DNA of 64,000 nucleotides from Candidatus Nomurabacteria bacterium. Its GTDB lineage: Bacteria; Patescibacteriota; Minisyncoccia; Phycocordibacterales; SBAW01. The translations under genes and the position numbers were made by a program. This document shows positions 1 to 64,000 of the stretch, piece by piece. The notes beneath the pieces are model-generated. The model did not search any database and had not been told where the DNA came from. It worked only from the letters and a program-made list of their open reading frames with translations. The stretch is from the NCBI GenBank assembly GCA_943356495.1, contig CALRFF010000001.1, forward strand, positions 24,957 to 88,956. Reading direction: 5' to 3'. How positions within the stretch are numbered: position 1 is the stretch's first letter; every line of letters begins with the position of its first letter.

Positions 1-34
1 GCAGACGTTGGGAGAGATGGGGATTCTTTAGCAT

Positions 35-976
35 ATGCCAAGCACTTTTAAATCAATGCCTGTTCGTGGTTCGCAGCGCTCATCTCGAGAGGAGGGCGCC
101 GAGGTTCGCGAGCAGGCATTGGTTCGAAAGCACGTAAGCGTGATGGCCAAAGAGGCTATCGAGCTTTTGGCGCTTACAGACGGCGACGTGGTGGTGGACG
201 CGACCTTTGGCGCGGGTGGCCACAGTGCGCTTATACAAAAGGCGGCTAAAGTGCACCTGATAACCGTTGATGCCGACCCTGCATCGGGCGCGCAGCATGC
301 GGCAAATTTCGGCGATCTTTCGCACGTGCTCGGTGCTCAGAAAATACATAAGGCGCTGTTTGACTTGGGCTGGAACAGCACCCAGCTTTCTTCCGGCCGC
401 GGATTTTCGTTTATGAGCGACGAGCCGCTCAATATGAGTTACGGCGAGCGGCCGCGCTCGGGCTTTACCGCCGCAGAAATTTTAAACACGTGGAGCGAAA
501 AGGTTATAGCCGACGCGCTGTTTGGCTACGGCGAGGAGCGCTACGCGCGCCGCATTGCCAAGGCAGTAGTTGAGCGGCGTGACCTGCACCCGTTTGCGAC
601 AACCATGGAGTTTGTCGAGCTTATTAAAGACGCCGTACCCGCAGCGTACCGCCGCGGCCGCTTGCACCCCGCCACGCGCTCGTTCCAAGCACTGCGCATT
701 GCGGTCAACGACGAGCTTGGTGCTATAGACGCCGGCCTGCGCGCCGCGTGGAAGCACTTGGCAACGGGTGGGCGCATCGTGGTTATCAGCTTTCATAGTA
801 TCGAGGACCGCGCGGTCAAACGCCTGTTTGCTTCGTTTGTAAAAAGCGGGGAGGGCAAGCCTGCCTTGCCGGCAGGCAGGTTGGTGGTCAAAAAGCCGCT
901 TATCGCAAGCAGCGAAGAAGTTAAGCGCAACCCGCCGAGCCGCAGCGCCAAAATGCGCGTTATCGAAAAACTATAA
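35..976 (+). CDS. rsmH: 16S rRNA (cytosine1402-N4)-methyltransferase RsmH/MraW
   Basis: N-terminal SAM-binding motif DATFGAGGHS and conserved RsmH C-terminal region (ISFHSIEDR). First gene of a dcw-type cluster. The N-terminus carries about a 30-aa extension, so the true start may use a non-ATG codon further in. Confidence 0.85.
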   Translation: MPSTFKSMPVRGSQRSSREEGAEVREQALVRKHVSVMAKEAIELLALTDGDVVVDATFGAGGHSALIQKAAKVHLITVDADPASGAQHAANFGDLSHVLGAQKIHKALFDLGWNSTQLSSGRGFSFMSDEPLNMSYGERPRSGFTAAEILNTWSEKVIADALFGYGEERYARRIAKAVVERRDLHPFATTMEFVELIKDAVPAAYRRGRLHPATRSFQALRIAVNDELGAIDAGLRAAWKHLATGGRIVVISFHSIEDRAVKRLFASFVKSGEGKPALPAGRLVVKKPLIASSEEVKRNPPSRSAKMRVIEKL

Positions 977-977
977 T

Positions 978-1313
978 ATGAAAGCCCTCGCTCTATACCA
1001 GCAGTACTTCCGCAGCACTTTTGCGGTCTTGGCCTGCTTGTGCACCGTGTCGGTGTTTTTGTACGGTGTCTTTTTGCTCGAGGCGGTAGGACACACCGCC
1101 AACCGCGCCCGTGCCGGCCGCGCAGGCACCGAGATTAAAGCGCAATTGAGCGTGCTTGAAGGGCGCTATCTTACTGCAACGCAGGCGCTTACCCCCGCCC
1201 GCGCTACGGCGCTGGGCTTTGTGGCCCCCAAGGCGGTGGCTACGGTGTACGCCACCGACGCCTCGCGCATGCTGACCCTTACCACAGGCGATATATCTGC
1301 CGCGGCGCGGTAG
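978..1313 (+). CDS. FtsL-like small bitopic cell-division protein
   Basis: 111 aa with a single N-terminal TM helix, lying between rsmH and ftsI as ftsL normally does. Assigned by position and topology only. Confidence 0.45.
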   Translation: MKALALYQQYFRSTFAVLACLCTVSVFLYGVFLLEAVGHTANRARAGRAGTEIKAQLSVLEGRYLTATQALTPARATALGFVAPKAVATVYATDASRMLTLTTGDISAAAR

Positions 1314-1322
1314 AATAGCCCT

Positions 1323-2831
1323 ATGCAGCGCTACTTAGGCCGTATACGTGTATTGACGGCTGTATGTGTTTTGGTGGTACTGGTAATAGTCGGCAGGCTC
1401 TATTATCTGCAAGTCATGCGGGGCGACAGTTATGCCCGCAAAGCGGACGCGCAATTTACGGTGTCGCACGACCCGCTGCTCGACCGCGGGACCATTTACT
1501 TTACCGACAAAGACGGCGTGCAAGTAACCGCGGCGACTTTGCACCCCGTTGCTTCCTCGACCAACCATCAACGCTACTACCCCGGCGGCTCTTTGGCGGC
1601 GCAGGAAATCGGTTTTGTCGCATACAACAACGACCACATACAAAAAGGCCGCTACGGGTTGGAGCGCTATTATGACGAGACGCTAAGCCGAACCGACAGC
1701 TACTCAAACTTTTTTGTACAACTCTTCGGCAGTGTAAAAACAGCCATCGAGGGAGGGCAAGGGCAGGGCGATGTAATTACGACCATCGAGCCGTCGGTGC
1801 AGGCCGAACTTGAGCGCACACTGGCCGACTACGCCGCCAGCTGGCACCCCACACTTGGCGGCGGCATTGTGATGGATCCAAAAACCGGCGAGGTGGTGGC
1901 TATGGCGGTGTATCCGACCTTTGACCTTAACTCTTTTAATACGCAGACCGACCCGTTGATATACGCCAATCCGATGGTGCAAAACGTGTACGAGATGGGC
2001 TCGATTATTAAGCCGCTTACGCTGGCGGCGGGGCTCGACTCCGGCGCCATAACCGAAAAGACAACCTACAACGACACCGGCTGTATCGAGGTTGATACTA
2101 AAAAAATATGTAACTTCGACGGCAAGGCGCGCGGCGTTATACCGGTGCAGGAAATTTTAAACCAGTCGCTTAACGTCGGTGCTTCGTTTGTGGCAACTAA
2201 AATGGGGCAGGCAACCCAACGGGAATACTTTTTAAATCGTTACAAACTAGGGGAAGAGACGGGTACCGACCTGCCTGCCGAAGGGCATGGGCTTATGTCG
2301 CCGCTTAAAACAAACCGGCAGGTCGAGTTTAACAGCGCGTCCTATGGGCAGGCTATCGCCATGACGCCTATTGCGACCGTGCGCGCCTTGGCGACGCTTG
2401 CCAACGGTGGCTTGCTGGTGACTCCGCATTTGGCAAAAGCGGTAACCTACGACAGCGGCGTTACGCGCGCGCTTGGCTGGGGCGAGCCGGTGCCGGTGCT
2501 TAAGCCCGAGACATCCACTACTATTAGCCGCATGCTTACCACGGTGGTGGACACGTCGCTGGTGCACGGCGACACTAAGCTCGAGCACTATAGCGTTGCA
2601 GCAAAAACAGGCACCGCGCAAATTGCCAACCCTGCAGGCGGCGGCTATTATGCCGACCGGTATCTGCATAGCTTTTTCGGATACTTTCCTTCGTACGATG
2701 CTAAGTTTGTGGTATTTCTTTTTGCGGTCGAGCCGCAAGGGGCATCGTTTGCCAGCCAGACATGGGCATCGCCGTTCCACGCGCTGACCAAGTTCCTGAT
2801 AAACTACTATCAAATCCCGCCCGACCGCTAA
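1323..2831 (+). CDS. ftsI: penicillin-binding protein 2/3 (FtsI-type peptidoglycan D,D-transpeptidase)
   Basis: N-terminal TM segment and PBP dimerisation region. Transpeptidase motifs present: SxxK (GSIIKP), SxN and KTGT (AAKTGTA). Confidence 0.85.
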   Translation: MQRYLGRIRVLTAVCVLVVLVIVGRLYYLQVMRGDSYARKADAQFTVSHDPLLDRGTIYFTDKDGVQVTAATLHPVASSTNHQRYYPGGSLAAQEIGFVAYNNDHIQKGRYGLERYYDETLSRTDSYSNFFVQLFGSVKTAIEGGQGQGDVITTIEPSVQAELERTLADYAASWHPTLGGGIVMDPKTGEVVAMAVYPTFDLNSFNTQTDPLIYANPMVQNVYEMGSIIKPLTLAAGLDSGAITEKTTYNDTGCIEVDTKKICNFDGKARGVIPVQEILNQSLNVGASFVATKMGQATQREYFLNRYKLGEETGTDLPAEGHGLMSPLKTNRQVEFNSASYGQAIAMTPIATVRALATLANGGLLVTPHLAKAVTYDSGVTRALGWGEPVPVLKPETSTTISRMLTTVVDTSLVHGDTKLEHYSVAAKTGTAQIANPAGGGYYADRYLHSFFGYFPSYDAKFVVFLFAVEPQGASFASQTWASPFHALTKFLINYYQIPPDR

Positions 2832-2832
2832 C

Positions 2833-4140
2833 ATGCGCACTCTTTTTAAAAAATGTATTGTCGCCGTTATTACGTGGGAGGCGCGTCTGGTCCTGCGCAA
2901 ATACAAGCCCAAGATTATTGCGATTACCGGGAGTGTGGGCAAAACATCGACCAAAGACGCTATCTACGCAGCCTTGCGCAAAAGCGAGCATGTCCGCAAG
3001 TCGGAAAAGAGTTTTAACAGCGAGGTAGGTATCCCGCTTACTATACTGGGCGCGCCCAACGGTTGGAGCAACCCTTTCCGCTGGCTGGTAACTATAGTTG
3101 ACGGTTTGTCGTTGGTATTATTTACCACCCGGTATCCGGAGTGGTTGGTGCTCGAGGTGGGCGCCGACCGCCCCGGCGACATACGCTCGCTCAGCGGCTG
3201 GTTGCGCGTGCAGGTAGCGGTGATTACGCGGTTGCCGGAGCTGCCGGTGCATGTAGAGTTTTTTGACTCGCCCGAAGCCGTGATAGAGGAAAAAGCTTCG
3301 CTTATAAACGCATTGGTGCGCGGCGGCACGCTTATACTTTTTGGCGACGATCCGCGCACGCGTGCGCTCGAGCGTCGCTTGCCGGAGACCGGCGGCACAC
3401 TTATAACATTTGGTTTTGACGAGGATAACGATGTCCGCGGTGTCGAGGTGCAAGCCTTGCGCGACGAAGAAGGCGGCTGGCCCGTGGGCATGGCCGCAAC
3501 TATTACCGCCGGAGAAAGCCGCGCGCATCTTACTGTCCGCGGCGCGCTCGGTGCGCATGCCTTTTTGCCCGCACTCGGCGCGGCGGCGGTTGCGGGCGCG
3601 CTTGGTAAAGACATACACGATGTAGCCGCCGCATTGGCAGGGTATGAGCCGCCCGCGGGTCGTATGCGCTTGCTGCAGGGTATTAAAGACACGCTGGTTA
3701 TAGACGACACCTACAACGCCAGCCCCGCGGCCACCTCGGCCGCGCTCGAGGCGCTGGCGCTGGCACACCGGCCGCGTGGGCGTGAGGTGGCGGCGCTCGG
3801 CGACATGCTTGAGCTAGGGCGCACCTCGGTGCAAGAGCATAAAAAGTTAGGGGCCCTGTGCGCTAAAACCTGTAAACTGCTTATTACCGTGGGCTTTCGC
3901 GCCCGCGACATTGCGCAGGGCGCGCTCGATGCCGGCATGGACGAAAGCAAGATATTTCAATACGAAGACTCCGCGGTAGCGGGCAGGGAACTACAAAACA
4001 TGCTCAAGGCCGGCGACGTTGTGCTATGCAAAGGCTCACAAAGTATACGCATGGAGCGCGTGGTAGAGGAACTAATGGCCGAGCCCAACCGCGCGGCAGA
4101 GTTGTTGGTGCGGCAGGACGCAGAGTGGAAAAAACGCTGA
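2833..4140 (+). CDS. murF: UDP-N-acetylmuramoyl-tripeptide--D-alanyl-D-alanine ligase
   Basis: Mur ligase P-loop ITGSVGKTSTKD plus central and C-terminal Mur ligase domains. Canonical position after ftsI. Confidence 0.85.
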   Translation: MRTLFKKCIVAVITWEARLVLRKYKPKIIAITGSVGKTSTKDAIYAALRKSEHVRKSEKSFNSEVGIPLTILGAPNGWSNPFRWLVTIVDGLSLVLFTTRYPEWLVLEVGADRPGDIRSLSGWLRVQVAVITRLPELPVHVEFFDSPEAVIEEKASLINALVRGGTLILFGDDPRTRALERRLPETGGTLITFGFDEDNDVRGVEVQALRDEEGGWPVGMAATITAGESRAHLTVRGALGAHAFLPALGAAAVAGALGKDIHDVAAALAGYEPPAGRMRLLQGIKDTLVIDDTYNASPAATSAALEALALAHRPRGREVAALGDMLELGRTSVQEHKKLGALCAKTCKLLITVGFRARDIAQGALDAGMDESKIFQYEDSAVAGRELQNMLKAGDVVLCKGSQSIRMERVVEELMAEPNRAAELLVRQDAEWKKR

Positions 4141-4162
4141 TTGTGTTGTAAATTGTTTTATT

Positions 4163-4234
4163 GGCCCTATCGTCTAACGGTTAGGACGGAAGCTTCTCAA
4201 GCTTTAAATCGGGGTTCGATTCCCCGTAGGGTCA
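4163..4234 (+). tRNA. tRNA-Glu (anticodon CTC)
   Basis: Cloverleaf: acceptor GGCCCTA/TAGGGTC, D-arm GTCT..GGAC, anticodon stem GAAGC/GCTTT with loop TTCTCAA (CTC), T-arm CGGGG-TTCGATT-CCCCG. CCA is not encoded. Confidence 0.8.
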
Positions 4235-4810
4235 CAAAGTGAAGCAAAAACAAACTGTTTTGTTTTTGCAAACATTTGTGAGGCCGGAGCGATGTTTTGC
4301 ACTTGCAAAACCGCGAGGCGGGGGCTGCGACCAAATTTTGCGACGGCAAAGTTTGAGTTGTGGCCACAAACCAAAAGAAAAACCGCGCAGCAAGTGCTGC
4401 GCGGTCTGGCGTTACGTCGCCGGTTGTGACATCTGCGGCTGGGGCCGCGCGGAGCGGCCGGAGTCGTAGCGCGCACGTCCTGCCCGCGGCTTCTGCAAAT
4501 GCTCGACCACTTGCGTGGCGACGAGCACATACAGGGCAAAGATAGCGGGCTCGAGCGGCTTGGCCGTGGTGGCGCTCCTGACCGCGCTTTCGATCAGTTG
4601 GCTTTGCTTCAGGCCCGAGTCGCGCAAGTTGGCGAGGATGCCGCCGACGTTGCGTAAAATGCGCGTGCTTGGGGTGTGGGGCGGATTTCTCCCCAGAGCG
4701 ATTTGGATGCCCCTTCTGACCTGTTCGTCGGTAAATACTTTAAACCCCTGATGTCTCAAGCGATTCTCCCCTAAGTTCAGCTTCAGTGTCGTCTGGCAAG
4801 CACTATAGAT

Positions 4811-4840
4811 AAAAAAGCTCCCCGAGACAAGCTCGGGGAG
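4811..4840 (-). terminator. rho-independent terminator for the 4849-5184 gene
   Basis: Hairpin CTCCCCGAG-acaag-CTCGGGGAG preceded on the + strand by AAAAAA (a T-tract on the - strand), immediately 3' of the minus-strand ORF. Confidence 0.55.
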
Positions 4841-4848
4841 TAGTAACT

Positions 4849-5184
4849 TCATTCGGCCGCTTCGCTAAAGAAGGGCAGGCTGTCTTGCACAAAGTGCATG
4901 GGCTTTGCTTCGTCCATGTACTTCTTGAGCCGCTTACCGCGCTCGGCGTCGAGGTCGATAGCCCGCTCGGGCTTCGGCTCGGGCAGGTCGCGGTCACCGT
5001 TCTTGCGAGCGGTTAACGCTACGGTAGCTTGCACCACTTGTGGTGCGTGCCCGATGTACGGCCACTCCGACGGCCTTGCGAGCCCAAGGTCGCGACGGCG
5101 ACGTTTTGCCGCACGACGTGCAACCGCATTGCCCCATCGCTCAAAAATTGCTCCGAGCTCCGAGTCCTTCTCGAATTCTGTCAT
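4849..5184 (-). CDS. hypothetical protein (111 aa, highly charged, Arg/Lys-rich)
   Basis: Clean ORF with its own terminator hairpin downstream. No recognisable motifs. Confidence 0.45.
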   Translation of the reverse strand: MTEFEKDSELGAIFERWGNAVARRAAKRRRRDLGLARPSEWPYIGHAPQVVQATVALTARKNGDRDLPEPKPERAIDLDAERGKRLKKYMDEAKPMHFVQDSLPFFSEAAE

Positions 5185-5301
5185 GACACCTCTCCCGAGT
5201 TGGGAGGGTACGCACTACCTATGAGACCCCTCAGTCTCTCCCTCTGCGCCTATAATACACAAAATCACCTGAAAGTCAAGTGATTCGGTGGGGAAAAGCG
5301 G

Positions 5302-5754
5302 TTATGCAAACATCCCGTCTACTACAGCCTTTACAGCATTGCCGTCGGCCTTGCCTTTAAGGTCTTTCATCAGCATACCCATGAGTTTGTTGGCGCCGGT
5401 TTTGTCAGTAACCCCCAACTCGGCAGCTTTGGCTTTAGCCGCTGCAATAATTTCCTCTTGCGACATTTGGGCGGGGAGCATCGTCTCGAGTATCGCCAGC
5501 TCCTCTTTTTCGCTTACGGCAAGTTCGGGGCGGCCGCCTTTCTCAAACTGTTCGATAGAGTCTTTGCGCTGTTTTGAGGCGCGGATAATAACCGACAAGA
5601 CTTCGTCTTCGGTAAGTACGCCGTCGGGACCTTTGCCTTTGGTAACCGCCTCGTTGGTCATGGCCGAAAGGAGCCCGCGGATAACATTGAGCTTTACCGG
5701 CTCCTTGGCCTTCATGGCGGCCTTCATTGCTTCTTTTAGTTCTGCTTGGGTCAT
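5302..5754 (-). CDS. GatB/YqeY domain-containing protein
   Basis: MTQAELKEAMKAAMKAKEPVKLNVIRGLLSAMTNEAV and the remaining sequence match the YqeY family. Start set at the first ATG (MTQ); the listed ORF begins at an upstream alternative codon. Confidence 0.8.
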   Translation of the reverse strand: MTQAELKEAMKAAMKAKEPVKLNVIRGLLSAMTNEAVTKGKGPDGVLTEDEVLSVIIRASKQRKDSIEQFEKGGRPELAVSEKEELAILETMLPAQMSQEEIIAAAKAKAAELGVTDKTGANKLMGMLMKDLKGKADGNAVKAVVDGMFA

Positions 5755-5768
5755 GGCATGATAGTACA

Positions 5769-6869
5769 ATGGATTTGCTTACGATTCTAGTAGTAGTGGC
5801 CATACTTTTGCTCGGTGGCACTCTGGGTATGGTGTACGTTTTGTGGCGCAAATTGCAAGAGCCGGCTGCTGCCCAAGACACCTCGAGCCTGCTTATGATG
5901 CAAAACCAGCTGGCCGAGCTTACCCGCTCGATGGACAGCAAGCTTGGCGAGGGGACCAAGACCATGTCGGAGTTTATGATGACGCAGACCGACCAAGGTC
6001 GTGCACTCATGGCGACTATTACCAAACAGGTGGGCGACCAACTTATCGAGGTAGTTAAGGGTGTGAGCGAGACTAGAGAATCTACGAAGCAAATCTTTAC
6101 CATCGCCGAGCAGTTGGGCAACTTAGAAAAAGTGTTAAAGAACCAAAAGCAGCGCGGCAACTTGGGCGAGGCAAGCTTAGAGCTTGTGATGAGCAACATT
6201 TTGCCGCCCGGTGCCTATGCGATGCAGTATGAGTTCCCGGGTGGGGACACGGTTGATGCTATTATCCGCACCAAAGAGGGCTTTATACCGGTCGACGCCA
6301 AGTTCCCGCTCGAAAATTATTCGCGCCTGCGCGACGAAAAGGATGATATCCGCCGCGGGGAATACGAGGAGGCGTTTAAAAAAGACCTCAAAAAGCGCAT
6401 CGACGAAACGAGTAAGTATGTCCGCCCTAAAGACGGCACGCTACCGTTTGCGTTTATGTATATACCGGCAGAGGGTATCTACTACGACTTGCTTAACGAC
6501 GGCGTGGGCGCGGTCAACACGCGCAGCCTGCTTGATTATGCGCAAAACGACCGCAAGGTCATTATCGTAAGTCCGACCACTTTTGCCGCCTACCTGCAGT
6601 CAGTACTCTACGGCTTTAAGGCATTTAAGATAGAGGAACAGGCTAAAGATATCGCCAAAAACGTTGAGGCGCTGGGCCGGCACATCAATGCGTATCAGGA
6701 CTACTACAAAAAGCTCGGTGCATCGCTCTCGACCACGGTCAACCATTTTAACGCGGGCACCAAGGAGCTCGGTAAGATTGAAAAAGATGTGCTTAAAATT
6801 GACGCCTCGGCCGATATAGCGATAGACATACCGCTCCTTGATCGCCCTGTTGTTGAAGGTAAAGAATAA
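5769..6869 (+). CDS. rmuC: DNA recombination protein RmuC
   Basis: N-terminal TM/coiled-coil region and a C-terminal RmuC nuclease-like region (FMYIPAEGIYYDLL). Start taken at MDLL to avoid overlap with the divergent yqeY. Confidence 0.8.
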   Translation: MDLLTILVVVAILLLGGTLGMVYVLWRKLQEPAAAQDTSSLLMMQNQLAELTRSMDSKLGEGTKTMSEFMMTQTDQGRALMATITKQVGDQLIEVVKGVSETRESTKQIFTIAEQLGNLEKVLKNQKQRGNLGEASLELVMSNILPPGAYAMQYEFPGGDTVDAIIRTKEGFIPVDAKFPLENYSRLRDEKDDIRRGEYEEAFKKDLKKRIDETSKYVRPKDGTLPFAFMYIPAEGIYYDLLNDGVGAVNTRSLLDYAQNDRKVIIVSPTTFAAYLQSVLYGFKAFKIEEQAKDIAKNVEALGRHINAYQDYYKKLGASLSTTVNHFNAGTKELGKIEKDVLKIDASADIAIDIPLLDRPVVEGKE

Positions 6870-6900
6870 AAAATCCGCGCCAAGGTGGCGCGGACCTCCG
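6866..6900. terminator. hairpin terminator between rmuC and the small minus-strand peptide gene
   Basis: TCCGCGCC-aaggt-GGCGCGGA flanked by an A-tract on the 5' side and a T-rich stretch on the 3' side. Confidence 0.5.
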
Positions 6901-6903
6901 TAT

Positions 6904-6996
6904 TTATAGGCGTTCTTCCTTGGAGCGTTGCCGGTTGAGCCACCAGACATGTCCGAGCGCGGCAAGGACGATACCTGCAAAAATCAGATACGGCAT
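6904..6996 (-). CDS. 30-aa single-TM small peptide (MPYLIFAGIVLAALGHVWWLNRQRSKEERL)
   Basis: Not in the >=60-aa ORF track. ATG preceded by GGGAGAGAGG (SD-like) 4-5 nt upstream, a hydrophobic helix followed by a basic tail, and the terminator hairpin directly downstream. Confidence 0.4.
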   Translation of the reverse strand: MPYLIFAGIVLAALGHVWWLNRQRSKEERL

Positions 6997-7102
6997 AGCC
7001 TCTCTCCCTAGACTTTTGTAGTTTCTGTCTTCTGGCTATAGTATTGCACAAATAGGGCTTTTGGGCTAGTATATTTCCACGAGCCACAGGGCTCGATTTT
7101 AT

Positions 7103-7426
7103 ATGAAAGAATTCGCGATAATCAAGACCGGCGGCAAGCAATACCTCGTCGAGGAGGGCACCGTCGTCAAAATCGAGAGCCTTAAGGGCGACCTTAAAAT
7201 TGGGGACAAAGTGTCCTTTGATGAGGTGCTCCTTAGCGACAATGGCAAGGACGCCACGACTGTCGGTGCCCCTTTTATTAAAGGCGCCAAAGTAGAGGCG
7301 ACGGTGCAAAAAATCGCCCGCGCCAAAAAGGTTACGGTTATTAAATACAAGGCAAAGAGCAACTACTTTAAAAAGCGCGGCCATCGCCAACCGTTTATGG
7401 AGGTTAAAATAACCAAACTCGCCTAG
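7103..7426 (+). CDS. rplU: 50S ribosomal protein L21
   Basis: MKEFAIIKTGGKQYLVEEG... is canonical L21. Confidence 0.9.
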   Translation: MKEFAIIKTGGKQYLVEEGTVVKIESLKGDLKIGDKVSFDEVLLSDNGKDATTVGAPFIKGAKVEATVQKIARAKKVTVIKYKAKSNYFKKRGHRQPFMEVKITKLA

Positions 7427-7427
7427 C

Positions 7428-7454
7428 AAAAACTCCCCGCAAGGGGAGTTTTTA
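7428..7454. terminator. bidirectional rho-independent terminator (rplU / recR convergent)
   Basis: AAAAACTCCCC-gcaa-GGGGAGTTTTT. The recR stop codon lies within the T-tract. Confidence 0.6.
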
Positions 7455-8036
7455 GTTGCGTGAGTTAAGTGCGCTGGCAATGGTGTCTGGGTCGGCATAC
7501 TCGAGCTCCGAGCCGGTCGAGAGCCCGCGCCCAAGCGACGATATAGTAAGCCCCGTGTCTTTAAGCGTTTCCTGCAGGAGTTGGCGGGTATGGTCGCCCT
7601 CGGTCGTGGCCGACAGACCAAGGATAATCTCGGTTAGGCCGTTTTCGGCAATCCGTTTTTTTAGCTCGCGCAGGCGGATATGTTTAACCGGCTCTTCGCT
7701 CCCCAGTGGGATAGTGCCCCCCAGTACAAAGTAACGCCCCTTGTAGCCGCTGCGCTCGACGTTGTCGATGTCGGCATCTTTTTCGATAACAAACAGAGTG
7801 GCGGCGTCGCGCGAGCTGTTGCCGCACACCGCACACAGCCCGCTTTTGCCCACAAACCAGCGGTAGCACTCGGTGCACTGGCTGGTGTTGGCCCCGAGAG
7901 CTTTTATCTGCTCGGCCATGTCGGCGCGCAGGTTCGGGGCCGCGCTCAGCAGGTATTGCACAAAGCGGCGGGCCTGCCGCGGCCCGATACCGGGGAACTT
8001 TTCAAACGCTTCGGTCAGCCGGTCAATCGGATTCAT
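7452..8036 (-). CDS. recR: recombination protein RecR
   Basis: HhH motif (FPGIGPRQARRF), C4 zinc finger (CxxC...CxxC) and Toprim domain. Start taken at MNPIDRL. Confidence 0.9.
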   Translation of the reverse strand: MNPIDRLTEAFEKFPGIGPRQARRFVQYLLSAAPNLRADMAEQIKALGANTSQCTECYRWFVGKSGLCAVCGNSSRDAATLFVIEKDADIDNVERSGYKGRYFVLGGTIPLGSEEPVKHIRLRELKKRIAENGLTEIILGLSATTEGDHTRQLLQETLKDTGLTISSLGRGLSTGSELEYADPDTIASALNSRN

Positions 8037-8040
8037 ATGT

Positions 8041-9423
8041 CTAGAAATCTTGTGCAGCCGCCTCAAACACGCCGAAGTCGGTTTTGGACAACGACTCAAA
8101 GGTGGCGCGCTTTTCGTTAAACTTAAGCTCGATTTTACCGGTGGGGCCGTTGCGGTGCTTTTCTATCAAAATTTCGGCAATACCGGGGCGGTCGGACTCT
8201 TCTTTGTTAACTTTGTCGTCGCGGTGGATAAACATCACCACGTCGGCGTCCTGCTCGATAGAGCCCGAGTCGCGCAGGTCGGAAAGGCGCGGTTTGCCGC
8301 CGCGTTGCTCGACCGCGCGGCTCAGCTGCGAAAGCGCCAAGACCGGCACATCAAGCTCACGCGCCAAATTCTTGAGCGAGCGGGAAATCTCGGTCACTTG
8401 CTGGACCATACTGTCGGTCGCGCGGGCGCCGGTGGGGATCATGAGCTGCAAGTAGTCGACCACCAGCAGGCCCAGACCGTTTTCGCGCTTGAGGCGGCGG
8501 GCTACGGCGCGCATTTTAAGAATGTTGTTGCCGGGCTGGTCGTCGATAAATATCGGTGCGGCGCCCAAGCGGTCGTAGGCGTCGCGGATACGGCCAAAGT
8601 CGTCGGAACCCTCTTTAATGCGGCCCACGCGCCAGTCCCATGCGTTTACCCGCGCTTCGGCGGCTATCATACGGTCGACCAGCTGCTGCGAGGACATTTC
8701 GAGGCTAAAGATGCCCACGGTAGTGCCGTGTAAAATGGCGCTTTGTCGCGCGATGTCGAGCGCCAACGACGTTTTACCCATCGAGGGACGTGCCGCAAGG
8801 ATTATGAGGTCGCTTTTTTGAAATCCGGCCAGCAGGTTGTCGAGGTCGGTAAAGCCAGTGCGGATACCGCGCGACTCACCCTGATGCTCCTGCAGGTGCT
8901 CGTAGTGCTCCCACGCTTTGCCCAAGCTTTCGCGCAAGCTTACAAACTTCGTCAATGACGGCATGTCGGTAACTTCGTATATTTTCTTTTCGGCTTTGTC
9001 GAGCGTGCTGTCCAAGTCTTCGCTCTCGTCAAAACCAAGCTCGGCCACGTACTCGCCGGCGTCTATAAGCGAGCGGAGCATAAACTTTTTCTGCACTTGG
9101 CTTGCGTAGTGCTTGGCGTTGCTCGCGGCGGGGACCTCCGAGGCAAGCTCGGCCAAGTAGCCAACCCCGCCTATCTGCTCGAGGTGTCCGAGGTCGCTCA
9201 GCTTTGCACGTACCGACTCAACATCGATGGGCTCGGCTTTGCCGTAGAGCATCAGCATTGCGCGGTACATAATGCGATGCTTTTCGCTATAAAAAGCGTC
9301 GTCCGTAAGCACCTCGGTAGCCTCTATCATCGCGTCGGGGCGTATCAGCAAGGCACCGAGGAGTGCCTTCTCGGTCTCGAGTGTTTGCGGGGGCAATCTA
9401 AGCCCGTCCCTTTTGCGTACCAT
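8041..9423 (-). CDS. dnaB: replicative DNA helicase DnaB
   Basis: DnaB N-terminal domain (TLETEKALLGALLI) and RecA-like domain with Walker A GKTSLALDIA. Confidence 0.9.
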   Translation of the reverse strand: MVRKRDGLRLPPQTLETEKALLGALLIRPDAMIEATEVLTDDAFYSEKHRIMYRAMLMLYGKAEPIDVESVRAKLSDLGHLEQIGGVGYLAELASEVPAASNAKHYASQVQKKFMLRSLIDAGEYVAELGFDESEDLDSTLDKAEKKIYEVTDMPSLTKFVSLRESLGKAWEHYEHLQEHQGESRGIRTGFTDLDNLLAGFQKSDLIILAARPSMGKTSLALDIARQSAILHGTTVGIFSLEMSSQQLVDRMIAAEARVNAWDWRVGRIKEGSDDFGRIRDAYDRLGAAPIFIDDQPGNNILKMRAVARRLKRENGLGLLVVDYLQLMIPTGARATDSMVQQVTEISRSLKNLARELDVPVLALSQLSRAVEQRGGKPRLSDLRDSGSIEQDADVVMFIHRDDKVNKEESDRPGIAEILIEKHRNGPTGKIELKFNEKRATFESLSKTDFGVFEAAAQDF

Positions 9424-9498
9424 GTACCCATCGTACGCTCCTACAGGCCAAGGTCAAAGATGTGTATAGGTCGGATAACGAGGGGACAAGAATACGGC

Positions 9499-10887
9499 CT
9501 ACTTTTTGGTTATTTGGGAGCCGGCGGGGGTGTCTTTTAATTCGTAGCCAGCGGATTCAATTTCTTTCCGCATGTCGTCGGCCTTTTCGAAGTCTTTGTG
9601 CTCGCGGGCGGCCTCGCGAGCCTCAACCAGCGCTTTAATACCCTCGGGCAGCTCGTCGCGGGTGACGGTAAGCTTTTGTGCAGGCTTAACCTCAGCAAGT
9701 CCCAACCCTAATATTTTGTCGGCCTCGGTCAAAGAGGCGCGTTTGACCGCCGGCGTTACGGCAGGGTCGCGTACAAGCTCCCACACACGCGCCAGTGCTT
9801 GCGGGGTGTTTAGGTCGTCGGCTATCGCCGTATAAAACTCTTTTAAAAATACAGGGTCGCCGGCCAAGGTAGATGCAGGGAGCTCGTTGTAAAAACGGGC
9901 GAGGCGCACGAGTGCGGTGTTGGCGCCCTCGACCGCGTCCCAGGTAAAGTTCATCGGTGTGCGGTAGTGTCCGGTCAAAAACCAGTAGCGCAAACTGCGG
10001 GGGAAGAGCCCGCGGTCTACTAAGTTGCGCAAGTATACCGTGTTGCCTAAAGACTTGCTTACTTTTTTGCCCTCAATAGTAATGTGCGCGTTATGCACCC
10101 AGTAGCGGGCAAACGGTTTGTGGGTCAAAGCCTCGGCCTGCGCCAACTCATTGTTGTGGTGCACGGGCGCCAAGTCGATACCGCCCATATGTATGTCTAT
10201 CTGTTTACCGAGGAGTTTAAAAATCATGGCAACGCACTCGGTGTGCCAGCCGGGGAAGCCAAGCCCCCACGGTGACTCCCAGCCCAATTTGTTATCGCGC
10301 TTCCACAAGGCAAAGTCGTTTGGCCCGCGCTTTTCTTTATTTTCTTCCACACGGGCACCGGCAAGCTGTCCCGCCAAGTTAACGCCGCCCAGTTTGCCGT
10401 AGGCGGGGAATTGTTTGGTGTCAAAGTACACGCCGTCACTCGTTTTGTAAGCGTAGCTTTTTTGCTCGAGTGACTTTACCAAGGCTATTTGCTCTTCTAT
10501 ATAGTCGCTGGCGCGCGGGTAGCGTATCGAAGAAGGCGTAATACCCAAATGCGGCAAGTCGGCAAAAAAAAGTGCTGCATACTTTTCGGCCACCGTGCGC
10601 ATGTTGGCAAGCGTCGGCTCGAGCCCCTCGCGCCGTAGACCTTTGGTCATTTTGTCCTCGCTGTCTTCGTCGTCGCTTATGTGCCCGAAGTCGGTAATGT
10701 TGTTGACCTCGTCTACGTTGTGCCCCCAGCTCTCCAGCGTGCGGCGCAGCACATTGGCCACCACCGGCGGGAAGAGGTTGCCCACATGCTGTTCGTCATA
10801 GGCGGTAGGGCCGCAGTTGTATAGCTTGACCGTGCCGTTTAAGGGCACAAAGCGCTCGAGCCCGCCGCTTAGCGAGTTGTGGAGCAT
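9499..10887 (-). CDS. cysS: cysteine--tRNA ligase
   Basis: Class I aaRS with a HIGH-region variant, KMSKS (KVSKSLGN) and cysteine-specific zinc ligands. Start set at MLHNSL. Confidence 0.9.
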   Translation of the reverse strand: MLHNSLSGGLERFVPLNGTVKLYNCGPTAYDEQHVGNLFPPVVANVLRRTLESWGHNVDEVNNITDFGHISDDEDSEDKMTKGLRREGLEPTLANMRTVAEKYAALFFADLPHLGITPSSIRYPRASDYIEEQIALVKSLEQKSYAYKTSDGVYFDTKQFPAYGKLGGVNLAGQLAGARVEENKEKRGPNDFALWKRDNKLGWESPWGLGFPGWHTECVAMIFKLLGKQIDIHMGGIDLAPVHHNNELAQAEALTHKPFARYWVHNAHITIEGKKVSKSLGNTVYLRNLVDRGLFPRSLRYWFLTGHYRTPMNFTWDAVEGANTALVRLARFYNELPASTLAGDPVFLKEFYTAIADDLNTPQALARVWELVRDPAVTPAVKRASLTEADKILGLGLAEVKPAQKLTVTRDELPEGIKALVEAREAAREHKDFEKADDMRKEIESAGYELKDTPAGSQITKK

Positions 10888-10898
10888 AAGCTTGGGCT

Positions 10899-11819
10899 TT
10901 ACAGCCAGCCCTTTCTTTTGAAATAGAGAAAACATGTAAAGGCTAGTATACCCATTCCTCCGAGCAGAATCCAAAAGTCCGCCGGTAGGCCGATAATGGG
11001 GTTGTTTATTGTGTTCATGCCAAACAGGCTGGCGATAAACTGCAGCGGCAAGAAGACAAAGGCCAGCACGGTAAGCGTCTTCATTATTTCGTTTTGCTTG
11101 GTGTTAAGCAAAGAGTCGTTGGTGGCGCGCAGCTCGCTTAACGAGTCGCGCAAGTTTTCGAGCGCGCTTTCGACCCGCTCGTACGCGCCTATAGTTTCGC
11201 GCACATAGTAGGAGTACTCGGCCCCAAACACGCGGTTGCCCACCGGCTCGTACGAGCGCAGCATGTCGCGGTGCGGCGCCAGCGCTTGGCGAAAGTCGTG
11301 TATCACGCGGCCGGTCTGCGACAGCTCGATAACCATGCGGCGTTCGTCACCTTTAAAAATCCGGTCTTCGATGTCCTGTAAATGGCGGTGCAGGTTGTCG
11401 CACTCGTTGCCCAGCGCCTCGTACAACTTGCGCACCATGCCGGCAAAGAGGTGCCCGCCGTGGGTCGAGCCGCCGCGGCCCAAGACCGAGTTAACCTCGA
11501 AGGCTTTGGCAAAGGAGTGCAAAGGATCGATGTTTTCGTACCGCGCGGTGATAAGAAAATGCTTGCCTATGACAAAGTCTATTTCCTGCTCGGGGCGGCT
11601 TGAGCTAGCCCGCATGCCGTTGCGCATGGCGGGGAAGTGCAAAATCATGTAGATAGCGTCGCCGCGGCGCTCGACCTTTGGCTTAAACGAGGGTACCAAA
11701 AGCTCCTCCGCAATAAGCGGGTCGAGATCGAACTCTTTCATAAGCGCGCGGACCTCGCTTGGTGTGGGTGCCACCAAGTCGACCCATGTCAAAGCGTGCT
11801 GCGCGTAGCGCGTGAGCAT
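10899..11819 (-). CDS. corA: magnesium/cobalt transporter CorA
   Basis: C-terminal two TM helices with the GMN signature (FGMNTINNP). True start MLTRYAQ at 11819; the 626-aa track ORF is an upstream run-on. Confidence 0.85.
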   Translation of the reverse strand: MLTRYAQHALTWVDLVAPTPSEVRALMKEFDLDPLIAEELLVPSFKPKVERRGDAIYMILHFPAMRNGMRASSSRPEQEIDFVIGKHFLITARYENIDPLHSFAKAFEVNSVLGRGGSTHGGHLFAGMVRKLYEALGNECDNLHRHLQDIEDRIFKGDERRMVIELSQTGRVIHDFRQALAPHRDMLRSYEPVGNRVFGAEYSYYVRETIGAYERVESALENLRDSLSELRATNDSLLNTKQNEIMKTLTVLAFVFLPLQFIASLFGMNTINNPIIGLPADFWILLGGMGILAFTCFLYFKRKGWL

Positions 11820-11840
11820 GCTATTTAGTATACTGTATCC

Positions 11841-13067
11841 ATGAAAAGGCAGCGGTGGACAGCGGCGGGGAGTCTTGTCGCTTTGGCTATTGCGTTTAGC
11901 GTGGGGCTCTACACCGGCGTCTCCGAGTGGGGCGGCAGCCGCGCCGCGGCACAAAGCGACTTGTTTGGGACCGGAACCCAGCCGGGCAGCATCAACATGG
12001 GCCAGTTTTGGCAGGCGTGGAACGTGCTTGACGAGCATTTTGTGCAGGTGCACGCATCGACCACGCTCCCCACCGATGAAGAAAAAATATACGGGGCGAT
12101 AGCGGGGCTTACCGCCAGCTACGGCGACCCGTACACGGTCTTTTTGCCGCCGGAAGACGCGCAGATATTTAACGACGACATCAGCGGCTCGTTCGGCGGC
12201 GTGGGCATGGACTTGGCTCAAAAAGAAGGCCGCGTAACCGTGGTGGCTCCGCTTAAGGGCTCGCCGGCCGAGGCCGCCGGTGTCCGCAGCGGCGACGTGG
12301 TGTTGGCGGTTAACGGCACCTCGACCGAGAGCATGTCGGTTGACCAAGCGGTCAAGATAATCCGCGGACCCAAAGGCACGACCGTTGCGCTTACTATGTC
12401 GCGCGCGGGGGTAGCCCAGCCGTTTGTGGTAAAGATAGTGCGCGACACTATTACTATCCCCGTTATCAACGCGTACGCGCGCGGCGACGGCGTGTTTGTT
12501 ATCGAGCTGTACAGCTTTTCGCAAAACTCGGCAGAGCTGTTTCGTGGCGCGTTGCGGCAGTTTTTCCTGTCGGGCCAGACTAAAATGATTCTCGACCTGC
12601 GCGGCAACCCCGGCGGCTACTTGGACGCGGCGGTGGACATGGCCAGCTACTTTTTGCCGGTGGGCGACGTGGTGGTAACCGAGGACTACAAAGGCAAGGC
12701 GTCTAATATCGCGCACCGCTCGCTCGGCTACAACGTGTTTGCAAACAAACAACTGAGTATGGCGATATTGGTTGACCAAGGTTCGGCCTCTGCTTCAGAA
12801 ATTTTGGCGGGCGCCCTGCAGCAGCACGGTGTAGGTAAGTTGGTGGGCCAGCGCACGTTCGGCAAAGGCTCGGTACAGCAGCTGGTAGACCTAGGGAACG
12901 GGGCCGAGCTTAAAATTACGGTCGCGCGCTGGCTAACCCCTAACGGGACTTCCATTAGCGACGGCGGGCTTACCCCTGACTTTACGGCAACCACGACCGC
13001 CAAAGACGTTGCTGCGGGCAAAGACCCGCAAAAAGACGCCGCCCTTTCGTGGCTCGCAACGCAGTAG
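11841..13067 (+). CDS. ctpA: carboxyl-terminal processing protease (S41 family) with PDZ domain
   Basis: N-terminal anchor or signal, PDZ domain (GSPAEAAGVRSGDVVLAVNG), and S41 catalytic region with GG motif and Ser/Lys dyad region. Confidence 0.8.
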   Translation: MKRQRWTAAGSLVALAIAFSVGLYTGVSEWGGSRAAAQSDLFGTGTQPGSINMGQFWQAWNVLDEHFVQVHASTTLPTDEEKIYGAIAGLTASYGDPYTVFLPPEDAQIFNDDISGSFGGVGMDLAQKEGRVTVVAPLKGSPAEAAGVRSGDVVLAVNGTSTESMSVDQAVKIIRGPKGTTVALTMSRAGVAQPFVVKIVRDTITIPVINAYARGDGVFVIELYSFSQNSAELFRGALRQFFLSGQTKMILDLRGNPGGYLDAAVDMASYFLPVGDVVVTEDYKGKASNIAHRSLGYNVFANKQLSMAILVDQGSASASEILAGALQQHGVGKLVGQRTFGKGSVQQLVDLGNGAELKITVARWLTPNGTSISDGGLTPDFTATTTAKDVAAGKDPQKDAALSWLATQ

Positions 13068-13089
13068 GGACATTTGGTACAGTAGGGGC

Positions 13090-13536
13090 ATGAAAGTCAT
13101 TTTGCTTAAAGACGTGCGCGGGGTGGGCTTGCATGGCACTATCCAGAATGTGGCCGACGGCTATGCGGTTAACCGTCTTTTCCCCGCCAAGCTTGCCGTA
13201 GCCGCTACCGAGGAAAAAATTAAAGAAATAGAGGCGCAGGTAGCCGCCCGTGCGGCGCAGGTAGCCAAAGAGGAAGAGCAGTTGGACAATAAAGTAGCCG
13301 CCCTGCGCGGCAAACGCGTGAGCTTGGCGGCTCGCGCCACCGACAAAGGTGGTTTGTTTAAAGCGGTGTCTGTAACCGACATTGCCAAAGCTATCCGTGC
13401 AGAGCACTCGCTCGAAATTGCCGAGGCCAACATACACCTACCTGAACATATAAAAACAGTGGGGGAGCACATGGTGTTGGTGCGCGGTAAAAACCAAAAG
13501 GCCGAACTTGCCGTGGCGGTTACGCCGGCCCTGTAG
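13090..13536 (+). CDS. rplI: 50S ribosomal protein L9
   Basis: MKVILLKDVRGVGLHGTIQNVADGYAVNRLFP is the canonical L9 N-domain. Start taken at the internal ATG of the track ORF. Confidence 0.85.
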   Translation: MKVILLKDVRGVGLHGTIQNVADGYAVNRLFPAKLAVAATEEKIKEIEAQVAARAAQVAKEEEQLDNKVAALRGKRVSLAARATDKGGLFKAVSVTDIAKAIRAEHSLEIAEANIHLPEHIKTVGEHMVLVRGKNQKAELAVAVTPAL

Positions 13537-13576
13537 GCCTCATGCAATCTTTAGGCTGTTTTGGTATTGTGCCTGT

Positions 13577-13888
13577 ATGAAAAAAGTCCTAGCCGTTGCT
13601 ACCTTTGCCGCACTGCTGGCGCCCTCGTTGGTGTTTGCGTCGTACCTGCCGTACAACTCGAGTTACCAAGGTTCGTACCTGCCGTATCAGCAGCAATACT
13701 CGGCGTACCAACCGGCATCGTACTACTACCCGTCATACTCATACTCCAACTACTCTTACCAAAACCAATACTCCTACCCAAGCTACTCATACCCTTCGTA
13801 CAATCAATACTCCTACGGCCCGAGCGTCCGCGTAAACGTAAACGCCACCCCGTATTGGGGCGGCGGATGGGGAGGAGGCTGGTGGTAG
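13577..13888 (+). CDS. secreted Tyr/Ser/Pro/Gln-rich low-complexity protein with Gly-Trp C-terminal tail
   Basis: Signal peptide MKKVLAVATFAALLAPSLVFA, followed by SYLPY / YSYPSYS-type repeats with 29% Tyr, ending GGGWGGGWW. Confidence 0.55.
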   Translation: MKKVLAVATFAALLAPSLVFASYLPYNSSYQGSYLPYQQQYSAYQPASYYYPSYSYSNYSYQNQYSYPSYSYPSYNQYSYGPSVRVNVNATPYWGGGWGGGWW

Positions 13889-13890
13889 TG

Positions 13891-14169
13891 TTACTTCACC
13901 AAAACGTCTACTTTGGAGCGCTTGACGACGTGGCCGTCGAAGTTGGTTTTGCGCACAAGTTTAAAGGAAACTACACCGCCCTTAACCGCATAGATAGTAT
14001 GGTCTTTGCCAAGCTTTACGTTGGCCCCCGGCATCATTTTGGTACCGCGCTGGCGCACGATAATGGCGCCCGGCTTGGCAAATTGGCCGGCAAAGAGCTT
14101 AACGCCAAGGTACTTAGCGTTAGAATCGGTTAGGTTTTTAGCTGTCCCGCCTGCTTTCTTTGATGCCAT
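13891..14169 (-). CDS. rpmA: 50S ribosomal protein L27
   Basis: [29 protein letters not shown]...IVRQRGTK is canonical L27. Confidence 0.9.
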
Positions 14170-14190
14170 ATATTTAGTATTGTGTATGAG

Positions 14191-14346
14191 ATGATACCAA
14201 AAGAGTGGCTTACTGGCAAGCACTGGGAGCCTTTGGTGGTACCGGCTATTGTTATCCTGGTAGGACTCTCTGCTTTTGCGCTTGGGCGGCTCTCGGCGGT
14301 AGCGGGGCAGGGCGCAGGGGGGCTATTTAACACCGAACAACTATGA
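14191..14346 (+). CDS. possible 51-aa membrane protein translationally coupled (ATGA overlap) to the next gene
   Basis: Hydrophobic ORF below the 60-aa track cutoff. Its TGA stop overlaps the ATG at 14343. Weak RBS. Confidence 0.3.
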
Positions 14347-14597
14347 ACAAACAACTAAAAAGGGTATTGGTGCTGTCGCTTGCGGTGCTGTTTATTGTGC
14401 TGGGGCTTGTCGGCCTTGTGTTGCCCTTTTTGCAGGGGTTTTTGTTTTTGGCGATAGGAATACTCTTGCTGTCGCTGTACTCGCCGACGGTGCGGCACTG
14501 GCTCGACACCCACACAGTTAAGTATCCGAAACTCCACAGATTTGTCGGCAAAGCCGAGGCGTGGGTAGTTAAAATATTTGGCGCACCGGACGCGTAA
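14343..14597 (+). CDS. DUF454/YbaN-like small inner-membrane protein
   Basis: 84 aa with two TM helices and a YbaN-like pattern (LVLSLAVLFIVLGLVGLVLPFLQG...HWL). Confidence 0.55.
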   Translation: MNKQLKRVLVLSLAVLFIVLGLVGLVLPFLQGFLFLAIGILLLSLYSPTVRHWLDTHTVKYPKLHRFVGKAEAWVVKIFGAPDA

Positions 14598-14616
14598 CTG
14601 CGCTATACTCAACCCC

Positions 14617-15216
14617 ATGATTGCAGTTGATGTAGAAGCAAGCGGCATTGGCCCCGACACCCACTCGATAGTATCGGTAGGCGCGGTTGACCTCGACAAT
14701 CCGACCCGCACTTTTTACGAAGAGTGCCGCGTGTGGGAGGGCGCGCATATCAACGACGAGGCTATGGTGGTAAACGGATTTACCAAAGAACAAGTAACAG
14801 ACCCAAACAAACAAAGCGAAGCTGATTTGGTGCATAAGTTTGCCGCGTTTGCCGAGCCGATAGCCGACCGCACTTTGGCGGGGCAAAATGTGTCTTTTGA
14901 CCGTGATTTGTTGCAGGCCGCGGCTAAGCGCGCGGGCCACACCAATTGGCCTTTTGCGCACCGTACCATCGACAGCCATAGCCTGTGTTGGATGCATATG
15001 GTTAAGAGGGGACTCACTCCCCCGATAGATGCCGAACACAAGCGCTCTGGCTTGAACTTAGACGCGATACTCAACTATTGCGGTATCCCCGAGGAGCCCA
15101 AGCCCCACAACGCGCTTACCGGCGCCAAGAGCCATGCCGAAGTAATTTCGCGCCTACTGTACGATAAAAAACTCCTGCCGGAGTTTGAGCAGTACGAGAT
15201 TCCGTGGCTTAAGTAG
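14617..15216 (+). CDS. DEDDh 3'-5' exonuclease (DnaQ/epsilon-like)
   Basis: Exo I motif (IAVDVEASG), Exo II (FDRDLL) and Exo III with His (HNALTGAKSHAEV). Confidence 0.7.
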   Translation: MIAVDVEASGIGPDTHSIVSVGAVDLDNPTRTFYEECRVWEGAHINDEAMVVNGFTKEQVTDPNKQSEADLVHKFAAFAEPIADRTLAGQNVSFDRDLLQAAAKRAGHTNWPFAHRTIDSHSLCWMHMVKRGLTPPIDAEHKRSGLNLDAILNYCGIPEEPKPHNALTGAKSHAEVISRLLYDKKLLPEFEQYEIPWLK

Positions 15217-15250
15217 TTGAAACAGAGTAAAATCGCATAGTTAGAAACAG

Positions 15251-15321
15251 CGGGCCGTAGTATATCGGCAGTACACATGCATGGGGTGCATGTAGGCCGG
15301 GTTCGATTCCCGGCGGCCCGA
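15251..15321 (+). tRNA. tRNA-Pro (anticodon GGG)
   Basis: Acceptor CGGGCCG/CGGCCCG, anticodon stem CATGC/GCATG with loop ATGGGGT (U33, GGG, G37), T-arm CCGGG-TTCGATT-CCCGG, short variable loop. Confidence 0.75.
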
Positions 15322-15401
15322 CACGTTTAAAAGTTTTGATACAACGATAAAAAACGTTGTCAAATAAGGGTATTTTGTAATAGATGGGGTAGGCTTTTTT
15401 C

Positions 15402-15447
15402 TTGTCAAGCTCGGCGCTTGACCCCCTTGACAAAAATGTAGTATCAT
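15402..15447 (+). promoter_or_regulatory. nested palindrome (TTGTCAAG...CTTGACAA enclosing GTCAAGC-n5-GCTTGAC) overlapping a -35 TTGACC / -10 TAGTAT-TATCAT promoter-like element
   Basis: Perfect inverted repeats seen directly, with sigma70-like hexamers at about 16-18 bp spacing. Lies upstream of the secreted transglycosylase gene. Confidence 0.4.
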
Positions 15448-15455
15448 ATCCTTAT

Positions 15456-15485
15456 CCCTGAGCGGTCGAGCTCGGGGCTTTTTTG
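15456..15485 (+). terminator. intrinsic terminator-like hairpin and T-tract in the leader of the 15526 gene
   Basis: CCCTGAGC-ggtcga-GCTCGGGG followed by CTTTTTTG. Confidence 0.5.
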
Positions 15486-15525
15486 TTCCCGTGCGCCGTT
15501 AATCAACTTATATGAACACCATACA

Positions 15526-15957
15526 ATGCCTTTCGCAACTGGTTTCGCTCTTGCGGTCTCTCTGGCACTAAGCAGCGCTTCGGCGCCGCTCCAGACGCAG
15601 GGTCTGATGCCGGCCGCGCAGTCGCCCAAGGAGTTCGTTGAAAGTTACTTCGCTGACGTTCCGATTATGATTAAGGTCGCGCATTGCGAGTCGCGTTTTC
15701 GCCAGTACGGTACCGACGGTTCGGTATTTCGCGGCATAGTCAACGACCTCGACGTCGGTATTATGCAGGTTAACGAGTATTACCACTCGTCTACCGCAGA
15801 AAAGCTCGGTCTCGACCTCTACACGATACAAGGCAACGTGGCATACGCCCGCTACTTGTACGAAAAGCAAGGCACCGCCCCGTGGGTATCCTCGGAGCCG
15901 TGCTGGGGTAAATACAAAACTAAACCCTCGGCTATCGTAGCCACGGTTAAGAAATAA
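15526..15957 (+). CDS. secreted lytic transglycosylase-like (SLT/GH23-type) domain protein
   Basis: Signal peptide, then AHCESRFRQY...VGIMQVNE resembling the catalytic Glu-Ser and GLMQ motifs of SLT domains. Confidence 0.55.
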   Translation: MPFATGFALAVSLALSSASAPLQTQGLMPAAQSPKEFVESYFADVPIMIKVAHCESRFRQYGTDGSVFRGIVNDLDVGIMQVNEYYHSSTAEKLGLDLYTIQGNVAYARYLYEKQGTAPWVSSEPCWGKYKTKPSAIVATVKK

Positions 15958-15981
15958 TTTTGCAGCAAAAGCCGCCTTTGG

Positions 15982-16353
15982 TTAACCCCAAGGGCGGTTT
16001 TTGTCTGTCGATATATACAAGAGGCCGCCGATGATCCCGAGGTTAAGCACAAACCGGTTTAGGTCGCCGTCGTCGTTAAAGTTGGTAAGAAAGCCGGCCT
16101 GCAGGACAAGGTAGAGCGTTAGCATAAGTGCCGCGTAGCGGGTATACACGCCGATAATAATCGCAATACCGCCCACCACCTCGACAACTACTACCGCCAT
16201 TGCCAAAAGAGACCCGTAGGGAAGTCCGTGGGCGGCAAACATAGCCGCCGCGGCAGGGAGGTTGAGCGCGGCCTGTATCCCGTTCCACAAAAAGAACCCG
16301 CCCATAAACACCCGGCCGATCAAAGGAGCGTAGCAGTCTATCCAGACGTTCAT
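15982..16353 (-). CDS. DoxX family membrane protein
   Basis: Four TM helices with a DoxX-like pattern (GRVFMGGFFLWNGIQ...). Start taken at MNVWID. Confidence 0.7.
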   Translation of the reverse strand: MNVWIDCYAPLIGRVFMGGFFLWNGIQAALNLPAAAAMFAAHGLPYGSLLAMAVVVVEVVGGIAIIIGVYTRYAALMLTLYLVLQAGFLTNFNDDGDLNRFVLNLGIIGGLLYISTDKNRPWG

Positions 16354-16414
16354 AGGTTGATTATACGGTATAGTCGGGATAGGCTTCTGATAGTTGAAAA
16401 TTGAGGAGGGCCGC

Positions 16415-16555
16415 ATGGCTGAAGAGCCTCTTGACCAAGGTAAGCAGTTGCAAGTTTTCTTGGACGCCATAGGCATGGGCAATCCTTGGATTGCCGGACT
16501 CTACGCGTTTGGGAGTCTTGCCGGGCTTGCTGCCGCCGTGATTAGTTTCTGGTAA
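16415..16555 (+). CDS. 46-aa small membrane protein (MAEEPLDQGKQLQVFLDAIGMGNPWIAGLYAFGSLAGLAAAVISFW)
   Basis: Perfect SD GAGGAGG 4 nt upstream of the ATG, one TM helix, and a terminator hairpin CCGCCCC-acctc-GGGGCGG followed by TCTTTTG directly after the stop. Below the 60-aa cutoff, so absent from the track. Confidence 0.45.
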   Translation: MAEEPLDQGKQLQVFLDAIGMGNPWIAGLYAFGSLAGLAAAVISFW

Positions 16556-16671
16556 TCCGGCCGCCCCACCTCGGGGCGGTCTTTTGTATCAAAGGCGGGG
16601 GAGTGACTACCCTCTTTTAGTCGAGATTTTTACGGGGTATAGTGGTCGCAGATTTGACCGGAGGTATCACT

Positions 16672-16887
16672 ATGACCGAACAGAAGCCATCTTTTGCCGA
16701 GCTGGTCGAAGGCGCCGCACAAGCCCGTGGCAATCCGCCCGTAGCGCGCTCGTTTATCGAAGAGGCGCTTCGCAAGATCAACGCCAACGAAGTTGAGGTC
16801 ACCAAGTATCCAAGCGGTTCGCCGACATTGCGGGCCGTCTACGAGGTGGCGGTGCTCCTCGAGAGTGAGGCAACGGTAAAGAATTGA
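16672..16887 (+). CDS. hypothetical small soluble protein (71 aa)
   Basis: GGAGG 7 nt upstream of MTEQK and a terminator-like hairpin downstream. No recognisable motifs. Confidence 0.4.
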   Translation: MTEQKPSFAELVEGAAQARGNPPVARSFIEEALRKINANEVEVTKYPSGSPTLRAVYEVAVLLESEATVKN

Positions 16888-17043
16888 GCACAAAGCCGCC
16901 CAAAGTACCGGGACGGCTTTTTCTTTGCAGGTGGAGTAGGGGGCTATAATCAAACAGCGGCCCCCCTAGGTTCTCCTGTAGGGACAAGTCGCAAAAGATA
17001 TATTGTGCGACGTTAGTATATTCGAGTAAGGCACCAGTCACCC

Positions 17044-17721
17044 ATGGCTTTAACTAAGTACCAACAACAACTGCGCACCCTTCTCTCCCCCGCGGAGCGA
17101 CGGGTCTTTGCGGGGTTGAGCACGCCGCAGAAGATCCAAGACTATTTAGACCACTCCCCCGCAAATTTGCTTACAAAAGGGGAGCACACAATGAAATCGC
17201 CGCGTAGGGTACTGCAAACCGGCTCGGCCCATTGCCTTGAAGGGGCAATGTTGGCGGCCACTGCCCTTGCCTATCATGGCCGGCCGCCATTACTGCTTGA
17301 TTTAGAGTCGACCGACAACGACTACGACCATATTGTTGCTTTGTTTAAACAAAACGGGCGTTGGGGTGCGATAAGCAAGACAAACTATCCGGTCTTGCGG
17401 TGGCGCGACCCGGTGTACGCGAGCGTGCGCGAGCTCGCGTTGTCGTACTTTCACGAATATTTTCTCGACAACGGCAAAAAGACCCTGCGCAGGCACTCCG
17501 GCCCGTTTAATCTGCAAAAGTTCGATCCAAAGAGGTGGGTTATAGCCGAAGGTGATGTCGACTGGCTCGCCGAGGCGTTGGGCGATGCTAAACACTTTCC
17601 CATCGCATCACCTAAAACTATTAAAGCTCTGCGCCGCGCCTCAAAAGTAGAAGTCAAAGCAACCGCTGTCCGCGAGTGGAAAAAAGATATAAAGGGGAAG
17701 GTACGGAAGGCTACTGCTTAA
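17044..17721 (+). CDS. hypothetical protein, possibly transglutaminase/NAT-like Cys-His-Asp fold
   Basis: Clean 225-aa ORF. TGSAHCLEGAM resembles the catalytic-Cys motifs of transglutaminase-like superfamily enzymes. Weak assignment. Confidence 0.45.
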   Translation: MALTKYQQQLRTLLSPAERRVFAGLSTPQKIQDYLDHSPANLLTKGEHTMKSPRRVLQTGSAHCLEGAMLAATALAYHGRPPLLLDLESTDNDYDHIVALFKQNGRWGAISKTNYPVLRWRDPVYASVRELALSYFHEYFLDNGKKTLRRHSGPFNLQKFDPKRWVIAEGDVDWLAEALGDAKHFPIASPKTIKALRRASKVEVKATAVREWKKDIKGKVRKATA

Positions 17722-18484
17722 GCCCTATCCCCTTACGGAAGAGCCACATGGCTGTGCCGGTAAACAGTACAACAAGACCGATAAGCACGGTAAAGCACAG
17801 TGCGATGCTGATGTCGCTAATACCGAGGAAGCCGTAGCGAAAGGCATTGATCATGTACAGTATCGGGTTAAAAAGCGCTACCTGCTGCCAAAACGGGCTA
17901 AATTGCTGGATAGAGAAGAAGATACCTCCCAAGTAGGTCAAAGGGGTCAGCACGAAGGTCGGCACGATAGAGATGCCGTCAAAGCCTTTGGCAAACACGC
18001 CGTTAATCAGCCCGCCGAGGCTAAAGAGCACCGAGGTAAGCACCAAAGCGGAGACGAGTATAAACGCGTTAAAGATTACTAGGTGCGTAAAGAACAGCGA
18101 GACAATAAGCACCAATGCGCCTACCAAGAGCCCGCGGAGTACTCCCCCGCTCACAAAGCCCAGTATCACTACCCAGTTGGGCATCGGCGAGACTAAAATT
18201 TCGTCGAGGGTGCGCGTCCATTTGGCAAAGTAAAAGGTCGACACTGTGTTCATGTAGGAGCTTGTGATAACCGACATCATAATAAGTCCCGGCACGATAA
18301 ACTGTATGTAGCTAAAGCCGTCTATGGGTTGGAGTTGCGAGCCTATAAATTTACCGAAGACCACAAAGTACAGCGTGGTCGTAACCACCGGCGGCAAGAG
18401 CGTTTGCGACCAAATGCGTATAATGCGCACAAACTCGGCGCGCATCATAGTGTAGTAGCCTATCAGTTGTTTTTTGGGAGTCAT
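17711..18484 (-). CDS. ABC-2 type transporter permease
   Basis: Six-TM ABC-2 permease pattern, immediately downstream of the ABC ATPase gene. Confidence 0.85.
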   Translation of the reverse strand: MTPKKQLIGYYTMMRAEFVRIIRIWSQTLLPPVVTTTLYFVVFGKFIGSQLQPIDGFSYIQFIVPGLIMMSVITSSYMNTVSTFYFAKWTRTLDEILVSPMPNWVVILGFVSGGVLRGLLVGALVLIVSLFFTHLVIFNAFILVSALVLTSVLFSLGGLINGVFAKGFDGISIVPTFVLTPLTYLGGIFFSIQQFSPFWQQVALFNPILYMINAFRYGFLGISDISIALCFTVLIGLVVLFTGTAMWLFRKGIGLKQ

Positions 18485-18488
18485 ATGG

Positions 18489-19241
18489 TTATTCCGCCTC
18501 GCCTACACCGATTACTTCGAGGTAAATGTCCTCGAGTTTTTTGTTGTCGTGCCGCTCCAAAAAGCCCTGCATGGGCTCGTTAACCAAAATTTGCCCCTTG
18601 TTGATGATAGCCACATTGCGGGCCAACTGCTCGGCCTCTTCAAGGTAGTGGGTGGTCAAAATAATTGTAGTCCCCTCTTCGTTCATTTTGCGGAGGAAGG
18701 TCCACATACTGCGGCGCAACTCGACGTCTACGCCCGCGGTCGGCTCGTCGAGTATCAGGAGTTTAGGGTGGTGTATAAGCGCGCGGGCTATCATCAACCG
18801 GCGCTTCATGCCGCCGCTAAGCTGTTGGCTGGGGGTATGCCGCTTTTCCCATAATCCGAGGTCTTTGAGTATCGGTTCGGCGTCCTTTAAAGCTTGCCCG
18901 CGCGGTATGCCGTAGTATCCGGCTTGATTGACGATAATATTCTCTACTTTTTCGAAAATATTAAAGTTAAACTCCTGCGGCACCAGCCCTATGTGCGTTT
19001 TGGTAAGCGAGGGGTCGGTGTCTATCGAGGTACCAAACACCTCTACCGTGCCGCTTGTCTTGGTTATCAGGCTGGTAAGGACGCTAATAATGGTGGTCTT
19101 CCCCGCCCCGTTGGGCCCCAACAACGCAAAAAAGTCGCCCTCGGCGACGGTAAGGTTTACCCCCTTCAGTGCCTCGACAGTTGGCCCTTTGCCGCCTGTA
19201 TAGGTCTTGCGGAGGTCGGTAACGGAAACTGCAGAAGCCAT
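18489..19241 (-). CDS. ABC transporter ATP-binding protein
   Basis: Walker A GPNGAGKTT, ABC signature LSGGMKRRL, Walker B LILDEPTAGVD. Confidence 0.9.
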   Translation of the reverse strand: MASAVSVTDLRKTYTGGKGPTVEALKGVNLTVAEGDFFALLGPNGAGKTTIISVLTSLITKTSGTVEVFGTSIDTDPSLTKTHIGLVPQEFNFNIFEKVENIIVNQAGYYGIPRGQALKDAEPILKDLGLWEKRHTPSQQLSGGMKRRLMIARALIHHPKLLILDEPTAGVDVELRRSMWTFLRKMNEEGTTIILTTHYLEEAEQLARNVAIINKGQILVNEPMQGFLERHDNKKLEDIYLEVIGVGEAE

Positions 19242-19281
19242 AATAGCTTCTGCAGTATATCACAACAGGTTTTTCCGTAGA

Positions 19282-19515
19282 TTACATCGCCGAGCAGGCT
19301 TTGCAGTCTTTTTTGTGGCCGACAAGCGTCCAGACAGCCGCAAGGCCGACAAGAACGTAAATGACCGACTCTACCTGCGAACCGCCGATATAACCGGCAA
19401 GCCAGGTAACGACGTTCCAGTTGGCGCCGGAGATCAATGCGCCAAGGCCCACGAGGCCCCAGTTGATGCCGCCGATCCAGACCAGAGCGTAGGCAATGAT
19501 GTGTAGTGTTTTCAT
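19282..19515 (-). CDS. DUF378 family membrane protein
   Basis: 77 aa with two TM helices and the characteristic GGINWGLVG motif. Confidence 0.7.
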   Translation of the reverse strand: MKTLHIIAYALVWIGGINWGLVGLGALISGANWNVVTWLAGYIGGSQVESVIYVLVGLAAVWTLVGHKKDCKACSAM

Positions 19516-19612
19516 AGCTGTAAGAAATTGAGTGTTGGAGTACGCGGTTCGACCGCTCCGCCTCTATAGTATGAAGCCTTTATAAGCCCCCGCCAGAGCG
19601 TCGTGGGGATAT

Positions 19613-20875
19613 CTATTTAGGCAAATATTGGAGCGGGTTAAGGTACGCGTTGACCGGCACAATGGGGATCATGGTCGAGCTGCCGCTGGCGCAGGAGTAC
19701 TGCTTAAACGATATAGCGGCCGCCGCGTATACGGTCATATGCAAATGCGGGCCGGTGGCGTAACCGGTGTTGCCGGAAAGGCCTATAACTTGGCCTGTAG
19801 ATACGGTCGTACCCTTGGTGACGTTGATAGTCGAAAGGTGGGCATACAAGGTGGCAAGACCGTTGGCATGCTTGATAAGCACCCATTTGCCGTATTGGCA
19901 GTTTTTGACCGCGCCTTGGTTAACCTCGAGTACCGTGCCGGCGAGCGATGCACGCACCGGCGTGCCTATAGATGCCCGAAAGTCGATGCCGTTGTGCGTG
20001 CCCGAGGTATACAGGCGGCCCGACACCGAGGTTTTGCCGAACTGTTGCGTAAGCACCACGTTGTCGAGCGGCCAACGCAGCACCCCTCCCCCGGCCGTCG
20101 GTATGCCGGATATATCGGCCGTGCCCAACTGCGATGCAAGGGTAAAGAGTATGTCTTCGAAGCGCCGCTGCTCGGCCTGCTTTTGCGCGATAAGCGCTTG
20201 GTAGGCGCTTTCTTTGTTTTGCGTTTCGGACAAAAGGTCGGCCTGCGACTGGCGGTTGATAGCAAGCGACTGCTTTTGCTGGTTAAGCTGTTTTTGTAGT
20301 GTTGCCAGTTGGGTGCGTGCCTGCGTGGCGGTATTTTTATTTGTTTGCAGGGTGGACTTTAATCGCGATAGGTCCTGTATCCGGTTGCCCAACTCGTCAC
20401 GGAGCGACCCAAGTGCTATAGCCTCATCAAAAAAGTCGGACAAGGTTCTCCCCGCAAGCAGTGACGCCGCCACCGAGGCTTCGTCGTGCTCGGAGAGGTT
20501 GCGCAACGATGCGGCAACCTCGCTACGGGTGGTGTCTATGGTGTTAGAGGTGGTGGCAATACCGCCGCTTAAACGCAGTATTTCTTTGTCTTTTTGCGTA
20601 ATCTGCGCGGTGGTGAGCGTAATACTTTTAGTGAGCTTTTGGATGTTGAGGTCTATCGTCTTGACCGTCGACTGCAGGGTCTGCTTTTGCGAAGAGACGT
20701 TGTTAAGTTGTATCTGCAGCTGGTCTATCTCGTTTTTGAGCGCATTAATTTGCTGGGCGGTGGCATCGGCCTGCGCCTGCAACTCTTGGGTAGCAGAGTC
20801 GGTATCGGTCGTGGTAGCGGTCTGCGCGTGTGCAACAGGAGTAAGCAGCAGGAGTATCGCTAAGAGGAAGCCCAT
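19613..20875 (-). CDS. M23 family peptidase with N-terminal coiled-coil (EnvC-like murein hydrolase/activator)
   Basis: Signal peptide, long Q/L-rich coiled-coil, and a C-terminal LytM/M23 domain (HNGIDF...HLHMTVY). Start taken at MGFLLAILLLL. Confidence 0.8.
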   Translation of the reverse strand: MGFLLAILLLLTPVAHAQTATTTDTDSATQELQAQADATAQQINALKNEIDQLQIQLNNVSSQKQTLQSTVKTIDLNIQKLTKSITLTTAQITQKDKEILRLSGGIATTSNTIDTTRSEVAASLRNLSEHDEASVAASLLAGRTLSDFFDEAIALGSLRDELGNRIQDLSRLKSTLQTNKNTATQARTQLATLQKQLNQQKQSLAINRQSQADLLSETQNKESAYQALIAQKQAEQRRFEDILFTLASQLGTADISGIPTAGGGVLRWPLDNVVLTQQFGKTSVSGRLYTSGTHNGIDFRASIGTPVRASLAGTVLEVNQGAVKNCQYGKWVLIKHANGLATLYAHLSTINVTKGTTVSTGQVIGLSGNTGYATGPHLHMTVYAAAAISFKQYSCASGSSTMIPIVPVNAYLNPLQYLPK

Positions 20876-20885
20876 TTGTTTTATT

Positions 20886-22181
20886 TTAAAGGCTTTGGGC
20901 CGCGCGGGCAATGCGCGCCAGCGCCTCGTCTTTGCCGACAAGGGTAAGGATAGTGAAGGGGTCTGGCGAGCGCTCGCGCCCTGAAAGCGCGGTGCGCAAG
21001 GGCCACAAGACGTCTCCCCTGCCTTCGGCGGTCGCGTAGGGCCATATAAGGTCTTTGTAGCCTTGGGAGGTGAGTCCTTCATTGGGTGTATCGTGCAAAA
21101 GCTCCGCAAGTGCGTTCAGGTGCTTTGACGCTACCGCGGGGGCTATCTTTCCTTTGTTGGTGAGGAGCGCAGGTTCGCAAGAGACACCCTGTAAAAAACC
21201 GAACTCCGTGTCCAGCATGTCGGCGGCTTCCTGCAGTGTTGCCGCGCGCTCTTTAAGCAGCGGCACTATGCGCGGGTCGATATCTTTTTTAGCAAAATCG
21301 CGCACGCGCGAGGCGTACGCATCATCGGTCATGCGCTTTAGATGCTCATGGTTAAACCAACGCAGCTTCTCTTCGTCAAAAATACCGGCGCCTTTTTGTA
21401 TGCGCTCCAGCGTAAACTCCCCTACCAGCTCGTCCATAGTAAAGAGTTCTTTGTTGCCCTCCGGGTGCCAGCCAAGCAAGGCCAAATAGTTAATCATCGC
21501 TTCGGCCACGTAGCCTTCGTTGCGGTACTGCGTAAGCGCTTTGGCGCCGCGGCGTTTAGACAGTTTGGCGCGGTCGGGGCCAAGTACCAACGGCAAGTGC
21601 GCGTAGATAGGCGTCTCGTAGCCGAGCGCCTGTTGTATCAGTATTTGCCGCGGCGTGTTGGAAATATGGTCTTCGCCGCGTATGACATGGGTTACTCCTT
21701 CGTCATAGTCGTCGACCACTACCGCAAAATGGAAGACCGGCTCGTCGAGCGAGCGGGCGATAACAAAGTCGCCCAAGTCGCTGGTGTTAAAGGTTATTTC
21801 CCCGCGTATCGCATCGGTAAAGGTAATAGTAGTCTTCGGGTTCTTAAACCGAATCACTTCTTTTCTTTCACCCTCGGTTTCTTGCGATACAAATGCTGCG
21901 CCGCTTTTGATAAGTTGCTCGAGCTGCTCGCGGTGGCGCACGGCGTTGCCGCTCTGGCGGTAGTTCCGCTCGGGCAGGAGCGCCAGCCACGACAAAGTTT
22001 CGTGGATATTGTCCTCGTACTCGGGTTTGGAGCGCTCTTTGTCGGTGTCCTCGATGCGTACGATAAACTCTCCCTGCATTTTGCGGGCAAACAGGTAGGC
22101 AAACACCGCGGTGCGGTAGTTGCCGCCGTGGAGGAGGCCGGTGGGGCTTGGGGCAAATCGGGTAACTACTTTTTGTGGCAT
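20886..22181 (-). CDS. gltX: glutamate--tRNA ligase
   Basis: Class I aaRS with APSPTGLLHGGN (HIGH region) and KLSKRRG (KMSKS). Confidence 0.9.
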   Translation of the reverse strand: MPQKVVTRFAPSPTGLLHGGNYRTAVFAYLFARKMQGEFIVRIEDTDKERSKPEYEDNIHETLSWLALLPERNYRQSGNAVRHREQLEQLIKSGAAFVSQETEGERKEVIRFKNPKTTITFTDAIRGEITFNTSDLGDFVIARSLDEPVFHFAVVVDDYDEGVTHVIRGEDHISNTPRQILIQQALGYETPIYAHLPLVLGPDRAKLSKRRGAKALTQYRNEGYVAEAMINYLALLGWHPEGNKELFTMDELVGEFTLERIQKGAGIFDEEKLRWFNHEHLKRMTDDAYASRVRDFAKKDIDPRIVPLLKERAATLQEAADMLDTEFGFLQGVSCEPALLTNKGKIAPAVASKHLNALAELLHDTPNEGLTSQGYKDLIWPYATAEGRGDVLWPLRTALSGRERSPDPFTILTLVGKDEALARIARAAQSL

Positions 22182-22199
22182 GCAGGCAGTGTACGAAAA

Positions 22200-23327
22200 T
22201 TATGACTCGTGGGAAAGGGCGACGGCCAACAATGCCTCGGCTATCGTTTTGGCGGCATCCGCACGGGCAAAGGCGCGCGCCGCGTTGCCCATCGAGTGGC
22301 GGATTTGCTGGTTGCCAAGTATCCGGTTAACTTCCGACAGCAAGAGGCCGGGGGTCAGGTTTTGCTGTTCGATAACCGAGCAGGCGCCGGCGCGCGCGTA
22401 GGAAAAAGCGTTTTTACTTTGATGATCCTCGGCGGCGGTGGGTAGCGGCACAATAATACTCGGCAGGCCCCACGAAGCGATTTCAAAAATAGTCGAGCCT
22501 CCGCGCGAGATAATTAACTGCGCCGCGCCGGAAGCCATGCGCATTTCAAGGTCGTTAAGGTAGCCCATCGGTTTGTATCTGTCCGCGTGCAGGTTGTTGC
22601 CCATCGCTACCTTTGCGCGGCCGGTAACATCGTCTAGGTTGTCGGCACCGGTCTGGTGGATAATCTGATATTTTTCTACCAGTTGTGGCAAGGCAGAAAG
22701 GAGCCCGTCGTTTAAAGCTTGCGCGCCTTGTGAGCCGCCGGTGACAAAAATGACCGGGAGGTCCGGAGCAAATTTAAAAAACTCCAGCGCTCCGTCGCGC
22801 GCCGGCACCAGCGCCGCTTTGCGCACGGGGTTGCCGGTAAACGCCACTTTGTCGGCAGGAAAAAACTTTGCCGCCTCGGGGTACGAGATAGCCACCTTTT
22901 GCGCAAACTTCCCCGCCCAGCGGTTGACCTTGCCCGGCTCGGCATCGCTTTCGTGTATCACTACGGGTATGCGAAACAGTTTTGCCGCCAACAAGGTAGG
23001 AAAGGACGCATAACCCCCTTTGCCGAACACGACGTCCGGGTACAAAAAGAAGACGCGCAGCACCGACCGCGTTACGCCCCACGCGGTCTTAAAGTAGTCG
23101 AAGAAGTTGAGTATAGAAAAGTAGCGGCGCATCTTGCCCGCCGCGGTCGGCACAAAACGCACGTTGTTGGCAAACAACATTTCTTTGTCGTAGGGCTCGG
23201 GCGCGGCATAGATAAGCTCGGGCTCGACCAGCTTGCGCTCGCGGACAAGGTCGTTAACGGCCTCGGCCACCGCGATAATCGGGTAAAAGTGCCCGCCTGT
23301 CCCCCCGCCGGTAAAAAGAATTTTCAT
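22200..23327 (-). CDS. murG: UDP-GlcNAc:lipid I N-acetylglucosaminyltransferase MurG
   Basis: MKILFTGGGTGGHFYPIIAV is canonical MurG; GT28 family. Confidence 0.9.
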   Translation of the reverse strand: MKILFTGGGTGGHFYPIIAVAEAVNDLVRERKLVEPELIYAAPEPYDKEMLFANNVRFVPTAAGKMRRYFSILNFFDYFKTAWGVTRSVLRVFFLYPDVVFGKGGYASFPTLLAAKLFRIPVVIHESDAEPGKVNRWAGKFAQKVAISYPEAAKFFPADKVAFTGNPVRKAALVPARDGALEFFKFAPDLPVIFVTGGSQGAQALNDGLLSALPQLVEKYQIIHQTGADNLDDVTGRAKVAMGNNLHADRYKPMGYLNDLEMRMASGAAQLIISRGGSTIFEIASWGLPSIIVPLPTAAEDHQSKNAFSYARAGACSVIEQQNLTPGLLLSEVNRILGNQQIRHSMGNAARAFARADAAKTIAEALLAVALSHES

Positions 23328-23337
23328 ACAACAGTAC

Positions 23338-24435
23338 TTACGACTTCATTCTGCGCGATACGCTTAATAGTACCCCGACTTCCGCCAACGAGAGCGCCAG
23401 CGCGGTGCCGCCGTGCGATACAAAAATAAGCGGCACGCCGATAAGCGGCACCAACCCCAGCGCCGAAGCGATGTTAAAAAACGATTGCCCCACAATGATA
23501 GTCACGAGCCCCACTACGATAAGTCCGCCGAACGGGTCGCTTGCCCGCGCGGCGATGCGCAGGCCTAAGACGCAAAAAATAAGAAACAACGATACCAACA
23601 GCACCGACCCGACGAAGCCGAATTCTTCCCCCGCCACCGCAAAGATAGAGTCGCCTATAGGCTCGGGCAGGTAGGAAAACTTTTCGATACTTTGGCCAAA
23701 GCCGCGGCCGGTGAGTCCGCCGGAGCCGATGGCAATAAGCGACTGCTGTATCTGGTAACCGCTCCCTTGCGGGTCGGCCGAGTGGTCGAGATAGGTTACT
23801 AACCGCTCGCGCACGTGCGGGTAGGCATAGGCCGCAGCCCCGATAGCGCCCGCGGCAAGCAGTGCCAAGATAATTAAATGAGACAACCGCCCGCCCGCGG
23901 CAAACAGCATAACCGCAAGCGCTCCGCAGAGTATCAGTGCGCCCGCGGTGTTGGGCTGGGCCAGCAATATAGCCGCACCGCTGCCGCCGACCAGCAGCAT
24001 GGGTACTATGCCGCCCCGTATGGTCGGCACTTCTTTAAATTTAGTAGCGTATATCGCGGCCAAAAAAAGGACGCTCGCGAGTTTTAAAATTTCTTCGGGC
24101 TGAAAAGATACGGGGCCCAGCAATATCCACCGCGACGCGCCCTTAAGCGACAAACCTATGCCGGGGACAAAGGTAAGCAGCGTAAGCCCGAGCGCAAAAA
24201 AGAAAAAATAGGGCGTGTAAGGGCGCAGTAAACGGTAGTCTATACGCGAGAGTATCGCCATGGCGATACTACCGAGCACCAACCCCAGCAATAGCTGGGA
24301 CACTGCGACGTTGGTAAAGGTGGCTCCGTCGCGCGCCAAGAGTCCCAGTGCAGCCGAAGTAAAAATAAGTAGGCCGACAAACACCAGCGCCGATACCGCT
24401 ATTAAAAACGGTCCGTCTACCGAACCGCGCTTCAT
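23338..24435 (-). CDS. ftsW: FtsW/RodA (SEDS) family lipid II flippase/peptidoglycan glycosyltransferase
   Basis: Ten-TM SEDS pattern. Lies between mraY and murG. Start MKRGS overlaps the mraY stop (ATGA). Confidence 0.85.
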   Translation of the reverse strand: MKRGSVDGPFLIAVSALVFVGLLIFTSAALGLLARDGATFTNVAVSQLLLGLVLGSIAMAILSRIDYRLLRPYTPYFFFFALGLTLLTFVPGIGLSLKGASRWILLGPVSFQPEEILKLASVLFLAAIYATKFKEVPTIRGGIVPMLLVGGSGAAILLAQPNTAGALILCGALAVMLFAAGGRLSHLIILALLAAGAIGAAAYAYPHVRERLVTYLDHSADPQGSGYQIQQSLIAIGSGGLTGRGFGQSIEKFSYLPEPIGDSIFAVAGEEFGFVGSVLLVSLFLIFCVLGLRIAARASDPFGGLIVVGLVTIIVGQSFFNIASALGLVPLIGVPLIFVSHGGTALALSLAEVGVLLSVSRRMKS

Positions 24436-25484
24436 AAAAGCGCGACCGTCATGCCGATAATCGCCGATACGATGCCTACTATCCAGTAACGCATGACTAC
24501 TTTGTACGGAGGCCAACCTAACGCTTCGAAGTGATGGTGGAGCGGCGCGATGCGCAACAATTTACGCCCCAATATTTTTTTGCCGAAGATCTGCAGTATG
24601 TTAGAAAACACGGTGGCGACAAGCGGGAGCGCAATAATGGGTAATACGGTAATGCCCTTGCCGCTGCCGAGCGCATCGGTAAGAAAGGCCACTACGGTTA
24701 ACAGCAAGGTAAGCCCCATGGTCCCTGTCTCGGAGAGATAAAAGCGCGCGGGCGGCACGTTAAACCACAAAAAGGCCAATAGTCCCCCCGCCACTGCCGC
24801 GCACAGCGCAGCAATATCAAGCTGTTGCTGAAAGAAGGCTATCCCCGCATAGGCGGTAAACATGGTGGCAAAGAGTCCTCCCGCAAGGCCGTCGATGCCG
24901 TCGATGACTCCGCCGGCATATATAAAGAGTGCTACCAGTACAAAAAACGGTATAAACCACCACCCTAGCTCGATAGGACCCGGCGAAAACGGGAAGGAAA
25001 TAGACGATACCTCAAGCTTGTCAAAAAACCACCACGCACACAGCAGTGCCACCGTTGCTACAAGGCCTAATCGCGCGCGCAGACGCAGACCTTGCCGCCC
25101 CTGCACTTCGTACAGGTCGTCGAGTAACCCGACAAGGGCGCCTACCAACAGTGCGGCAAGCGGGACCCAGGTTTGGTTGCGGCTGATAAATGCCGTTGCT
25201 TCGAAGGACTCGGGGAATGCTATCCATAGCACCTGTAACAACAGTGCGGTCAGCCCGACGCTCCCCCACACCACGACGCCGCCGAAGCGCGGGGTGCCCG
25301 TCTCGCGCGTCTCGTGCAGGCGGTTAAACTCGCTGGCAGGCGTGCCGTCGAGCGCGAGTTTGCCGGCCTTCGGCTTCCATAGTTTGCGGGCGTACAAAAA
25401 GTGCGTCACAAACGGAGTCATACCCACCCCGATTAAAAAGGCGATTGTAGCGGGCAAAAATATTTCCATTACAGTTGCGGTCAT
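24432..25484 (-). CDS. mraY: phospho-N-acetylmuramoyl-pentapeptide transferase MraY
   Basis: Multi-TM protein with MraY conserved DD/ DxxD and HHH motifs (APLHHHFE). Confidence 0.9.
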   Translation of the reverse strand: MTATVMEIFLPATIAFLIGVGMTPFVTHFLYARKLWKPKAGKLALDGTPASEFNRLHETRETGTPRFGGVVVWGSVGLTALLLQVLWIAFPESFEATAFISRNQTWVPLAALLVGALVGLLDDLYEVQGRQGLRLRARLGLVATVALLCAWWFFDKLEVSSISFPFSPGPIELGWWFIPFFVLVALFIYAGGVIDGIDGLAGGLFATMFTAYAGIAFFQQQLDIAALCAAVAGGLLAFLWFNVPPARFYLSETGTMGLTLLLTVVAFLTDALGSGKGITVLPIIALPLVATVFSNILQIFGKKILGRKLLRIAPLHHHFEALGWPPYKVVMRYWIVGIVSAIIGMTVALL

Positions 25485-26371
25485 TGGGTTTGTTGTTGGG
25501 CAGTACGTGCGGACTCGATAATCGTGCGGACGTCCTCGAAGCGGCCCGCTTCGGTAGACTGTAACACCACTATTACCACCGGCCGGCCGATGTCTAAGTC
25601 GAATATAGCCGACAAGTTGCCGCCCGCCAAATCAGTGTAGCCGGTTTTCCCGCCTACAAAGCCGGGGATATCGAGGAGCGGCACCGTTGTTGCTTTAGCC
25701 GAAAGGGTGCGCTCCCCTGCGGTAATAGACACGGTCGGGTGGGTGCTGAGCTCAAAAAAAGTCGGATAGGATTTGTAAAAGGCGGCGGTCATACGCGCGA
25801 CATCAAAAGCCGAGCCGTACGCACCGGCGGTATCGTCGTTTACATCAAGACCGGTCGAGTTTAAAAAGTACGTTTTAATAAGCCCTAAGGACACGGCGGT
25901 GCGGTTCATTGCCGTTAGGTACTCGCCGCCCAGACTTGCCGCGGCGGCGGCCATCGCGTCGTTACTCGATGCCACTAATCCGAACTTCAACAGGTCTGCG
26001 AGCAACACACTGTCCCCCGCACGCAAGCCCCAGTCACCTTCGGGGGCAAGATCGCGCGCGGTAATGCGCACTACGGTGCCCGGCGGGCGCGCGGCCAATA
26101 CCGCCTGCGCCGACATTAGTTTAGTAAGCGACGCCAGCGGCAGTTGCGCCTGGCCGTTTTTTTGGTACAGCACCTCGCCGCTGGTTACGTCGTACAACAA
26201 GGCAGACTTAGCACGCAGTGTTGCCGGGTCGATAACAACTTCGATAGTCCGCGACTCTACCGCCGCGGCGCTTTGCGAATGTGCGGGCAGGTTAACCAGA
26301 GTCGCGCCTACACCAAAGGCAACCGCAATAAGTAACACCGAAAAGAGACCGGTAATAAAAGGGGGTATCAT
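25481..26371 (-). CDS. D-alanyl-D-alanine carboxypeptidase (S11, DacA-like)
   Basis: SxxK (ASLTKLM), SxN (SSN) and KTG (GKTGYT) motifs with an N-terminal anchor. Confidence 0.8.
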   Translation of the reverse strand: MIPPFITGLFSVLLIAVAFGVGATLVNLPAHSQSAAAVESRTIEVVIDPATLRAKSALLYDVTSGEVLYQKNGQAQLPLASLTKLMSAQAVLAARPPGTVVRITARDLAPEGDWGLRAGDSVLLADLLKFGLVASSNDAMAAAAASLGGEYLTAMNRTAVSLGLIKTYFLNSTGLDVNDDTAGAYGSAFDVARMTAAFYKSYPTFFELSTHPTVSITAGERTLSAKATTVPLLDIPGFVGGKTGYTDLAGGNLSAIFDLDIGRPVVIVVLQSTEAGRFEDVRTIIESARTAQQQTQ

Positions 26372-26931
26372 GCCGGTTCTTGAGCGTCCGGCCTGCTTTG
26401 TGCTTGCCGGTACGACTCTTCGAGCTCGGCTAATTTAGCGCGCACCACGGTGTACTCGGGCAGTTGCTGCGTTTGCGACACGCCCAACTGGCTTAAGAGT
26501 TCGGTGGTCGGCTCGTACAAAAAGGACCGTTCGTCTTTGGGGTTCGGTACGCGGCGTACCAGCCCGCGCATAGTAAGCGTGCGCAGGGTTTGGCTGGAGT
26601 TAACGCCGCGTATAAAGTCTATGTCGGCGCGCGACAGAGGGCCGCGGTAGAGTATGGCGCTTAACGCCTCGAGCCCTGCCTTGCCGATGTCGCGGGCGTA
26701 CTCTTCTTTGCGGATACGTTCTATAACTTCGCCGGCCGCTGCGGCCACGCGCAGCTCGACCTCGCGACCGTCGTTGACTACCACTACCCCGCCCTCGCGC
26801 GCGCCAAGCTCTTCGAGCGCGGTTTGCAGCTGCGCGTCATTTAGTTGTAGCTGCTTCTTTAGCTCCTCATGAGAAAGCGGTCTACCCAAGGCAAAAAGCA
26901 GCGCTTCAATGTGTTTTGCGGCATTACTCAT
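26368..26931 (-). CDS. scpB: segregation and condensation protein B
   Basis: Tandem winged-helix ScpB pattern (IEALLFALGRPLSHEEL...). Confidence 0.85.
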   Translation of the reverse strand: MSNAAKHIEALLFALGRPLSHEELKKQLQLNDAQLQTALEELGAREGGVVVVNDGREVELRVAAAAGEVIERIRKEEYARDIGKAGLEALSAILYRGPLSRADIDFIRGVNSSQTLRTLTMRGLVRRVPNPKDERSFLYEPTTELLSQLGVSQTQQLPEYTVVRAKLAELEESYRQAQSRPDAQEPA

Positions 26932-27640
26932 AGGTTGGTGTTGATACCGAGTCACTCTCGAGCGTTATCTCGCCAAAATGCTCCCCTTGCGTTGCTTTTA
27001 GTATACCCTGCTTGACCAGCTCTAAGAGCGCCAAAAATCCGACAATAACTTCGCCGCGCTCGCGTGCGCCGGCAAACTCTTTAAACGACATACGCATCGC
27101 CGAGGTAACGCGTGCCGCAAGATTGTCTATCATCTCCTCGAGCGACATAATTTTTTTAACCGCAACTTTAGGCAGCGTCAGCATGGTCGGGAAGCCGTCC
27201 ATGAGTGTTTGCGCCGCAGCGCGCAGCGAGCTTGGCGTTGCCGACGCGTCGGGCAAAAACAGCGGCTCTTGTGCGGGCGGGATGCCTTCGTACAATGCCG
27301 GCTCGCCCAGCTGCGCGCCGAGCCCGCGTGCGGCGTCTTTAAGCAGCTGATACACGGCCAGCCGGTACTCAAGTTCTTTAATATCGCGCGTTTCGTCGTC
27401 GCTTAGTTGTAGTGTCGGCAAGAGCGAGCGGGACTTAATTAACAAAAGCGTTGCGGCAAGACTGATAAACTCGGCTGTCTCGCCCACCGGCATGCTTTCT
27501 TGCGAGTTAACGCGCGCAATATACTCGTCGGTTACCGCGGCAAGCGAAATATCGTTGATAAGGAGCTTACGCTTTTCTATCAACTCCAACAGAAGGTCCA
27601 ACGGACCTTCGTAGACGGCTGTTTTGATACTAATGGGCAT
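26924..27640 (-). CDS. scpA: segregation and condensation protein A
   Basis: N-terminus YEGPLDLLLELIEKRKL is the ScpA signature. Confidence 0.85.
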   Translation of the reverse strand: MPISIKTAVYEGPLDLLLELIEKRKLLINDISLAAVTDEYIARVNSQESMPVGETAEFISLAATLLLIKSRSLLPTLQLSDDETRDIKELEYRLAVYQLLKDAARGLGAQLGEPALYEGIPPAQEPLFLPDASATPSSLRAAAQTLMDGFPTMLTLPKVAVKKIMSLEEMIDNLAARVTSAMRMSFKEFAGARERGEVIVGFLALLELVKQGILKATQGEHFGEITLESDSVSTPTYE

Positions 27641-29009
27641 GCTTTTCTATTAATGCAAGTAGAAAGCGCACGGGTGCGCCCGCCGCGCCTTTGGCCAAGT
27701 ACTCGCCCGCTACCGAAGTCATGCGTGGTGCCATGTCGATGTGTATCCACGGGGCGTCTAACTCTTTCGCAAACACCTCCAAAAACTTGCCGCCCGCGAT
27801 AACGCCGCCGTAGCGGCTGTTGCCTGCTGTCGAAATGTTGGGCACATCCGCAAATTTACCCTTAACCATGTCGTCATACTCCTCCCATAGCGGTAGTGGC
27901 CACATATAGTCGCCCGAGCTTTCGGCAAGCGCCATATAGTCGGCAATAGAGAAGCCTTTTTCGTTGGTCATAAAGGCACTGGCCTGCTCGCCGAGTGCTA
28001 CCAATGCTGCGCCGGTAAGCGTAGCAACGTCGGCAACCACCGCGGGGTTGTAACGCTTGGCATAGGTAATAGCATCGGCCAATATAACGCGGCCTTCGGC
28101 GTCGGTGTGCAGGATTTCTATCGTTTTACCTGACAGTGACTTCAAAATATCGCCGGGGCGCATGGCGTTGCTTGCGGAAGCGTTTTCGACCGCGGGTACC
28201 AGCGCTACTACGTTTACTTTGAGTTTTAGTTTTGCGGCTAGGGCAACGGCGTGTATCACCGAGGCGCCGCCCGACATGTCCATGTGCATTTCGTACATCG
28301 AATCACCGGGCTTTACCTGCAAACCGCCGGTATCAAACGTGACCCCTTTTCCTACAAGCACTACCGGTTTTTCTTTTTTATTAGCGCCCCAGTACTCCAT
28401 AACAATAAACTGCGGCTTTTCGGCAGAGCCGAGGCCCACGCCCAGCACGGCGCCCATGCCGAGCTTTTTCATTTCTTTTACACCGAGCGCCGACACTTGT
28501 ATGTTCTGTCCTTTTGCGGCAGCTTTGGCGGCGGCGGCAAGCAAGGCTGGGGTCATGTCGTTGCCGGGCGTGTTGGCTAGCTCGCGACAGGCGTTGACCT
28601 CCGCCCCGATAATTTTTCCGCGTGCAAAACCGGCTTCGGCTGTTTTGCTAGCACCAATAATCGCAACCGCGGTAACCTCGGGCCAGCCATCTTTAGGTGT
28701 TGTTTTGTAACCGGTTGGTTCGTAATTGGCCATGACAAAGGCGGTACCCGCCACCTGCCCCACTTCGTGGTCGGAGTAATCGTTGGGTGCAAACGATCTA
28801 ATATCCGTAAATGTCAGAGCAATAGCCGTACATTTATTTTGTTTGGCGACTGAAATAACTTTGCGCATACGCAGCACAAATTTGCGGCGGGTTATGGACT
28901 TTTCTGTACCGGTGCCGATAAAGAGTGTTTTGCCGTCAAAACGGGTAAGCAAACCCTCGATAAAGCTTATACGGGTAGCGTTTTTAGCGGGTTTTGACTG
29001 AAAGTGCAT
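27630..29009 (-). CDS. pepA: leucyl aminopeptidase (M17)
   Basis: M17 catalytic motif NTDAEGRVILADAITYA and surrounding metal ligands. Confidence 0.85.
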   Translation of the reverse strand: MHFQSKPAKNATRISFIEGLLTRFDGKTLFIGTGTEKSITRRKFVLRMRKVISVAKQNKCTAIALTFTDIRSFAPNDYSDHEVGQVAGTAFVMANYEPTGYKTTPKDGWPEVTAVAIIGASKTAEAGFARGKIIGAEVNACRELANTPGNDMTPALLAAAAKAAAKGQNIQVSALGVKEMKKLGMGAVLGVGLGSAEKPQFIVMEYWGANKKEKPVVLVGKGVTFDTGGLQVKPGDSMYEMHMDMSGGASVIHAVALAAKLKLKVNVVALVPAVENASASNAMRPGDILKSLSGKTIEILHTDAEGRVILADAITYAKRYNPAVVADVATLTGAALVALGEQASAFMTNEKGFSIADYMALAESSGDYMWPLPLWEEYDDMVKGKFADVPNISTAGNSRYGGVIAGGKFLEVFAKELDAPWIHIDMAPRMTSVAGEYLAKGAAGAPVRFLLALIEKHAH

Positions 29010-29048
29010 AGCAAAATTATACCTATAAAATAAGGGTTTTTCTACGCA

Positions 29049-29077
29049 TTGACAAAAAGCATAAAAAAGAGTATACT
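29049..29077 (+). promoter_or_regulatory. sigma70-type promoter (TTGACA-17 bp-TATACT)
   Basis: Consensus -35, a 17-bp AT-rich spacer and a near-consensus -10, about 60 bp upstream of the 29137 ORF. Confidence 0.5.
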
Positions 29078-29136
29078 AATAGCTAGTTGCATCGGCGCGC
29101 CAAAAATTTTGGTCCGCCAACTCATTGGGGGTTGTT

Positions 29137-29406
29137 ATGAAGACCGAACTGATCAGGTTGTCTTTCTGTGCTGTCGTTGCCGCGATGGTCCTGCTCTTGC
29201 TGGCTATCTTCAATGTCGGAACGACAACGATGTTCATCTTCTTCATTCTCATCGGCAAGGCTTCGTTTGCGTTGGGGGTGCCCTACCCGCTGGCGAGCGT
29301 GGTCGGCTTGTTCTTGCCGTTGGTGGCAACAACAGCTATCGTGCGGATTATCTTGGCCGCCGCGGCAGAGCTGATCAACCGTGATGCGCCGACGCAGACC
29401 GCCTAA
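29137..29406 (+). CDS. hypothetical small membrane protein (89 aa, 3 TM)
   Basis: ATG preceded by a G-rich stretch, the promoter upstream and the bidirectional terminator downstream. Confidence 0.45.
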   Translation: MKTELIRLSFCAVVAAMVLLLLAIFNVGTTTMFIFFILIGKASFALGVPYPLASVVGLFLPLVATTAIVRIILAAAAELINRDAPTQTA

Positions 29407-29483
29407 ACCTCTCTATCTTCTTGGTTCCCCGTGTACTACTTGGCCGCCTGACAGCAATGTCGGGCGGCTTTCTTTTTGTAGAT

Positions 29484-29516
29484 ATAAAAAACCGCCCAAC
29501 GTTGGGCGGTTTGTTG
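29484..29516. terminator. bidirectional terminator
   Basis: Perfect palindrome ACCGCCCAACGTTGGGCGGT flanked by AAAAA and TTTGTT. Confidence 0.6.
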
Positions 29517-30065
29517 TTAGCGGCGGTACAGAGCCGCCTTCTCGATCTGGATGATAGCCATCATGATCGAGTATTTGGAGAAGTCCTCGCGCGGCATCTT
29601 GGCGTCGGTGAGATAGCCGATGATACCGCCCTCGACCGCGCCTATCTTTTCGTGCTCGGTGTATCCGAGCTTTTTAAACGCAACACTGGCGTCGCCCTCG
29701 CCGCGCAGAATTGCTTCGGTGACGCCGGTGGGCCACTCGAACGCAGGCGAGAGCCCGAGTGCGACGTCTTTGCCGTCGTATATCGCGCAAGCACCCACCT
29801 CCATATAGCCGGATTTGGTGTGCGGCACCTCGATAAGTCCACCTTCGAGTCCGACACTGTAGGTGCAGCCGCCGGTGAAGGCCTGCTTGGCTCGTTCGAT
29901 GGCACCTTGGACCGTCTCCTCAAGATTCTTGGGGTGGCCAAACTCCTCGATCTGCACCTCAACGCCGATCACCTCGGCGTTTGGAAAGAGGTTGGGGTAC
30001 ATAGCGACCGCGTCGCGCAGCCCCGCAACTTTTGTGATGTTCTTTGAGCCTAGGTTGATTTTCAT
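29517..30065 (-). CDS. non-canonical purine NTP phosphatase (YjjX/DUF84 family)
   Basis: MKINLGSKNITKV...EVIGVEVQ matches the inosine/xanthosine triphosphatase family. Confidence 0.7.
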   Translation of the reverse strand: MKINLGSKNITKVAGLRDAVAMYPNLFPNAEVIGVEVQIEEFGHPKNLEETVQGAIERAKQAFTGGCTYSVGLEGGLIEVPHTKSGYMEVGACAIYDGKDVALGLSPAFEWPTGVTEAILRGEGDASVAFKKLGYTEHEKIGAVEGGIIGYLTDAKMPREDFSKYSIMMAIIQIEKAALYRR

Positions 30066-30102
30066 ACGAATCTCCTATTGGCGCGTCTGCAGGGACTATA
30101 GC

Positions 30103-31440
30103 CTAGTCTTTTTTGTCCGTCGAGAGGAGGGTGTCGATGCGGTTCATATCACGGGGGAAGGCTGTTGCTTCTTTAACATTAGGGAGCTCGAGCATGCGCG
30201 CGGTAAAGCGTTCAAGACCGGTCGATGAGCCCCCGTGCGGTGGGAGGCCGGTTTTAAAGGCCTGCAAATAGTACTCAAACTTTTTAGGGTCCAGCCCGCG
30301 CTCCTGCATGCGCGCTACCAATTGTTCGTAGTTATGGATACGCTGCGCGCCGGAGTTTATCTCGAGCCCGCGGAACAAAAGGTCAAACCCACGCGACAGC
30401 GGCGCCTCGCCCGGCTCTTCGTAGGTATAGAACGCGCGCTTTTTTGTAGGGAACCGCGTGATAAACACAAAGTCCGAGCTCAAATTCTTTTTTGCATACT
30501 CACAAATCTGTCGCTCGTCTTCCGGCGACATGTCGTTGGTGTCCTCGATGGTGCGATTGTACTCCTTGGCCACAAGCGCCTGCGCCTCGGCAAGGGTAAA
30601 CACGGGGATAGCCTCAGGCACCACAGGGACGGTGGTGTTAAACCGAGCAAACACATCAGAATGGGCCTCGGCTACCGCGCGTACCGTGTCTTTGACCGCT
30701 TGCTCAAGCACGGCCATGGGCTCGCGCTCGTTTTGTATAAAACCCATTTCAAAGTCGAGGCAGGTGGCCTCACTTAAGTGGCGGGTAGTAGCGCTTTTTT
30801 CTGCGCGGAATATCTTGGCTACAGTGAACGCGCGTTCAAACGGCCCCACCATAATTTGTTTGTAAAACTGCGGGCTCGTCGCAAGGTAAGCGGTACGGTC
30901 GTAAAAATAGTCGACCTTAAAAGCGGCCGCTCCCCCCTCGGCATCGCCGCCCACCAACGCCGGCGCAATAAACTCGGTAAAGCCCTGCGCGCGCAATGAG
31001 TTTCGGTACGCATCGAGTATAGATGCCTGCATGGTAAAAATATCCCTGCTGCGTTCGGTGCGCAGGGTAAACGGCAAGTGGTCGAGGTGGGTGTCGAGAT
31101 TAACCTCACCGCCGAGCTCAAATGGTATTTCAGCTTTCGAAAGTATTTCGATGTTAGTTATCTCAAGCTCGATATCGCCGTTTTGTACTCCCGCCTTACG
31201 ATTTTTTTCCGGTCGTTCGTTAACCTTACCCTCGACCGACACAATGTACTCGTTGCGGACCTCCTTAGCGGCCTCGATAGCCGGCGAGTTGGGCAACGTC
31301 ACTCCCTGCACCACACCCGAGCGGTCACGAAAGTCGAAGAATACCATTTTTCCTTGGTCGCGCCGCACGCTCACCCAGCCTTGTATAGCTGCAGTCTCGC
31401 CCTTCTTTCCCGCCAAATCGGCTAGTAGAGTTCTTTCCAT
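30103..31440 (-). CDS. aspS: aspartate--tRNA ligase, archaeal/type-2 form (AsnRS not excluded)
   Basis: OB-fold anticodon-binding N-terminal domain, class II motif 2 FRAEKSATTRHLSE and motif 3 with FPRD near the C-terminus. Length of 445 aa fits type-2 AspRS. Confidence 0.65.
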   Translation of the reverse strand: MERTLLADLAGKKGETAAIQGWVSVRRDQGKMVFFDFRDRSGVVQGVTLPNSPAIEAAKEVRNEYIVSVEGKVNERPEKNRKAGVQNGDIELEITNIEILSKAEIPFELGGEVNLDTHLDHLPFTLRTERSRDIFTMQASILDAYRNSLRAQGFTEFIAPALVGGDAEGGAAAFKVDYFYDRTAYLATSPQFYKQIMVGPFERAFTVAKIFRAEKSATTRHLSEATCLDFEMGFIQNEREPMAVLEQAVKDTVRAVAEAHSDVFARFNTTVPVVPEAIPVFTLAEAQALVAKEYNRTIEDTNDMSPEDERQICEYAKKNLSSDFVFITRFPTKKRAFYTYEEPGEAPLSRGFDLLFRGLEINSGAQRIHNYEQLVARMQERGLDPKKFEYYLQAFKTGLPPHGGSSTGLERFTARMLELPNVKEATAFPRDMNRIDTLLSTDKKD

Positions 31441-31444
31441 AAAA

Positions 31445-32416
31445 TTAGTAGAGTCCTACTCCTATTTTTTCACGAACCTCTTTCATTTTTGCGTCAGCGC
31501 GGGCGCGGGCAACCTCGCCGCCGTCTTTGAGTATCTGTATAACCGCTTCGCGGCTTAGCGCCGCACGCTTTTCGCGCATGGGGCTTACGGTCGCGATAAT
31601 ATTTTCGGCTAAAATCTCTTTAGATTTCTTATAGCCGATAGTCCCCTCGCGGTAGCGCTGCTCGAGCTCTTTGATGTTGGGGCTAAAGTGCTTATGCATC
31701 GCAAAGGCTATGTCGGTCTCGGGGTTAAGCGGCGCACCCACGGGCGTCGAGTCGGTGGTAATGCTCATAACCGCAGTGCGGATAGCATCGTCTGTGCCGA
31801 ACAGCGGTATCGTGTTGCCGTAGCTCTTGCTCATTTTTTTTCCGTCGACGCCCGGCACCGTGCCCACATGGCTCATAATCAGCTCTTTAGGCTCGGTAAA
31901 GGTTTGACCGTACGCGACGTTAAATTTGTTGGCTGCCTCGCGGCTGTACTCCAAATGCTGACGCTGGTCCTCACCTACCGGTACAAAGTGCGTGTCGTAG
32001 AGGAGTATGTCGGCCGCCATAAGCATCGGGTAGTTAAAGAGCCCCGCGTTGGCCTCGAGCCCTTTGGCTACTTTGTCTTTGTAGGCGTGCGCTTGGCTTA
32101 AAAAGGGGACAGTTACTAAACACTCAAATATCCACGCCAGCTCGGTGTGCGCCGGCACGTCGGATTGCTTAAAAATAACTACATCGGCGGGGTTAATGCC
32201 GGCGGCTACGTAGTCGGCCACCACGTCTATCGTATTTTCTTTAAGCTGCGTGGCGTTTTTAACCGAGGTAAGCGCATGGTAGTCGGCAATCATAAGCATC
32301 GCCTCGTACTCGGGTGCCGTGTCGGCAAAGGGCTTAAGCGCCCCCAAATAATTACCGATATGCAACTGCCCGCTCGGCTGAAGGCCTGTAAGTAAGCGTT
32401 TTTTTGCGTCGGTCAT
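31445..32416 (-). CDS. trpS: tryptophan--tRNA ligase
   Basis: HIGH variant (SGQLHIGNYLGAL) and KMSKS (KMSKSYGN). Confidence 0.9.
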   Translation of the reverse strand: MTDAKKRLLTGLQPSGQLHIGNYLGALKPFADTAPEYEAMLMIADYHALTSVKNATQLKENTIDVVADYVAAGINPADVVIFKQSDVPAHTELAWIFECLVTVPFLSQAHAYKDKVAKGLEANAGLFNYPMLMAADILLYDTHFVPVGEDQRQHLEYSREAANKFNVAYGQTFTEPKELIMSHVGTVPGVDGKKMSKSYGNTIPLFGTDDAIRTAVMSITTDSTPVGAPLNPETDIAFAMHKHFSPNIKELEQRYREGTIGYKKSKEILAENIIATVSPMREKRAALSREAVIQILKDGGEVARARADAKMKEVREKIGVGLY

Positions 32417-32519
32417 GGAGCCTACTATAACAGACTAATTTTTATTCCTCCACCTGCACGGGCTCGGGCACTATACCCAACCATTCTAGTATTTTAGTTA
32501 TCAGTGTCTCTCTCATAAG

Positions 32520-33614
32520 TTATATTCCCTCCTCTCGCAGTTTTTCAATGAAACCTTTAGCCGTGCGGGAAAGCTTGCTGGGCAGCTGTATTTTGACCCG
32601 CACCAAAAGGTCGCCGCGCTTGCCGCGCGAGGGCACGCCCTTGCCCTTAACTTTAATAAGTTCGCCGTGGGTAAGACCCGCGGGGATATCAATCACCTCT
32701 TCGCCCTCGAGTGTCTGCAAGGTGTAGGTGGTGCCCAAGAGCGCGTCGGTAAGCTTGACCGACAGCTCGGTTAGAAGGTTTGGACCTTCTTTTTTAAACC
32801 GCGCGTCGGGGGTTACGTGCACCTTTACATATAGGTCGCCCGAGGTGCCCGCCGATACCGCCTCGCCCATGGAGGTCAAGCGGATCATCTCGCCGGCTTC
32901 GATACCCGCAGGCACCACAATTTCTATCTCTTCTTGTTTTTTGTAGACGCCTTCGCCGCGGCAGGTCGGGCACTTTTCTTTAGGAATTTTGCCGGAGCCT
33001 TTGCAATGACGGCACGGCTGTATCATCGTAACGGTGCCAAAAAAAGACTGTGACGTTTCGTGCACCTTGCCTTGCCCGGCGCAATGCGTGCAGGTCAGCA
33101 TTTCGGTACCCATCACCGCGCCGCTTCCTTGGCAGGAGTCGCATACGGCCGTTTTTGCCAAGAGTACCGTCCGCTTGGTGCCGAACACCGACTCTTTAAA
33201 ACTAATTTCAAGGTCGATAGAAATATCGCGTCCGCGCTTTTGGCGGGTAGTGCTGGCTTGGCCTGCAAAAAAGTCGCTAAAGATGTCGCCCATGTCAAAA
33301 CCGGCGCCGCCTTGGTTAAACGCTTCTTGGAACTGCGAAAAGTCGAAACCGGCGCCCCCAAAGCCCCCAAATCCGCCGCCTTGCGGGCCCGCGCCGCCCT
33401 CGAACACGCGACCGTAACTGTCGTACTCGGCGCGTTTTTTGTCGTCGCTCAGTATCGAGTAGGCCTCGCTCAGCTGTTTAAACTTTTCCGCATTACCTTC
33501 CTTTTTGTCGGGGTGATATTTATGGGCGAGCTTGTGGAACGCCTTCTTTATGTCTTCTTTGCTTGCGGTTTTGGTGACTCCCAGTGTTTCGTAATAGTCG
33601 GGTTTTTGAGCCAT
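32520..33614 (-). CDS. dnaJ: chaperone DnaJ
   Basis: J-domain with HPD (KYHPDK), a G/F-rich region and four CxxCxGxG zinc-finger repeats. Start taken at MAQKPDYY. Confidence 0.9.
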   Translation of the reverse strand: MAQKPDYYETLGVTKTASKEDIKKAFHKLAHKYHPDKKEGNAEKFKQLSEAYSILSDDKKRAEYDSYGRVFEGGAGPQGGGFGGFGGAGFDFSQFQEAFNQGGAGFDMGDIFSDFFAGQASTTRQKRGRDISIDLEISFKESVFGTKRTVLLAKTAVCDSCQGSGAVMGTEMLTCTHCAGQGKVHETSQSFFGTVTMIQPCRHCKGSGKIPKEKCPTCRGEGVYKKQEEIEIVVPAGIEAGEMIRLTSMGEAVSAGTSGDLYVKVHVTPDARFKKEGPNLLTELSVKLTDALLGTTYTLQTLEGEEVIDIPAGLTHGELIKVKGKGVPSRGKRGDLLVRVKIQLPSKLSRTAKGFIEKLREEGI

Positions 33615-33627
33615 AGATAAAAGTATT

Positions 33628-35451
33628 CTACTGCTCTTCTTGGGGTACAGCAAGCTCGGCCGTAACGTCGAAGTCATCTACAATAAATCCGCCCGCCTGT
33701 ATGCTCCAAAGCTTATGGTACAAACCGCCTTCTTTCAGCAGTTCATCATGTGTGCCGTCGGCCACTACTTTGCCGTCCTCGAGCACGACTATCCTGTCCA
33801 TCTTCATAATGGTACTCAGGCGGTGCGCAATAACCAACACCGTTTTGTTTTGCATCAGCGTCGCAAGCGCGTCTTGGATTAACATTTCCGACTCGGAGTC
33901 GAGTGATGAAGTGGCTTCGTCGAGCACCAGTATTGGCGAATTTTTGAGTATCGCGCGGGCTATAGCCACACGCTGACGCTCGCCGCCGGAGAGTTTGATG
34001 CCGCGCTCGCCCACAAAGGTGTTGTATTTAAGCGGCAACTTTTCTATAAACTCGGCGCAATGCGCGGCTTTGGCGGCGGCGACAACCTCCTCGTCGGTGG
34101 CGTCGCGACGGCCGTAGCGGATGTTCTCCATCAACGTGCGATGAAAGAGTATGGGCTCTTGCGGCACAAAGGCGATAGCATCGCGCAAAGAGTCCTGCGT
34201 TACATCGGCAATATTCTGCCCGTCTATGCTAATGGTGCCCATCGGCACGTCATACAGGCGCAAGAGTAGTTTTGTAATAGTAGACTTGCCGGCACCCGAC
34301 GGTCCGACCAACGCCACCTTTTGGCGGCCCGGTATCGCAACCGAAAAATCGTGCAGCACCGGCGATGTTTTTTGAAAGTAAAACTTAATGCCGCTAAATG
34401 CAATCGCACCTTCCGTAACGGCGAGCTTTTTAGCGCTCGGCTTATCTTTAATCTCATGCGGCAGTTTGAGTATGTGCACCATCTCGGCCGCATCGGAGAA
34501 GGAATTAAAGAAACGGCGCAGTTCGCGATTGATGCTTACCAGCCGGTCGAACACGGTCATAAGGTACGCTTGGATAAGTACAAAGTCTCCTATCGTGACA
34601 AGACCTTGCTGCCACAACTTGACCGCGCCAAAGAGGAGGCCCATTTCGATCACAATAATAAAGAGGCCGATCCCCGCCCAAATAGAGTGGTCGACGGTCC
34701 ATGTACGGAGAGTTGCTTTACGCCAGACTTCGACTACGCCGCCAAAGAGTGTGCGCTCAAAAACGGTACCGGAAAAAAGCGCGATAGTCGATTGATTACC
34801 TATCGCATCGGCCAGAGTACCGGTCATGCGGCTATCCGCGGCAGAGAGCTCGGCGCGCACGGGTTGCCGCATGCGCGCTACTTTGATCTGAAATATCAGG
34901 AAGACAATCGTCCATGCGAGCAAGCCCAGCCCCAGCCAATGATTGCGGAAGAAAAGCACGATGATGGCGCCGGAGACGAAAACAAAAGTCGGTATAAACG
35001 AAATTACGACGGTATCGAACAAGGACTCAAACGAACGCCCGAACTTGCTTACTTTGTGAGTTAACGTGCCGGCGAAGTTCGACGTAAAAAAGTTGTACGA
35101 ATGCCCGACAAGATAGCTAAACGTGTTAGTGAGCAGGTTTGTCATCACCCGTGTCTCCAAGTTGATGTTGGCTATCTCTTGTACGCGGCGGCCGATCCAC
35201 TCGACAAGCCACATTGCGGTCACAACCCACAACACCCCAAAAAGCACCCCTACGGCCTGATCGCCGGGGTTAGAAGACGCAAGAAGGTTGAAGAATTGCC
35301 GCATATACAGCGGCGCCACAAGCATGCCCGCCTGAACAATAAAGCCTCCGACAAGCACAAGAACCAACAGCACTTTATGCTGCCGCAACTCATGCCAATA
35401 CGCACGAAATACATCTCCGGCCGAAGCCAGTTTTTTGGATTCACCCTGCAT
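33628..35451 (-). CDS. ABC exporter, fused permease/ATPase (MsbA-like)
   Basis: Six-TM N-terminal domain plus Walker A GPSGAGKST, LSGGERQRVAIARA and a Walker B region. Confidence 0.85.
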   Translation of the reverse strand: MQGESKKLASAGDVFRAYWHELRQHKVLLVLVLVGGFIVQAGMLVAPLYMRQFFNLLASSNPGDQAVGVLFGVLWVVTAMWLVEWIGRRVQEIANINLETRVMTNLLTNTFSYLVGHSYNFFTSNFAGTLTHKVSKFGRSFESLFDTVVISFIPTFVFVSGAIIVLFFRNHWLGLGLLAWTIVFLIFQIKVARMRQPVRAELSAADSRMTGTLADAIGNQSTIALFSGTVFERTLFGGVVEVWRKATLRTWTVDHSIWAGIGLFIIVIEMGLLFGAVKLWQQGLVTIGDFVLIQAYLMTVFDRLVSINRELRRFFNSFSDAAEMVHILKLPHEIKDKPSAKKLAVTEGAIAFSGIKFYFQKTSPVLHDFSVAIPGRQKVALVGPSGAGKSTITKLLLRLYDVPMGTISIDGQNIADVTQDSLRDAIAFVPQEPILFHRTLMENIRYGRRDATDEEVVAAAKAAHCAEFIEKLPLKYNTFVGERGIKLSGGERQRVAIARAILKNSPILVLDEATSSLDSESEMLIQDALATLMQNKTVLVIAHRLSTIMKMDRIVVLEDGKVVADGTHDELLKEGGLYHKLWSIQAGGFIVDDFDVTAELAVPQEEQ

Positions 35452-35484
35452 TACTTACACTATACCACAGTTTGACAGAAAAGA

Positions 35485-37374
35485 CTATTTCTTGTCTGCC
35501 TCAGGCGGAGGAGTTTGCTCGGCTGCAGGCGGCTGCTCGGGCGGAGTTTGTTGGGCGGTCGCTTTTTGGATAGCTTCGTAGACTTTTGAGAGCTCTTTGC
35601 TTAACTCTTCGGTCGCGGTGCGGGTTGCGGCTGCGTCTTCCCCCGCTTTTACTTTCTCTACCGCGGCAATCTTTTCGTTTATTGCGGTCTCAAGCTCTAC
35701 CGGTATTTTTGCCTTGTTGTCGGCAAGCGCCTTTTTAGCTCCATATACGGCTTGGTCGGCTACATTGCGAACTTCAGCCAGCTCGATCTTTTTCTTGTCG
35801 TCTGCGGCATTAGCCTCGGCATCTTTGCGCATACGCTCGATATCCTGTTCGCTCAGGCCTGAAGAACCTTCTATGCGGATACTTTGTTCTTTGCCGGTTG
35901 TTTTGTCTTTTGCCTTTACGGTCAATATGCCGTTAGCGTCGACGTCAAAGGTAACTTCTACCTGCGGGAGCCCGCGCGGCGCCGGCGGTATGCCGTCGAG
36001 CACAAAGCGACCGAGGGACTTGTTGTCCGATGCCATCGCGCGCTCGCCTTGGGTAATGTGTATCTCTACACTAGTTTGATTGTCCGCCGCGGTGCTAAAG
36101 GTTTGCGAGCGGCTGGTCGGGATAGTCGTGTTGCGCTCGATAAGCTTGGTCGCCACGCCGCCCATAGTTTCGATACCCATCGACAACGGGATAACATCAA
36201 GCAGCAACACGTCGCGCACCTCGCCGCCCAAGATCCCGCCCTGTATGGCGGCGCCTATAGCCACCACCTCGTCGGGGTTAACGGACATGTTGGGCTTTTT
36301 GGCAAAATACTTTTCTACCGCGGCCTGCATGGCGGGCATGCGGGTCTGGCCGCCGACCAAAATCACTTCGTTAATATCGCCTATTTTAAACGGCGAGGCT
36401 TCCATCGCGCGCTTGGTGATAGCCATCGCGCGCTCGATAAACTCGTTCGACAACTCTTCGAGCTTGGCGCGGGTTAGTTTAAGCAGCAAGTGGCGCGGGC
36501 CGGACGCGTCGGAAGTGATAAACGGTATGTTTATCTCGCTTTCAAGCGCGGTGCTCAGCTCTATTTTTGCCTTTTCGGCCGCTTCGTCCAAGCGCTGGCG
36601 GGCCAACGGGTCGTTGCGCACATCTATAGCCGACTCTTTTTGAAACTCAGTGGCTATCCAGTCGATTATTTTTTGGTCAATGTCTTTACCGCCCAAATGT
36701 GCGTCGCCGTCGGTCGAGCGGACCTCGATGCTGCCTTCGTTTTCGCCGCCCATTACTACCTCGAGCACCGAGATGTCAAAGGTGCCGCCGCCAAAGTCAA
36801 AGACCACTACCTTTTCGTCTTTCTTTTTGTTAAAGCCGTAGGCAAGTGCCGCCGCAGTAGGCTCGTTGATGATGCGCTTTACATCAAGGCCGGCAATTTT
36901 GCCCGCGTCGCGGGTGGCGGCGCGCTGGGCGTCGTTAAAGTAGGCGGGCACGGTAATAACCGCCTCGGTAATAGGCTCACCCAAGCGCTTTTCGGCATCG
37001 GCCTTGAGCTTGCCGAGAATCATCGCCGAAACCTCTTCGGGGCGGAACCACTGGTCCCCCATCTGCACCTCAATGCCGCCGTTAGCCGACTTGCGCATCT
37101 CGTACGGTACCGATGCTTTGTCTTTTTGCACCAACGGTTCGTCGAACATGTGTCCGATAAAGCGTTTTATCTGGTAGACCGTATTTTTAGGGTTGGTTAC
37201 CGCTTGGCGGCGTGCAATAAGCCCTACCAACCGCTCGGCGGTTTTAGAGGTGGCCACAACCGACGGCGTGGTACGGGCGCCTTCTGAGTTTTCCAGTATC
37301 TGGGGCTCACCGCCGCGCATGACCGCCATTGCGGAGTTTGTCGTGCCCAAGTCGATTCCAAGTATTTTACCCAT
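35485..37374 (-). CDS. dnaK: chaperone DnaK (Hsp70)
   Basis: [18 protein letters not shown]... is canonical Hsp70 over its full length. Confidence 0.95.
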
Positions 37375-37386
37375 ATAATTTTCTTT

Positions 37387-37866
37387 TTATATAATTACCT
37401 GTGCAGGCCTGATAATATGGTTGTCTATTTTATATCCGCTACGCTCAACTGATGCAACGGTATGGTCTTCTCCCCGCTTAGCCAGTGCTTCGTGTTTGTG
37501 CGGGTCAAACTCATCTCCTACTGTACCAAATCGCTCCACGCCGATTTTACGTAACGACTCCAAAAACTGCTTCTCCAGCATCTTCAGTGTCGGTGTCTGC
37601 TCGTGCTTAAGCGACAACTCAAGCGCGTCTAATGCGGGCAACAGTTCTTCGATAAGGTTTGCGGTAATACGTGCTTCTTTGTCGGCGTGGATAGTTGCCT
37701 CCTCGCGTTTAAAGTTGGCAAAATCCGCGCGGGAGCGTTGCCAGCCTTCGAGGTATTCCTGCTTTTCCTCAACCGCTTTTTTTAGTTTCTCGCGCAAGCG
37801 TTTGAGCGCAGCCGGCCCCTCTTCTGCCTCCTCTTCGGAGACAAGCTCATCATCTCCAGTCTGCAT
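37387..37866 (-). CDS. grpE: nucleotide exchange factor GrpE
   Basis: Coiled-coil followed by the C-terminal GrpE domain. Start set at MQTGDD; upstream in-frame extension discarded. Confidence 0.75.
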   Translation of the reverse strand: MQTGDDELVSEEEAEEGPAALKRLREKLKKAVEEKQEYLEGWQRSRADFANFKREEATIHADKEARITANLIEELLPALDALELSLKHEQTPTLKMLEKQFLESLRKIGVERFGTVGDEFDPHKHEALAKRGEDHTVASVERSGYKIDNHIIRPAQVII

Positions 37867-37884
37867 ACGTTGCACTATTGTAAA

Positions 37885-37918
37885 CAAAAAAACGCCGGAG
37901 TCAAATCCGGCGTTTTTT
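37885..37918. terminator. terminator hairpin between rpsI and grpE
   Basis: CGCCGGA-gtcaaa-TCCGGCG flanked by A7 and T6. Confidence 0.55.
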
Positions 37919-37921
37919 ATT

Positions 37922-38335
37922 TTAGCGTTTAGACCACTGCTTGCGCTTGCGGGCCTTAACAAGCCCCGGCTTCTTGCGCTCTTTGGCGCGCGGGTCGCGC
38001 TTGAGGAAACCTTCTTTTTTAAGTGCGCCGCGCATCGTAATGTCATACTCGATAAGCGCGCGCGAGATAGCGTGGCGCAGAGCGACCGCTTGGCCTGCAA
38101 TGCCGCCGCCGGTAATAACCGCCGTTACCATAAACGGCGTGGCGGGAGTTACCTTAAGAAACGAGCTCAACGCCGTAACGCGCAGCTGCTCGGTCGCAAA
38201 GTAGTCGTTAGAGTCTTTGCCGTTAACCACCACGCTCATACGGGCGGCCGGCGTCAGACGCACGCGCGCAGACGCCGTCTTGCGGCGGCCCGTAGCAGCG
38301 ATGTAACGCTCGTCTTTTTTAGTAGTGGTAGCCAT
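37922..38335 (-). CDS. rpsI: 30S ribosomal protein S9
   Basis: ATGRRKTASARV...KARKRKQWSKR is canonical S9. Confidence 0.9.
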   Translation of the reverse strand: MATTTKKDERYIAATGRRKTASARVRLTPAARMSVVVNGKDSNDYFATEQLRVTALSSFLKVTPATPFMVTAVITGGGIAGQAVALRHAISRALIEYDITMRGALKKEGFLKRDPRAKERKKPGLVKARKRKQWSKR

Positions 38336-38339
38336 ATAC

Positions 38340-38681
38340 TTATTCTTCAATAGTCAAAAGTTTAATGCGTGGGGTCTGGAGCTTGTTCTTGGGTAGCATG
38401 CGCAGTACGGCGCGGCGGATAGCCTCCTTCTTGCCGCGGCGTGCAGTCAGCTGGTCAAAGGTCTCAATTTTTTGGCCGCCCGGATAGCCCGAGTAGCGCA
38501 CGTACTCCATAGCCTTTTCCTTGTTGCCGGTAACGCGGATCTTGTTTGCGTTAACAATCTTAACCTCGACTTTGGCAACCAAGTGCTTAACAAAGTCGGT
38601 ATTGTGTTTGCCGAGCAGAGCTTTAGCCGCAGCTGATGCTACGCGGCCGAGAGACTTGTCCTGTGCGTCGATAGTAATCAT
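38340..38681 (-). CDS. rplM: 50S ribosomal protein L13
   Basis: L13 pattern (KSLGRVAS..KHNTDFVKHL..KIRVTGNKEK...). Confidence 0.85.
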   Translation of the reverse strand: MITIDAQDKSLGRVASAAAKALLGKHNTDFVKHLVAKVEVKIVNANKIRVTGNKEKAMEYVRYSGYPGGQKIETFDQLTARRGKKEAIRRAVLRMLPKNKLQTPRIKLLTIEE

Positions 38682-38685
38682 ATAA

Positions 38686-39033
38686 TTATACGAATTCGAT
38701 TATGGCCATTTCTGCGGCATCGCCTTTGCGCGGTCCCATCTTAACGATGCGCAGGTAGCCGCCGGTGCGGCCGTCGTAGGTTTTGGCGGTGGAGATAAGC
38801 TTGGTTACCGCTTTTTCATCGCCCAAAGTCGAAATAAGCAGGCGGCGGTTGCTCAGCGTATCGGTGCGGCCGCGGGTTATCAACTTTTCTACATACGGGC
38901 GGATTTCTTTTGCCTTGGCAATCGTGGTCTGGATCTTGCCGCGCAGCACCAACGAGCGCGCCAAAGACTTCAAGAGCGCCTTGCGCTGCCCCCTTTCGCG
39001 ACCAAATTTACGATTTACATTACCGTGACGCAT
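38686..39033 (-). CDS. rplQ: 50S ribosomal protein L17
   Basis: MRHGNVNRKFGRERGQRKALLKSLARSL is canonical L17. Confidence 0.9.
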   Translation of the reverse strand: MRHGNVNRKFGRERGQRKALLKSLARSLVLRGKIQTTIAKAKEIRPYVEKLITRGRTDTLSNRRLLISTLGDEKAVTKLISTAKTYDGRTGGYLRIVKMGPRKGDAAEMAIIEFV

Positions 39034-39038
39034 ATAGT

Positions 39039-39992
39039 TTATTTAAGGACGATCCCGAAGGCGCCGAGCGCGCGCTTGATCTCTTGTATTGCCTTCGGCC
39101 CCAAGCCCTCTATCTCAAGCAGGTCCTGCTCTTTTTTGCGGGCAAGGCCGCCGACGGTGCGGATGTTGGCCTTTTCGAGCGCAGAGACCGTGCGGCTGCC
39201 GAGCTCGAGGTCCTCGATGCGGGTCTTGAGCGCCTCGGAAGCGTTTTCCGACGATGCCGGCGCGGCCGAGTCACCCGCCGGTTCCTCAGAAGCAATAGCC
39301 TCTTCGCGGAAGCCGACAATGGCTTTAAGCTGCGTAATCATAATTTCGATAGCCTGCTCGAGCGCCGCACGGCTACCCAAGGTGCCGTCGGTCTCGATAG
39401 AGACGCGCAGACGGTTAAAGTCGGTGCGGTCGCCGACGCGCATGTTTTCTACCTCGTAGTTAACGCGGCGAATAGGGCTAAAGATAGCGTCGACGGAAAT
39501 TTCGCCGATATCAACGCGCTCCTTCTTCAATGCCTCGCGCGGTACGTAGCCAAGCCCGCGCTCTACGCGAAACTCGGCGTTAAGGCCGTTTTTGTCGGTA
39601 ACTTCGCAGATGTAGGAGTTGGGGTTAAGCAAACGGACTTGACCGGGCAACTCCAAGTCGGCGCCGGAGACCTTTTGTGCACCTTTGATGTTAAGCGTGA
39701 CCGTTTGCGGTTCGCTGGTAAGCACCTCGAAGCGGAGCTTTTTAAGGTTAAGCAACATAGTGACCACGTCCTCGCGTACGCCCGCGAGCGTGGAGAATTC
39801 ATGCTCGACACCGTCGATTTTAACCGAGGTGATAGCCGCGCCCGGAAGCGAGGAAAGGATAATGCGGCGCAAGCTGTTACCCAGCGTGTGCCCGTAGCCC
39901 GGGTACAGACCGTCTATTTCATAGACGCCCTCTGTCCCTTCCTCTGAAACTACACGAGGCTTGCTCGGCAGTGTTATAGAATATTCCATCAT
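39039..39992 (-). CDS. rpoA: DNA-directed RNA polymerase subunit alpha
   Basis: N-terminal dimerisation domain ([22 protein letters not shown]) and C-terminal HhH alpha-CTD. Confidence 0.95.
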   Translation of the reverse strand: [317 protein letters not shown]

Positions 39993-40051
39993 AACTCAAT
40001 CGTGATTCTTAATAATTCTTTTTAATTGGCCAAATTTCGACAAAATTTGGC

Positions 40052-40666
40052 TTACCGACTGTAGAACTGAATGATAACCGGCGCATTAAACGGCGCTTCG
40101 GTGTCAGAAAGGGTGGGTGCCTCGGCTAGCGTAGCCTCAAATCCGTTGTCGCCCATGGTAATCCAAGACGGCGTCTTGGTCTCGGCGGCCATCTCGGCAC
40201 GGGTCGCAAACAGGGGGCTGGTGCGGCTCTCGGCACGGATAGCGACCGCCTCGCCCGCCTTAACCTGGTAGGACGGTACGTTCATGCGCTTGCCGTTAAC
40301 AATAACGTGGCCGTGCGACACCAGTTGGCGGGCGGCGCGGCGGGTCTTAACAAACCCCGCGCGGAAGACGACGTTGTCGAGGCGCGCCTCAAGACGTGAA
40401 AGGAGGCCTGAGACCGCGGTCTGACCCTTCTTTTCCATAGCCTCGTGCACGTAGCGGCTGAACTGGCTTTCAGAAAGACCGTAGGTAAAGCGCGCCTTCT
40501 GCTTTTCGAGCAGCTGTGCGCCAAAGTCGCTGCCGCCGCCGCGTTTTCCGCGGCTTTGCTTGCGCGGCTTGTTAGCCTCGGAAAGCTGAAACTTCTGCGT
40601 CTGGCACTTTTCAAAAACGCTCGCACCCAAGCGCTTACAAATTTTATATTTTGGTCCGATTATCAT
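40052..40666 (-). CDS. rpsD: 30S ribosomal protein S4
   Basis: S4 N-terminal region and S4 RNA-binding domain (RLDNVVFRAGFVKTRRAARQLVSHGHV). Confidence 0.9.
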   Translation of the reverse strand: MIIGPKYKICKRLGASVFEKCQTQKFQLSEANKPRKQSRGKRGGGSDFGAQLLEKQKARFTYGLSESQFSRYVHEAMEKKGQTAVSGLLSRLEARLDNVVFRAGFVKTRRAARQLVSHGHVIVNGKRMNVPSYQVKAGEAVAIRAESRTSPLFATRAEMAAETKTPSWITMGDNGFEATLAEAPTLSDTEAPFNAPVIIQFYSR

Positions 40667-40672
40667 AGTGGT

Positions 40673-41083
40673 TTATATGCGACGTGCTTTAGGCGGGCGT
40701 GGGCCGTTGTGCGGCACCGGGGTGTTGTCCTTAATGCCCGTAATATGGATACCTTTGGTGGCAAACGCGCGTATAGAGCTCTCGCGGCCGGCACCGACGC
40801 CGGAGACGACCACCGACACCTCTTTGCAGCCCATGTTGCCGGCACGCTCGCCGATAAGCTCGCCTACCTTGGCGGCCGCAAACGGGGTGCCCTTTTTAGC
40901 ACCGCTAAAGCCCAGACTGCCGGAAGAAGACCATGTAACCACGTTGCCCGAGGTGTCCGCAAGGGAAACCTTGGTGTTGTTGTAGGTGGCCTCTACATAC
41001 AAGGTACCCGCGTCGAGCTTGCGCTTAGTGCGGGTTGAAGTTGCTGCAGACTCGTCTTTTTTAATTGTTTTCTTAGTTGCCAT
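40673..41083 (-). CDS. rpsK: 30S ribosomal protein S11
   Basis: Canonical S11 (GTPFAAAKVGELIGERA...KDNTPVPHNGPRPPKARRI). Confidence 0.9.
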   Translation of the reverse strand: MATKKTIKKDESAATSTRTKRKLDAGTLYVEATYNNTKVSLADTSGNVVTWSSSGSLGFSGAKKGTPFAAAKVGELIGERAGNMGCKEVSVVVSGVGAGRESSIRAFATKGIHITGIKDNTPVPHNGPRPPKARRI

Positions 41084-41090
41084 ACATCAA

Positions 41091-41468
41091 TTAGGTTTTG
41101 CTTTCCTTGCGACGACCCGAACCCATGGTCTTGCGGACGTTGCCGCGTACCGTGCGGGAGTTGGTCTTGGTGCGCTGACCGCGGGCCGGAAGTTTTTTAG
41201 CATGGCGGGAGCCGCGGTACGCGCCGATGTCCTTAAGGCGCTTGATGTTGCCGGACACTTCACGCTTAAGGTCGCCCTCGAGTTTTAGGCCTTCGAGCTG
41301 TTTGCGGATAGCGTTCTCTTCCTCGGCGGTCAAGTCGTCCGCTTTTTTTGAAAGGTCAATTTTGGCGGCGGTCAAAATTTTAAGCGCGCGGGCAGGCCCG
41401 ATGCCGTAGAGCGCCGTAAGAGCGAAGGGAACACGTTTATTGGGGATAGTAATACCTGAAATACGCAT
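41091..41468 (-). CDS. rpsM: 30S ribosomal protein S13
   Basis: MRISGITIPNKRVPFALTALYGIG is canonical S13. Confidence 0.9.
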   Translation of the reverse strand: MRISGITIPNKRVPFALTALYGIGPARALKILTAAKIDLSKKADDLTAEEENAIRKQLEGLKLEGDLKREVSGNIKRLKDIGAYRGSRHAKKLPARGQRTKTNSRTVRGNVRKTMGSGRRKESKT

Positions 41469-41483
41469 ACAAAAATATCTACC

Positions 41484-41597
41484 TTAGCCTTGGCGCTGCT
41501 TGTGGCGCGGGTTAACGCACACTACGTAAATCCGCCCTTTGCGGCGGACCAACTTACAAGTAGCACAGCGGGTGTGTATAGAGGATTTGATCTTCAT
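41484..41597 (-). CDS. rpmJ: 50S ribosomal protein L36
   Basis: 37-aa [40 protein letters not shown] with the C-x2-C-x12-C-x4-H zinc ribbon. Below the track cutoff. Confidence 0.85.
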
Positions 41598-41602
41598 CTG
41601 AC

Positions 41603-41815
41603 CTAGAGTCTTCGGGTGATGCGCGCTTTGCCGCCGTACGGATCAAGTTTAAGAAGCACCTTGTCCCCTACGAGCACTTTAATGCGGTGGAGCCGCATTT
41701 TGCCTGCGAGGTACGACAACACCAGTTCGCCGTTATCCAAAGACACTTTGAATAACGTGTTAGGCAGGGCCTCTTCTACGACGCCCTGTATTTCCGGTGC
41801 TTTCGTATCCATCAA
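41603..41815 (-). CDS. infA: translation initiation factor IF-1
   Basis: S1-like OB fold; [31 protein letters not shown] is canonical IF-1. Confidence 0.9.
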
Positions 41816-41910
41816 CTGACGACGCGTTCTATCTTAACCTACTCTTTTGATGGTGTCAAAGCCGACGCTTTTAGGTCGGCTCCCCGACCAAAAGCGTCGG
41901 GGCAAAGGCC

Positions 41911-43128
41911 TTATTTGGCCACTTTGACCGTTATTTTTTCGGGGTCTGAGGGGAACGTTGAGCTCCAAACCGGCCGCATAGTAGCCGCCACATTGACTAT
42001 CGCCGGTTCTAGTGACTTAGTGTAGGTCTCAAGTTCCGACTTTTTCATGCCTATTAGTGCGGTTTTAAGCGCCGCGCTGTCAAATAACCAGCTAAGTGTG
42101 GCAGTCCCCTTTAGCTGCAGCTGGAGCGTATTACCCTGCGGCGTGCTGCTGGCAGAAAGATTGATTGCCGAAGGGTCGGTAAATCCTACGGGTTCGCCTG
42201 TATATCCGGTGACAGTTTGTTTTGCTACGGCGCTTGCCAAGTCGTTCAAGCGGACGATTACGGCATTGGCGGTAGCGGTTTCTGAAAGTGATGCGGTGTC
42301 GCTGCTTGCCGGAGTCTGTAGCATCTCGCCGAAGGTTACGGTCAGCGTGCCTTCAACTAAAGCGTATCCTTCGGAGATGTTGCCGGTCAGTTGTGCGCGC
42401 AGCGAAGCTTCAAGCTGTTGTTCAAGCTGTTGCTTTGCTTTTTGTTTGTCGGCCGCAGCGACCGCGGGCTGGGTGCCGGTAAACCCGCCGGTTATAGGGC
42501 CTGAAGTAGCCGTTATTTTGGTGTAGCGGGGGTCGCCTTTAAACCCCGGGACTGTGTACTTAGTATCGCCGGTGCGGTTGTAGTCGGGGCCCGGATTGTC
42601 CGCGTACGCCATAGCCGAGGCTATCCCCGGTATTGCGCCTTTGCTCCCCGGTATTACTATCGAGTCGCGGATACGGTAAATTTTGCCGTCCGGCGCCTGA
42701 AAGCGCGTGTTTGCAATAATACGCTGCGGGTCGGCGCTGTAGGTGTTAGATATCGTTATAAGTCCGCTTGCTTGTTTAGAAACTTTTTCGGTACCTTTGG
42801 CTGCTACGGTAGTGGTCCCCGACTGACTAACGGCCAATGTTTGGTACGGCAAAGTTCCCACCGGACCGCTAAGTTGCGCGGGTATGGTAGCGGGCAGAGT
42901 TACCTCGGCCTGGCGCGGCGTTACCGTAACAGTCGCTCCCGCAAACACCGTTGACAATAGGGTGCCCAGCAGGGCGGCTATCACCGCCACAACCAGAGCC
43001 AGCAACCACACGCGCTTATTGCGTTTTGGTGCACGGCGACGCACCGGTGCCGCGGGTTCTTGCGGTAGGGAGTGCTCGTGCTTGCGGCGGACGGTAATAT
43101 TGCGGATAGAGCGGTCTTGGTTGGGCAT
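41911..43128 (-). CDS. hypothetical bitopic membrane protein (short cytoplasmic N-tail, one TM helix, ~340-aa extracytoplasmic domain; FtsQ/PilN-like topology)
   Basis: Start set at MPNQ, 5 nt after the stop of the upstream actin-fold gene. The basic N-tail is followed by a TM helix (VWLLALVVAVIAALLGTLLSTVF). No known motifs. Confidence 0.5.
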   Translation of the reverse strand: MPNQDRSIRNITVRRKHEHSLPQEPAAPVRRRAPKRNKRVWLLALVVAVIAALLGTLLSTVFAGATVTVTPRQAEVTLPATIPAQLSGPVGTLPYQTLAVSQSGTTTVAAKGTEKVSKQASGLITISNTYSADPQRIIANTRFQAPDGKIYRIRDSIVIPGSKGAIPGIASAMAYADNPGPDYNRTGDTKYTVPGFKGDPRYTKITATSGPITGGFTGTQPAVAAADKQKAKQQLEQQLEASLRAQLTGNISEGYALVEGTLTVTFGEMLQTPASSDTASLSETATANAVIVRLNDLASAVAKQTVTGYTGEPVGFTDPSAINLSASSTPQGNTLQLQLKGTATLSWLFDSAALKTALIGMKKSELETYTKSLEPAIVNVAATMRPVWSSTFPSDPEKITVKVAK

Positions 43129-43133
43129 AGGTT

Positions 43134-44066
43134 TTATTGAGTATAACGCAGGTACAGCGCATCGAGAACAAGGAACAGGTCTTGGCCGCCCGGAGAACCG
43201 AGATGTTTGTGGATCTGCGCCGGGCGCAAGGCGCGCACCACCCCGCCCTGGGGAAATAATTCCGACAAGTGCCGGTGGCTGAGCGCGCGGGCAAAGTATT
43301 CGCCCGCCGGCGAGACTACCCACACGCGGTCGGGCGCATAGGCGTCAAACAACTCTTTAGCGGCGCTTTTAAACTCTTTCGCGTAGTGCTCGCTCGAGGA
43401 GCCGAGCGGCCCTTCAGGATGTCGCAGATGCAAAGCCGAGCGCGCCTCGGCATCGGAAAGCCCGCCATGCGTTTTAAGCGTACGGAGGGGCAAGTTCATG
43501 CCGTGCGGGATAGTCGCGTGTCCCGCCACGACACCATTATGTACCAGCACCAGCTCGGTTATTTCGTGCGTCACAAGGCACAGTAAGTATTTATCTTCGT
43601 ACGGAGTGAGTGCCCGCATCCCTTGCGCGGCCGCTCCTGCATGGGTAAAAAACTGTGCAGGAGCATCAAAATACGGCGACGCCTCCTGCAGGAGTACTTC
43701 CTGCATGTGCGGCACAAAGTCGGGGGTGCCGTTGGCAAGATTGGGCTTGCCCCACGGCGGAGACATAAAGGTGGAGATGTTTGAGACAACACCCATGCTC
43801 GGGTTGCCGCCGTTGCGCAAACGCGCCGCAAGCTCGCTCATGCGCACCATAGCCTCCTGCAAAAGTTCTCGCGTCTCTGCCGCCAGCGACTCTGCGCCGC
43901 GATGCGGACGAATGGGCATATGCTTGCGGAATTCGCCTAACAGTTTAAGCGAGCCGTCCGGGCCAAGACGCGCCAAGGCAGAGCCGACGCTCCCCGACTC
44001 GATGTCGAGTATAAGCACGGTTTTGCCTTCTTTCTCTTGTATTTTTTTCCCGCGCCCAAAGAGCAT
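43134..44066 (-). CDS. ASKHA (actin-fold) ATPase, PilM/FtsA-like
   Basis: N-terminal phosphate-1 motif VLILDIESGSVGSAL typical of PilM/FtsA/CoaX-type actin-fold proteins. No family-specific motifs recognised. Confidence 0.45.
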   Translation of the reverse strand: MLFGRGKKIQEKEGKTVLILDIESGSVGSALARLGPDGSLKLLGEFRKHMPIRPHRGAESLAAETRELLQEAMVRMSELAARLRNGGNPSMGVVSNISTFMSPPWGKPNLANGTPDFVPHMQEVLLQEASPYFDAPAQFFTHAGAAAQGMRALTPYEDKYLLCLVTHEITELVLVHNGVVAGHATIPHGMNLPLRTLKTHGGLSDAEARSALHLRHPEGPLGSSSEHYAKEFKSAAKELFDAYAPDRVWVVSPAGEYFARALSHRHLSELFPQGGVVRALRPAQIHKHLGSPGGQDLFLVLDALYLRYTQ

Positions 44067-44070
44067 GCAG

Positions 44071-45885
44071 TTATTCTATCACTGCTTTTATGCGCCGTAC
44101 GCCTTGTGCCACCGCTTCTTCTTTTTGAATTTTAAAGACGCCTGCCTCGCCTATCTGCCCCGTGTGCTCGACATGCGGGCCGCCGCAAAACTCGATAGAA
44201 AATGCTTGGTCAAGCGGGCCTACCGAGTACACCGACACACGGTCGGGGTATTTGGCGCCAAACTCATGCTCGGCACCGAGCTTTTCGGCCTCTTCTTTAG
44301 GCATCAAGGTTTGCACAACGGCAATATCTTCTTTTATTTTTTCATTGACTATGCGCTCCACCTCGGCTTTTTGCTCCGGTGTCATCTTTTGGCCGTAGCT
44401 AAAGTCGATGCGCAGACGCTCTTGGGTAATATTGCTACCGCGCTGGTGTACTTCGGGGCCGAGCACTATCTGCAAAGCCTTTAACAGCAGGTGGTGTGCG
44501 GTGTGCAGGCGCGTTGTCTTTTCGCTCGTGTCAGCCAAGCCGCCTTTAAACTTTTGCTCGCTGCCCGCGCGGGAAAGCTCGGAATGCTTTTTTAGCAGTT
44601 CTTTAAACCCTTCAATATCTACCTGCTTAATCCCGCGCATACCCGCTTCTTCGATAATAAGCTCAAGTGGAAATCCGTAGGTAGTAAAAAGCTGAAACGC
44701 GTCCTCCCCGGTGATGGCGCCGTCGCCGGCGAAGCGCTCGAGCTCTTTAATACCGCGCTCAAGTGTTTTACGAAAACGCTCTTCTTCCTGCACCAACTCG
44801 AGCCGTATATTACCTTTGTGCTCTTCCAGCAACGGGTAGGCGTCTTTGTACTGGGCGACAATAGCCTCTACCAAGGCACCCAGCTCGCCCGGAGGTACGC
44901 GCAGCTGGTCGCAAAAGCGCACCGCGCGGCGGATAAGGCGACGTACCACATAGCCGCGCTCAACGGGTCCCGGTTTAACGCCGTCGCCTATAAGAAATAC
45001 GGCGGCTTTACTATGGTCGGCCACTATACGAAAGGCTTTGGTTATCTCTGCAGACTCCGCGTAGCGCTTGCCGCATACTTTTTCGAGATGCTTAATAACC
45101 GCGCCGTGATTAACCAAAAAGATATCGTTGTTATTTTGCGCGACCATGGCAATACGCTCAAGCCCGCCGCCGAAGTCGACGTTTTGTTTAGGCAACAGGC
45201 CGAAGGTACCGTCAGTGTTCTTTATATATTGCATAAAAACCGAGTTCCCAATCTCTAAAAACCGGCCGCAATCGCAGTTGGGGTGGCACGCCTCGCCGAA
45301 CTCCGGATTGTGCACGATGTCGGTAAACTCGTAGAAGATTTCCGAATCGGGGCCGCCGGGCTCGCCTGCGGGCATGTTTTCGGGGACGCCGGCGCGGCTC
45401 CACCAGTTTTTATTTGATCCGTAATAACAGATATGATCTTCGGGCATGCCTAGTTTTTTCCAAATCTCAAAGGACTCCGTGTCTTTGGGCAAATTAAGCG
45501 CCTCTTCGCCCGCAAAACAGGTGACCCACAAGCGCTCTTTGGGCAGGCCTACCTCTTTAGTTAAAAATTCGTAAACAAAAGAAAGCTGTTCTTGTTTAAA
45601 ATAATCACCCAAAGACCAATTGCCGAGCATTTCAAAAAAAGTGGTGTGGCGGTTGTCGCCGACCTCCTCAATATCCATCGAACGGAAGCATTTTTGCGAG
45701 TCTACAAGTCTGTTGCCGGAGGGATGGCTTTTGCCGAGCAGATACGGCACCAGCGGCTGCATACCCGAGCCGGTAAAGAGCGTGGTAGGGTCGTTTTCGG
45801 GCACCAAGGGCGAGCTGGGTAGCACCGTGTGCCCTTTGCTCACAAAGAAATCCAAATATTTCTGCCGAATTTCGCTAGCCTGCAT
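44071..45885 (-). CDS. alaS: alanine--tRNA ligase, compact form (no C-Ala domain)
   Basis: Class II AlaRS catalytic core (FTGSGMQP..., NWSLGDYFK), tRNA-recognition domain and editing-domain motifs HxxxH (HTAHHLL) and CGGPHV. Ends at 604 aa versus about 870 in typical bacteria. Confidence 0.85.
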   Translation of the reverse strand: MQASEIRQKYLDFFVSKGHTVLPSSPLVPENDPTTLFTGSGMQPLVPYLLGKSHPSGNRLVDSQKCFRSMDIEEVGDNRHTTFFEMLGNWSLGDYFKQEQLSFVYEFLTKEVGLPKERLWVTCFAGEEALNLPKDTESFEIWKKLGMPEDHICYYGSNKNWWSRAGVPENMPAGEPGGPDSEIFYEFTDIVHNPEFGEACHPNCDCGRFLEIGNSVFMQYIKNTDGTFGLLPKQNVDFGGGLERIAMVAQNNNDIFLVNHGAVIKHLEKVCGKRYAESAEITKAFRIVADHSKAAVFLIGDGVKPGPVERGYVVRRLIRRAVRFCDQLRVPPGELGALVEAIVAQYKDAYPLLEEHKGNIRLELVQEEERFRKTLERGIKELERFAGDGAITGEDAFQLFTTYGFPLELIIEEAGMRGIKQVDIEGFKELLKKHSELSRAGSEQKFKGGLADTSEKTTRLHTAHHLLLKALQIVLGPEVHQRGSNITQERLRIDFSYGQKMTPEQKAEVERIVNEKIKEDIAVVQTLMPKEEAEKLGAEHEFGAKYPDRVSVYSVGPLDQAFSIEFCGGPHVEHTGQIGEAGVFKIQKEEAVAQGVRRIKAVIE

Positions 45886-45924
45886 TGAGTCCTATCATAC
45901 CCAACTTCAGAGAATTTTGGTACC

Positions 45925-47859
45925 ATGCACCAACACATGTATTGGGGCTTTGATATAAAAAATATAGACAAACGCGTCCGGCCACAGGACGACTTTTATA
46001 CGTACGCCAACGGCGCGTGGCTTACAAAGACCGTAATACCGCCCGAGGAATCGCGTTGGGGCTCCTTTACTATATTGCGTTACAAGACAGAGCATCAGCT
46101 CAAAAAAATAGTTACTACCACCAAGCACCCGCTCGTCGCCGGCATGTATCGCTCGGCCAGCGACATGCACACCCGTAACAAGCTCGGTGCAGGACCTATG
46201 GCACCACTACGTATGTTGGTGCGCGATATTAAAACTAAAAAAGATTTGCTGAAGATTCTGGCGCGCCTGCACGTGCTTGGTATCTCCGGCGGCTGGGGCG
46301 CGTTTATTGACCAAGACTCCAAAAACTCTTCGCGCTACCTGCTGCACTTGTGGCAGGGCGGTTTGGGTATGCCCGAGCGCGACTACTACCTGCTTAATAC
46401 GCCCGAGCAAAAGCGCGTGCGCGCCGCATACCTAAAGCACATTGCCGGACTGCTTAAGCTTTTAAAGTTCAGCTCTGCAGGCATCAAACACACTCAGGAC
46501 GTAGTGATGAGGATAGAAACCGCGCTTGCTAAAGCCTCTATGAAAAAAGAGGATACCCGCGACTCCGAAAAGATTTACCACAAACTGTCCGCTGCGCAGC
46601 TGCAGAAGCTCTGCCCTGCGGTTGATTGGAGAGCTTATTTTGTGCACACTCATGCCGCAGGCGTTACAACGCTGATTGTCGGCCAGCCGGAGTTTTTTAA
46701 AGCACTGAGCAAACTACTTAACACTATCCCGCTTGAGGATTGGAAGGTGTATCTGGAATGGCATGTCATCAACGACTCGGCCTCGGCGCTCTCCGCCCCG
46801 TTTATACAAGAAAGTTTTAAGTATATTTCGGCGCTGACCGGACAAAAGAAAATGCGCCCGTTGTGGCGCCGCGCCTTGGGTGCAACCGGTGTCGTGGGCG
46901 AGGCGCTCGGAGCACTGTATATACGGAAGTACTTCCCCCTTGCCTCCAAGCGCACCATGGACGCACTGGTCTCGGACCTGTTTGATGTATACGAAGAGCG
47001 TATTAAAAATCTTGATTGGATGAGCCCCGCCACTAAGCGCAAAGCGGTGTTTAAATTGCGCGCCATGAGCCGTAAAATCGGCCACCCTAAAAAATTTGAA
47101 CGATATACAGGCTTGGCAATAACGCCAGGTGACTACTTCGGCAACATGCTGCGTGCCGAAGAGTGGCATCACCGCAAGCAAATGCGCAAACTTCGAAAAG
47201 GCGTCGACCGCGCCGAGTGGCACATGACCCCGCAGACCGTTAATGCGTACTGCAACTTCAATTTAAACGAAATTGTCTTCCCCGCCGCCATTTTGCAATG
47301 GCCGTTTTTTGACGCCAAAGCCGACATGGCAATTAACTACGCGGGCATCGGTTCGGTTATCGGCCACGAGATGACCCACGGCTTTGACGACCAAGGCTCT
47401 AAATTTGATGCCAAAGGCAACATGAAAAGCTGGTGGACAGCCAAAGACCGCGAACGGTTTATGAAAAAGGCAACACTATTGGTAGCACAATATAACGAGT
47501 TTGAGGCCGCCGAAGGCGTGCACGTTAACGGCCAACTGACTCTGGGAGAAAATATTGCCGATCTTGGGGGCCTAGCTATTGCATGGGATGCCTACCAGAG
47601 ATATCTGGATAAGAAAGGGCGCAAGAGTATAGCGGGCATAACGCCCGAACAGCGGTTCTTTTTAGGTTTTGCCCAGATGGAGCGCGAGCTCTCACGACCG
47701 GAGTTTACTAAAACGCACGCACTAACCGACCCGCACTCGCCCGCTCCGGCCCGCATCAACGGCCCGCTCGCAAACTTTGGTCCGTTTTATACCCACAACA
47801 AAGTACAAAAAGGCGACAAACTCTACCGCGCTCCTGCCAAACGCGCCGAAATTTGGTAA
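45925..47859 (+). CDS. M13 family zinc metalloendopeptidase (PepO/neprilysin-like)
   Basis: HEMTHGFDDQG (HExxH), the downstream ENIADLGG motif and the conserved NAYCN...FP region. Confidence 0.85.
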   Translation: MHQHMYWGFDIKNIDKRVRPQDDFYTYANGAWLTKTVIPPEESRWGSFTILRYKTEHQLKKIVTTTKHPLVAGMYRSASDMHTRNKLGAGPMAPLRMLVRDIKTKKDLLKILARLHVLGISGGWGAFIDQDSKNSSRYLLHLWQGGLGMPERDYYLLNTPEQKRVRAAYLKHIAGLLKLLKFSSAGIKHTQDVVMRIETALAKASMKKEDTRDSEKIYHKLSAAQLQKLCPAVDWRAYFVHTHAAGVTTLIVGQPEFFKALSKLLNTIPLEDWKVYLEWHVINDSASALSAPFIQESFKYISALTGQKKMRPLWRRALGATGVVGEALGALYIRKYFPLASKRTMDALVSDLFDVYEERIKNLDWMSPATKRKAVFKLRAMSRKIGHPKKFERYTGLAITPGDYFGNMLRAEEWHHRKQMRKLRKGVDRAEWHMTPQTVNAYCNFNLNEIVFPAAILQWPFFDAKADMAINYAGIGSVIGHEMTHGFDDQGSKFDAKGNMKSWWTAKDRERFMKKATLLVAQYNEFEAAEGVHVNGQLTLGENIADLGGLAIAWDAYQRYLDKKGRKSIAGITPEQRFFLGFAQMERELSRPEFTKTHALTDPHSPAPARINGPLANFGPFYTHNKVQKGDKLYRAPAKRAEIW

Positions 47860-48528
47860 CTACAGCCACTCGATAGGCTTTTGTCCGTGTACTTTTAAAT
47901 AAGCATTTGTTTTACTAAACGGCTTACTGCCAAAAAAACCGCTGTAGGCAGAGAAAGGCGACGGATGCGGCGACTCCAGACAGAAATGCTTCTCGCGGTC
48001 TATGTGCGCGCCTTTTGCTTTGGCATAGTTGCCCCACAATATAAAAACAAGGCGCTCGCGCTGCTCCGAGAGTGCTTTTATGGCAGCGTCGGTAAACTCC
48101 TCCCAGCCGTGGTTTTGGTGCGAGCCCGCAGTAGCCGCGCGCACCGTAAGCGTGGCGTTTAATAGCAGTACGCCTTGTTTCGCCCAGCGCTCCAAGTCGC
48201 CGTTTCGGTGTGGCAGCTTTTCGTTCAAATCGCTTTCCAATTCTTTGTATATATTTTGGAGCGATGGCGGCAACGCTACACCGTCCCCCACAGCAAAACA
48301 GAGACCATTGGCTTGGCCTGTGCCATGGTACGGGTCTTGACCGAGTATCACTACTTTTACTTTGTTAAACGGGCACAAGTCGAACGCACGAAAGATATTC
48401 TTAGGCGCCGGATACACTGCGCCTTTTTTGTACTCGTCTTTAACAAACGCCGTGAGCGCCGCAAAATACTCTTTGTTAAATTCGTCTTTCAACACTTCCT
48501 TCCAGCTTGGTTCTATCTTGACCTCCAT
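47860..48528 (-). CDS. ung: uracil-DNA glycosylase
   Basis: Family-1 UDG motifs VVILGQDPYHG and HPSPLSA-type (SPHPSPFSA). Confidence 0.9.
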   Translation of the reverse strand: MEVKIEPSWKEVLKDEFNKEYFAALTAFVKDEYKKGAVYPAPKNIFRAFDLCPFNKVKVVILGQDPYHGTGQANGLCFAVGDGVALPPSLQNIYKELESDLNEKLPHRNGDLERWAKQGVLLLNATLTVRAATAGSHQNHGWEEFTDAAIKALSEQRERLVFILWGNYAKAKGAHIDREKHFCLESPHPSPFSAYSGFFGSKPFSKTNAYLKVHGQKPIEWL

Positions 48529-48537
48529 GTGGATAGC

Positions 48538-49008
48538 TTACACAACCCCCACTCGTTGCCGCAAGATACCCGACCCGTCGCCTGCCATATGGAACTCTGC
48601 ATCAATACTTTTACCCTCAAGCACGAGCGGCAGCCAATATTTGTCGTCTATCCACATCTTGTCATACGGAATTTCCTCGAGCGCAAACCACTCCGGCGCC
48701 ATCTCCTCGCTCTCAACCGGCTCTCCGGCCCACGCCTCGGCGACAAACACATGCATGGTACGGCTCCAATCGGGCTTACCTTCAAAAGAAAAGTGTATAG
48801 TGCCCACCGGTCGCGCATCCGCTTCTTGCACCACCACTCCAACCTCTTCTAACAACTCGCGCACCGCACCCTGTCGCGGAGTCTCGCCTTCGTCGACCCC
48901 GCCGCCCATGCCGTTGTACTTCCCTGCGCCAAAGCGCACTTTTTTCATAGCAAGCAATATCTTGCTGTTGGCCTTGTCTATTATAAAAATAAGCGTCTCT
49001 TGCTTCAT
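48538..49008 (-). CDS. NUDIX hydrolase (MutT-like)
   Basis: Nudix box GGGVDEGETPRQGAVRELLEEVGV. Confidence 0.8.
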   Translation of the reverse strand: MKQETLIFIIDKANSKILLAMKKVRFGAGKYNGMGGGVDEGETPRQGAVRELLEEVGVVVQEADARPVGTIHFSFEGKPDWSRTMHVFVAEAWAGEPVESEEMAPEWFALEEIPYDKMWIDDKYWLPLVLEGKSIDAEFHMAGDGSGILRQRVGVV

Positions 49009-49017
49009 ACAAAGATT

Positions 49018-49308
49018 CTACCGTGCCCTAAAAGCCTCCTCCATAAGCATCTCCATCTTGCGGCTGGGGCCGCCGCGATTATAGTCGCCCACCCCGCCGT
49101 CGCTGCGCACAACACGATGGCACGGTATTGCAGGGTCATAGTTTTTAGCCATAAGCGTCCCAACCGCCCGCGCGGCGTTTTTGTTGCCCGCTTTGCCGGC
49201 CACCTGTTTATAGGTCAGAGTTTTGCCGCTGGGAATCTTGGACACGACCAAATACACCCTTTCGCTGAAAGTTTTTTTAGAAGAGCGGGTTGGTTTTGCC
49301 CTTTTCAT
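49018..49308 (-). CDS. ogt: methylated-DNA--protein-cysteine methyltransferase, C-terminal domain only
   Basis: Active-site PCHRVV and a DNA-binding HTH (TYKQVAGKAGN). Only about 96 aa from the first plausible ATG. Confidence 0.75.
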   Translation of the reverse strand: MKRAKPTRSSKKTFSERVYLVVSKIPSGKTLTYKQVAGKAGNKNAARAVGTLMAKNYDPAIPCHRVVRSDGGVGDYNRGGPSRKMEMLMEEAFRAR

Positions 49309-50062
49309 ACTTTTGCAATGCGGCGCCCGCGGACTCGCGGTAGCGGCAATAATCGCACTCCTCGCCGGCAGGCGGCAACGACTCGCTGTCGAGGCATGCT
49401 TTAAGCCGCACCAAACAATCATCAACCCAATCGGTCGAGCCGGTGTACGGCACCAGTGTTAATTCAAAATCAAGACGTCCGTCAAACGCTTCGCGGTCTT
49501 TGCTCGCGTTAGCATATACCCAATAGCCGGTGTCGTTTACCTCAAACCCGTTTTGCCGCAAGAGCCATTGGTACACCTCGAGCTGGCGCTTATAGCCGCG
49601 ATGCCAGTCTTCATCGAGCGACTCTATCTTTCCGTCTTTGCTGGTCGCTTTGTAGTCTATAACAATAAGCTTGCCGTCTTTGCCGACCCAAATGTCGTCG
49701 ACACCGCCGCGCACGGTAAGGCCGGTTTTTGCATGTACAGTTTTTACCCCGTGGCGCAGCGCGTCGCGCCACTCGTCCATCTTGGCGTGGGCAAACGGTA
49801 CCGCATCAAGCCCGTACTGTGCGGCAAGCGGATACTGCGTGCCGTTTGCACGGTGCGCATCGAGCTCTTTTTTTAGCAGGGCGTCTACCGCCGAGTTGAG
49901 GTTAAACGGAAATCCGGGCGGCCGCGCCACACCCAGCTTGTTGTCGAGGTAAAAGCACCGCTGACACTCCGAAAACAGGTCTATTTTAGAGCGGGACAGA
50001 GTCCATTTAGGACCGCCGTAGTTGTAGTCGGGCTTGCGGTTGGGCTTGTAGAACTGGCTCAT
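49277..50062 (-). CDS. PD-(D/E)xK nuclease, Cas4/RecB-family-like with Cys cluster
   Basis: Core D...(V)IDYK motif, an N-terminal CxxC (SECQRCF) and a C-terminal CxxC (CDYCRY) suggesting an Fe-S cluster as in Cas4/AddB nuclease domains. Confidence 0.55.
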   Translation of the reverse strand: MSQFYKPNRKPDYNYGGPKWTLSRSKIDLFSECQRCFYLDNKLGVARPPGFPFNLNSAVDALLKKELDAHRANGTQYPLAAQYGLDAVPFAHAKMDEWRDALRHGVKTVHAKTGLTVRGGVDDIWVGKDGKLIVIDYKATSKDGKIESLDEDWHRGYKRQLEVYQWLLRQNGFEVNDTGYWVYANASKDREAFDGRLDFELTLVPYTGSTDWVDDCLVRLKACLDSESLPPAGEECDYCRYRESAGAALQKYEKGKTNPLF

Positions 50063-50076
50063 AAGCCAATTCTAAC

Positions 50077-50544
50077 CTATCCGTTGGTTTCCTGATACTT
50101 CGAGCCGTAGCGCACACGCATGGCGCGCTCAACTTTTGCAAGCAAAGAAAAGATGATGACACCCAAGATCGATGCGGCAATAGCAATACCGAAGAAGCCG
50201 AAGCCCACCGCGATACCGACACCCGCCGCCAGCCAAATACCGGTTGCGGTTGTAAGCTCGACCGGATGCTCGCCGCGAAACACCGCGAGACCCGAGCCGA
50301 TAAAGCCGATGCCGATGACGACCGAGCTCGCTATCTGCAGCGGGTTAACGCCGACAAACATATTGAGTTCAAGACTCGCCAAAAGGCCCGCGATCGTGAA
50401 GAGTGCCGAGCCCATCGATACAAGCGCGTACGTGCGCATGCCGGCATGCTTACCCGCGAGCGAACGTTCAAAGCCCAGTACTACGCCAAGGACCGCGGCG
50501 ATAACCAGCCGCCAGACCATATCGGATTCGAGAAAGGGTTGCAT
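50077..50544 (-). CDS. mgtC: MgtC/SapB family membrane protein
   Basis: VLGFERSLAGKHAGMRTYALVSMGSALF matches MgtC. Confidence 0.8.
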   Translation of the reverse strand: MQPFLESDMVWRLVIAAVLGVVLGFERSLAGKHAGMRTYALVSMGSALFTIAGLLASLELNMFVGVNPLQIASSVVIGIGFIGSGLAVFRGEHPVELTTATGIWLAAGVGIAVGFGFFGIAIAASILGVIIFSLLAKVERAMRVRYGSKYQETNG

Positions 50545-50566
50545 GCAGGTATTGTACGCCCAAACG

Positions 50567-51241
50567 TTAGTTGGCCGTAAAGGTTACCCACATAGCCTCC
50601 CCGCCTTCGGTCAATACGGCATCAGCCGCAAGAGAGAATTTGCGGTCGCCGTTGTCCTGATGTTTGGTGACAAAGTACGTCTGCCCCGCAACGGTACCGC
50701 GCAATAGCTCTACCGTGCCCGCCTGTCGGTCGGGGAAAAAGAGTGCCGCACCAAGAACATTGCCGGGCTTGCCCGCACGGCTTTCATACACGACCACCCA
50801 AGTAGGTTCAGAGACAATCGCTTTGTTGATAGCAACCGAGGTCCCCGCTTTTTGCGGCGACATCAGGAGCAGGCTCGGGTCGGAGCCTTCAGCGGGAGTA
50901 CCGGTGCCGGTGTTTGCAGTGTTGGTCGACGTGGTCGAGTTAGTAGTTTGCGTAGTCTCAGTAGCAGCGGTGTCAGTCTTGTTCGAAAGCAATGCCGTGC
51001 CGCCCCACGCCAGCACTACGCCCGCGACAATGCCGCCGGCAAGCCAGCCGACTATTTTTGCACTGCTCATGCCGGAGTCGACAGACTCTGCGGGCATAAT
51101 GGGTTTGCCGAGCGGCGCTTCCGGCTTGTGGTGCGTCGGAGCCGGCGCAACCGGCGTCAAAGGCTTTTGCGGGGTCGACCAGCTAAGATTATTTTTATTG
51201 TGATTCGGATTCTGCTGTTGGCCCCCGTTCTGCGTGTTCAT
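50567..51241 (-). CDS. hypothetical membrane-anchored protein with Thr-rich linker and C-terminal beta-rich domain
   Basis: Q/N/P-rich N-tail, one TM helix and a T/S-rich low-complexity linker. No motifs recognised. Confidence 0.45.
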   Translation of the reverse strand: MNTQNGGQQQNPNHNKNNLSWSTPQKPLTPVAPAPTHHKPEAPLGKPIMPAESVDSGMSSAKIVGWLAGGIVAGVVLAWGGTALLSNKTDTAATETTQTTNSTTSTNTANTGTGTPAEGSDPSLLLMSPQKAGTSVAINKAIVSEPTWVVVYESRAGKPGNVLGAALFFPDRQAGTVELLRGTVAGQTYFVTKHQDNGDRKFSLAADAVLTEGGEAMWVTFTAN

Positions 51242-51297
51242 AGTGTGTTAGAAAATAAAATAGTAAGAAAAGCAAGACCCACTCGAGTCTGCGCCCA

Positions 51298-52119
51298 TTA
51301 TATAGCGGTACCGGGTACGCACAAGCCCGCGACCTCCTCGAGCACCAGTTGGGCTTTTTTGCCTGAAATACCCGCCGTAGCCATGGCGCGGGTATCGGTC
51401 GTAAGCGAGTTACACAACACTATCCGCTGGCTCAGTAAAGCCATTTTTTCTCGGTTGCTCAAAGTGGTAAGAGCGGTTACGGGGTATAACCCGGCGGCGT
51501 CGATCCGGTCGTGTAGGTTGCGCCCGTGCGGGTACTCCCACCCTAAAAGCTCGAGTCCGCGACAGCTGCCGTACTGTAGCGCCGGCGTCGTAAATTTGGT
51601 GTTGGTAACCACCATGCCGCGGCCGTTGCCTATGTCTTCGATACGGGCCATCACGTAGAGCACCGTTTTAAGGTCGGTTTTAAAACCGGCAGTGTTATGA
51701 AATTTTGCCTCAACGTATACCGTCTCTTCGCCTTTGTCGGTTTTTTTGGACATCACTACGTCGACCTCATGCTCGACGCAGTGCCCTTGGACAATCTGGT
51801 CTACTTTTGTCTTCCATCCTTCAAACTCAAAGAGTTTCGCAAGATAGGTCTCGAAGGGAAACCCCGACGGGCCGAAGTCGAGCACCGCGCGCTTAAGACT
51901 GTAGCGCGCCGCCACCCCTTTTTTATGTTCACGCAACAAAGCAAAGGCACGGCGATATATTTCGCTCGTAGTGGTACCGCTTTTTAACGTCGGCGCAATG
52001 TCGCTCGCAATCTGCTCGGCTGCCGCAGAGTCGGCACCCGCGCGCGCGAGGCTAGAAACTAGTTTACGCTGGTCAAACGGCTCTAGGGTGCCGTCGGATT
52101 TCACTATGAGGATAGACAT
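51298..52119 (-). CDS. ATP-cone domain fused to restriction-endonuclease-like (Mrr-cat type PD-(D/E)xK) domain
   Basis: N-terminus MSILIVKSDGTLEPFDQRKLVSSLARAG resembles an ATP-cone (NrdR-like). A downstream hExD...(V)EAK region is PD-(D/E)xK-like. Confidence 0.6.
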   Translation of the reverse strand: MSILIVKSDGTLEPFDQRKLVSSLARAGADSAAAEQIASDIAPTLKSGTTTSEIYRRAFALLREHKKGVAARYSLKRAVLDFGPSGFPFETYLAKLFEFEGWKTKVDQIVQGHCVEHEVDVVMSKKTDKGEETVYVEAKFHNTAGFKTDLKTVLYVMARIEDIGNGRGMVVTNTKFTTPALQYGSCRGLELLGWEYPHGRNLHDRIDAAGLYPVTALTTLSNREKMALLSQRIVLCNSLTTDTRAMATAGISGKKAQLVLEEVAGLCVPGTAI

Positions 52120-53144
52120 GCCTCATCAATAATACCACCACCCATACAGCGGCCGTCGCGGTAAAGCACAACCGACTGCCCCAAAGGCGCGTAGTGCGGT
52201 TCATGCAAAGTCACTTTATGTGCCGCGCGGTCGAGCGTAGCCGGAATTAACTCTTGGCGATAGCGGTAACGTGCCGCATACTCCCCGCTTGGCGCCCCGC
52301 CTATCCAATTAACCTCTGTAAGAGTTAACTCAGTGGCTTTAGCACCTTGGGGAAAGGGGTTTGGTGAGACGGTAATGGTATTAAACTCGCTGTCTTTGCC
52401 AATCACAAAATGCGGTTCGCTGTTGGGACTTTGGTTAGCAAGGGTAAAGCCGTGGCGCTGGCCGAGCACATAGGCAGGTGCGCCTTCGTGGGTGCCTACC
52501 ACTTCTCCCGATTCACTAAGTACATCGCCCGGCACCAACGTTAGCTCACGCTCCAGCATGTCGCCGATCGTAACATCGCCCAAAAAGCACAGCCCTTGGC
52601 TGTCTTTGCGTCCTGCGTTAGGCAAGCCGAACTTTTTGGCGAGCTTGCGCACCTCCGGCTTATGCAAACTCCCGACCGGAAAAAGCGTTTTACGCAACTT
52701 GTGCTCAGGCACCATCCATAAAAAGTAGCTTTGGTCCTTACTGTCGTCGGTGCCGGCAAACAGTTGGCCGTCTTTAGTTTGCGCGTAATGGCCGGTGGCT
52801 ACCTTGTCGGCACCTTGAGCCATGCACCAGTCGTAAAAGACGCCGAACTTTATCTCTCGGTTGCACAGCGCGTCGGGGTTGGGGGTGCGGCCTTTGGCAA
52901 ACTCCGCAATACTCGCTTTAAAAACTTCTTTTCGATATTCCTCCGACAAATCAATCTCTATAAAAGGAATCTTCAGATGCGCCGCCACCCGCTGAGCCTC
53001 AACCTTGTCTTCCCCCGCAGTGCACGGGTACCCGGGGAGCGCGATGCGTATAAAAGCCCCCACGACCTCATACCCCTCTTTTTGCAAAAGAGCCGCCGAC
53101 ACAGCCGAGTCCACGCCCCCCGACAATCCTACGAACACTTTCAT
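52104..53144 (-). CDS. mnmA: tRNA-specific 2-thiouridylase
   Basis: PP-loop SGGVDS, catalytic Cys residues and the C-terminal beta-barrel. Confidence 0.9.
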   Translation of the reverse strand: MKVFVGLSGGVDSAVSAALLQKEGYEVVGAFIRIALPGYPCTAGEDKVEAQRVAAHLKIPFIEIDLSEEYRKEVFKASIAEFAKGRTPNPDALCNREIKFGVFYDWCMAQGADKVATGHYAQTKDGQLFAGTDDSKDQSYFLWMVPEHKLRKTLFPVGSLHKPEVRKLAKKFGLPNAGRKDSQGLCFLGDVTIGDMLERELTLVPGDVLSESGEVVGTHEGAPAYVLGQRHGFTLANQSPNSEPHFVIGKDSEFNTITVSPNPFPQGAKATELTLTEVNWIGGAPSGEYAARYRYRQELIPATLDRAAHKVTLHEPHYAPLGQSVVLYRDGRCMGGGIIDEACLSS

Positions 53145-53186
53145 GCCTTTGTTATAGCGCGGTACGGGCGAAAAAGAAATCGGACG

Positions 53187-54203
53187 CTAATTGCCTAGAT
53201 ATTTTCTGGCGTTTGCCTGCTGGCAGGAGTACGTAACGCAGTAGTGGAAGACCCCTTGCTTGTCGGAGAGATAAAACACGTAGTTCGACTTAATAGGCGT
53301 TACCGCGGCGGTAATAGCGCCCAGCCCCGGGTTGGCGATCGGCCCCGGCGGCAACCCTTTGTTGGTGTAGGTGTTGTACGGATGATCGGTACGCAGGTCT
53401 TCGCGCGTCACTTCAAACGTGTTGCGCCCTAAGTAGTACGGAAAGACGGCGTCTACCTGCAGCGGCATGCCGTTAGCAATGCGGCGCCATAATATGCCGG
53501 CAATGGTGCGGCGGCTCTCCATGTCGGCCGCCTCGCGCTCAAGTAACGACGCCATAATAATGACGTCACTGAGCGGCTTGCCGAACTTTGCTATAGAGGT
53601 AGAGGCTGCGGTAATGCGGTTAGTAAAGTTAGTTTGCATGGAATGCAGCAGGACCAGCGGGTCGGAGCCCGGCAGCACAAAGTAGGTGTCGGGGAACAAA
53701 TACCCCTCGTTAGGCTTGCCTTCCTGTATAAATAATTCCGCGTCAAAGTCCGGTACGCGCTTGGCGAGCAGTGCCCCCATTTGTTCGGCGGTTAACCCCT
53801 CGTAAAACACCATACGTACAGGAGTAAGCTCAAAGTCGCCGAAGGCCAGCCGTTCGGCTATTCTCCAGCCGCCCTGTTTGCCGGAAAAAAAATATTCTCC
53901 TGCGTATATCTTTTTGTCATTGCCCATAAAACGCACTAACGCCTCAAACACCGCTACCGAGCGGATAATATGCTTGCTTTTAAGCGTCTCGCCCACCTGC
54001 CGCAAGGTTTGGCCGTCTTTAACCCGCAAGTACGAGCCGGAGGGAAAGTCGAGCGGCGGGCTGAGCGTCACAAAATACAGCAAATAGACAAGCATCCCGA
54101 ACAAAAATGCCATAGGGAGTATCCGGTCGTACGCGCGACACTCCCAGCACGTTTCGTCGCAGACCAAAGCGCCGCGGAATATATGTTTGCGCTCTTTTGT
54201 CAT
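53187..54203 (-). CDS. mltG: endolytic murein transglycosylase (YceG family)
   Basis: N-terminal TM helix and YceG motifs including the GLPPGPIANPG region. Confidence 0.85.
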   Translation of the reverse strand: MTKERKHIFRGALVCDETCWECRAYDRILPMAFLFGMLVYLLYFVTLSPPLDFPSGSYLRVKDGQTLRQVGETLKSKHIIRSVAVFEALVRFMGNDKKIYAGEYFFSGKQGGWRIAERLAFGDFELTPVRMVFYEGLTAEQMGALLAKRVPDFDAELFIQEGKPNEGYLFPDTYFVLPGSDPLVLLHSMQTNFTNRITAASTSIAKFGKPLSDVIIMASLLEREAADMESRRTIAGILWRRIANGMPLQVDAVFPYYLGRNTFEVTREDLRTDHPYNTYTNKGLPPGPIANPGLGAITAAVTPIKSNYVFYLSDKQGVFHYCVTYSCQQANARKYLGN

Positions 54204-55591
54204 TAGTGTCCGGGCAGCGTAATCTGCGCGGTCGGCAAGTTGGGCGGCGCTTCGCCCACACGGCTTGCCACGCGCACCAACCCCGGTGTTTTAACCGCCG
54301 CACTCGGGAAGTGCCATATACTGGCCAGCTCCTCGGTGGTCATAGCGACCGGCACTTGGTCATACGGCACATAAAAATAGGCGCGATGCTTGTACCAAAA
54401 AAACATGCGTTTACGCACCATCTTGTGGCGGATATCGTTCCAATCCTGCCAAGGGTAGTCAAAAATGGACATACCCCGCGTTACGTTAATGGTGTTGTAG
54501 TCCGGCGCCCTAAACGGGTCCCACAAACGCACTAAGTTATTGACTTTAGACAGGTCAAATTTTCCTTTCTGTACTATATACATGCCGCGGAAACCGCATT
54601 CGAAAATAAGTTTATTAAAGTTGCGCTCGATAGCCTCGATACGATCTTTTTCGGGGGTAGAAAGTAGCTGCACGCCGCGGCCTGCCGCGGCTTGCTTTTG
54701 CACCGGATCCTCTACGCGGTCTTGCGCGCGTTTTACCGCGTCGTCAAAAATTTTCTTAATAGCAGCCTTCCCGCCTTCTTTATAACTGTCGGCCGTTTTA
54801 TAAAAGCCGTACCATTCGTCCTTCTTGCGCGCTTTCATTACAATTTGAATCCATACATGCTCGTCGGGCCTGATAGACGCCAAAAATTCGAGAATGTTGG
54901 TAATAGGGTCTACCTGCTTTTCGGGTTTGTCGGGGTCTTTGTCGAGCCCCCAGTCGATATACGTTTTAATAGGCACGGCGCCGGGCTGGCTTTTTTCGTA
55001 CTCGGTACCCCACAGGTCGTGTGTCTCGGGGCTATAGCCGGCCTTGGTGACGTAGTCTTCTCGTACTTCAGTAATCTGCGCTTCGGGGAATTGGCCGTAA
55101 ATACGCGCCTCCATAAACTGCTTCCATGCGCGGCGTAGATGGATATAGTAGCCGATGCGCCCGCCGTTGCTTACCAGTTCGAGCGTAGTAACAGCGCGGT
55201 ACTGCCCTTTCCAAATGCGCTGAATAAAGGTGGTTTCAGAACCGTTATTCCAGAGGCCGGTCAATATAACCTCCATTGCCAAAGGCGACTTTTCAACCAC
55301 GGCGGGCAGCTCGATATGCAGCAGCACAAAATCCTGTTTAAACCAAAAAGCATAGCGCAGATAATGTATCCATCGCTTCCAAAACATAATAAACAGCACT
55401 ACCGGCAGCCAGAGCGGAGAGGTAGCGACTAAAGCAGCGAAGGTGCCTGACACCGCGTCCGGGTCGACGCCGAGCGCTACTATCGTTAGAAGCAGCATTG
55501 CGGGGGGCACAACCGCAATCGGCTCTACATGCCAGCCGTCCAACCAACTGCTTATACCTTCGGCCTCATGATGCAGGAACATAGGATGCAT
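54203..55591 (-). CDS. hypothetical protein (462 aa, N-terminal TM segments plus a large Trp/Lys/Asp-rich domain)
   Basis: Long clean ORF ending exactly at the mltG start. No motifs recognised. Confidence 0.5.
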   Translation of the reverse strand: MHPMFLHHEAEGISSWLDGWHVEPIAVVPPAMLLLTIVALGVDPDAVSGTFAALVATSPLWLPVVLFIMFWKRWIHYLRYAFWFKQDFVLLHIELPAVVEKSPLAMEVILTGLWNNGSETTFIQRIWKGQYRAVTTLELVSNGGRIGYYIHLRRAWKQFMEARIYGQFPEAQITEVREDYVTKAGYSPETHDLWGTEYEKSQPGAVPIKTYIDWGLDKDPDKPEKQVDPITNILEFLASIRPDEHVWIQIVMKARKKDEWYGFYKTADSYKEGGKAAIKKIFDDAVKRAQDRVEDPVQKQAAAGRGVQLLSTPEKDRIEAIERNFNKLIFECGFRGMYIVQKGKFDLSKVNNLVRLWDPFRAPDYNTINVTRGMSIFDYPWQDWNDIRHKMVRKRMFFWYKHRAYFYVPYDQVPVAMTTEELASIWHFPSAAVKTPGLVRVASRVGEAPPNLPTAQITLPGH

Positions 55592-55608
55592 CTATTGTAC
55601 GGTATTTT

Positions 55609-55971
55609 TTGCGGTACACTAGAGCGATGGAGGCTTTTGCGATTGCGCTTGTCACCGACCCTCTGCGGTATATCGCGTATATCTTTGCGCTCTTTGGCGC
55701 CATAGGAACGCTATTATTTATGGCGGGCTTCGGCGGCGGGATTAAATTTATATTTACCTATGCCGAAGACGCGCACCATATGGCGCATGCGCGTGCCCGT
55801 ATTGTGTGGGGTGTGCTTATCTGCATGGTGACGCTCGGGTTGTGGGAAATTGTGCGCGTGGTTATAGGACAAGCACCGCTTGGGTATCTGTGGTTGTCAC
55901 TATTCCTCTTAACTCCGCTGTGGATACCTGCACTTATGAAGCTTGCAAAAGGAGGCGGAGGCGGTCACTAG
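55609..55971 (+). CDS. hypothetical small membrane protein (120 aa, 3-4 TM, GGGGGH tail)
   Basis: Hydrophobic ORF divergent from the 462-aa gene, with a terminator immediately downstream. Confidence 0.45.
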   Translation: MRYTRAMEAFAIALVTDPLRYIAYIFALFGAIGTLLFMAGFGGGIKFIFTYAEDAHHMAHARARIVWGVLICMVTLGLWEIVRVVIGQAPLGYLWLSLFLLTPLWIPALMKLAKGGGGGH

Positions 55972-55976
55972 TAAAA

Positions 55977-56000
55977 AACTCCCCGAAGGGAGTTTTTTAC
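55977..56000. terminator. bidirectional terminator
   Basis: AAAAAACTCCC-cgaa-GGGAGTTTTTT, near-identical to the hairpin at 7428-7454. Confidence 0.6.
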
Positions 56001-57046
56001 TTTACCAAGGTAAACTTGTTGTCTTTGCCGCGTTTAAAGTATTTTTGATTCTGCAAGTTGACCACAATAGTGCCCGGCTTTACATGGCGCTCTTTAAGCA
56101 CCTTTTCGATAATTTGGTCTTTGGTCATAGGGCCGCCGTTGCGCAACACCTCGCGCACCACGTCGCGTACGACGCCTTGGGTATAGCCCCACTCGCATAG
56201 CGCGTACATACCGCGGCCCACCAACACAAAACGCGGGTCTTTAATAAGTTCGTTGTGGGTGGTGGCCACGTGCGCCTTGCGGTCGAACATCTTTTCAATC
56301 ATGCTTGCCACCTCGCGGAAGTGCAGCGGAGAACCGTGCTTTTTAACCGCCAAGTACGCGTAGTCGCGTACCCCTTTGGTCTTTACGTTTTGCGAGCTGG
56401 CCTGGCCCCACTCGCCGAGCGGGTTTTTACCGATGTTTTTAGAAATAGAGAGCCAGCGCTTAAGCACCTCGCTGTTGCGGTGCTTGTCGTTAATATTTTG
56501 CAGCTCCTTAAGAAAGCGGTCTATCATCTCGCCCTCCGGTATTAGGTCCTCGTCAGAAAGGCCTTCATACAAGCGCTTGAGCGAGTCTTCGACTTTGCCG
56601 GCAAGCTCGTGGTCGACGTACCAGCAGCGGTTAACCTCGTCGTCTTCTTTGCGGTATTTAAACGGGTCGCCGAGCACCAAAAGGAAGTAGATATGGTTCT
56701 GCATCGACTTGTCCTTGGTCATAAAATCGAGTAGGTCGTCCTCGCAGACAATGCCGCCGAGGCCGTCGATAATGCGCTCGAGCTCGCCGAACGCCGGCGT
56801 AACCGAGTCGAAAGCCGGCGACTTTTTAAGCGCGGCAAGGGCATGGTTTTCAATCTGGCGGACACGCTCGCGGGTAATACCGTAGCGCTTGCCGATAGCC
56901 TCCAACGTCACCTTTTCGGTATTAGTGCCAAGGCCAAAACGGGCCTCAAGGACGGCGCGCGAACGCTCCGGGAGCGCCGAGAGAAGGCGCTTAACTATCA
57001 CTTTAGGTTTGAACCCGGTTTTATCGGCAACAGCCGCCTTGGTCAT
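55997..57046 (-). CDS. sigma-70 region-4 domain fused to two HARE-HTH domains
   Basis: N-terminus LSALPERSRAVLEARFGLGTNTEKVTLEAIGKRYGITRERVRQIENHALAALKK matches sigma70 region 4.1/4.2 nearly residue-for-residue. No regions 2 or 3. The C-terminal half holds two HARE-HTH-like modules (VRDYAYLAVKKHGSPLHFREV..., VRDVVREVLRNGGPMTKDQIIEKV...). Confidence 0.6.
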   Translation of the reverse strand: MTKAAVADKTGFKPKVIVKRLLSALPERSRAVLEARFGLGTNTEKVTLEAIGKRYGITRERVRQIENHALAALKKSPAFDSVTPAFGELERIIDGLGGIVCEDDLLDFMTKDKSMQNHIYFLLVLGDPFKYRKEDDEVNRCWYVDHELAGKVEDSLKRLYEGLSDEDLIPEGEMIDRFLKELQNINDKHRNSEVLKRWLSISKNIGKNPLGEWGQASSQNVKTKGVRDYAYLAVKKHGSPLHFREVASMIEKMFDRKAHVATTHNELIKDPRFVLVGRGMYALCEWGYTQGVVRDVVREVLRNGGPMTKDQIIEKVLKERHVKPGTIVVNLQNQKYFKRGKDNKFTLVK

Positions 57047-57092
57047 AGGTATACGTTGTATCACAGGGTTGCCCAGTGAGTCAAATGTGTGG

Positions 57093-59915
57093 TCAAGCAC
57101 TCTTGACAGACAAACTTAAAATCTTGCCCGGTACATACACCACCTTAGTTATGTCTGCGCCGGAAAGCCACTTAGCCACCACTGCATTGGCCTGCGCGGC
57201 AGCAACCGCCTCCTCTTGCGAAGCGGTGGGGGCAAGCTCAACCGTGCCGCGTAATTTGCCGTTAACCTGTACGCCCAAGGACAGCACCGCCGCCGTAAGT
57301 TTGGTCGCGTCGTAGGTGGGCCACTGCTCCCAATCGGTTGTTACAAAGCCCGCGCGTTCGGCAAGCTCATGGGCAAGGTGCGGCGCAAAGGGGTTAAGTA
57401 TCTGCAAAAATTGCATCCACTGCGCCTTGCCTATCGTCTTTTCTTTTTCTACGGCATTAAGCAGTATCATCATCTGGCTTACTGCGGTATTAAACTTAAA
57501 CGCCTCGATATCATCGCCCACCTTTTTAACCGTCTGCGCAACAATAGTATCAAGTGCCGGCACTGCGGACTCTTGTACCGCGTCTTGGAGCTTCCACACA
57601 CGCTCGACAAAGCGCGACACGCCGTTTATCGAAGCGGGGTTCCATGCGGTCGTATTTTCAAACGGACCCATAAACATTTCGTATAAACGGAAGGTGTCCG
57701 CCCCCACCTGTGCCACCACGGTTTGGGGGTTAATAACGTTGCCGTAACGCTTACTCATTTTGCGGCCGTCCTCGGCCAAGATAAACCCCAAAAACTCCAA
57801 CCGGGCAAAAGGCTCGGTGGTGCTTACCGCCCCGATATCGTAGAGAAATTTGTGCCAAAAGCGGGCATAGATTAAGTGCCGCACCGCGTGGTCGCCGCCC
57901 ACATATACATCAACCGGCGCCCAATACTTTTCTTTCTTCGGATCCACCAACGCAGTGTCGTTATGCGGGTCCATAAAACGCAGATAATACCAGCTACTCC
58001 CCGCCCACTGCGGCATGGTGTTTGTCTCGCGCTTGGCGGGGCCGCCGCAGGTAGGGCAGGTCGTGTTAACCCACTCCTGTATATTCGCCAAAGGCGACTC
58101 GCCCGTGCCCGAGGGCTCATAAGAGGTAACTTCCGGCAACAGCACGGGCAAATCCTTTTCGGGCACGGCAACGGCGCCGTCTGTAGGACAATGGATAATC
58201 GGGATAGGCTCGCCCCAGTAGCGCTGGCGGCTAAACACCCAGTCTTTTAGTTTGTAGGTAGTGGTCATCTTGCCGCCGACAAACTCGGTTATTTTTTTCT
58301 TGGCTTCCTCGCTCTCCAAGCGGTCAAATTGCCCTGAATTAGCAAGCGTCCCGTTGCCGGTATAGATGCTCTGCGTGCCCAAGAGCCAACGCAGACCATG
58401 CTGATGCGTATCGGGAGTCAAGAATTTTTTAAGCTCTTCAGCCGTGAGCCAAAGCATCTCATGTATAGATTCTTCTTCGGCCGCGACCGGCTTACGCGCA
58501 TCGCTCCGGAGCTCGAAATACACAACATGCGCATGGGCATTACGGTTAGTTTTTTTTGGCACGTGATAAAACTTGCCGTGGACAATGCCGAAGTCCTTTA
58601 TAAACTCCGCATCGGTATAGCCAACCTCTTCCTCAAGCTCTGCGCGTGCCGCGATTTCGGGAGTTTGCCCTTTTTCTATGCCGCCGGTTATAAAAGTCCC
58701 CCACGCCACTTTTTTCCACTTAAGCGCAATATATTTGTCTTCGGCCCAATGCTTTACTATCGCAATTATCGCCTCGCGATGGTCAAAAGGCTCCCCTTTT
58801 TTTATCTTTCCGGGTTCAGTGGTTTGTTCGTAGGTAGGCTCGATGACCTGTCTGATAGGTAATTTAAATTTATTTGCAAACTCGTAGTCGCGCTCGTCGT
58901 GCGCGGGCACAGCCATAATTGCGCCGGTGCCGTAGCCCCACAACACATAGTCGGCGACAAACACCGGAATTTCTTCTTTCGTCGCGGGATTGATGGCTTT
59001 GACGCCTTTAAGCTCGACGCCGGTCTTTTCTTTAGCCGCCCCACGCTCTATCTCGGTTTTGCTTTGCGCTTTCGCTACATATTTTTTAACCTCGGCATTG
59101 CCAAATTCTTCAACCAGCGGATGTTCGGGGGCCAACACGATATATGTGGCTCCAAACAGCGTATCCGGTCGCGTCGTAAACACTTCTATTTGTGATTTGT
59201 TATTTGTTATTTGAAATTTCAGAAGGGCACCTTCCGAGCGGCCTATCCAGTTGCGCTGAGCTTCCTTTATATACTCGGGCCATTGCAGGCCCCCCAAGTC
59301 TTCCAACATACGGTCGGCATAGGCTGTAATTTTAAGCACCCACTGCGGCAGGCGCTTTTTTTCTACCTTGGTACCGCAACGCTCGCACACGTCGCCGTCC
59401 AAGTCCTCGTTAGCAAGCCCCGTCATGCACGAGGGACACCAATTGATAGGCTCACTGCTCTGGTAGGCCAAACCCTTTTTAAACATCTGCAAAAAAATCC
59501 ATTGCGTCCACTTGTAGTACGCCGGGTCGGTGGTATTAATCTCACGCGACCAGTCGTAGTCAAAGCCGATGTCGGCAAGCTGCTGCTTAAAGTTGGCGAT
59601 ATTTTGCTCGACCGCTACGCGGGGGTGGATTTTGTTTTTGATGGCATAATTTTCGGCGGGTAGGCCAAAGGCGTCCCACCCCATGGGGTGCAGCACGTTG
59701 TGTCCGCGCATGCGCATATGGCGGCTGTAGATATCGGTCGCTATGTAGCCCTTAGGGTGCCCTACATGGAGCCCCTCGCCCGAAGGGTACGGAAACATAT
59801 CGAGCACGTAGGTTTTAGGTTTGGCAGAGTCGTCGGTAGCGGCAAAAGCTTTGGACTCTTTCCACTTTTCCTGCCATTTTTTTTCTATACTCCGATGATC
59901 GTACTGGTCGGCCAT
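57093..59915 (-). CDS. leuS: leucine--tRNA ligase with an inserted NUDIX-fold module
   Basis: HIGH (PYPSGEGLHVGH), Zn-1 domain (CPSC...CERC), CP1 editing domain (TTRPDT, AVPAHDERDYEFA), KMSKR and anticodon-binding domain. Residues ~375-512 are an insertion with a Nudix-box-like motif. Confidence 0.9.
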   Translation of the reverse strand: MADQYDHRSIEKKWQEKWKESKAFAATDDSAKPKTYVLDMFPYPSGEGLHVGHPKGYIATDIYSRHMRMRGHNVLHPMGWDAFGLPAENYAIKNKIHPRVAVEQNIANFKQQLADIGFDYDWSREINTTDPAYYKWTQWIFLQMFKKGLAYQSSEPINWCPSCMTGLANEDLDGDVCERCGTKVEKKRLPQWVLKITAYADRMLEDLGGLQWPEYIKEAQRNWIGRSEGALLKFQITNNKSQIEVFTTRPDTLFGATYIVLAPEHPLVEEFGNAEVKKYVAKAQSKTEIERGAAKEKTGVELKGVKAINPATKEEIPVFVADYVLWGYGTGAIMAVPAHDERDYEFANKFKLPIRQVIEPTYEQTTEPGKIKKGEPFDHREAIIAIVKHWAEDKYIALKWKKVAWGTFITGGIEKGQTPEIAARAELEEEVGYTDAEFIKDFGIVHGKFYHVPKKTNRNAHAHVVYFELRSDARKPVAAEEESIHEMLWLTAEELKKFLTPDTHQHGLRWLLGTQSIYTGNGTLANSGQFDRLESEEAKKKITEFVGGKMTTTYKLKDWVFSRQRYWGEPIPIIHCPTDGAVAVPEKDLPVLLPEVTSYEPSGTGESPLANIQEWVNTTCPTCGGPAKRETNTMPQWAGSSWYYLRFMDPHNDTALVDPKKEKYWAPVDVYVGGDHAVRHLIYARFWHKFLYDIGAVSTTEPFARLEFLGFILAEDGRKMSKRYGNVINPQTVVAQVGADTFRLYEMFMGPFENTTAWNPASINGVSRFVERVWKLQDAVQESAVPALDTIVAQTVKKVGDDIEAFKFNTAVSQMMILLNAVEKEKTIGKAQWMQFLQILNPFAPHLAHELAERAGFVTTDWEQWPTYDATKLTAAVLSLGVQVNGKLRGTVELAPTASQEEAVAAAQANAVVAKWLSGADITKVVYVPGKILSLSVKSA

Positions 59916-59935
59916 TGCGCTTTAAAATAACACAA

Positions 59936-59988
59936 AAATCCCCGCCCCGCCTGCCGACGGGCAGGTTGGTTAGAGCGGGGATTTTTGT
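59936..59988. terminator. compound hairpin terminator between leuS and the 59995 gene
   Basis: AAAATCCCCGC...GCGGGGATTTTT enclosing CCTGCC-gacg-GGCAGG. Confidence 0.5.
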
Positions 59989-59994
59989 GTTCGA

Positions 59995-60939
59995 TTATTT
60001 AACGCCTTTTGGGTTCGGAGGGTAGAGCTCGGGGTCGATACTGCGGTCAAAGCAGGTTTCTCCTGCCGCGTGCTCCCATTTGTCGCTGACGCCACCGTAC
60101 AGTGCCGGCATCGTCACCGGGCGGCCGTACTGGTCGCCTGGGCCTGCGGTGCCGAAGGTTGCGCACAAGCTAAAGTCAAGCGGGCTGTATCGCTTGTAGA
60201 CATACGCCTCCTTGGTTTCGGGGTCAAACGGTATCGTGTAGTACGACAATGAGTCGTTGAGGTCGCTTAGTTGCGCCGGCAAAGACTCCTTTTGCTGCCA
60301 ATAGTAGACAATCTGCGACTGTAAAGACTGCAGGTCGCTGATGCGCTGCTGGTCAAGACGCAGTTGGCGCTGGCTAGCCGGCGAGCCAATGATGACAAAC
60401 CCCGCGGCGATAGTGAGTACGATAAGCAAGCCTACCGCCCACGACACCATGCGCGCGTATTGCGGCTTCTTCTCCCAGTAGCCCCATAGGTCGGCCATAA
60501 AGTGCATAAAGCCGGCACTTGCCACCAGCAGCACTACTAGGACTTTAAGCAAAAAGCGTGCGGAAAGCTCTTCGCCCTGCAGAAAGGTGTTAATAAGCAC
60601 AATAAGGTCAACAACAATAGTTGCCCCCGCGACAAACAGCGTAAGGAACAGGGCCCAGCGGCGTACCCACACTTCGCTGCGCGTCGGGTCCTTTTGTATG
60701 TTGTTGCGGATAATCCGCATCAATATAAGGAGTACCGGCGCAAGCACGATAAGGCTCGCCATTTCGTAGCTGATAGAGCCTTGGTACGGGTCGTAGTAGT
60801 ACTGCAGCGCTTGGTCCTTAAAAACGTAGTTAATGTAGTCGAACAAAAGCCCCACAAACGAAAACGTGCCTACGTATAAAGCGAGCATCGCACCGGCCCA
60901 CAGGAAGAAGTCCTTAGGCGTTGCTTTGGGTTTATCCAT
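59995..60939 (-). CDS. hypothetical polytopic membrane protein with C-terminal soluble domain
   Basis: Four or five TM helices, then a Q-rich linker and a C-terminal Cys-containing domain. No motifs recognised. Confidence 0.45.
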   Translation of the reverse strand: MDKPKATPKDFFLWAGAMLALYVGTFSFVGLLFDYINYVFKDQALQYYYDPYQGSISYEMASLIVLAPVLLILMRIIRNNIQKDPTRSEVWVRRWALFLTLFVAGATIVVDLIVLINTFLQGEELSARFLLKVLVVLLVASAGFMHFMADLWGYWEKKPQYARMVSWAVGLLIVLTIAAGFVIIGSPASQRQLRLDQQRISDLQSLQSQIVYYWQQKESLPAQLSDLNDSLSYYTIPFDPETKEAYVYKRYSPLDFSLCATFGTAGPGDQYGRPVTMPALYGGVSDKWEHAAGETCFDRSIDPELYPPNPKGVK

Positions 60940-61879
60940 GCAGAAATTCTATCACATCGCCGTCCTGGACAATATACTCTTTTCCTTCTGTCCTAATCTG
61001 GCCTTTTTCGCGAGCTGCAGCGCGGGAACCGGCGGTTATAAGCGTCTGCCAATTGATAACCTCGGCGCGGATAAATTTGTCTTTAAAGTCGGTGTGTATA
61101 GCCGCGCCGGCCTCGGGGGCAGTAGAGCCTTTTGTAATAGTCCACGCGCGCGTCTCGTCCTTGCCGGTTGTAAAGTAGCTCATAAGGCCAAGTAGGTCGT
61201 AGCCGGCACGGATAAGATTATTAACCCCGTCGTCAAACACGCCGTACTCTTGGCGGAACTGCTGTTTGTCGTCTTGGTGCAAGTCTTTAAGCTCGCCCTC
61301 GACATGTGCATCTACCACTACATATTGAGCGCCCGTCTTTTCAAAAAATTCCATTAGGCGGTCCCAGCGGCCGTCGGCCATCTCGTCCAAGTTGTGGCCG
61401 CCGGCTTCTTTATTAAGCACATACAGCATGGGCTTGTTGGCCAGCTGGCGTGTTTTGTCTTTGGTTTCGATGTCGGAGAGCGCGAGCTCGGTGTTAATAA
61501 GCTCGATGTCGGCAAGCGGGTCTATCTGCTCTTGGGTGCTCACGACGTTAGGATTGTCAAAAATACGCACCACGTGGGCGATAGCGTCTACCTCGCGGAT
61601 ATGGGAAAGGAACTGGTTGCCCAAGCCCTCCCCTTCGGCTGCGCCCTTGACCAACCCGGCGATGTCCACAAACTCTATAGCCGCGGGGATATCTTTTTCA
61701 GACTCGCTAAACTGCGCCAGCTTCTCGCGACGCTCGTCGGGCACGGCCACGACCCCGACCGAGGGGTCGATGGTCGCAAACGGATAATTAGCGACAAGCA
61801 CCGACTTTTTGGTCAGTGCATTAAAAAGAGTGGACTTACCGACGTTCGGAAGCCCTACGATACCTATAGATAAACCCAT
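60932..61879 (-). CDS. ychF: ribosome-binding ATPase YchF (Obg-family GTPase fold), short form
   Basis: G1 GLPNVGKST and the NALT motif, with a TGS-like C-terminus. 315 aa versus about 363. Confidence 0.8.
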   Translation of the reverse strand: MGLSIGIVGLPNVGKSTLFNALTKKSVLVANYPFATIDPSVGVVAVPDERREKLAQFSESEKDIPAAIEFVDIAGLVKGAAEGEGLGNQFLSHIREVDAIAHVVRIFDNPNVVSTQEQIDPLADIELINTELALSDIETKDKTRQLANKPMLYVLNKEAGGHNLDEMADGRWDRLMEFFEKTGAQYVVVDAHVEGELKDLHQDDKQQFRQEYGVFDDGVNNLIRAGYDLLGLMSYFTTGKDETRAWTITKGSTAPEAGAAIHTDFKDKFIRAEVINWQTLITAGSRAAAREKGQIRTEGKEYIVQDGDVIEFLHG

Positions 61880-61895
61880 ACGAAAGGACTATACA

Positions 61896-62489
61896 CTACT
61901 CACCCAATGTTCCCAAACGGATTACTTTACGGCGCCATTCGTTTAACTTCCACTCCGGCGCAGTTTCGGACGGGCCGAACAAAGATGCGCGTACTTTAAA
62001 TCCGGCAAACCACAGTATCCCCCGCCGTATTTCGTTGGTGTAGTCGCCGAAAAATCCCCATATCGCCCACGGATGCGTACCAGAAAGGTTTATGACACGC
62101 GCGGTTTTGCCTTTTAATAACTTATGCCACCCGCCGATGTTGCGCCCAAACCAGTCTTTGCGCATCCGAAACGCGACCCCCGGCAACCACGCACGGTCAA
62201 ACAACCCCTTAAGCAAAGCGGGCATGGTGCACCACCAGTTGGGGTACAGCACGACCAAGTGGTCGCACCATGTGACCGCTTCTTGAAATGCTTTAATGTC
62301 CGGTTCGCACTCTTGGATAACTTTGTAGCCTTTGTGCAAAATCGGGTCAAAGCGCATGTCGGCCAAGTTAAAACGCTTTACTTCGTGGCCAGCCTTGCGT
62401 GCAGCGGTTTCATAGAGCAGCGCCATATTGCCGGTGCGCGTAGGGCCCGTGTCGGGGTGCCCAAGCAGTACAACTATTTTTTTTGGCAT
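61896..62489 (-). CDS. flavodoxin-like fold NAD(P)H-dependent oxidoreductase (Flavodoxin_2/NQO-like)
   Basis: [10 protein letters not shown]...[13 protein letters not shown] pattern. Start set at the internal ATG (MPKKIVV). Confidence 0.65.
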
Positions 62490-62514
62490 GTGGTCGGAGA
62501 AAAAACGCATAAGT

Positions 62515-63462
62515 TTAGAACGAGGGTTGCACCACCGGCGCGCGGTTGTGCAGATGCAAGTCTTCGTGCCGCTGTGGCATAATCCGCAACCCGGGCAAAT
62601 GATTGTAGTCCGGCACATATACCGGCTCTTGCGGTGCCACTACGGTATGCGGTGCCGTGAGCTCTAGATGCTCGACCACCGGCAGGTTGGCGGGGTTAAG
62701 CGGGGCAAGTGGTGGCGCTACGGAGACTATCGGTTTAGGTGGAGGCGGGGGTGGCGGTACGGGTTTGGCAACTGGCACAGGAGGTGGTGGCGCTACCGGT
62801 TTTGGCGGAGTGGGAGGAGGTGCCGCCACTACCACCGGTGCGGGTACGGGTTTGATAACCGGCGGCGGCACAACCGGTGCGGGTCTAGCCGCAACTACCG
62901 GTGCCGGTGCAGCCTTAACAACAACCGGTACAACAATTTTAATTGCGGCAGTGTTGGTCCGCTTCATCAACAGTACAAACATCCCCCACCCTAAACCAAA
63001 GACCGCCAACCATGCCGCATAAAACATGCCGAGTATCGCCCATGGCGCTATGGGCGCGGCACTATGTACCATAAACAAAGCAAGCCATGTGGCGCCGGTA
63101 AAACCTTCGAGAGCGGCGTGTCCGCGTATCACATGCTTTTCGAGCAGGTAGGCAACCACAAGAGCCACAATGAGCACCCATTTAAATGCAAATACGGGCA
63201 GCAACAGTAATTCCTGCTGACCGATAATAAAATGAAAGGCGGTTGCACCCGCGCCGGACAGCACCATAAGCGCAAGACCGATAAATTGCGCCGCGCGCAC
63301 CGCGGGGATACTGGCAAACCATTGCGGCCGGTGCTCGTGGAGCGAGATAAGATGCGACACCAACAGCACGACCTCGGCGCCGACGCCGAGTACGACGCCT
63401 AACCATTGCACGCAATATAACAAAAGAGCCGCGAGCTCGAGCATATATAAAGTATATAGCAA
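62515..63462 (-). CDS. hypothetical membrane protein with long proline-rich (PAPV/PPKP) region
   Basis: Six or seven TM helices, followed by about 100 aa of Pro/Val/Ala/Lys repeats and a short C-terminal tail. Confidence 0.5.
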
Positions 63463-63464
63463 AA

Positions 63465-63497
63465 AAAATAGCCCCGCGTATTGCGCGGGGCCGTTTT
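63465..63497. terminator. terminator hairpin
   Basis: GCCCCGCG-tatt-GCGCGGGGC flanked by A7 and T5. Confidence 0.5.
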
Positions 63498-63499
63498 TA

Positions 63500-63799
63500 T
63501 TACTTTACCGGCATTGCCGTTGCCTCAAGGCGCTGCGGCCACGCAGCGATACGGGCGGCGTCGATTGCGTCGAGGCAATCGGTTAAGTCGGCACGAGCGT
63601 CGTTGGCAAGCGCGGCGACAGCTAACACTTTTGGGTCGACTAGGCTCACGCCTGCGGGCCTCAAAATATCGAGCAGGGTGCCATACGCCCTAGTAAAGGC
63701 GGCTGTTTGTGCAGGACACGGCACTGCGTCTTCTTGTCCATGGGCGGGATGTGCCCACAACAGGATAAAAGTCAGCAATACTAATGCATAAGGCATCAC
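63500..63799 (-). CDS. hypothetical small secreted protein (99 aa)
   Basis: Signal peptide MMPYALVLLTFILLWAHPAHG and two Cys residues. Terminator downstream. Confidence 0.4.
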   Translation of the reverse strand: MMPYALVLLTFILLWAHPAHGQEDAVPCPAQTAAFTRAYGTLLDILRPAGVSLVDPKVLAVAALANDARADLTDCLDAIDAARIAAWPQRLEATAMPVK

Positions 63800-63879
63800 T
63801 TCCTCCCCTCTTTAGCTCATCTGCAAGTATCGTACACTGTTTTCAATACATTAAAAATTCTGTATGATGCTATTTGCAA

Positions 63880-63952
63880 GGGCCCGTAGCTCACTTGGTA
63901 GAGCGCTTCCATGGCATGGAAGAGGTAACCGGTTCGATCCCGGTCGGGTCCA
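63880..63952 (+). tRNA. tRNA-Ala (anticodon GGC)
   Basis: Acceptor GGGCCCG/CGGGTCC with the G3:U70 identity pair, anticodon loop ATGGCAT, T-arm ACCGG-TTCGATC-CCGGT. A -10-like TATGAT lies about 12 nt upstream. Confidence 0.8.
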
Positions 63953-64000
63953 CCCTTACAAAATCACCGTTGCGCCGTCGTGGCGCACCTCCAGCACGCC

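Follow-up and report, generated by a model that had tools for sequence, protein, structure and literature searches.

The SgpA, SgpB and SgpC proteins of purple sulfur bacteria are small, signal-peptide-bearing, Gly/Tyr-rich repetitive structural proteins, presumed to have a purely structural coating role. Spore-coat proteins, whose assembly takes place in the mother cell, lack a signal peptide and also contain much Lys and Asp. Among them, CotC and CotU of Bacillus are small and very Tyr-rich and assemble into insoluble forms of high mass, in coats that have dityrosine cross-links (PMC7944565). Curli CsgA, FapC, the chaplins and TasA are Sec-exported extracellular structural proteins that self-assemble; the repeats of CsgA and FapC are Q/N/G/S-rich, and functional amyloids are marked by imperfect 20–30-aa strand-loop-strand repeats. 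Extensins and mussel foot proteins, both eukaryotic, are secreted and disordered and carry short Tyr-Pro-Ser repeats (YPSY, YxY), and their adhesion and cross-linking run through Tyr. Plant extensins need SPPPP/hydroxyproline and a peroxidase, YxY being the motif that forms isodityrosine in them, and in mussel proteins Lys is abundant and DOPA modification occurs. FUS-type [G/S]Y[G/S] domains place a Tyr every few residues in a sticker-and-spacer arrangement, and bacterial prion-like low-complexity regions are reportedly enriched in proteins of the cell periphery (PMC4606120).

Here we describe a gene whose product recalls these proteins in composition, found in a stretch of DNA of 64 kb, hereafter the window. 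The ORF encodes a 103-aa precursor, MKKVLAVATFAALLAPSLVFASYLPYNSSYQGSYLPYQQQYSAYQPASYYYPSYSYSNYSYQNQYSYPSYSYPSYNQYSYGPSVRVNVNATPYWGGGWGGGWW, exactly the translation quoted in an earlier note on this DNA, which had taken the product for a secreted Tyr/Ser/Gln/Pro low-complexity protein with a signal peptide, some 80 mature residues and a Gly/Trp end. That description holds: hydropathy and cleavage-site heuristics predict a signal peptide cleaved after VFA, leaving 82 aa (81 counted from Tyr) that end in GGGWGGGWW. The mature part comprises 22 Tyr (27%), 16 Ser (20%), 8 Gln and 6 Asn (together 17%), 8 Pro (10%), 8 Gly (10%) and 4 Trp; its single charged residue is an Arg, and the protein has neither Cys nor SPPP. 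With Tyr at 3% in the long ORFs of the window as background, the binomial probability of 22 or more Tyr among 81 residues is ~2e-15. The densest stretch holds 16 Tyr per 40 aa, and every other ORF of the window reaches 8 at most.

The likeness to FUS-type and prion-like domains that the earlier note drew is fair in kind. As in FUS and yeast-prion-like domains, the sequence is nearly charge-free, rich in Tyr, Ser, Gln, Asn and Gly, abundant in SY dipeptides and predicted to be disordered; an AlphaFold2 model built on a 4-sequence alignment has a pLDDT of 48.7 and no secondary structure, so that the mature monomer is predicted to be disordered, and both composition and predicted disorder agree with those of the prion-like/FUS-type class. 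It differs from FUS in being secreted, ~80 aa long and stand-alone, with 10% Pro and a Gly/Trp tail, and no homology was found. The Tyr content of the family described below (27–34%) is about twice the density in FUS, with Gly lower and Pro high by the same comparison.

The other resemblances are also of kind. Like the Sgp proteins, the window protein is small, bears an export signal and has Tyr-rich repeats, but it is Ser/Gln/Pro-rich where they are Gly-rich, shows no similarity to them in any search, and comes from a Parcubacteria-type host with no indication of sulfur globules. It has no homology to CotC or CotU in Pfam or NCBIfam, and its host is not a spore former. No curli, Fap, TasA or chaplin family model of Pfam or NCBIfam matched at or near threshold, the sole amyloid-family trace being a match of one relative's signal peptide (locus L007) to FapC at E = 0.16; the strand-loop-strand repeats of functional amyloids are missing, Pro is high, and no nucleator, assembly or secretion operon lies among the neighbours of the gene. 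With the extensins it shares YxY, but it contains no Ser-Pro(3–5) block, and the genes scanned in the 64-kb window include neither an oxidase or peroxidase nor a tyrosinase. The resemblance to GW and choline-binding repeats is loose, limited to Gly-Trp dipeptides and an abundance of aromatic residues, and the GW-module and CW_binding_1 models of Pfam do not match even at E ≤ 10. More generally, Pfam, NCBIfam and PHROGs (E up to 1–10) and PDB sequences (E ≤ 10) returned no meaningful match to the family, no homologue of known function appeared among the family searches, and nothing on this Tyr-rich family was found in the literature on Tyr-rich proteins in candidate phyla and on Adlerbacteria. 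We therefore regard the protein as a probable analogue, and not a homologue, of FUS-type domains and Tyr-rich structural proteins.

Purifying selection on the Tyr-rich gene

The placement given in the earlier note, between rplI and a convergent rpmA, agrees with the gene coordinates (Table 1), the stop codon of rpmA lying 2 nt from that of the Tyr-rich gene. Further neighbours are a 54-aa membrane ORF, a DUF454-like ORF (match below the Pfam cutoff) and RNase T.

Table 1. Coordinates of the Tyr-rich gene, its parts and its flanking genes in the window.
Feature	Position	Strand	Basis
S41/PDZ protease gene	11841–13067	+	
rplI (L9)	13090–13536	+	
rplI-to-gene spacer, 40 nt	13537–13576	+	alignment of four loci
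Complete CDS, ATG at 13577, 103 codons, TAG at 13886–13888	13577–13888	+	ORF/translation, synteny, dN/dS, GC3
Predicted Sec/SPase-I-type signal peptide MKKVLAVATFAALLAPSLVFA, predicted cut VFA/SY	13577–13639	+	heuristics
Invariant mature N-terminal block SYLPYNSSYQGSYL(P)	13640–13684	+	alignment of close members
Tyr/Ser/Gln/Asn/Pro low-complexity core, including pentapeptide array	13685–13819	+	Tandem Repeats Finder, aromatic spacing
Alternating beta-prone segment SVRVNVNAT	13820–13846	+	alignments
Gly/Trp C-terminal tail PYWGGGWGGGWW	13847–13885	+	alignments
GC-rich hairpin (9 bp, 8 G-C) followed by UUUACGUUUA	13843–13865	-	scan and fold
rpmA (L27)	13891–14169	-	

Both the gene and its secreted Tyr-rich product are almost certainly genuine. 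In a codon alignment of the homologues every indel is in frame, and synonymous change is near saturation (pS 0.51–0.88) against a pN of 0.055–0.23. For the two pairs with estimable dS, dN/dS is 0.06–0.07 over the whole gene and 0.03–0.05 in the mature part. Between the window and the related locus L002, the pN of the mature part is 0.055, compared with 0.139 for L9 and 0.102 for L27; purifying selection on the mature part is as strong as on these neighbouring ribosomal proteins, and a low-complexity protein can thus be held as tightly as they are. GC3 of the gene is 0.70, the real genes of the window having 0.6–0.7.

The ORF might instead be non-functional, either a reading frame that a DNA repeat opened by chance or a side effect of the region that terminates rpmA. 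Its sequence is of low complexity with a 15-nt repeat, most relatives are without it, no clear Shine-Dalgarno sequence precedes it, and a terminator-like hairpin of rpmA overlaps its 3' end. Set against these points are a dN/dS of 0.03–0.07 with dS saturated, a frame kept through many indels, GC3 and codon use like those of genes, and a signal peptide, Tyr-rich core and Gly/Trp end that are all kept where L9 is only 54–70% identical. Such an origin is extremely improbable, and we consider the repeat artefact effectively refuted by the dN/dS values and the in-frame indels. The ORF that runs on the opposite strand at 13599–13790 was likewise discarded, the selection pattern fitting the + frame.

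Distribution in the rplI–rpmA slot

Homologues were sought with phmmer and hmmsearch in 5.8 billion proteins and with a profile run exhaustively against 1.84 billion cluster representatives. The first collection yielded an identical protein on an independent ENA contig (P0001) and the relatives P0002–P0004 (95–111 aa), and the second yielded a single cluster, so that the sequence searches together gave four protein clusters, the window's own included. All of P0001–P0004 are encoded in the context CysS-CorA-S41-rplI-[gene]-rpmA; at the P0004 locus (L001) an extra 181-aa gene lies on the opposite strand between the Tyr-rich gene and rpmA. P0002 is encoded, with its gene split across two contig ends, in Candidatus Adlerbacteria bacterium T7_bin-136 (CAIWUA01), a lineage of the Parcubacteria group of the Patescibacteria. 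The L9, L27 and S41 proteins of the window are 77–88% identical to those of the relatives and the GC content of the window, 54.8%, fits the group; the host is Candidatus Adlerbacteria-like (Parcubacteria).

Because proteins of biased composition are badly served by profile searches, the slot was also followed by synteny. An L9 profile retrieved 80 metagenome loci, and the sequence after rplI was scanned in the closest 23 (L007–L029). Two divergent members came to light in the same slot and orientation: one at L007:3491-3802, of 103 aa and 34% Tyr, ending in SGWNGGWW, where L9 is 70% identical to that of the window, and one at L025:2298-2693, of 131 aa and 29% Tyr, with four Cys and the ending NQNVNVNVNSGIYGGGGWW, where L9 is 54% identical. 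Both proteins are 43–45% identical to the window protein, and neither is present in a collection of 15 billion proteins; the L025 protein, used as a query in the homology search, gave no match. That divergent members missed by profile searches can be recovered by synteny only is a caution for surveys of orphan genes in candidate phyla.

The earlier note had proposed to look for similar Tyr-rich ORFs in related genomes, and had held that the lack of an ORF at this position in close relatives would speak against its reading. Five other distinct relatives (P0002, P0003, P0004, L007 and L025) carry the ORF in the slot between rplI and convergent rpmA, with the dN/dS given above, an outcome that favours the gene. 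All six members have a predicted signal peptide, 27–34% Tyr, YPSY/YxY motifs, at most two charged residues, and an invariant GGW and terminal Trp; YxY occurs 3–11 times per protein, and 6 times in the window protein. Since L007 and L025 retain the composition, the YPSY/YxY motifs and the GGW...W end at 43–45% identity, these features are kept at a distance.

In about a dozen other relatives rplI abuts rpmA across a 20–60-nt spacer with no gene remnant, and in a few the slot holds unrelated cargo (a KGG-repeat stress protein, TypA, a 199-aa hypothetical protein). As the slot is empty in most relatives, the Tyr-rich gene is accessory and dispensable, and its clean loss from most related lineages argues that the protein is not a core component of the envelope. 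A rough neighbour-joining tree of L9, L27 and S41 puts the gene-bearing lineages in three separate places, with L025 basal, and an ancestral gene with several clean losses is the simplest history. Relatives with and without the Tyr-rich gene have the same genes around the slot (S41 protease, orf54 and RNase T), and no partner gene co-varies with it. On these searches, the six members represent a new, unnamed family restricted to the Adlerbacteria-like clade.

Protein architecture and transcription signals

The predicted signal peptide of the window protein has an MKK n-region, an 11-residue Kyte-Doolittle maximum of 2.65 and a VFA/S site of AxA type. All six precursors of the family have a basic n-region, a corresponding maximum of 2.3–2.85 and no second hydrophobic segment (at most 0.34 past residue 30 in each), with predicted cleavage at VFA/S, ALA/S, AFA/S or AQA/Y, and by these heuristics all six are predicted to be exported through Sec and signal peptidase I. 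Absolute conservation starts exactly at the predicted mature N-terminus. A lipobox is not present in any of the six precursors (Pfam LPAM_1 matches lie below threshold, at E 0.4–3.4), nor is an LPXTG motif, a PEP-CTERM-type signal or a pilin-type leader, and no NCBIfam sorting-domain model, GlyGly-CTERM included, matched; with these defining motifs missing, identities as a lipoprotein, sortase substrate or pilin were rejected. Hydropathy gave no transmembrane anchor in the window protein.

At the start of the mature protein, the four close members share the block SYLPYNSSYQGSYL without a single residue change, although their codons differ at many synonymous sites; the block is not kept in L007 and L025. 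The low-complexity core that follows differs in length between homologues through in-frame indels. Its repeat had been called heptad-like, which did not stand: Tandem Repeats Finder gives a period of 15 nt, or 5 aa (3.8 copies, 70% matches, 13736–13794), and the autocorrelation of aromatic residues peaks at lag 5. The unit is approximately a (Y/S)SYP(S) pentad, and the window protein has three YPSY motifs. In the segment that precedes the tail, the close members keep VxVN; L025 has NQNVNVNVN in its place, and L007 has no counterpart.

Upstream of the gene, an extended -10-like element, TTTGGTAYYGT, is conserved in four close loci and ends 6–8 nt before the ATG. The 40-nt spacer contains no clear Shine-Dalgarno sequence, and a simple sigma-70 promoter scan called no promoter upstream of the gene. 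From the conserved element, the gene is possibly transcribed from a promoter of its own into an mRNA that has no leader or almost none. Tyr is encoded by TAC at 20 of the 22 mature positions, compared with 62% in bulk genes (Fisher P = 0.009); because the homologues are without this bias, it says little about the level of expression, and together with the -10-like motif it only faintly suggests the good expression that the earlier note had thought probable.

At the 3' end, the hairpin on the rpmA strand lies 26 nt downstream of the rpmA stop codon (fold -21.3 kcal/mol); it resembles a terminator of rpmA and is embedded in the codons of the Tyr-rich gene for ATPYWGGG. Locus L002 has an equivalent 8-bp GC-rich hairpin on the rpmA strand within the codons for TAPYMGGG. 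In both the window and L002, where the two stop codons are 1–2 nt apart, UUUACGUUUAC trails the GC-rich hairpin on the rpmA strand. Loci L004 and L007 are arranged differently: the stretch that separates the stop codons of the two genes forms a canonical bidirectional terminator (A-run, GC stem, U-run), and such a terminator behind the Tyr-rich gene is one more sign that the gene is real.

Candidate functions

We suggest, with a probability of roughly 0.45, that the protein is a small, secreted, disordered adhesive or structural matrix protein of the envelope that associates with itself. After export the polypeptide would stay in or on the cell envelope or in its immediate surroundings. There a Tyr 'sticker' every 3–4 residues, set among Ser, Gln, Asn, Pro and Gly spacers, could make multivalent aromatic contacts. 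These would join the chains to one another in a gel-, film- or fibril-like layer, let them adhere to mineral surfaces, glycans, membranes or other cells, or do both. Low-complexity chains of the sticker-and-spacer kind should be strongly self-associating and surface-active, and self-association of the mature protein is what we infer from its composition. The short VxVNVN strand could nucleate association of beta type, although a Pro content of 10% makes a long cross-beta core less likely. Both Trp and Tyr tend to settle at membrane interfaces and to stack on sugars, and the invariant Gly/Trp C-terminus could serve as an interfacial anchor. The window encodes a PBP, a Mur ligase, MurG, FtsW, a DD-carboxypeptidase and an M23 peptidase; since the organism thus makes peptidoglycan, a wall is available for binding. 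The reported enrichment of prion-like regions at the cell periphery and the high-mass assemblies of CotC and CotU would be in keeping with the adhesive or structural reading. A bearing on an epibiotic lifestyle, as raised in the earlier note, is speculative.

The main tension with the adhesive reading lies in the conservation. A positional conservation like that of ribosomal proteins points to a specific interface, and the invariant SYLPYNSSYQGSYL block and the strong positional conservation among close relatives argue against a generic sticky polymer. The protein could accordingly be a ligand or recognition peptide in which the N-terminal block and the GGW...W end bind a defined partner, for instance the PDZ domain of an S41 protease that processes C-termini, a polymer of the wall or a receptor on a host-cell surface, and the Tyr-rich middle is a flexible spacer. 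Positional conservation in close relatives at least equal to that of ribosomal proteins while synonymous change is saturated, an aromatic C-terminal residue in six of six members, and an S41/PDZ protease gene two genes upstream would all agree with such a role. The N-terminal block is nevertheless lost in L007 and L025 while the composition persists, no partner was identified, and the S41 gene is equally placed in relatives without the Tyr-rich gene, which leaves no signal of co-occurrence. We consider a specific ligand unlikely. The S41/PDZ protease itself was rejected as a linked partner, its linkage to rplI being clade-wide and independent of the gene.

The protein could also be a substrate for covalent modification, with oxidative Tyr-Tyr cross-linking, glycosylation of Tyr or Ser, or formation of DOPA turning it into an insoluble layer. 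This would be compatible with the YxY motifs in every member, with NSS and NAT sequons in the window protein, and with the behaviour of the Tyr-rich CotC and CotU in spore coats, where they form species of high mass (PMC7944565). Neither the 64-kb window nor the loci of the relatives, however, show a peroxidase, laccase, tyrosinase or glycosyltransferase linked to the gene, and we hold modification of this kind to be quite improbable. The dityrosine idea of the earlier note falls under this heading, a special form of the structural reading in which an enzyme would be required.

A bacteriocin-like, membrane-active peptide directed against competitors or hosts, its Gly/Trp tail inserting in target membranes, would account for the small size, the Sec-type signal, the Gly/Trp-rich end, the patchy, accessory distribution and the variable slot in the genome. 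Most known peptide bacteriocins carry a positive charge, and class II members are recognised as cationic peptides with a GG or Sec leader and linked immunity and transport genes. The mature window peptide, by contrast, is essentially uncharged (one Arg) and not amphipathic; neither an immunity gene nor a dedicated ABC exporter lies next to its gene, it lacks a double-glycine leader, the flanks are the same where the gene is missing, and no Pfam, NCBIfam or PHROGs model matches it. An antimicrobial role is therefore very unlikely.

If the adhesive, self-associating behaviour that we favour is real, the protein would be among the most Tyr-dense natural secreted polypeptides of bacteria, and a minimal (~80-aa), charge-free model of extracellular self-assembly and adhesion driven by aromatic residues. 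It would also offer a handle on how uncultivated Parcubacteria-type cells build and decorate their surface, and since synthetic production of the Tyr-rich peptide is feasible, it could be of use for biomaterials. For now its weight is modest, as the family has very few members, the gene is accessory and the proposed function is read from sequence.

Two proteins outside the family bear on the repeat. P0005 and P0006, annotated by JGI as 'hypothetical protein', surfaced in the profile search; they are ~100 aa long and have a signal peptide and a mature part made up mostly of SYPSY-type (GYSYPSY) repeats, but their HMMER E-values of 2.6–8 are not significant. They differ in genomic context and in the C-terminus, which is C-x4-HHRNGVVxYTRxC instead of the Gly/Trp tail. 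We can imagine, speculatively, that an unrecognised class of bacterial extracellular 'tyrosine-sticker' proteins exists, in which charge-free, disordered chains of SYPSY-type pentads coat ultra-small Patescibacteria with a gel, a condensate or an adhesive film and attach the cells to hosts or minerals through aromatic contacts and a Trp-rich anchor; such a class would have arisen independently elsewhere, as in P0005 and P0006, and would parallel FUS-type domains and mussel and extensin adhesives, but we think it unlikely as a whole. Aligned with the window protein and compared with composition-matched shuffles, P0005 and P0006 score z = 4.3 and 3.6, and the syntenic L025 protein 4.2, so that these scores do not set a syntenic member apart from proteins outside the family. 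Convergence is more likely than homology as the source of the likeness, and the SYPSY repeat of these proteins may be a recurrent structural solution.

The rplI–rpmA slot and its occupants

What lies between the convergent genes rplI and rpmA differs from lineage to lineage, which makes this space a variability hotspot of the clade. It is empty in the majority of lineages (L008–L015, L020, L023, L027–L029), and comparison of occupied slots (L001, L017, L018, L021, L024) revealed TypA/BipA, a KGG-repeat stress protein, a hypothetical protein and an extra gene as further occupants besides the Tyr-rich gene. The 54-aa ORF beside rpmA has a single predicted membrane helix and no Pfam match; by tblastn it is conserved clade-wide (42–83% identity), with or without the Tyr-rich gene. 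In Ca. Adlerbacteria T7_bin-136, the Tyr-rich gene is split over two contig ends that overlap in the repeat-rich coding region. This split is an assembly break at a low-complexity repeat, and the gene will therefore escape annotation pipelines in that assembly.

Further searches identified two secreted "hypothetical proteins" of ~100 aa each, P0005 and P0006, which are composed of GYSYPSY repeats, have the C-terminus C-x4-HHRNGVV(W/Y)YTRxC in common, and lie in a gene context different from that of the Tyr-rich gene. They are possibly a convergent class of SYPSY-repeat proteins, probably unrelated to the Tyr-rich protein.

Feature coordinates in the window and in related loci
Feature	Location	Strand	Remark
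Peptidoglycan genes	window 1323-4140 and 19613-26371		full complement
Spacer, rplI to Tyr-rich gene	window 13537-13576		compared with equivalents in L001, L002, L004
Terminator-like hairpin downstream of rpmA	window 13843-13865	-	within Tyr-rich codons for ATPYWGGG
Hairpin/terminator regions in relatives	L002:4292-4360; L004:866-937; L007:3780-3852		
54-aa ORF	window 14182-14346	+	divergent from rpmA
143-aa protein	window 15526-15957	+	signal peptide
224-aa protein	window 50567-51241	-	low-complexity, envelope
KGG-repeat stress protein	L021:2607-2870		in slot
TypA/BipA	L024:3493-5322		in slot
199-aa hypothetical	L017	-	in slot
Extra 181-aa gene	L001:5370-5915		in slot
Tyr-rich gene pieces, T7_bin-136	L005:3-248; L006:6001-6165		contigs CAIWUA010000021/26
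P0005, P0006	L087:2471-2776; L088:807-1112		

Flanking signals of the Tyr-rich gene

In the window and its relative L002, the terminator-like hairpin 3' of rpmA sits within the Tyr-rich coding sequence, and the stop codons of the two genes are separated by only 1–2 nt, so the 3' coding sequence may be under dual constraint. In L004 and L007, a textbook bidirectional terminator in a ~50-nt spacer takes the place of this coding-embedded hairpin. On the upstream side, the motifs CTTCAT, TTTRGGC and TTTGGTAYYGT are kept in the spacers of the window, L001, L002 and L004, 6–8 nt before the ATG, and no Shine-Dalgarno sequence was found in these four spacers. All six members of the Tyr-rich family start with ATG. 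These features are compatible with a leaderless Tyr-rich transcript.

Other envelope and wall genes

The window's peptidoglycan genes encode a PBP transpeptidase, Mur ligase, M23 peptidase, MurG, FtsW/RodA and DD-carboxypeptidase; given this full complement, the organism possesses a murein wall. The 143-aa protein has no Pfam hit; its CESRF...GIMQVNEYYH stretch resembles, and may be, a catalytic motif of the lytic-transglycosylase (SLT) type. The 224-aa protein is a further low-complexity envelope protein in the window besides the Tyr-rich one. It has a Q/N-rich N-terminus (MNTQNGGQQQNPNHNKNN...), a single membrane helix and a linker rich in Thr, Ser and Asn, and its C-terminal part is a DUF7282 domain.

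Follow-up and report, generated by a model that had tools for sequence, protein, structure and literature searches.

A Patescibacteria protein family that joins an orphan sigma-70 region 4 to four winged-helix modules and neighbours a DUF8128 membrane protein

The 64-kb window (the whole stretch of DNA that was analysed) encodes a 349-aa protein in which an orphan sigma-70 region 4 (sigma-4) is followed by four winged-helix modules. This protein is not a sigma factor and, on our reading, not a subunit of RNA polymerase either. Judging by its architecture, residue conservation, gene neighbourhood and promoter, we tentatively interpret it as a transcription regulator that would read TTGAC sites, regulate its own gene and be tied to an orphan type IV ATPase module, a reading we consider possible but do not hold as probable. 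A large part of bacterial diversity belongs to the CPR/Patescibacteria, whose tiny genomes encode few recognisable regulators and of which almost none have been cultured. The features of the locus are as follows.

54203..55591, minus strand: DUF8128 membrane protein, the downstream partner gene (BLASTP, PF26449, AF2/Foldseek)
55609..55971, plus strand: convergent small membrane ORF of 114-120 aa (NCBIfam NF045849, E 2.7e-5, below cutoff)
55971..56000, no strand assigned: bidirectional intrinsic terminator hairpin GUAAAAAACUCCC-UUCG-GGGAGUUUUUUAC (RNA fold)
55997..57046, minus strand: gene for the 349-aa protein of sigma-4 and four winged helices, ATG start (ORF list, Pfam, NCBIfam)
55997..55999, minus strand: stop codon of this gene
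56000..56182, minus strand: domain 5 (D5, aa 289-349), second HARE-HTH, basic (PF05066 matches in the family, hhalign, AF2)
56183..56386, minus strand: domain 4 (D4, aa 221-288), first HARE-HTH, basic (PF05066 match)
56387..56611, minus strand: domain 3 (D3, aa 146-220), winged-helix-like, near-neutral, variable, with a conserved terminal NPxGEWG motif (AF2)
56612..56812, minus strand: domain 2 (D2, aa 79-145), winged-helix-like, acidic, variable (AF2 secondary structure H-E-H-H-E-E)
56813..57007, minus strand: domain 1 (aa 14-78), sigma-70 region 4.1/4.2 HTH (Pfam PF04545, PDB sigma-4 matches, family alignment)
57056..57096, minus strand: candidate own promoter of the gene (read from the sequence)
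57061..57056, minus strand: candidate -10, ATACAA
57084..57079, minus strand: candidate -35, TTGACT, with a 17-nt spacer carrying a TG extension
57096..57091, minus strand: second TTGACC, 12 nt upstream and overlapping the leuS stop

The ORF that the earlier note had placed at 55997-57046 was confirmed on the minus strand. Directly upstream lies leuS, ending at 57093; the gap between the two genes had been given as a few bp, whereas with the ATG start it measures 46 bp. An alternative GTG start at 57100, which is used in public gene calls, extends the product to 367 aa and overlaps the leuS stop by 8 nt. No public record matches the 349-aa product exactly; the 367-aa GTG version is on record. 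Most genomes that have the family carry a single copy.

For domain 1, the profile search returned region 4 as the earlier note had anticipated, with Sigma70_r4 (PF04545) matching aa 21-75 at E 1.4e-16 and 60.1 bits (cutoff 24.1). Matches in NCBIfam and the PDB were confined to region 4 of RpoD, RpoS and SigA. Identity amounted to 44% over 66 aa for Escherichia coli sigma-70 region 4 and to 47-53% for Thermus aquaticus (Taq) sigmaA region 4 (44-53% overall), so that 'almost residue-for-residue' was too strong a claim for the match to RpoD, although the recognition helix, TRERVRQIE, is essentially the same as in sigma-70. Among 66 diverse family members R59, E60, R61, R63, Q64, T47, L48 and R36 were invariant and R28 and T58 were kept in at least 90%; G52 was also invariant or nearly so in the family alignment. 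In the HMMER alignment R59, E60, R61, R63 and Q64 correspond to E. coli R584, E585, R586, R588 and Q589, and T47, L48, R36, R28 and T58 to T572, L573, R562, R554 and T583. These sigma-70 residues are the -35 DNA contacts established by the structure of Taq sigmaA region 4 with -35 DNA (1KU7) and by -35 specificity genetics. The domain is basic (pI about 10-11, net charge +5) and conserved. By its sequence domain 1 is an orphan, group-1-like sigma region 4. As every -35-reading residue of sigma-70 is kept, recognition of TTGAC(A) by domain 1 is most likely, and the sigma-4 head most plausibly serves to read -35-like DNA.

The remainder of a sigma factor is missing. Pfam and NCBIfam matches of the protein included region 4 only, with no region 2 or 3 (PF04542 was not among them), and the TIGR02937 sigma superfamily model reached 33.6 bits, below its cutoff of 42.9. 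A tblastn search of the window and of about 100 related loci with regions 2-4 of E. coli RpoD found region 4 alone. A full-length sigma factor hidden by a frameshift was considered and rejected: regions 2 and 3 are absent upstream, family members vary little in length (about 340-360 aa), and with leuS directly upstream a hidden sigma body is impossible. The earlier view that the protein is not a sigma factor was therefore borne out by the tblastn result and the abutting leuS, and the missed upstream sigma body that would have spoken against it was not found. Lacking regions 1.2, 2 and 3, the protein would have no sigma-2 route to core polymerase and no means of melting a -10 element. Its combination of a sigma-4 tip, four winged helices and a type IV ATPase neighbour is likewise not that of a sigma factor. 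An origin in a defence system or phage was also rejected, as PADLOC and PHROGs matched region 4 only and PADLOC found no other defence genes; the model of MzaA, the sigma factor of the MZA anti-phage system, has a cutoff of 800 bits and reached 63.8, again over region 4 only.

The AlphaFold (AF2) model (pLDDT 96.2, pTM 0.86) consists of sigma-4 and then four winged-helix modules. The earlier note had proposed two HARE-HTH modules behind sigma-4; a tandem HARE-HTH pair (D4 and D5) is supported at the level of the family and is marginal by profile score in the target sequence, and the modelled winged-helix modules number four. PF05066 matched D4 (aa 230-286) of the target sequence with E 2.4e-5 and 25.1 bits, just below the gathering cutoff of 25.9, and precomputed PF05066 matches exist on most homologues. 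D5 had no Pfam match in the target sequence alone and was matched in 31 of 50 family members (best E 5.3e-7); among PDB sequences its profile found nothing significant. Profile-to-profile comparison by hhalign aligned D4 with D5 at 88% probability (E 2.8e-6), D3 with D5 at 85% and D2 with D3 at 79%. No Pfam family was matched by D2-D3 of ten family members. D4 is the most conserved domain, with the motifs PLHF, TVHNELIKD and RFVLVGRGxYAL, and resembles the N-terminal domain of the polymerase delta subunit (TIGR04567, E 1e-4). D4 and D5 each have a pI of about 10 and a net charge of +5 (up to +8 for D5) and are conserved, whereas D2 is acidic, D3 is near-neutral and both vary; the pI of the whole protein is about 9.4-9.5. 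Foldseek searches with the model returned only sigma-4 structures and generic tandem-winged-helix proteins, and the top sigma-4 matches, ranking below the latter, were sigma-4/flap chimeras with WhiB proteins.

Over 8000 homologues were found, the family has 591 clusters at 50% identity with lengths of about 340-360 aa, and all named homologues belong to the Patescibacteria (CPR). The family is almost certainly fam21714 (3.6k.fam21714), one of the 106 families that Meheust 2019 lists as enriched in CPR (Supplementary Data 1), an assignment made from length, domain content and taxon rather than from sequences. That entry comprises 1320 proteins of median length 346 aa with Sigma70_r4 as sole domain, occurs in 1250 CPR genomes as opposed to 2 non-CPR genomes and is labelled 'unknown' (Meheust 2019). 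It resembles our family in its length of about 346 aa, the Sigma70_r4-only annotation, the near restriction to CPR and a copy number of about one per genome; Meheust 2019 merely tabulates it, without architecture, neighbourhood or function. The family is CPR-specific and already catalogued, but is without study or proposed function. Titles and abstracts of the literature on HARE-HTH and sigma did not reveal this architecture, and the protein is unmentioned in the Patescibacteria T4SS survey (PMC12102498) and in the Southlakia Tn-seq paper. Within this gene neighbourhood it evolves slowly, with a median identity of 83.7% compared with 52-67% for leuS, ychF and mnmA. One homologue is fused to domain IV of DnaA, another sequence-specific DNA reader, and some members have been auto-annotated as 'delta subunit' by JGI.

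The strongest functional clue is the adjacency of the gene to DUF8128 and a VirD4-like ATPase across deep divergence. DUF8128 immediately followed the target gene in 22 of 25 distant loci that were distinct and informative (28-61% identity), and it was also downstream in 67 close loci (at least 70% coverage); this adjacency in diverse loci is a new observation. The DUF8128 protein of the window matched the neighbours of distant homologues of the target with BLASTP E values of 2e-38 and 4e-50, and precomputed PF26449 matches agree. It has N-terminal hydrophobic helices. Its AF2 model, built on an alignment of database homologues, has a pLDDT of 80 and was related by Foldseek to the VirB4 N-terminal domain of TrwK/VirB4 with probabilities of 0.99-1.0; on this modelled fold, DUF8128 appears to be a detached N-terminal module of a VirD4/VirB4-type ATPase. 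We found no mention of DUF8128 in the literature. The upstream neighbour of the target gene varies across loci (secF, leuS or tRNA), as does the gene after DUF8128, which is a VirD4-like ATPase in 12 loci and yceG in 4. In three lineages (L103-L105), which count among these 12 loci, DUF8128 and the VirD4-like ATPase are a single ORF. The domains of this ATPase include TrwB_AAD_bind and TraG-D_C ('TraM recognition site').

In the 64-kb window DUF8128 is present alone, and the VirD4-like ATPase is absent. Between the target gene and DUF8128 lie a terminator and the convergent small ORF, so that an operon of the two genes is ruled out here; in several further lineages a terminator and a promoter likewise stand between them, and in the window no convincing candidate for a DUF8128 promoter was seen. 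The convergent ORF is weakly similar to pilin-like conjugal transfer proteins, is kept at this position in Adlerbacteria-like genomes and is called as a gene in the public record. The VirD4-like family is found in 2083 CPR genomes, compared with 1250 for the target family. A Patescibacteria genome has about two VirD4-like genes, most of which lie apart from virB4 and lack an accompanying relaxase; the survey was unable to place them in a T4SS, and its authors considered exaptation possible (PMC12102498).

A perfect TTGAC -35 is conserved in the gene's own candidate promoter, which is likewise new here. Together with the extended -10 it was present in 74/74 close loci and about 25/26 distant loci, and was sometimes duplicated 10 bp upstream; as a crude baseline, 1 of 43 other extended -10 candidates had this -35. 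TTGAC-N4-7-TTGAC tandems in 802 kb lay just upstream of a target-family gene in 17 of 22 cases, although these loci are phylogenetically related and do not represent 17 independent events. A consensus -35 may simply mark the strong promoter of an abundant protein. TTGACA was not enriched in the window, with 15 sites against about 20 expected. From the position of the promoter, the mRNA is probably leaderless or nearly so, with a very short leader at most. At the other end of the gene, the terminator overlaps the stop codon; the hairpin that had been described as the gene's own is real (dG -23 kcal/mol, z -4.6) but is bidirectional and common to the convergent small ORF.

In the reading that we tentatively favour, the sigma-4 head would be an exapted copy of region 4 of the primary sigma factor that most likely binds TTGAC(A)-type sites alone. 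The basic, conserved HARE-HTH pair at the C terminus would probably touch flanking DNA, and the acidic or neutral, variable D2 and D3 may keep the DNA-binding heads in a fixed geometry. Occupancy of -35-type sites, including the gene's own TTGAC -35, would then bring about negative autoregulation by -35 occlusion. A functional tie to the adjacent DUF8128/VirD4-like ATPase module is suggested, in which the ATPase locus could be controlled by the protein or co-regulated with it. We counted against this reading the lack of TTGACA enrichment, the absence of the ATPase from the window, the lack of an operon and the wider distribution of the VirD4-like family. The slow evolution of the protein also goes against it, being a better fit to core machinery than to a local regulator.

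That conservation, extreme relative to housekeeping neighbours, is one of the points in favour of docking to RNA polymerase, as the earlier note had suggested for a free region 4 on the beta-flap. A free sigma-4 on the beta-flap tip and/or HARE-HTH on beta-prime would make the protein a sigma-4 mimic, a competitor or a delta-like accessory subunit with a global influence on promoter use. Genuine polymerase subunits contain both kinds of domain (sigma region 4 and the N-terminal domain of delta, which sits between the beta-prime shelf and jaw; PMC7749165), the consensus promoter suggests high expression, and the JGI annotation points the same way. We nevertheless regard docking as unlikely, because the delta model TIGR04567 failed at 22.1 bits against a cutoff of 42, the acidic C-terminal region of delta is missing and the C terminus is basic instead, and the HARE-HTH signature is common to many non-polymerase proteins. 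Moreover, the conserved genomic partner is a type IV ATPase module and not rpo genes, and the invariant DNA-contact residues argue for DNA reading and not for flap binding alone. The same residues, being base-specific, argue for sequence specificity and against an abundant nucleoid-associated or architectural protein whose three basic HTH heads would bind DNA at large, without a dedicated target. The three basic heads and overall pI, the consensus promoter, the strong conservation and the single copy in most carrier genomes would fit such a role, but it leaves the rigid multi-domain fold (pTM 0.86) and the conserved neighbourhood unexplained, and we consider it improbable. A split, two-subunit sigma factor in the manner of Bacillus subtilis SigO-RsoA, with region 4 acting in trans to a separate region-2 protein, would account for an isolated region 4 with intact -35-reading residues; given that the window and about 100 loci show no region-2 coding sequence beside the gene, that full RpoD is encoded in 2026 CPR genomes (Meheust 2019, Supplementary Data 1) and that such systems contain nothing comparable to the 270-aa winged-helix body, this is very improbable.

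A further reading is a non-transcriptional role, in which the protein would mark specific chromosomal or incoming DNA sites and pass them to the membrane DUF8128/VirD4-like motor, by analogy with TraM, TrwA and PcfF and their coupling proteins or with the sequence-reading winged helix of FtsK-gamma or Streptomyces TraB. The conserved adjacency to DUF8128 and the ATPase, the TrwB_AAD_bind and TraG-D_C domains of the latter, the location of Patescibacteria VirD4-like genes away from virB4 and without relaxases (PMC12102498), the adjoining pilin-like ORF and the fusion to DnaA domain IV are all consistent with a DNA adaptor. We regard this role as unlikely, since homology to known accessory factors is lacking, the ATPase is often non-adjacent, including in this window, and canonical FtsK with its gamma domain is kept in CPR (2026 genomes). 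With that FtsK in place a substitute for chromosome segregation is unneeded, and a VirD4-like module replacing FtsK, with the target protein as the analogue of a KOPS reader, was rejected. A more specific form, which we judge rather unlikely, would make the protein the DNA-selecting subunit of a relaxase-less CPR type IV ATPase machine, with sigma-4 reading TTGAC while the HARE-HTH domains help deliver DNA to the DUF8128/VirD4-like motor or couple transcription sites to it.

Placing the -35-reading head of a primary sigma factor on a winged-helix array yields a testable prediction of DNA targets, namely TTGAC-type sites including the gene's own promoter. Its gene neighbourhood also links the family to a VirD4-like ATPase module that the survey could not place in a T4SS. 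If the protein competes with sigma at -35 elements, this would be a new and simple way of controlling transcription globally. If it is instead a DNA-selecting subunit, it would be a new way to target a conjugation-type motor and the first primary-sigma region 4 reused outside RNA polymerase.

Compared with RpoD/SigA region 4 (PF04545; 1KU3, 1KU7, 1RIO), domain 1 has a common fold (for Taq sigmaA region 4, Foldseek gave an rmsd of 1.5 A and a TM of about 0.8), an identical recognition helix, TRER(V/I)RQIE, and the same -35-contact residues. It differs in standing without regions 1.2, 2 and 3, in being located at the N terminus of a 270-aa winged-helix array and not at a C terminus as in sigma, and in belonging to a family that is confined to Patescibacteria. 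The delta subunit RpoE of Firmicutes has an N-terminal domain of the HARE-HTH type to which D4 and D5 are assigned, and D4 has the xxL..D.RF...G.W/YxL wing signature. In contrast to delta, the protein stays below the TIGR04567 cutoff, has two tandem HARE-HTH copies that are basic, and is missing the polyanionic C-terminal region (net -47) that is the functional part of delta (PMC7749165).

F TraM, R388 TrwA, pCF10 PcfF and pIP501 TraN are cytoplasmic sequence-specific DNA binders whose genes lie beside those of VirD4-type coupling ATPases, with which they act. One of them, TraN, has two HTHs and acts as a repressor of tra genes. Our protein is similarly encoded next to a VirD4/TraD-type ATPase module (DUF8128 in 22/25 loci, the ATPase in 12), but has no sequence or fold relation to these proteins in Pfam, NCBIfam, PDB or Foldseek comparisons. 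Unlike conjugative type IV systems, the CPR module lies on the chromosome, has no relaxase and is usually distant from virB4 (PMC12102498). The gene also differs from SigO-RsoA in that its neighbours are leuS or secF and DUF8128, with no adjacent region-2 partner. The likeness to SigO-RsoA, AsiA, Rsd and the WhiB proteins lies in the use or targeting of sigma region 4 as a module of its own.

Profile searches confirmed the orphan sigma-70 region 4 (sigma-4) that the earlier note had read in the 349-aa protein: Pfam Sigma70_r4 matches aa 21-75 with an E-value of 1.4e-16 and 60 bits, where the cutoff is 24. The gene (hereafter the target) lies among the following features.

57093..59915 (-): leuS, directly upstream of the target
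57084..57056 (-): target promoter TTGACT-N17-(TG)ATACAA, within the 3' end of leuS and the spacer
55997..57046 (-): target ORF, ATG start, 349 aa
55971..56000 (no strand): strong bidirectional terminator at the target end, dG -23 kcal/mol, z -4.6
55609..55971 (+): small membrane ORF convergent with the target and sharing its terminator; NF045849 match below cutoff
54203..55591 (-): DUF8128 membrane protein, 462 aa (BLASTP; PF26449 precomputed on homologues; AlphaFold2)

A tblastn search of the window and all related loci with E. coli RpoD regions 2-4 returned region 4 and no other RpoD region, so the objection that a sigma body had been missed upstream fails. NCBIfam and PDB sequence matches covered RpoD, RpoS and SigA at their region-4 ends alone, besides a weak match to a delta-subunit N-terminal-domain model. 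A GTG at 57100, adopted by public gene calls, would give a longer protein of 367 aa and overlaps the leuS stop (GTGCTTGA); because the N-terminal 15-30 residues show no conservation within the family (family alignment, domain statistics), either start may be the true one.

Supplied with the family alignment of 66 diverse homologues (32-54% identity), AlphaFold2 predicted, with very high confidence (pLDDT 96.2, pTM 0.86), a rigid structure of five modules.

aa 14-78: sigma-4, sigma-70 region 4 helix-turn-helix
aa 79-145: D2, winged-helix-like
aa 146-220: D3, winged-helix-like
aa 221-288: D4, HARE-HTH 1
aa 289-349: D5, HARE-HTH 2

The two HARE-HTH modules proposed earlier to follow sigma-4 hold as D4 and D5, but two more winged-helix-like modules, D2 and D3, had been overlooked. 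Pfam HARE-HTH matches aa 230-286 just below threshold (E 2.4e-5; 25.1 bits, cutoff 25.9). The tandem assignment is right because the D4 and D5 profiles align (88% probability, E 2.8e-6, family sub-alignments) and the D5 segments of 31 of 50 family members match HARE-HTH (best E 5.3e-7). The same profile-profile comparison related D3 to D5 (85%) and D2 to D3 (79%); no Pfam family matched D2 or D3.

Columns invariant among the 66 homologues include R36, T47, L48, G52, R59, E60, R61, R63 and Q64, which HMMER aligns with R562, T572, L573, G577, R584, E585, R586, R588 and Q589 of E. coli sigma-70; R28 and T58 (R554 and T583) are conserved in at least 90%. In sigma-70 these aligned residues, R554 and T583 included, are the ones that contact the TTGACA hexamer, as established by the Taq sigmaA region 4/-35 DNA structure 1KU7 and classical -35 specificity mutants. 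Sigma-4, D4 and D5 each have a pI of about 10 and a net charge of +5 (mean top-residue frequency 0.54, 0.69 and 0.56), and D2 and D3 are acidic or neutral (pI 5.5 and 6.5; frequency about 0.35). We infer a protein with three DNA-reading heads (sigma-4, D4, D5) upon a two-module scaffold (D2, D3). Among neighbourhood genes the target evolves most slowly: its median identity to the window protein is 83.7%, against 66.6% for ychF, 62.9% for mnmA, 52.2% for leuS, 50.3% for yceG and 49.1% for the DUF8128 neighbour (medians over at most 74 Adlerbacteria-like loci for each gene).

The main new finding is the genomic context, in which the target stands beside a DUF8128/ATPase module across deep divergence. 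The window order on the reverse strand is ychF, DUF5671, leuS, target, (convergent small ORF), 462-aa membrane protein, yceG, mnmA and ATP-cone/Mrr, and about 70 close loci keep this order. The 462-aa protein is homologous to the genes downstream of distant target relatives (BLASTP 2e-38, 4e-50), which public precomputed annotation assigns to PF26449/DUF8128. In 22 of the 25 distinct distant loci with enough downstream DNA (28-61% identity to the target), DUF8128 is the next gene after the target. The upstream neighbour varies in distant loci (secD-secF 7, leuS 7, tRNA 1), as does the gene beyond DUF8128 (VirD4-like ATPase 12, yceG 4). In other lineages the gap between target and DUF8128 is 9-40 bp or holds a terminator and a new promoter, so the pair is a conserved neighbourhood and not always an operon.

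The ATPases carry DUF87, TrwB_AAD_bind and TraG-D_C domains, with NCBIfam matches to VirD4-like CD1115, TraD and CedD. DUF8128 and the ATPase form a single ORF of 878-1043 aa in three lineages (loci L103:7044-9815, L104:7235-9871, L105:2796-5927); elsewhere they are adjacent genes, and this split form of the type-IV ATPase is widely distributed in Patescibacteria. The AlphaFold2 model of the window DUF8128 (pLDDT 80, pTM 0.77) matches the R388 protein TrwK/VirB4 along some 440 columns (12 matches, probability 0.99-1.0), which we interpret as a match to the VirB4 N-terminal domain; on that view a VirB4/VirD4-type motor would have its membrane/N-terminal module encoded separately, as DUF8128. 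The 64-kb window itself contains no VirD4-like ATPase. Quinonero-Coronel et al. 2025 (PMC12102498) counted 5,713 VirD4-like proteins in 2,918 Patescibacteria genomes, only 148 near virB4 and generally without a relaxase; of exaptation they write that it 'cannot be ruled out', and their survey mentions neither the target protein nor DUF8128.

The convergent small ORF, kept at the same position in Adlerbacteria-like genomes, weakly resembles an Mbov_0395-type pilin-like conjugal transfer protein (E 2.7e-5, below cutoff). A 273-aa protein encoded at 51298..52119 (-) joins an ATP-cone to the catalytic domain of an Mrr-type restriction endonuclease, and its gene shares the neighbourhood even where the relative's target protein is 34% identical. 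The 940-aa LeuRS has a NUDIX domain inserted in the synthetase, judged from a PF00293 match precomputed for the identical public gene and from a stretch, GGIEKGQTPEIAARAELEEEVGY, that by eye resembles a Nudix box.

The homologous promoter, almost invariant across genomes (loci L001-L076), occurs in 74 of 74 close loci as TTGAC(A/C), about 17 nt, TGTGATATA.., then ACCACAC and the ATG; in about 25 of 26 distant loci, too, the target homologue has a TTGAC -35 and an extended -10 upstream. Target transcripts probably have a very short leader or none. In the window a second TTGACC lies 12 nt upstream of TTGACT (promoter region 57056..57096, -); in 18 of 74 close loci the -35 is preceded by another TTGAC at a distance of 9-12 bp, exactly 10 bp in 16. 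TTGAC-N4-7-TTGAC tandems number 22 in 802 kb of loci, 17 of them at the target promoter, although these 17 are not independent events because the loci are related. By a crude baseline, TTGAC at the right spacing accompanies 9 of 14 extended -10 candidates for the target versus 1 of 43 others. A very strong promoter could be all that this element signifies. A -35-reading protein that controls its own gene would leave the same pattern, making the element a candidate autoregulatory operator. In a separate intergenic region (15323..15525), after tRNA-Pro(ggg) at 15251..15322, three TTGACA and one TTGACC fall within about 75 bp. Behind them come a -10-like TATCAT and, some 15 nt beyond it, a hairpin carrying a T-run; the arrangement could specify a tiny transcript or attenuator.

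In kind, the protein would be a helix-turn-helix DNA-binding factor, and every role proposed for it is inferred. Our tentative preference is for a DNA-binding protein with several heads and sequence specificity, in which the exapted sigma-4 would read TTGAC-type sites. It may work as a regulator that probably also occludes the -35 of its own promoter, and may be linked in function to the orphan type-IV ATPase module (DUF8128 and VirD4-like ATPase). Domain ancestry and extreme conservation would also suit an RNA-polymerase-docking sigma-4 mimic or delta-like factor, but delta's defining features are absent and we consider this unlikely. We give a similarly low chance to a non-transcriptional DNA adaptor of the type-IV ATPase, and regard a nucleoid protein as improbable. 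Half of a split sigma is very improbable, since tblastn found no region-2 partner in the window or related loci. The target is also no substitute for sigma, because full-length RpoD is present in 2026 genomes of the candidate phyla radiation (CPR; PMC6744442, Supplementary Data 1). One homologue (P0233, 552 aa, Logan contig) has a Cys-rich N-terminal extension and a C-terminal DnaA domain IV (TIGR00362 E 7e-21, aa 455-546); this fusion fits any DNA-site-reading role, and could be an assembly artefact because it is known from one short contig. A database 'SecF fusion' (P0174, 659 aa) is probably a read-through gene call, as in deep lineages (L084, L086) the target is the gene immediately after secF.

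A word-indexed search gave at least 8000 homologues, and an exhaustive search of 50%-identity representatives gave 591 clusters at E <= 1e-30; among the cluster matches listed nearly all are full-length (340-360 aa). Source names are all Patescibacteria (Adler-, Kaiser-, Nomura-, Campbell-, Niyogi- and Buchananbacteria, Paceibacterota, Minisyncoccia), and the window comes from an Adlerbacteria-like genome (93% identity to locus L001). Databases name the protein 'hypothetical protein', 'sigma factor-like helix-turn-helix DNA-binding protein' (PGAP) or 'RNA polymerase delta subunit' (JGI, automatic). In the literature searched we found no mention of DUF8128 and no report of a group-1-like sigma-4 that stands outside a sigma factor, keeps its -35-reading residues invariant and is joined to four winged helices, of linkage to a split VirB4/VirD4-type ATPase, or of the conserved TTGAC promoter. 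The family is already catalogued, yet uncharacterised: it is almost certainly fam21714 (Meheust et al. 2019, PMC6744442, Supplementary Data 1; absent from the main-text discussion), which comprises 1320 proteins of median 346 aa with Sigma70_r4 only, from 1250 CPR and 2 non-CPR genomes, labelled 'unknown' and 'enriched'. Compared by table entry, its length, domain and taxon are exactly those of the target family. A viral library held no full-architecture match. Against the PDB, Foldseek matched sigma-4 structures, with an rmsd of 1.5 A and 47-53% identity for Taq sigmaA region 4, and the remaining matches were only generic tandem-winged-helix proteins: UFL1/DDRGK1, Dcc1, RPC62 and AlkX/YcaQ.
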